The notes under the pieces: generated by a model | Database searches by the model: none | Told to the model about the DNA's origin: nothing | What the model saw: the letters and a program-made list of their open reading frames with translations, nothing else | Made by a program: the position numbers and the translations under genes | DNA from: Asterionella formosa | Taxonomy: Eukaryota | Reading direction: 5' to 3' | Assembly (NCBI GenBank): GCA_002256025.1 | Contig: NKIB01012745.1 | Span: 51,572-71,571, forward strand | DNA length: 20,000 bases | Shown here: positions 1 through 20,000 of the stretch, piece after piece | How the letters are laid out: every line of letters starts with the position of its first letter | How positions within the stretch are numbered: position 1 is the first letter of the stretch

Positions 1-530
1 TTGAGCAAAGTTGATAAAAACCTCGCATTTGGAGTGCGAGCAATGCCATTTGAAGGTGACATTCCTGTCATGCCTCCACCTCATACAAGTGTTGGCTCAT
101 CAACTTTATTCATGGTACCACAGTGGTATCAGTGGTGGTCTACTGAGCCCCCATGCATTCACTCCCTACAATGCTCAAGCCACCATTCATTCAATCAATG
201 GCTAGTGGGCAACAGTTTTGCCTACAACAGTCCCTGGTCAAGTCAATGATATGTGGCAGGCTTACTTTGCAAAATGCAACTGCTGTGATGTTAATACACA
301 TTGCATTTCCCCCTCAAGTAGTGCAAGATTTGAATGAACATAATATAATCAGTAACATTCAAGTTGAAGAGGATTCATGTTTAAAACAGCAGTTTTTTAT
401 ATTTTGAACTACTGGACAAGCCCCAATCAAACTATTTCAGTCAGGATGGAGCAATTATGAATTTCCTTTCATGAACGGGAATACATTAATTTGATGATTT
501 GAATTACCTGAATACCGGTTGTTGCTTTCG
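1..530 (+). pseudogene. Degraded C-terminal part of a STELLO/DUF288-like glycosyltransferase-associated gene (5' part outside the window)
   Basis: Stitching frames gives ...TLFMVP / PHAFTPYNAQATIHSING*WATVLPTTVPGQVNDMWQAYFAKC / IAFPPQVVQDLNEHNIISNIQVEED / TAVFYILNYWTSPNQTISVRMEQL*ISFHEREYI. This follows the DUF288 pattern as I recall it (PYNAQAT..., LPxTVPGRVSDIWRxYFAQ, QDRNxH..D...E, ..L..W....RME.LW..LYERGYI). Stops at 203-205 and 458-460, and at least 3 frameshifts. Confidence 0.75.
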
Positions 531-785
531 CTCCTGAAAGTTGCGGTAATAGGCTGAAACTGAACATTTAGCTATCTTTATCCCATATTAAATTGTTTAT
601 TTAAGCAAAAATGACCGCAACTTGCTGATGTTTGAGTTGATTTTTCTAAAACACATGTACTTTCAGTCCCATATTTGATAAATCATGAAACCCTCAAAAC
701 TGGCAGACTACCCAGTAATTAAGAGCGTCTTGCCATGGGCACCGGCACTGGTAGGCTACGACCGGTATGTATGTAGAGATCATCG

Positions 786-806
786 TACCAGTACCTGGTA
801 CCGGTA
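786..806. repeat. Stacked TA-CC(W)GG-TA units (putative transposon footprints)
   Basis: TA CCAG TA CCTGG TA CCGG TA. The same units occur at 2128, 2691, 2734, 6145, 6191, 6270, 8309, 8765, 8806, 9504, 9570, 9651, 14086, 14128, 14479, 14507 and 14561. Confidence 0.7.
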
Positions 807-1009
807 GGCAGTCTTTGTCTATGTATCCCACATACGGATTAGTATTCTTGTCCCGAATCCGCCCAAAGTCGGTTGTTGACACGTCAGCCGATTTGGAAAC
901 TCTGATGTCTATCATCATGATTTCGGGAAAGCAGTGACAAAGCTGTGCAGCGTGATGGTCGTGAATAAAACAAACTAAAAATACCGTTTCTATTTTGCAT
1001 GTAGCCATC

Positions 1010-1458
1010 ATGTCAAACGGTGAACTGAGTTATCCCAATCTCGCTGGTTGCAAGGTTGTAGTGCAGAGCTCAATTGCTCCATCGAGGCTACCAGTGCATT
1101 TATCGCGAGAGTGTTGGGATGCAGCAAATATTTCGATAGAGCCATTGTACGCGTTTACTTTGGGTAAGAACGATTTCCTTCTGGGACTGGCTGGGACTTG
1201 CCCTATTCGGTTTCATCCCCAGTATTTACTTACAGTTTTTGTATTGCAAACGCAGAAAAGTCTGTTTTAGAGAAGAAGAAAGAAAAGGATTTGGAGTTAT
1301 CAATGGTTTCGACTGGAAGCCGAGAGGATATGCAGCGATCCATGTTGATTAAAATGAAAAGTGTTACGAATGCCAATGAAGATCTCTGCATTTCAATACT
1401 TGAGAGCAATGGTTACGACCTAAAATCATCCATTGAAGCCTACTTTCAGGCGAACTAA
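1010..1458 (+). CDS. Small (118 aa) protein with an N-terminal UMA-like (UBAP1/MVB12-associated) motif and a C-terminal UBA-like domain; exons 1010-1163 and 1256-1458
   Basis: ATG at 1010, GTAAG donor at 1164, CGCAG acceptor ending at 1255 (92-nt phase-1 intron) join two ORFs in frame. The splice creates YAFTLEKSVL, similar to the UMA motif YDFxLE[KR]. The C-terminus MKSVTNANEDLCISILESNGYDLKSSIEAYF fits the UBA-like/TAP-C pattern (..F..VT......A...L....WDL..A...YF). Confidence 0.75.
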
Positions 1459-2884
1459 GAGGGGCGCGTATTCATATTTCCCAGATGAAATGCTTACCTT
1501 GTTTGTCTCGATGCAAATCACACGCGAAAGCGCTGGAGTATGTAAAAGAATTTGGACACCATGCTCTTGACTCAATGAACAACACGCAAAATCAATGCAT
1601 CCGACATGCTGAGAATAATGCTTCGATATGGATAATATTCAATGAAGAGAATTCATTTCACTGACAAAAGTGCGTTCATAACCAGAATAGTAAAACTTTA
1701 CAAGTTTAAGACCGAGATTTTGTTCAATTGACAGAATGTGTTTGCAGGGTACAGGAAACGCAGTTTACCACTATGCAATGAGTATTTAAAAATTATATAG
1801 ATTGTCTCCTATCTTGAAACCAAAATGGTTGAGTACTTTTCTGTGAGGCTGGCATGTCTGTTTAATTTTTGGACGTCAAAGGATCACATCATTGCAGCAG
1901 GACAAATGTACCACATGTAACTTGCTTTGCAACAGTGTGAAAAATTCGGCCTTGTATATCACTACTAGAGGAGGAAAACAATGTCGAGTGTCGATGCCCT
2001 ACTGGAGCATCCAGCTCCTGCCTTGAGATGGCGCATTCTTGAGATAAAATACGCCCTTGCCTATGTAGCTCAGTATAGTTTTAAATCATAGCCTTATCAA
2101 AGGCACCTTGCTAAAACGAGGAGGGAGTACCAGGTACATCTTGTTAGACAGAGGCAGAAAAAGGATATGATGACAACCAAATGCCCATATTGTTTTCTAC
2201 TTTTATGGCCCTCAAACACGACTACTGGTAGTTACCGGAATATGTTTTGGTATGGCCATAACCAGGTACAGTAGAAAAACAGTATACAGTACTTGAAAGT
2301 GTTATGGAAACTGTATATATTTGAAGATTAGTAACTAAAATGAAGGCTTGTCGACTCTATGTTTTGGAATAAAGTGAGCTAAATGTTAAAGGATAAAGTA
2401 GCTAGAAGCAAGCTAGGAGTTGTCACCAGCCAGTTGACAACAGTCAATTTGCAGAGACAGGAAATGATTATTAGTGGAGTAACCACCAAAGACAGGACTG
2501 TTGTGGGACAGGAAATTAGTAATAACACTAGCCCTGGCAGGACTTTTGAGAGACAAGAAGTTAGTAAAAGTGGAATAGCCACAATGGGCCAGTAGACCAG
2601 TGACCAAAAAGGTCATGTGGGAACCACATTGCCGGAGAGATCTGCCGGCAACTCGTTATTTAACTACGGTATACGGTATGCTTGTGTAAATACCGGTACC
2701 AGGTACCAGATCATACATGTCATATGCCGGTATTACCGGTAGTTGTATTGCTTCATGGAAACTGAACATCAACATGCCGGTATGCATAATAGAAGATCAT
2801 CATTTTTACCCGTCCTGATATTGTTTGGCATTTCCTTCTCTCTGCAATCACTTCCAGAACCAACACATCTGCTGTGAGACGATC

Positions 2885-3882
2885 ATGTCGGTATCTGCAA
2901 ACGATACGCGAGCAGCCACTTGGAGTGGGTCCATACCGGTAGTCCTGAGTTTGGCTCCAACGTCCCTTTCATCTCCAACAATGCCCGCTCCGATCCACAT
3001 GTTGGTTTCCAGGCACACTTATCTCCACGTTGGACTCCGTTCAGCAACGAGACGCTTCCACAAGTTTGCCCCACCTGTAATATCCTTTCCAATTACTCGG
3101 AATGAACCCAATCCAGGCGAAACATCGGAAGAAAAAGTGCCTGAAAAGCCAACAGCCGAAGAGTCGTACCCAATTTGTTGGTTCGAAGACGAACAGACGC
3201 AAATTGCTCTGCGATGGCACCTGTTTGCTGGTATACTATGGGATATGAAAAAAGAACCGAAAAGTTTTCCTTGGAGAATAAAACTGCACTTCAACAACTA
3301 CCCTTCAAACCAGGTCCTGCCTATGGAAGGATCTGAAGTATTATCAGTGGTAGAGCGAACATTCAAAAACTCGCTGAAACAGGCATTGTTTCTTCAGCAA
3401 GGGACATCAAAAGTGGCCATGAACATGAGCAAGCAGTCCCATGGTATACTTTGGGAATCCATAATGACATCTAATTATAAGCTCTATCAGGAAGTGGACT
3501 GTGACTTGCAAAATACAAGCCAACTTCTCCCAGTGCGACTGATGATTGATTCCAAACCTCCAATACAAAGACCTATTCGCGTCCAAGGTAAGCACAGCTG
3601 AGCTGAAAAGAGCAGCTACGCATTTCTTGATACGGCAACACTTAATTTATTTCTCATCCTTTAAATAAAGACAACAATGATGCTACATTGGGACAAGTGT
3701 TGAATGATTGGGCGCCTAACCTTTTCCAATCCGGCGAGAACAACTCTATATGCCCAACATCATCCACTATTAGAATAACAATTCAGGGTATCGATGTATC
3801 TCTATCATCCAAAGTCATCGACCTTTGCGAGGCGTTGACCCATCCAGATCACTTTTTGTACATCATAGTGACAACACCATGA
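2885..3882 (+). CDS. ATG5: Autophagy protein 5 (about 304 aa); exons 2885-3587 and 3671-3882
   Basis: Motifs WSGSIP, WFEDE..ALRWHLFAGILWD (cf. LKWHYPIGLLFD), PWRIKLHF, FKNSLKQA (the K at codon 3377-3379 is at the position of the ATG12-conjugation lysine), LPVRL, IQGI and HPDHFLYI. GTAAGC donor at 3588 and AAAG acceptor ending at 3670 (83 nt, phase 1) join the ORFs in frame. Confidence 0.95.
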
Positions 3883-5935
3883 ATGATGACACTCCATTTT
3901 GCACTTATTCTCGTTTTCTTCCCTTCACTTTCCCATTTTGTATGTTTCCCTTATCTCTAGCTCCTCAATCACATCTCCATCCACTTATTTGGATGTAGTA
4001 CAATATCTGCTAGCTTCCTTTTTTCTGTATGTGACTGTCACAGTCTAGATTCAACACTAGCCATTATACCTTCAGCACATCAGATAACAAAAGGAGATAA
4101 TTTCTCAATGACTGATTTGACTCCAGGTTTGAATTGATGATTTCGAACTAGTTGCCATTGTTGAAAATTGTTTATATACTCCTTCAGATTAAATCTATCT
4201 TGGTGCAATTCACTTGGCTCATCCTCCCAAGGAACAAGGCAAAATGATGAACAAATGGCAGCACCAAACAATGTAGGAGGGACTTGTTGACCAATTTTCA
4301 TCATTATAATGATGGGCACACACATGTTTACATTCGAAATTAATTTGCGCATGGGGGAAGGGGGGGAATACAGAATCAAACCATGCACAACAGGAAGGCC
4401 CAGTAGTGCACATTTTATGCACACTTTTTCAGTTTCAATTCACTCCCAATGATTCATCCCATACCTACTGGATGAGATAGGCTGGCTTTCCATTCCTAAT
4501 TCTCTTAAGTACTTTTCTATGATGTTAAATAATCATTCATTAAATCCAAGTCATGTTCTGATCATCAAAATCATGTTCACCAACATCTACTGGTAATGGT
4601 ATTTAGATTTTACTTATACAGTTCACCAAATCTGGTAGTATCATCATTGTTCTAAATTGTGCATCTAAAAATTACATGATAAAATGAGATGTCGGCGACT
4701 GCCATTTTCGATGTCAGTATGAGTGTTATTGAAATAATTCCTTTGCAATTGTATTTTCTATGTCTTGCTTAAAATATGTACCAAATAGCAAACTGTCATT
4801 CTCATTTTTCACGGAGATATTCATTAATTTTGTCATAGTCAAGGTTGAGATGACGACATGATGCAGTATTCTCCAGCAGCCGCTCACAACAACGACTACA
4901 AGAATGTAGTGTTCTGCCCCCTATGTACATAGAAAAAAATTGAAACATCTAGTCTAAATGATTATATAAAATTATACTTTGGGTACTCTGAGCATATCAT
5001 ATATCCTAGCCAAAGTATGTGATACTATGTGATATGTACTGTGATACTGCAAGAATAGCGGTAGGCTGTTGCATCAGGCGTTATAATCATGGCTGTGACC
5101 AGCAATGCATATAGATACAATGATATGTATGTTTATAGTATTGACTAGGCTATCAAGTGGTAGTGGTTGTGTCTGTTCATGTATATATTTCATAGGCATA
5201 AGGGTCATTCAGAAAATCTATTTATATTTGCAAGTTCTAGTTCTTGTTGTCACTAAATTCTAGTCATTTTTTGTCAGCAAGTTCTCAACGTAGAAAGAGA
5301 TGATTCCTATTTGTTTTCCGAAGCTACTACCAGAAGATGGTTTGCTGATCCGGTTCATCAGTCAGCAATAAGAGCTGTGTTCAGAGATTGATTCTGCAAA
5401 TTGTCATCGGTCAATAAGAATAACATTTTCCGCTTATCTCGTCTGGTGGGCATGGGACAAATTATTGGCAATGAGTCGAAACTGAAAAGGTGCGCATAAA
5501 ACGTGCGCTTCCGGACCTTCCAGCCCAGAGAAGCTTACTCAAATCCTTTGTAAATTACTGTTGCCATTCAGACGCACATCATCGATAGAAACTACATGTA
5601 TTCACTTCTACTATGGAATATTTTCTATGATGCATTGAATGTTACTCCCTCTAGCTGGGCGAAAACCATTGCTTGCATCAATTTGTAGCAACGCCAGTGC
5701 CATGATGCAGCTTATATATTTAGGATGAATTATGATTGATAGGTAAAAATAAAATGAGAGGTAAAAGGCAAAATGAATATTATTAGAGGGTTAAAGGATG
5801 AAAGCGAATGATAATAAATGGGTAGAGTATGATAGACAAATAATATCAGTAAGGACAGGAAAAAATTTTAGAGTCAACAAAAGGGGAACCAAAACCAGAA
5901 ATCGAATATAGAATCATCTTCAGGTACATAATAGT

Positions 5936-6221
5936 AAAAATATGTATTGATAGTCATCCAAAAGGACCATATTAGTCATCAGCTTCTTTAAAACCTGAAC
6001 CTTTTGAATTACCAGCAGGACGCTTCTTTACAAATTAATTGACCAAACGAAAGCTGAGAGCCTCATCTCCATTTACTGGAGTTGTTACGTATTCCTCGGA
6101 GCACCGGTACTTGATTTGTTGTCATGGTGAAATTTGACTATCGGTACCTGGTACCGGAATATTTTGAGTCGAAACATGATGGGGAAAATTTACCGGTATA
6201 TGACTCTCAGTTTTTAGGTGG
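5936..6221 (+). mobile_element. Isolated terminal ~290 bp of a second copy of the pogo-like element, inverted relative to 6279-6514
   Basis: Ends in TATGACTCTCAGTTTTTAGGTGG (6199-6221) followed by TA. Aligns in blocks with the reverse complement of 6279-6514, e.g. AAAAATATGTATTGATAGTCAT, GTACTTGATTTGTTGTCAT and TTTGAGTCGAA. Confidence 0.85.
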
Positions 6222-6278
6222 TACCTACTGGTACTATACTTGGTAATGAATGCAAGGTAGACTACCTGATACCAGGTA

Positions 6279-6309
6279 ACACCTAAAAACTGAGAGTCAT
6301 ATAAAGTTT
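6279..6309 (+). repeat. Left terminal inverted repeat of the pogo-like element
   Basis: Reverse complement of 8734-8764 with about 4 mismatches in 31 bp; preceded by TA. Confidence 0.9.
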
Positions 6310-6521
6310 ACCCCATGGTTCGACTCAAACTATTTTAGTCCTATTTCATGATGACAACAAATCAAGTACGTAGCTAGCTAAATGTAGAAAAGGCTCTCCG
6401 CTTTCAATAGGTCTGTTTAATTAGTAAGCAATGAGGCTTCATAATTCAAGAGATATGAAGTTCTTAAAGTTGATGATTATGGTCGTTTTGTATGACTATC
6501 AATACATATTTTTTAGGTACC

Positions 6522-8170
6522 CGCAAGTTTTCTTTCCACTGTTCGCTAACAAGTTGTTTTCATCTACCACCCACTATGCAAATGGATCAAGACCAAATAC
6601 CCATTCATCTTCAAGAGTCTTAGCAGCAAAAATAGTGGCACACATAATTGGATTCCCATTTGCAGCTGTAAACCCAAGACCGGTAAAGTGTGCATCCTCT
6701 TTATGTGCCGATCTTTGCTGTGGTCGCTCACCCTTTCCACAGAGAAATAACTCTCCCCCCACATTGCCATCTTAAGTTTGAGATGCGTTTGATCCCACCT
6801 CGTCAACAAAGAGCAGCCGGTCAAGACAAATCAAATTATTCTTTGTCAGGAGTCCCAATGCATCCTTTTCCTCTACTCCTTCTTTATTCAACCATTCCTT
6901 ATTTGGGAATTCAACAGCAATCCCTCCCGCAACCATCTCCTTGTACACTTGCTCATACATTGCTTCAAAATTATTGTAAGTGCACCAATCGGCTCTCTTG
7001 CTTTCAAATTTGACACCTCGTTGAGCGGTCCCTAACTTTTTCTTTGTTCCTTTTCATGAACCCTCTACAGTAACCCACTCCAAGTTTCGGATTTTTATTA
7101 GATCGGTATGCAGAAGAATGAGTTTGTCTCCATGAATTGACGCTGTCTCCTATTTTAGTTCCAGATATTAAGGAGTTGGCAAGTCGAAGACCATCACTGA
7201 CAGATATAGGATTTCGCATTCAGGCAAGTTGATGAATCAATTCCACCATGTACGGTTCTATTGCAAGCATTGGGCTTACCCTTCCATCATGTCAGTGCCC
7301 CATTTCTTTTGAGACTCTGTTGACAATTGTGCTTCTATTCATGAAAGTTTCTTCTGGCAGCCCATTCCTTGCCTTTGCTTCTGTTATGATCATCGCAAGT
7401 GTTCCATTTTTTACTCGCCTATTGGCATCTTTGAAATTTTCTTGAGCAACAGCATACAAATCACATATTTCCCTCATGGCAATTTCATGTCGTTGCCCAA
7501 CATCTCGTACAGCAGCTGCAGCGGCACCCTTTGGTCTTCCTCCGGTTATTGTGCTGGTTGTTTGTTGACTAACACTGCCTTCTGCATCTGCTTTTCTCAT
7601 CTCGCCCTCACCAAAATTCTCACAGGTATGTTTAATATTGTGTTTGTCATTCTACTCTGCGCTTGTCAGCTCATTTAGCTGGGTTTCAAATGATATCTCA
7701 ACACCACCCTCCTCTTCGTTCTGCTGTGTTTGAAACAAATAAAATAAATCAATTGCTGGGGTGGTTGCTGGTGCTACTGGTGAGGAAACATAATTGGTGG
7801 TGATGGCGGGGGCAAGATTCCTAGGAGCATTAAAGTCACTGGTCGACATTGTGGAAAGGGAAGCAAAAGTCAGAGAGGATGAGGCGGCATTACCCATATC
7901 AGCTGAGAACGTGCTGGTCGATGTACTAGTAGTACTAGAGTAAATCTCATTAAATAATTTCTTGTTCTTCTTCATCTGGTACTTGACATGGTTAATTGAT
8001 AGCTATGGGAGCAATCTTTTCCTAGCCTCCACCACTTTAGAAATAAGCCCATATGGCATTTTATCTCCGTTGTTAGCCTTGATAGCTTCTAACTCTCGAA
8101 TTACATTGTTGAGGTTTAGCTGCTCAATTTTCGTTTCATGAGGAGTTAGCATTCCTTGGTCTGCCAACAT
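6522..8170 (-). pseudogene. Fragmented transposase with a CENP-B/Tc5-type HTH region and the N-terminal part of the DDE domain
   Basis: Collinear minus-strand fragments: MLADQGML...PYGLISKVV...LLP*LSINHVKY (from ATG 8170); GGRPKG; LRLANSLISGT...LGVGYCRGFMKRN (HTH); LLFVDEVGSNASQ (first catalytic D); HFTGLGFTAANGNPIMCATIFA. Several stops and frameshifts. The second and third catalytic acidic residues are not present before the subterminal region. Confidence 0.8.
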
Positions 8171-8733
8171 GATAACTATAGTGTCTCAACGATGACTTTG
8201 CAAATAATTGTATATTGCTTGTGAGACTTATAAGTTGGATTTGTAGGCTTGTTTTTATGTCATGCATACCAGCCGCAATGCTGGTTTACTAGTCGTCTAT
8301 CTTGCCAGTACCAGGTACCACTAGGTTATAATATTTATTTATTGGCGCACCAGCACTTAAACAACTCTAAATAAACAAGTTATTATGGCGCACAACTTAA
8401 TTGCAATGGCGCAAACATGCCATAGTAATGATGCGGAAAAGTCTTGAAACAAGCTCATTATTTATATAGCTTCAGCTTCTCCTATGTGTTGAAAAAGTCA
8501 TGCAGGCTCAATGGGTTAAAACTGATTTGGACCAAAAACCGTCGACAGCCAATTTTGGGCTACTATAACTAAAGAACTAATACGAGATTGCAGTGTTCAA
8601 GTACGAACAATGCTGTTCCTTATATGCACAGGAAGAACTTTGTCTAATCAAGATTTATAATAATACAAATATTCGTCTCAAACCGTGTGATTACCCCGTT
8701 TTGTTATGACTATCCGTACAAAGTACAAAACTG

Positions 8734-8764
8734 AAAGTTTGTATGACTCTCAGTTTTTCGGTGG
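8734..8764 (-). repeat. Right terminal inverted repeat of the pogo-like element
   Basis: ...TATGACTCTCAGTTTTTCGGTGG followed by TA; matches 6279-6309 and 6199-6221. Confidence 0.9.
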
Positions 8765-9718
8765 TACCAGGTACCTGGAAGTACAAGGTCCTACAGACTA
8801 CTGAGTACCTGGTACCCTGGAGTTAAAATTAATCAACTCGGTGAGTAGTATGAGTACGGAGAACAATTTACGATTTAATATTCTGTTGACAATCTTACCG
8901 GCAGTAGTTTCACTTGTGTGCTTTCTAAAAGAGTGAGCTTAAACTAAAATGTAATTTTGAAATGTAGTTTCGATTGAAACATGGCAACTCCTACATGTTT
9001 CTGAAAATTAATTGCTTTTTGTTCCTTGGAGGCGAGGTTCTTCATAGTTCCTACAGCTGTAGTGAAGTAGATTACATCCTCTTCCTTGCTTGTAGCAGCC
9101 AAACATATATCCATCTAGCCTAGGGAGATTTTAGGACATAGATGCTCCTTTACTGAGATACTTCTTTCAGGTATCTGCGCTATGATGATTGGATTGTTCC
9201 TCAATCCTTTAATAGTATGATTCTATTGTTCTTCAATCCTTTGGACAGAACGGATTTGTCTCTCCAATCATTTGTAGTTTAGGGTTTACCAAACTTGTTT
9301 GGTAAACATAGGGAAAACTTGATAGAATTCGCCCTTCGACGTTGTTCTTTATAAAATGTCTGAAGGGGGTTATTAATCTTGGTACCTAATTGTGCATTGT
9401 TCCATCAAACACAACAGCTAGTAGGGAAATGTTGTCTTCACACAAAAGTGGAGACCCAACTGGGAATCAGGAATCAAGAATTCTTCTGTGTTTCAACTCC
9501 TGGTACCGGTATGGGTAATGTGTAGTCTAATATGTTCCGGTATAATCACAGCATAATGTAGTCTGCCGGTACCTGGTACGGTAATTGCGACGGTCTCGAA
9601 ACATCACAGGAGGCCTCAAAAATCTCAACCACAATTATGCACTCGAGGATTACCGGTAGCTATTTTTCCTTTTTCTCTGGAACAACTCTTGATTTATTTG
9701 CTTTCTGTGCTCTTCATT

Positions 9719-10604
9719 ATGCCTCCCTCTGCTGCTTCCCAATTATTTAGCGTTGTCGGAAAGAATGTATTGGTTACTGGGGGATCACGAGGAATCGGTT
9801 TGATGATAGCAAAAGGTTTTGTGTCTGGAGGCGCCAACGTGCTCTTGACATCACGAGACGAAAAAGCTTGTGCAGAAGCAGCTCAATCAATTCAATGTCA
9901 ACATGTTGCTTCCAATGTATCAACACGAGAAGGTTGCAAAGCTTTGGCGGATCATGTTTCAAAAGTCTTTGATGGAAAACTACATGTCCTTATCAACAAC
10001 GCTGGTACGTCCTGGGGTGAGCCTCTTGAGCGCGAGTCTGGACGAGTCAACTGGGGGTGGGACAAAGTTTTGGATCTCAACGTCAAGGGTGTCTTTTATT
10101 TAACACGTGAATGCATACCCATGTTGGAAAAATCTGGCTCCTTACAAGATCCAAGCCGCGTTATAGTAAGTAGTGTTGTGCATTTTGGGACGTAGTTGGG
10201 CTTGGTCAGCTAAACAACTTCCTCGTTCTCCAAAACAGAACATTGGATCTGTTACGGGTATTGTCCCCCAAGATGCTCCGACCCATGCATATGATATTTC
10301 TAAAGCCGCTGTTCATCAACTTACCAAGAAGCTGTCGTCGGATTTAGCCAAGAAGAACATCACAGTGAACGCTGTAGCACCAGGCTTTGTTCCATCACGA
10401 ATGAGTGATGGACTTGCAACTTGGGGTGCAACCAGCGAACAAATTGCGTCCAAGATCCCCCTGGGTCGTATGGGAAGCGATGATGACATGGCCGGTGCTT
10501 GTATCTATTTCGCGAGTCGAGCCGGTTCATGGTGTACGGGTGTAATTCTCAACGTCGATGGTGGTACAATTGGTGCCATGCAAATACCACTTTCCAGTTT
10601 GTAA
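9719..10604 (+). CDS. Classical short-chain dehydrogenase/reductase, RhlG-like subfamily (270 aa), possible PTS1 (-SSL); exons 9719-10165 and 10239-10604
   Basis: Motifs TGGSRGIG, INNAG, NIGS, YDISK (YxxxK), VNAVAPG and VDGG. Subfamily-like segments QLFSVVGKNVLVTGG, NNAGTSWGEPLE and GWDKVLDLNVK. GTAAGT donor at 10166 and ACAG acceptor ending at 10238 (73 nt, phase 0) restore RVI-NIGS. Confidence 0.95.
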
Positions 10605-11675
10605 ATTTGTTTACTAGATACGTTGGGATTAAAGGTCCAAAATGGCTCGAAATTCGCTCAGTCTTCATACAAATAGATCACTAATTCATTTTTATTCATA
10701 CAACTAACAAGTCTGAGCTGCGGGATCCGATTTCAGTAATGTTGTTGTACAGCTAGTAATTGAAGTTTTGATTGGGAATCGCCCTCTACGCGAGACACGA
10801 TCATGTATCTCGAATTACAAGAAAACGGTAGGAAGAAGATAAATGAATATTCACAATGACATTGGCCGATTCAAGTTCCTTGCGATCACCTTCCTACACG
10901 GAATTTCTTTAGAGCTCAATGTATCAATTGTTTAAGAAGACACAGGCAAGTTGGTAACATACCAAAACCATGAACTTTTTTGGATGACTTTAAGCCCATC
11001 TACGACTGCTCAAATGATAGTCGAAATAGAATCTTTTAGATTGATCAACTATTTCACAAATTTCAATACTATCTATGACATTTCATTTGCGACTTTCCAC
11101 CGCAATCGGTTTCCGGCTAAACTTCAGTGTAGAAAACCCAGGAGGAGCGGTAGCTGTCGTCGCAGTTATGTTATACATCTTGGCTTGTTTTCTCAGCTGC
11201 ATTTAGTATACGAGGAAGAAAGTCCCGCGGTTCACCCAGGATTGGAACATAATCTTCATGGAGGCCCTGTGTCCTAAGCCCGGGCCAAGAATCGATGCAA
11301 ATTCTTTTCTTGAGGAGAGAATCTCATAGGCATCAAGTTAATGACAGATAACCGAGCAAAAGGGGCGTGGTTCTGCTTTCTAGCTATGTAGGGAATGAAT
11401 ATTTGAATTCTAGCTTCCTACTAAAAGTTCCTTGATACTATGGTGTCGAATAGCACATTTCAAAAAGCACATGATCGATCATCCCTCTCCCTTCAGGTTC
11501 ACTGTTGTAGCAATCTTCATATTAGATTTTCTACTTATTGGATATAAACAATCGCAAGAGAACATATCAACTCGTAATCGATCACTCCGTCTGAGGTTAA
11601 TTCTCGTCGTCACCCGATGATTCCATGCTACCTTTTTTTGAATGATTATAATGTGAATCAATTCACTAAATGAAA

Positions 11676-13627
11676 TCATTGGTTCCCCATAGCGACTTTT
11701 TGGTCTTTTTCGGTTGTTGCAGCAAAAAGAGGCCTGGAAGATTCACATCCATCACCTGATTCGTTTTCGACGAAACTGTCACTCGACAAACCCTTGTCGT
11801 CCAATTCAGAGTCAAGCAAGGGAGAATGAGCCCATGGCGAGAAAAATTCAGCAAACATTTGATCGTCTCCGACAATGATCATTGATGCGAGACGAGCAAC
11901 AACCAATTTCAGTCCATGAACGAACCAATCACGGTCTTCCGGTGTGGCTGCTTCGAAGACATAGCGAGCATTCGAGTTCGTCAGAATAGAAAAACTGCTA
12001 TGAACTTTAGCAAATGGATAAACTTCTCTGTCAAGAGTTTCCGGGGTCAAAACACGAACCACGGATAGGAGGTCGATTGAATCGGGGGTTCGACAAGACA
12101 TACCCAATTTACGATGGTTGAGATGTGGCTGATACGTTTCACGCCACATGAACTTGGGATGAACTACAGTAGATTGCAATCTCGATCCCATCTCAAACCA
12201 ACCCTGGACAGAAACAGGAGATTTCGACGTGACAGAACTCTGATCGGTTCCACCACCTTGAACATCGTCCGCATTTGAAGGGTGCCAAATAAGTGTGACA
12301 GTTCCCAAAGTAAGTTCCTGTAAAATGAAAAGTGAAGTGATTGAGATGCGATAGCTCCTCGACTTGTATTCACTACATGAACTTGACTTACCTTCAAGAA
12401 CTCTTCCACCGCCACATCATCTCGAAAGTCAAATTGCTCAAAGTCACGATTCTTCTCCATGTCTTCGCTCGTCGAATATGAGATACCGTTGAAGCAAGGA
12501 GCGCCCTGTCCTTGAGCATTCCTTGGCGCATTCGGAATCGGGCCAACTCCAGCACTTCCATATGAAGCCGTCGTGTCGATACATGCAGGAAAGTCATCAA
12601 ACGCAGGATACGCAGCTGTCATTCTCGAGTGACGAAAAACTTCTGGGTCGCTGTCATAGTAGAGTTCGTCAATTAATGAATTTTCACTCGTGGACTCAGC
12701 CGAAAGCTTGGAATCATCCATAGATTTTGTAATTTCCGATGTCCACAAATTTGCATGTAAAGTCTTCGAACCATGGTTTGGACACAGGTCTGCTGCTCGT
12801 CGGAGAGTTTCGTCGGCTTCTCCTTGTGCTTGACTATGCCATTGATACCATAGTCGCTGCATTCGACCCTTCTGTGCCGTGCGGTGACTGCATCGGTTTC
12901 GAGCAACCCGCTTGTGGGTGCTTGTCGCAATTGGAGCACAACATCTAGACGACGCTGACCAAATTCCTATCGTTGACATCCAATCTGCTGTTGTAGGCGA
13001 TTTAGATCCCAATAATTGACAGACATCTGAAGCCACCCGGGAACGCATATCCTGAAAGTTCAAATCCGAACAACTGCTTGTTGTATCTTTTCGAAAGGCA
13101 GCGGGAAATGATTGCGATTGAATATCAGCATGTTTGCTCCTCTTTGACCTACAAAGAGGCGTCAACCCACAGTCTCCCGAGCTGAATAGCTTTTGCACAC
13201 TCTCCTCCGAATCGCTCCCGTTTCGTGAATCTGATGATTGTATTGTACTATGTCCTTGCGTTTGATGCTTGAAAGAATCGGGATTGTCGAGGGATCCAGT
13301 CGAGTTGACGCACAAATAGTTGGACATGCCCTCTGTCAAGCCAACAACAAGCGAATTGAACATTTTTTCAGTTCTGCTGTCATCCGAACTCGCCACAATA
13401 GCATTACCTTTGCGAGGAGTGGACGACTTGCTGGAGAATGACGAGTGTGTTGCGTCATCGTCTGATGTAATTATTTCAAGCTCTGGTTCTCGCTCTTGAA
13501 CCTCATCTTCTTCGTCTTCTTGATCGTCCAAGATACTTGACGCTCGCGACGATGTAATAAATCGCCGTAAGTGAGTTTCTTCCGCTTGAGACGTGAGACG
13601 AATCTCTACTCCTTCTTGAAGGTCCAT
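11676..13627 (-). CDS. Hypothetical 625-aa protein with a low-complexity Ser/Asp/Glu-rich N-terminus and a C-terminal PH-like domain; exons 13627-12392 and 12317-11676
   Basis: GTAAGT donor at 12391 and polypyrimidine+CAG acceptor ending at 12318 (74 nt, phase 0) join the 487-aa and 210-aa ORFs (EEFLK-ELTLG). The C-terminal segment SIDLLSVVRV...SFSILT...YVFEAATPEDRDWFVHGLKLVVA has the strand-strand-helix pattern of PH domains. Confidence 0.8.
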
Positions 13628-14624
13628 GCCTTCAGAAGTAATCGCCCGTAAAACTCAGAAAAGGAGAAGTGTGTAGTGTAGTGCGAAGCTGTTTCATGTA
13701 CAGTGATGCCGTGTATTTTAAGTGTTGCTGGAGGTGGCGAAAATGAAGTTGGGGTGCATTCTTTAACACCGAAAAAGGAGAAAAACATCGGCGACGAATA
13801 ACAAGGTGAGCAAGACCGATCATTTTTGGCGATCCATCATTCATGCGGCTTTGACAATTACACATCATATATTCCGGTACATAACTGTTTATCACCATGC
13901 TTTTCCCCGCGACTCCGTGCATTGATATACTCATACATTCATCATGCAGAATGTTCTTACTTAAATGCACGACATTTGAAATAGATATGTACGACCAGAT
14001 AAACCTTGTACCAAAGGAGGAACTGCTAGTTCTTTAGTAAATACGCCTGCACTGTAATCTGTCAATCTGTCATCCATGAATTGCATACTGGTACCTGGTA
14101 CCTGCATGACAGTAGCATTGGTTATAGTACCGGTAGAGACACTTTTATGTAAAAACCCACAGGGACAGTGATGTGGACACTTTGCTTAAATGACAGCAAC
14201 ACGCGACGACTTGAAGGCCCAGCTCGCAACGAGACGAAGAACACCAGCCGTGTTTGGTGACAAGCAAATACTGTATCATTTCAGAGAATGGCCCAGGATT
14301 TGATTTCCATTCATTATTTTAGCTTTAATCTGATTTAGCCTGAAATATTGAGACCAATCTGTTTTAGGTATTCTGCCATTTGTTTCCATTCGTTTTAGTA
14401 CGTTGGATAGCTAAAGACTCAATTATGCTTCATTTGTGACGTCATCATTTCAACCAAACTGCCGTCACAACCATGGAGTACCTGGTACCTACGGGTATGT
14501 ACATGCTACCTGGTATCTGCTACGATGTGAGCAATGCTGTTGCTAATGATACCATGTGCTTACCTGGTACCTCGTACGTACTACAAAACTACAGCCTATT
14601 TCTATCTTCCGGTGTGTACAACGA

Positions 14625-15003
14625 TGTTAAAAGGTCTCGTCCTCCTTCCCTTCTAACGGGTTCCTCTTACGTAGAACTTACCTGCTATACCACTAGTATT
14701 GTTATCTTCTTTCTGCTGCTAGCCTTCGTGCTAGTTTTCGCTATTGACCTTACTCTGTCTATTCTCACTGTTTCTTAATTATAAGATTAAACTAAAACTA
14801 AGTTTCAATCCCATTCATCACACTTCGAGAACCTGTTCTTCGCAAACCCTTTTCGTTGATGTAAACCTTCTTCTGATTGATCTAAGACATCAATCTTGTT
14901 AGCAAGCTTCTTGACATGGGAACGCACCATTTGACTCATTGGACTATGGTTGAGTCCACATTCCTTGTGACTCATTATAGCCATTGATGCTATATTCTTG
15001 ACA
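14625..15003 (-). repeat. Putative 3' LTR (379 bp) of the copia element
   Basis: On the minus strand it starts TGTCAAG directly after the purine tract GAGGAGGA and ends TTTTAACA, giving imperfect TGTYAA...TTRACA termini. It has an internal TATAA. There is no second LTR copy to confirm the boundaries. Confidence 0.65.
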
Positions 15004-15011
15004 TCCTCCTC
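15004..15011 (-). other. Polypurine tract (GAGGAGGA) abutting the 3' LTR
   Basis: Minus strand reads AATGAGGAGGA|TGTCAAG just downstream of the RNase H motifs. Confidence 0.6.
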
Positions 15012-18000
15012 ATTACCATGTTCAAGAAGTTCTATAATTGTACCACTCAGTACAGGTCCAGATAACCTTGTAAAAATCTGCTCTTTGACATTCTTCGTCA
15101 AAATTTCTGCTGGATTGTTTTCTGATCTTAGAAAAACAATACTATATGCAACTCATCCTCATCTATCATGTTCTTGACATGATGAAACTTAATATCAATG
15201 TGTTTTGTTCTTGTTCTGAGTTGTTGATTCTTCGCTGTGAATATTGCACCTGTATTATCCTCACGTAAAATGCTTGGTAGGATATTTTTACCACCTGTCA
15301 CTTTGTTCAGTAACATTGCAATAAATTTGATCTCTTGAGCACATTGCGACATCGCAACGTACTCTCCTTCTGTGCTTGACAGCGTAACAGATGACTGGCC
15401 CTTTGATTGCCAACTGATCAACGCACCACCAATGGTAACCAGAAAACCCGTAGTACTTTTCCGGCTTACCATATTAGTGGCCCAGTCACTATCAACATAA
15501 GCAATAACCCGTAATTCCTTAGGTTTTCGAATCTTGAGAACTCTGTCCAATTTGCTTGATAAGAATCCAAAAACTCGTGAAATTCCATCACAGTGTTCTT
15601 CGCCTGGACAGCTTAAATACGAAGATAATTCACGTACTGCATTGGCACAGTCCAGGGAATCTTTCTTAGTAGACCATAATAATTTCCCAACAATCTTGCG
15701 ATATTCCGCCTCCATAAAAAGTTCTCCAAAATTGGCTCCTAATGTTTTTCCTGGTGCTCCTGGTGTCACATAAGACTTAATCTTCTTACCAGTAAGCATC
15801 TCATATTCCAGTAGCATTTCAGTACGAAATTTCTTCAGCTGTACTTGCCAATATTCTCCAAATTTGTCATGCTTGCGCATATATTCCACACCTAAGTGTT
15901 TTCGTAGGGGACCTTGTTCTGTGATATTAAAATCTTCCTTGATCATATTTTTCTGTAGTCGACTGCATTCCTGGTACCACATATAATTCCATCATCCACA
16001 TAGTTTGCCAACAGCCCTTCAATTTGTCCATAGTTGTTACGGTAGATAAACAACATTGGGTCTATTTCGCTTTTCGTTATACCTGTCTTGCTGGTGACGC
16101 ATTTTGCAAATGTCTTGGACCAGCATCTTGGAGCTTGTACAATTACATACATAGCATTAATTAATTTGCAGATATATATATTCTGATCAATCCCTGTCAA
16201 TCCTTCTGGGGGCTAAATATAAATGTCTTCGTCGACATCAGCATTTAAAAACGCTGCTTCAATGTCGATTGCTTCCGCTATCCAACCGTAGTACAAAGTA
16301 ACAGCCAGTACAGAATTAATTGTAGCATCACTTGCAACAGGAGCGAATGTCTCAGTAAAATCAACTCCTGGGATCTGTTCATATCTCTTCACAACCAACC
16401 GTGCCTTGTATACTTTCTTGCCGGTTATAACGTCCTCCTTAATTTGGAAGACCCACCTTGTCTTAAGAGCTTGCTTGTTCACGTCATTTCTCTTAACTAT
16501 TTTCCACACTCCTCTTGCTTGGAAGTTTTCAAATTCTTTCTTTATAGCTTTCATGCACTCTTTGCGATCAGGTCTTGCCATTGCCTCATCATTACAATTC
16601 GGTAAACCTGGGTCTGATGCAAGACTTGCATTGAACACGAAATTTACTTCAGTTTCCTTATTCGAAGAAACTTCCTCCTCAATCACATTTGGTAGTGAGG
16701 TGTCTGGAGTGAACTTAACACTTGTAGTTGGATTATACAATGAGTCCAACTTCTTCATTTCTAGTTCCAACTTTGCCTGTTTAGATAGGAGCGTAGTTGG
16801 GTATTTAGGCTTTGCTTGTTGCTTCAAAACATTTCTCTCCTCTAGGTCAGAAATTTCATCACTCCTTGAGGTAGATTTTCTTTTTCCAGTGTCTGTAGTT
16901 GATTTATCCTTGTCGTTGTCATCTTCCTCATTGTCTGAAACTTCTGGTAGTAAATCTTCATTGTAGAAATCATCATCTAATCCATCATTATTGACGTCAG
17001 CTTCTGGTTGAACTGTTACTTTCTCTTTAGCATTGTCCTTGTAGATTTTTCCTAGTCCGTTCGTAGGTGCATTTTTTTTCATGCCACTCACTCCACTTTC
17101 TCAATTGTTAAGTATTCTCGCCTGCGTCATCGCAACGGACATACTTTGTCTTGTGACTGGCTCCGGCTAAACTTGATAGTAAAACTTCAATGACTGTTCT
17201 GATATCGCTCTTCTTTTTAATGAAATAGCTCCAGCGCTTTCTCGTGTAGTCGTCCACTGCCATGACCCAGTACTGATTACCTACAGCGGATTTCGCGTAG
17301 GGTCCGCTGATGTCCACAAACAGTCTCTCTCCAGGTACCATCGATTTTTCTTGCGTTGTTTTTGGGACGGCTCGTGCTTTCGCTTTCGCTGCCGCACAGC
17401 CTGCGCACACTGTCATGATCCCGCTCAACTTCCATCCAAATAATTTCGCCGTATTGTGCAAAAATTTCTCACCCACATGACCAAGCATCGCATGCGCTTC
17501 ATTAATATCGACAATCACATAATTATTATCAAACTCACCATTTTGATTATTCCATTTGTTCTTTCCCTTGTTCGTTTTCTTTGCTTCAACTTTCGTTCAA
17601 TCGTTTTCGTTGTAGTCATCGATCGATTGTTGTGTAGTGTTCTCTTGTAGTTGCTCGACTTCCATCACCGTTTGCTTGATGATCGGATTACCTTCGACAT
17701 GATACATTGCTCCGAGTTTTCGAGTTTTTTCTCTTTTGCGGGACAGAAAACCGCTCTTGTTTTGTATTGTCATCCTATCGTCCTCGAAGATCACTTGATT
17801 ACCCTTGTCGATCATTCTAGAGACACTGATGATGTTCTGCTTGAACTCCGGTGCATAAAGCACATCGGTGAGATGTGAGCGTTTCCCTTCGTCCATAGTC
17901 GTCAGGGTCATGGTATCAGAGACAGTTGATACTATCTCAGTTCTATTCCCTACCACTACCGTTTCACTCACTTGTTTCTTGTCTTCCATCATGCGCACGT

Positions 18001-18127
18001 CCGTGCAGATGTGAATGGTAGTACCACTGTCTAACAACCAGCGATTTCTGACGTCACAAACAAGGTTGACTTCCTCATTGTAACTAATTTTGACGCACAT
18101 GGCGACAAACATTCCTTGCTGGGTAGA
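15004..18127 (-). pseudogene. Disrupted copia pol (PR-IN-RT-RH)
   Basis: Split across at least six ORFs (17597-18139, 17108-17518, 16213-17091, 15943-16200, 15128-15982, 14805-15101) by frameshifts and stops. Confidence 0.9.
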
Positions 18128-20000
18128 TGTCGTCTGCAAATAAAACCATCATATTTCCATGATGCATCATGGGATTATGATCATCTGATCATAATTTTTC
18201 GTTATAGCTATCATCTAATAATTTTGATAAATGCCCTCGTAATTTAAATAGTAACCCTTTTGACTATGGAAATTTAATTATTAAATGTATTGTTTCATTG
18301 AGGTTCCTTTATTTAAATTTCTTGGTAGTAGGATAATGTACCAGTTAGAGTAATGTAGTTTGGCTAATCATCCTTGCCAGTCCTCACTCTAATTCTTGCA
18401 ACAATGACAAACCAGCCTTGTCGAGAGGAACGAGTGTTTGTGATAAAATCTTCATTTGTCGTTCAAGTCATCATATGTCTTCGATGAATCATCATCTACA
18501 TTGCACAGTATGTTCGTACTATGCAATCCGTTAAGAGCTTGAAAAGAAATCCAATGAAAACGAAATGGCTCATCACACAAACAAATATTTCCGGCCGGTC
18601 TGTCACCAGAGCATCAATCAGTGTTCCAACCTCAATCATAGCTAAACAATATCCATTATAGAACAGCACAATCTACTTCTCCCTAACATCGTCTCTCTAA
18701 CAAAAACTTAAAACATCTAAAATTGAAACACAGCATAGTAGGCGATATGCACAAAGAAGCATGAGACTGTCTATTTATAGTAACACTGTGATTCTGGTTT
18801 TGTAATATTCATGTCTCATTAGATTTTCTTTGTCATCATGCTAGCTCCTTACCTTTGAAGACAGGAGCGTATTCTTTGATGTATCTGGAATATTTCAATG
18901 GATGGCAGCAGTTGGATTTAGACACAAACCTCGACAAAAGCACTCCTAGTACCTTGTAGATGTCCATGAAAAGCGAGACACTTTGGCCTATCGACCACCA
19001 GTCAGTCTATACTGCAAAAGCAAGTTGAATGCCTATTTATAGATTCAAGTTTCAGTAGTGCAACAATGTAAAATATTAGAAACCGGAAGTCACATTTCAT
19101 CTAATTACGGTTTTCTTGAATCAGCCATTGACTTGTAGCTAAAAGAATTGACACAAAACAAATTGAAAAAACTCAACAGGTCGTGGAAAACTATGAACTC
19201 ATCATACATTGTATATATTTGAATTATGAATAATCAAAATTGATATTAGTATACACAGGATGTGCTGTCGTCTGTAAATAAAAAGTATCATGCATATAGG
19301 ATCAAGGATATCGTACGGTAATGGGCACAGGATTTTCGTATATATGATAATTTCTGGATCAAAAATATGATCAAGGTATCTTGTATCTATGATGATTTAT
19401 TAATAAGTTACCGACCTTGAAGTATAATGATAACAAGAGCATTATCATCAGACAATGTATATAAGCTGATCAACAACATTTCCATCAATATCCTAAACCT
19501 TGTCATATTTTTTTCACTTCTCGTGATCACCAAATGTAAATTATAACTACAACGCATCCTAAAATCAGCTCAATTCTATGCTATCATGTGAATTGTTTCA
19601 TCGTATATCTATCTTAAACGTGATCATAATTCTAATCACAAGCATTGTTCAAAATAGATTGAAATGGATCGTAATTTAACTACCAAATTAAGCAATGCTA
19701 TCTATTAATCTACATTCCAGAGACCCAACGTTTCCCTCTCTACTCTGTTCGATGTATATTGTTCCTGTCTCACCCTTTTCTTCCTCTTTTCTGAATCTTG
19801 TGCCAAGCAATGCCTTACTAATGTTGTGTCTCTCTCCCTGCTGTTAGTGTCATTGTGAACTCGCCGGCTATTCCGTTTGATCGGTTTTATTTTCCTATGC
19901 ATGCAGTTACAGTAACAATGAGAAGGAATGATTTGTTAGCTAGTCATGTTACATTGACACAAGAACACGCAATTCCATCGTATCCTCTTGCTTCACTTAC

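Follow-up and report, generated by a model that had tools for sequence, protein, structure and literature searches.

Palindromic inserts at TA dinucleotides in an old transposon copy of a freshwater diatom as candidate excision scars

An old, decayed transposon copy in diatom nuclear DNA has, judged against its relatives, gained several short inserts at TA dinucleotides. These inserts, together with the palindromes TACCGGTA and TACCWGGTA that recur through the window (the whole stretch of DNA that was analysed, 20,000 nucleotides), are explained best, and with somewhat better than even confidence, as Tc1/mariner-type excision scars of TA-flanked elements. The mechanism is of a known kind; the novelty lies in the element family, in its transposase, which lacks annotation, and in how abundant and chained the putative scars are.

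The window is contained in 20 runs from 13 studies, most of which carry freshwater, lake or river metagenome labels. The best named relatives of its dehydrogenase exon come from Bacillariaceae, Entomoneis and Nitzschia (68-74% identity), with other relatives at 90-91%, and these pennate-diatom relatives together with the freshwater runs identify the window as nuclear DNA of a freshwater pennate diatom. Few long reading frames are present, and the gene content consists of a split short-chain dehydrogenase gene, ATG5, a UBA-domain gene and a copia-type retroelement. The retroelement (15131-18148, minus strand) has matches to a Pol beta-barrel, an integrase and RVT_2 that are split over several frames, and contig depth is very high from there to the end of the window. 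An Rfam and tRNA scan of the window returns no match. A 90-nt inverted repeat with 78% complementarity (4393-4482 and 5432-5521) surrounds 949 nt of repeated DNA; its arms are joined on opposite strands by contigs of all four runs, and it may be another element.

Two transposon copies with facing ends

Global alignment of positions 5900-6250 with the reverse complement of 6251-6560 yields homologous arms that extend from about 5936 to 6513, and the arm pairs (I3, I4 and I5) have 88-97% complementarity. What looks like a foldback at 5936-6513 consists of two separate copies of a single transposon family, called family A here, that lie about 55 bp apart. The features of the region are as follows.

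5747-6221, plus strand: copy 1, terminal part of a family-A transposon, old and decayed (BLAST to loci L002 and L003)
6222-6278, no strand: spacer between the two termini, made up of the copy-1 flanking TA (6222-6223), positions 6224-6276 and the copy-2 flanking TA (6277-6278)
6279-8764, plus strand: copy 2, a 2,486-bp non-autonomous family-A transposon (inverted ends 6279-6309 and 8734-8764)
6502-8170, minus strand: transposase gene remnant, truncated and frameshifted, inside copy 2 (tblastn)
8765-8778, plus strand: right flank of copy 2, its flanking TA and then the unit chain TACCAGGTACCTGG

The termini are located by a metagenome scan with a 22-nt pattern taken from the inner end of the arms, which recovers five loci (L001-L005); the same pattern has no match in viral contigs and prokaryote genome contigs. 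On the left side of the pattern, L002, L003 and L004 match the arms of the window, and beyond ...AGGTGG-TA-CC the homology ends within a few bases, with unlike sequence following in each copy. This break in homology identifies the inner tips of the arms as element termini that face each other. A preliminary description of this DNA had placed a transposon end here, which the homology break bears out; it had also treated the arms as belonging to one element, and that picture gives way to two separate copies with their tips facing. A single foldback element or MITE was considered and rejected, as the conserved termini point inwards and each arm runs outwards into a different body. The locus resembles foldback elements and MITEs with long terminal inverted repeats in its inverted repeat of about 580 bp with a short centre. 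Unlike them, its right arm enters a 2.49-kb element with an opposite end at 8734-8764 and its left arm runs on to 5747.

The left arm is formed by the last 285 nt of copy 1 (5937-6221), which terminates in ...TATGACTCTCAGTTTTTAGGTGG, and the BLAST match of L002 and L003 spans 5747-6239 at 71.6%. The right arm is the first 235 nt of copy 2. The terminal inverted repeats of copy 2 (6279-6309 against 8734-8764) constitute inverted repeat I2 and match at 17 of 20 positions in a scan that counts the flanking units in; TA bounds the element at 6277-6278 and 8765-8766, and its right end is 95% identical to L001 and L005 over ~740 nt. Between the two copies, the 53 nt at 6224-6276 are rich in degenerate palindromic units, and a perfect TACCAGGTA occupies 6270-6278. 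Summed contig depth over 6004-6670 reaches ~211,000 in X1 compared with 760-1,300 in single-copy bins, a sum that is not a copy number and that reflects many similar contigs.

Several further repeats are seen in the arms. The terminal word TGAGAGTCATA returns as TGATAGTCATA where the 228-nt unit that the arms share with L002 and L003 has its inner boundary, and again about 45 nt inside the opposite end; the words concerned lie at 5946-5962 and 6286-6302, and also at 8706-8720 and 8741-8757. In their arrangement, these inner and outer words recall the paired transposase-binding repeats known from some Tc1-like elements. TA-AAAAATATG, the inner boundary of the unit, is identical in two unlike contexts. 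A TAGC duplication at 6371 is private to the right arm and absent in most family contigs, and TAGCTA is observed 12 times in the window (3.9 expected).

Insertions at TA in the left copy

The strings on which the preliminary description was based are found where it had placed them: TACCGGTA at 6191-6198, within GGGGAAAATTTACCGGTATATGAC (6181-6204), and GACTA-TCGGTACCTGGTACCGG-AATATTTTGAGTC at 6136-6170. At the matching places the right arm, read as its reverse complement, has GGGGTAAACTTTATATGAC and GACTAAAATAGTTTGAGTC, that is, TTTA-TATGAC at the 6191 site and a single A at the 6141 site. Alignment with the other copies gives the following inserts specific to copy 1.

6012-6018, plus strand: CCAGCAG, directly 3' of the consensus TA at 6010-6011, in place of one T
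6076-6085, plus strand: CTGGAGTTGT, directly 3' of the consensus TA at 6074-6075, in place of GC
6092-6109, plus strand: 18 nt, TTCCTCGGAGCACCGG plus TA, directly 3' of the consensus TA at 6090-6091, with the TA duplicated
6141-6157, plus strand: 17-nt chain TCGGTACCTGGTACCGG after the consensus TA at 6139-6140, in place of one A (other copies have GACTAAAATAGTTTGAGTC)
6193-6198, plus strand: CCGGTA, yielding TACCGGTA at 6191-6198

The clearest of these is the insert at 6092-6109, in which sixteen foreign bases ending in CCGG are followed by a second TA. Two sites have the form of a footprint, with both TAs kept and terminus-like bases between them, namely TACCGGTA at 6191-6198 and TA-(16 nt ending CCGG)-TA at 6090-6109. 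As a whole, the left unit measures 287 nt; its counterpart has 228 nt in L002 and L003, and in the right arm 236 nt. Relative to L002 the left unit has 59 extra bases and 2 missing ones. Five of the six left-arm inserts of at least 3 nt hold CCGG, CCAG or CTGG (P ~5e-5 under a base-composition null), and the same five adjoin one of the 23 TAs in the 228-nt consensus unit (P = 6e-5 to 2e-3 by a rough binomial). The sixth is a plain ATG duplication at 6176. Contigs of two other studies (X2 record 12 and X6 record 20) contain the left-arm inserts with 0 gaps. Among the 12 listed of 68 small gains and losses in the contig alignments, none falls at the 6141 or 6191 site; with family copies aligning better to the right arm, this weighs neither for nor against the inserts.

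Two details of the preliminary description are modified by the alignments. At the 6191 site, its reading of CCGGTA as a 6-nt insert fits if a 1-nt deletion 8 nt upstream is added (the left string has 12 nt and the right 13), and an equally good alignment has a 5-nt ACCGG insert with two mismatches and no TA duplication. At the 6141 site, the insertion at a TA is real (17 nt for 1 nt), but the proposed chain of about three units is not matched by the net gain of 16, which is no whole number of 6- or 7-nt units; a reading as three units needs a 3-nt loss and substitutions in addition.

The direction of change is assessed by comparison with the other copies of the arm. Identity to L002 at aligned positions is 87.6% for the left unit and 96.5% for the right arm, and this divergence from other copies of 12% compared with 3.5% makes the left copy the older one. 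The 6191 insert is absent in all four other copies of the same end (right arm, L002, L003 and L004) and in all three copies of the related opposite end (window 8734-8764, L001 and L005). The inserts at 6141 and 6076-6109 are absent in the three copies that cover them (right arm, L002 and L003), and the inserts at 6012, 6076 and 6092 are likewise missing from the right arm, L002 and L003. Since the available copies have no such motifs, the left arm gained them. The comparison comprises only three to four other arm copies, among which L002 and L003 are 99.6% alike, and these are paralogues, not alleles. On the evidence of these aligned copies, the left copy is the one that acquired the inserts, and the right arm and the other copies represent the state without them.

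Within that small sample, the proposal that the left arm carries insertions at TA is supported, and a family consensus carrying the motifs, the result that would have contradicted it, is not found among the available copies. The further expectation of independent inserts at other TAs in other copies is not borne out in the three that were available, since the right arm, L002 and L003 have 0 motif inserts; additional motif inserts at other TAs are seen only within the old left copy. The opposite direction, with motifs deleted from the right arm and the other copies, is very improbable. No supporting evidence for it was found, every other copy is without the motifs, including copies with differing flanks and the related opposite end, and it would call either for the same precise losses to be repeated or for a founder without motifs, which is equivalent to gain in the left arm.

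In the window and the fetched copies and contigs, no single site is seen in all of the occupied, empty and scarred states, and no occupied allele is seen at the left-arm insert sites in the X2 and X6 contigs. A motif at 8303-8325 is common to all three copies compared, so that an element can also pass on a motif that it already contains.

Element ends, transposase and motif abundance

All seven family-A ends read ...GGTG(G/T)-TA-CC, and the three bases that follow this TA-CC flank are CWG in five of the seven. Both ends of family A begin with CCA, and a further element in L005 starts with TA-CCAGTC. A second family of short elements, family B, has one copy in the window.

533-628, plus strand: family-B short element copy with inverted ends CCTGAAAGTTGCGG and CCGCAACTTGCTGA

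In many other copies, the family-B ends are TA-CCTGCAAGTTGCGG ... CCGCAACTTGCTGG-TA, and the consensus with its context is GGTA-CCTGCAAG...CTTGCTGG-TA(C), as assembled from unaligned contig ends at 553, 566 and 610 with 65-125 contigs per place. The window copy has no TA on either side. One family-B end begins with CCT and the other, read outwards, with CCA. Taken together, the ends of family A, the L005 element and family B indicate that elements here begin with CC(A/T), end with (A/T)GG, have a flanking TA on each side and tend to occupy TAs in a GG-TA-CC context. At 6514-6530, ...AACTTGCGGGTACC-TA stands between the truncated transposase frame and the 228-nt unit and looks like the remnant of a family-B-type end.

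The transposase remnant in copy 2 aligns with protein P0121 at 89-92% identity in two frames with one frameshift (tblastn). Set against the 723-residue relative P0122, the remnant spans residues 4-330, so that it retains the first third to half of the protein and lacks the second and third catalytic aspartates. Copy 2 is considered non-autonomous because the match to P0122 ends at residue 330 of 723. The relatives (P0121-P0276) have 556-973 residues; the diatom proteins, with 650-970 residues, possess a long helical C-terminal part. A search with P0122 of 1.84 billion representative proteins retrieves 3,746 at E <= 0.001. In 61 aligned sequences D390 is invariant, D241 and D428 are at least 90% conserved, and 37 residues separate D390 from D428. 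Pfam has no family for the remnant or its relatives; P0122, P0123 and P0124 have no Pfam match (DDE_1, HTH_Tnp_Tc5 and DDE_3) at E values up to 10, and a sequence search of the PDB with the profile gives no transposase, only a chance match. A protein-guided locus search (alignment A3) finds no relative in viral or genome contigs.

Structure prediction provides the class assignment. An AlphaFold model of a full-length relative has a mean pLDDT of 89.9, and Mos1 transposase complexes rank first in its Foldseek search (E = 6.6e-4). In structural alignment, Metnase/SETMAR (3k9j) scores Z 13.1 with 192 of its 201 residues aligned, the Mos1 catalytic domain Z 13.1 and the Sleeping Beauty catalytic domain Z 11.8. 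These three alignments cover 191-204 residues, nearly full length, with an rmsd of 3.0-4.7, and retroviral integrases come next with Z 9.0 or less. The full-length relatives thus possess a DDD triad and, in the model, an RNase-H-like domain of the Mos1/Sleeping Beauty type. By protein-language features the nearest named clusters are PF03184 DDE_1, of the pogo/Tigger kind (0.86-0.88, to be read as a lead only), and the nearest feature-based clusters come from diatoms. From these features we read the transposase as a member of the IS630-Tc1-mariner superfamily that is probably pogo-like.

The flanks of copy 2 are both TACCAGGTA, and this word is palindromic, so a TA duplication is indistinguishable there from a duplication of 3, 5, 7 or 9 bp on the same centre. 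An alternative is that the elements do not duplicate TA, that their ends include GGTACC and that they make a duplication of 3 bp (CWG) or more, as elements of PIF/Harbinger or other superfamilies do; the motif would then combine element end and duplication and would be no Tc1/mariner-type scar. We consider this a minor possibility. It would fit the TA-CC that follows the terminus identically in seven of seven ends, the CWG that comes next in five of them and the same nine bases on both sides of copy 2. However, the transposase fold is nearest to Mos1, SETMAR and Sleeping Beauty, with a DDD triad and 37-residue spacing; the nearest feature clusters, with the reserve given above, are DDE_1; and the isolated 6092-6109 insert duplicates exactly TA around foreign bases. 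No PIF/Harbinger chain is among the structural matches listed, but this comparison is one-sided, as such a chain could appear only if a PIF/Harbinger structure has been solved. A retained 9-bp duplication as the source of the inserts was tried as a candidate and rejected, with GGTATACC occurring 0 times in the window.

The palindromes are far more frequent in the window than expected. GGTACC occurs 21 times compared with 1.77 expected, a count that none of 200 shuffles reaches, TACCGGTA occurs 8 times (0.15 expected) and TACCWGGTA, that is TACCAGGTA or TACCTGGTA, 13 times (0.17 expected). No other TA-N4-TA or TA-N5-TA word of the window is as over-represented as these, and the next is TACCAGTA/TACTGGTA with 6 occurrences (0.87 expected). 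TACC(C/G)GGTA, TACC-NN-GGTA, TACC-NNN-GGTA, GGTATACC and TACCATGGTA are each found 0 times in the window. The centre of the motif is therefore empty or A/T, as is the third base of the element ends. In all, 59 unit matches form 31 clusters, mainly outside coding sequence, and one TACCGGTA (2934-2941) is inside a coding exon of ATG5. Units differ among sites in number, length and centre base. A 10-mer, TACCGGAATA or its reverse complement, is present at 2233-2242, 6151-6160 and 13870-13879 (3 compared with 0.04 expected); it is a recurrent variant unit that ends in GGAA in place of GGTA, and a similar TACCTGGAA is at 8772-8780.

Most perfect sites (17 of 19) are single units, and both perfect two-unit chains have unlike neighbours, CCTGG followed by CCGG in one and CCGG followed by CCAGG in the other. 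Chains could in principle also grow by replication slippage or local copying of a terminal GGTACC, in the manner of a microsatellite and without excision, given that the units are short, tandem and have TA in common. Plain tandem duplications do exist in the window (ATG at 6176, TAGC and TTGC in the right arm, and 7 nt at 8722). Slippage is nevertheless improbable as the source of the units: the inserts at 6191 and 6092-6109 arose at TAs with no adjoining motif, slippage predicts identical neighbours where two of two chains, a small sample, have unlike ones, and it offers no rationale for a centre that is strictly empty or A/T.

Each of the four single-copy genes in the window has a motif cluster 60-510 bp upstream of its start, and these clusters could mark past insertions near genes or a promoter element.

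762-807: motif cluster upstream of the UBA-domain gene
2691-2783: motif cluster upstream of ATG5
9499-9659: motif cluster upstream of the short-chain dehydrogenase
13874-14136: motif cluster upstream of the minus-strand gene ending at 13627

Contigs from other studies differ from the window in ranges that take in motif clusters. Within 13121-14347, X6 record 24 is 7 letters longer than the window, and over 9470-14347 X2 record 14 equals the window in length with 14 gap letters; both differences may reflect polymorphism in unit number.

The upstream clusters raise the question of whether TACCGGTA and TACCWGGTA are mainly promoter elements for a dimeric factor to which transposons home, with the inserts arising by unrelated mutation. 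This is unlikely. The presence of clusters upstream of all four single-copy genes agrees with it, as does the finding that seven of seven family-A ends adjoin a motif, which targeting predicts. It gives no account, however, of new copies at TAs within a decaying transposon copy or of element-end bases in five of six inserts. A fixed binding site would also not be expected to vary between sites in number, length and centre base as the units do, and no paper that has these words as a regulatory motif is among those listed by a literature search.

A proposed excision mechanism and its known relatives

In the excision explanation that we favour, TA-flanked elements of family A and of at least one further short family, with ends CC(A/T)...(A/T)GG, would insert at TA. 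Upon excision, the donor site would retain both TAs and two or three bases of each element end, and repair would then produce TA-CCGG-TA or TA-CC(A/T)GG-TA. Elements that start with CC(A/T) after the TA would leave TA-CC-GG-TA and TA-CC(A/T)GG-TA as scars, which are exactly the two over-represented words. For family B, three-base overhangs would pair by one T:A and give the five-base centre directly. The ends of family A are both CCA; its overhangs would place A opposite A, and the simple join, TACCATGGTA, is among the words absent from the window. This mismatch speaks against the explanation, as do the missing TAs beside the family-B copy of the window, the motif common to the copies at 8303-8325, the TACCGGTA in the ATG5 exon, the palindromic flanks, the small set of other arm copies with no motif insert among them, the second possible alignment at 6191, the uneven gain at 6141 and the clusters upstream of all four single-copy genes. 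The left copy would have been visited several times, with each visit scarring one TA.

Chaining may be explained by a target preference for TA in GG-TA-CC. Every scar would remake that context and scarred sites would be hit again, so that, if the preference holds, chains of units would arise because scarred sites are preferred as targets. All observed element ends adjoin units, which is consistent with such a preference. We infer excision as the origin of the inserts, the geometry of the cuts and target preference as the cause of the chains from these patterns. A more speculative extension, which we regard as possible but doubtful, is that scars are self-reinforcing, with each 6- or 7-bp palindromic scar making new TA targets and leading to hotspots and then chains. 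With hotspots just upstream of genes, the transposons would thereby supply palindromic words near promoters throughout the genome, perhaps adopted by the cell as regulatory sites.

Several known systems leave comparable marks. Mariner and Stowaway scars are described as containing the duplicated target together with a few bases of the element termini (PMC4561436), and the putative scars described here are alike in that both TAs are retained with element-end bases between them. The canonical Sleeping Beauty scar is given as cag or ctg between the TAs (PMC5224488), with an A or T centre as here. Unlike Tc1/mariner and Stowaway footprints, the putative ones in the window have 4 or 5 bases (CCGG or CCWGG) between the TAs, are abundant and chained, and are known here from sequence alone. 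The footprints of hAT elements (Ac/Ds) are similar as short palindromic additions at the excision site; according to PMC4561436, such additions are copied from flanking DNA via hairpins, whereas the CCGG found here matches the element ends and not the flank. For the pogo element Passer, TA duplications, scars of 0-4 bp and insertion at a TA centring the palindrome AAGTACTT are reported (PMC9976928). Pogo elements such as Passer, as presented in that source, share with the diatom elements the TA flanks, the short inverted ends and a TA-centred palindrome with a GTAC core (PMC9976928). They differ in that the diatom proteins have no Pfam match, their aspartate spacing is 37 rather than 35 and the insertion context is GGTACC. 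A full-text literature search for the motif words lists primers and cloning sites only, and no report of the motif is among the papers listed for diatom excision footprints or diatom MITEs.

Excision scars are normally studied singly, in the laboratory. If the explanation favoured here is correct, scars are common enough to influence which short words occur in a wild diatom genome and in the regions upstream of its genes, and past transposon traffic could be read directly from a genome's sequence. The transposase family itself seems to be common in diatoms, and annotation pipelines currently miss it.
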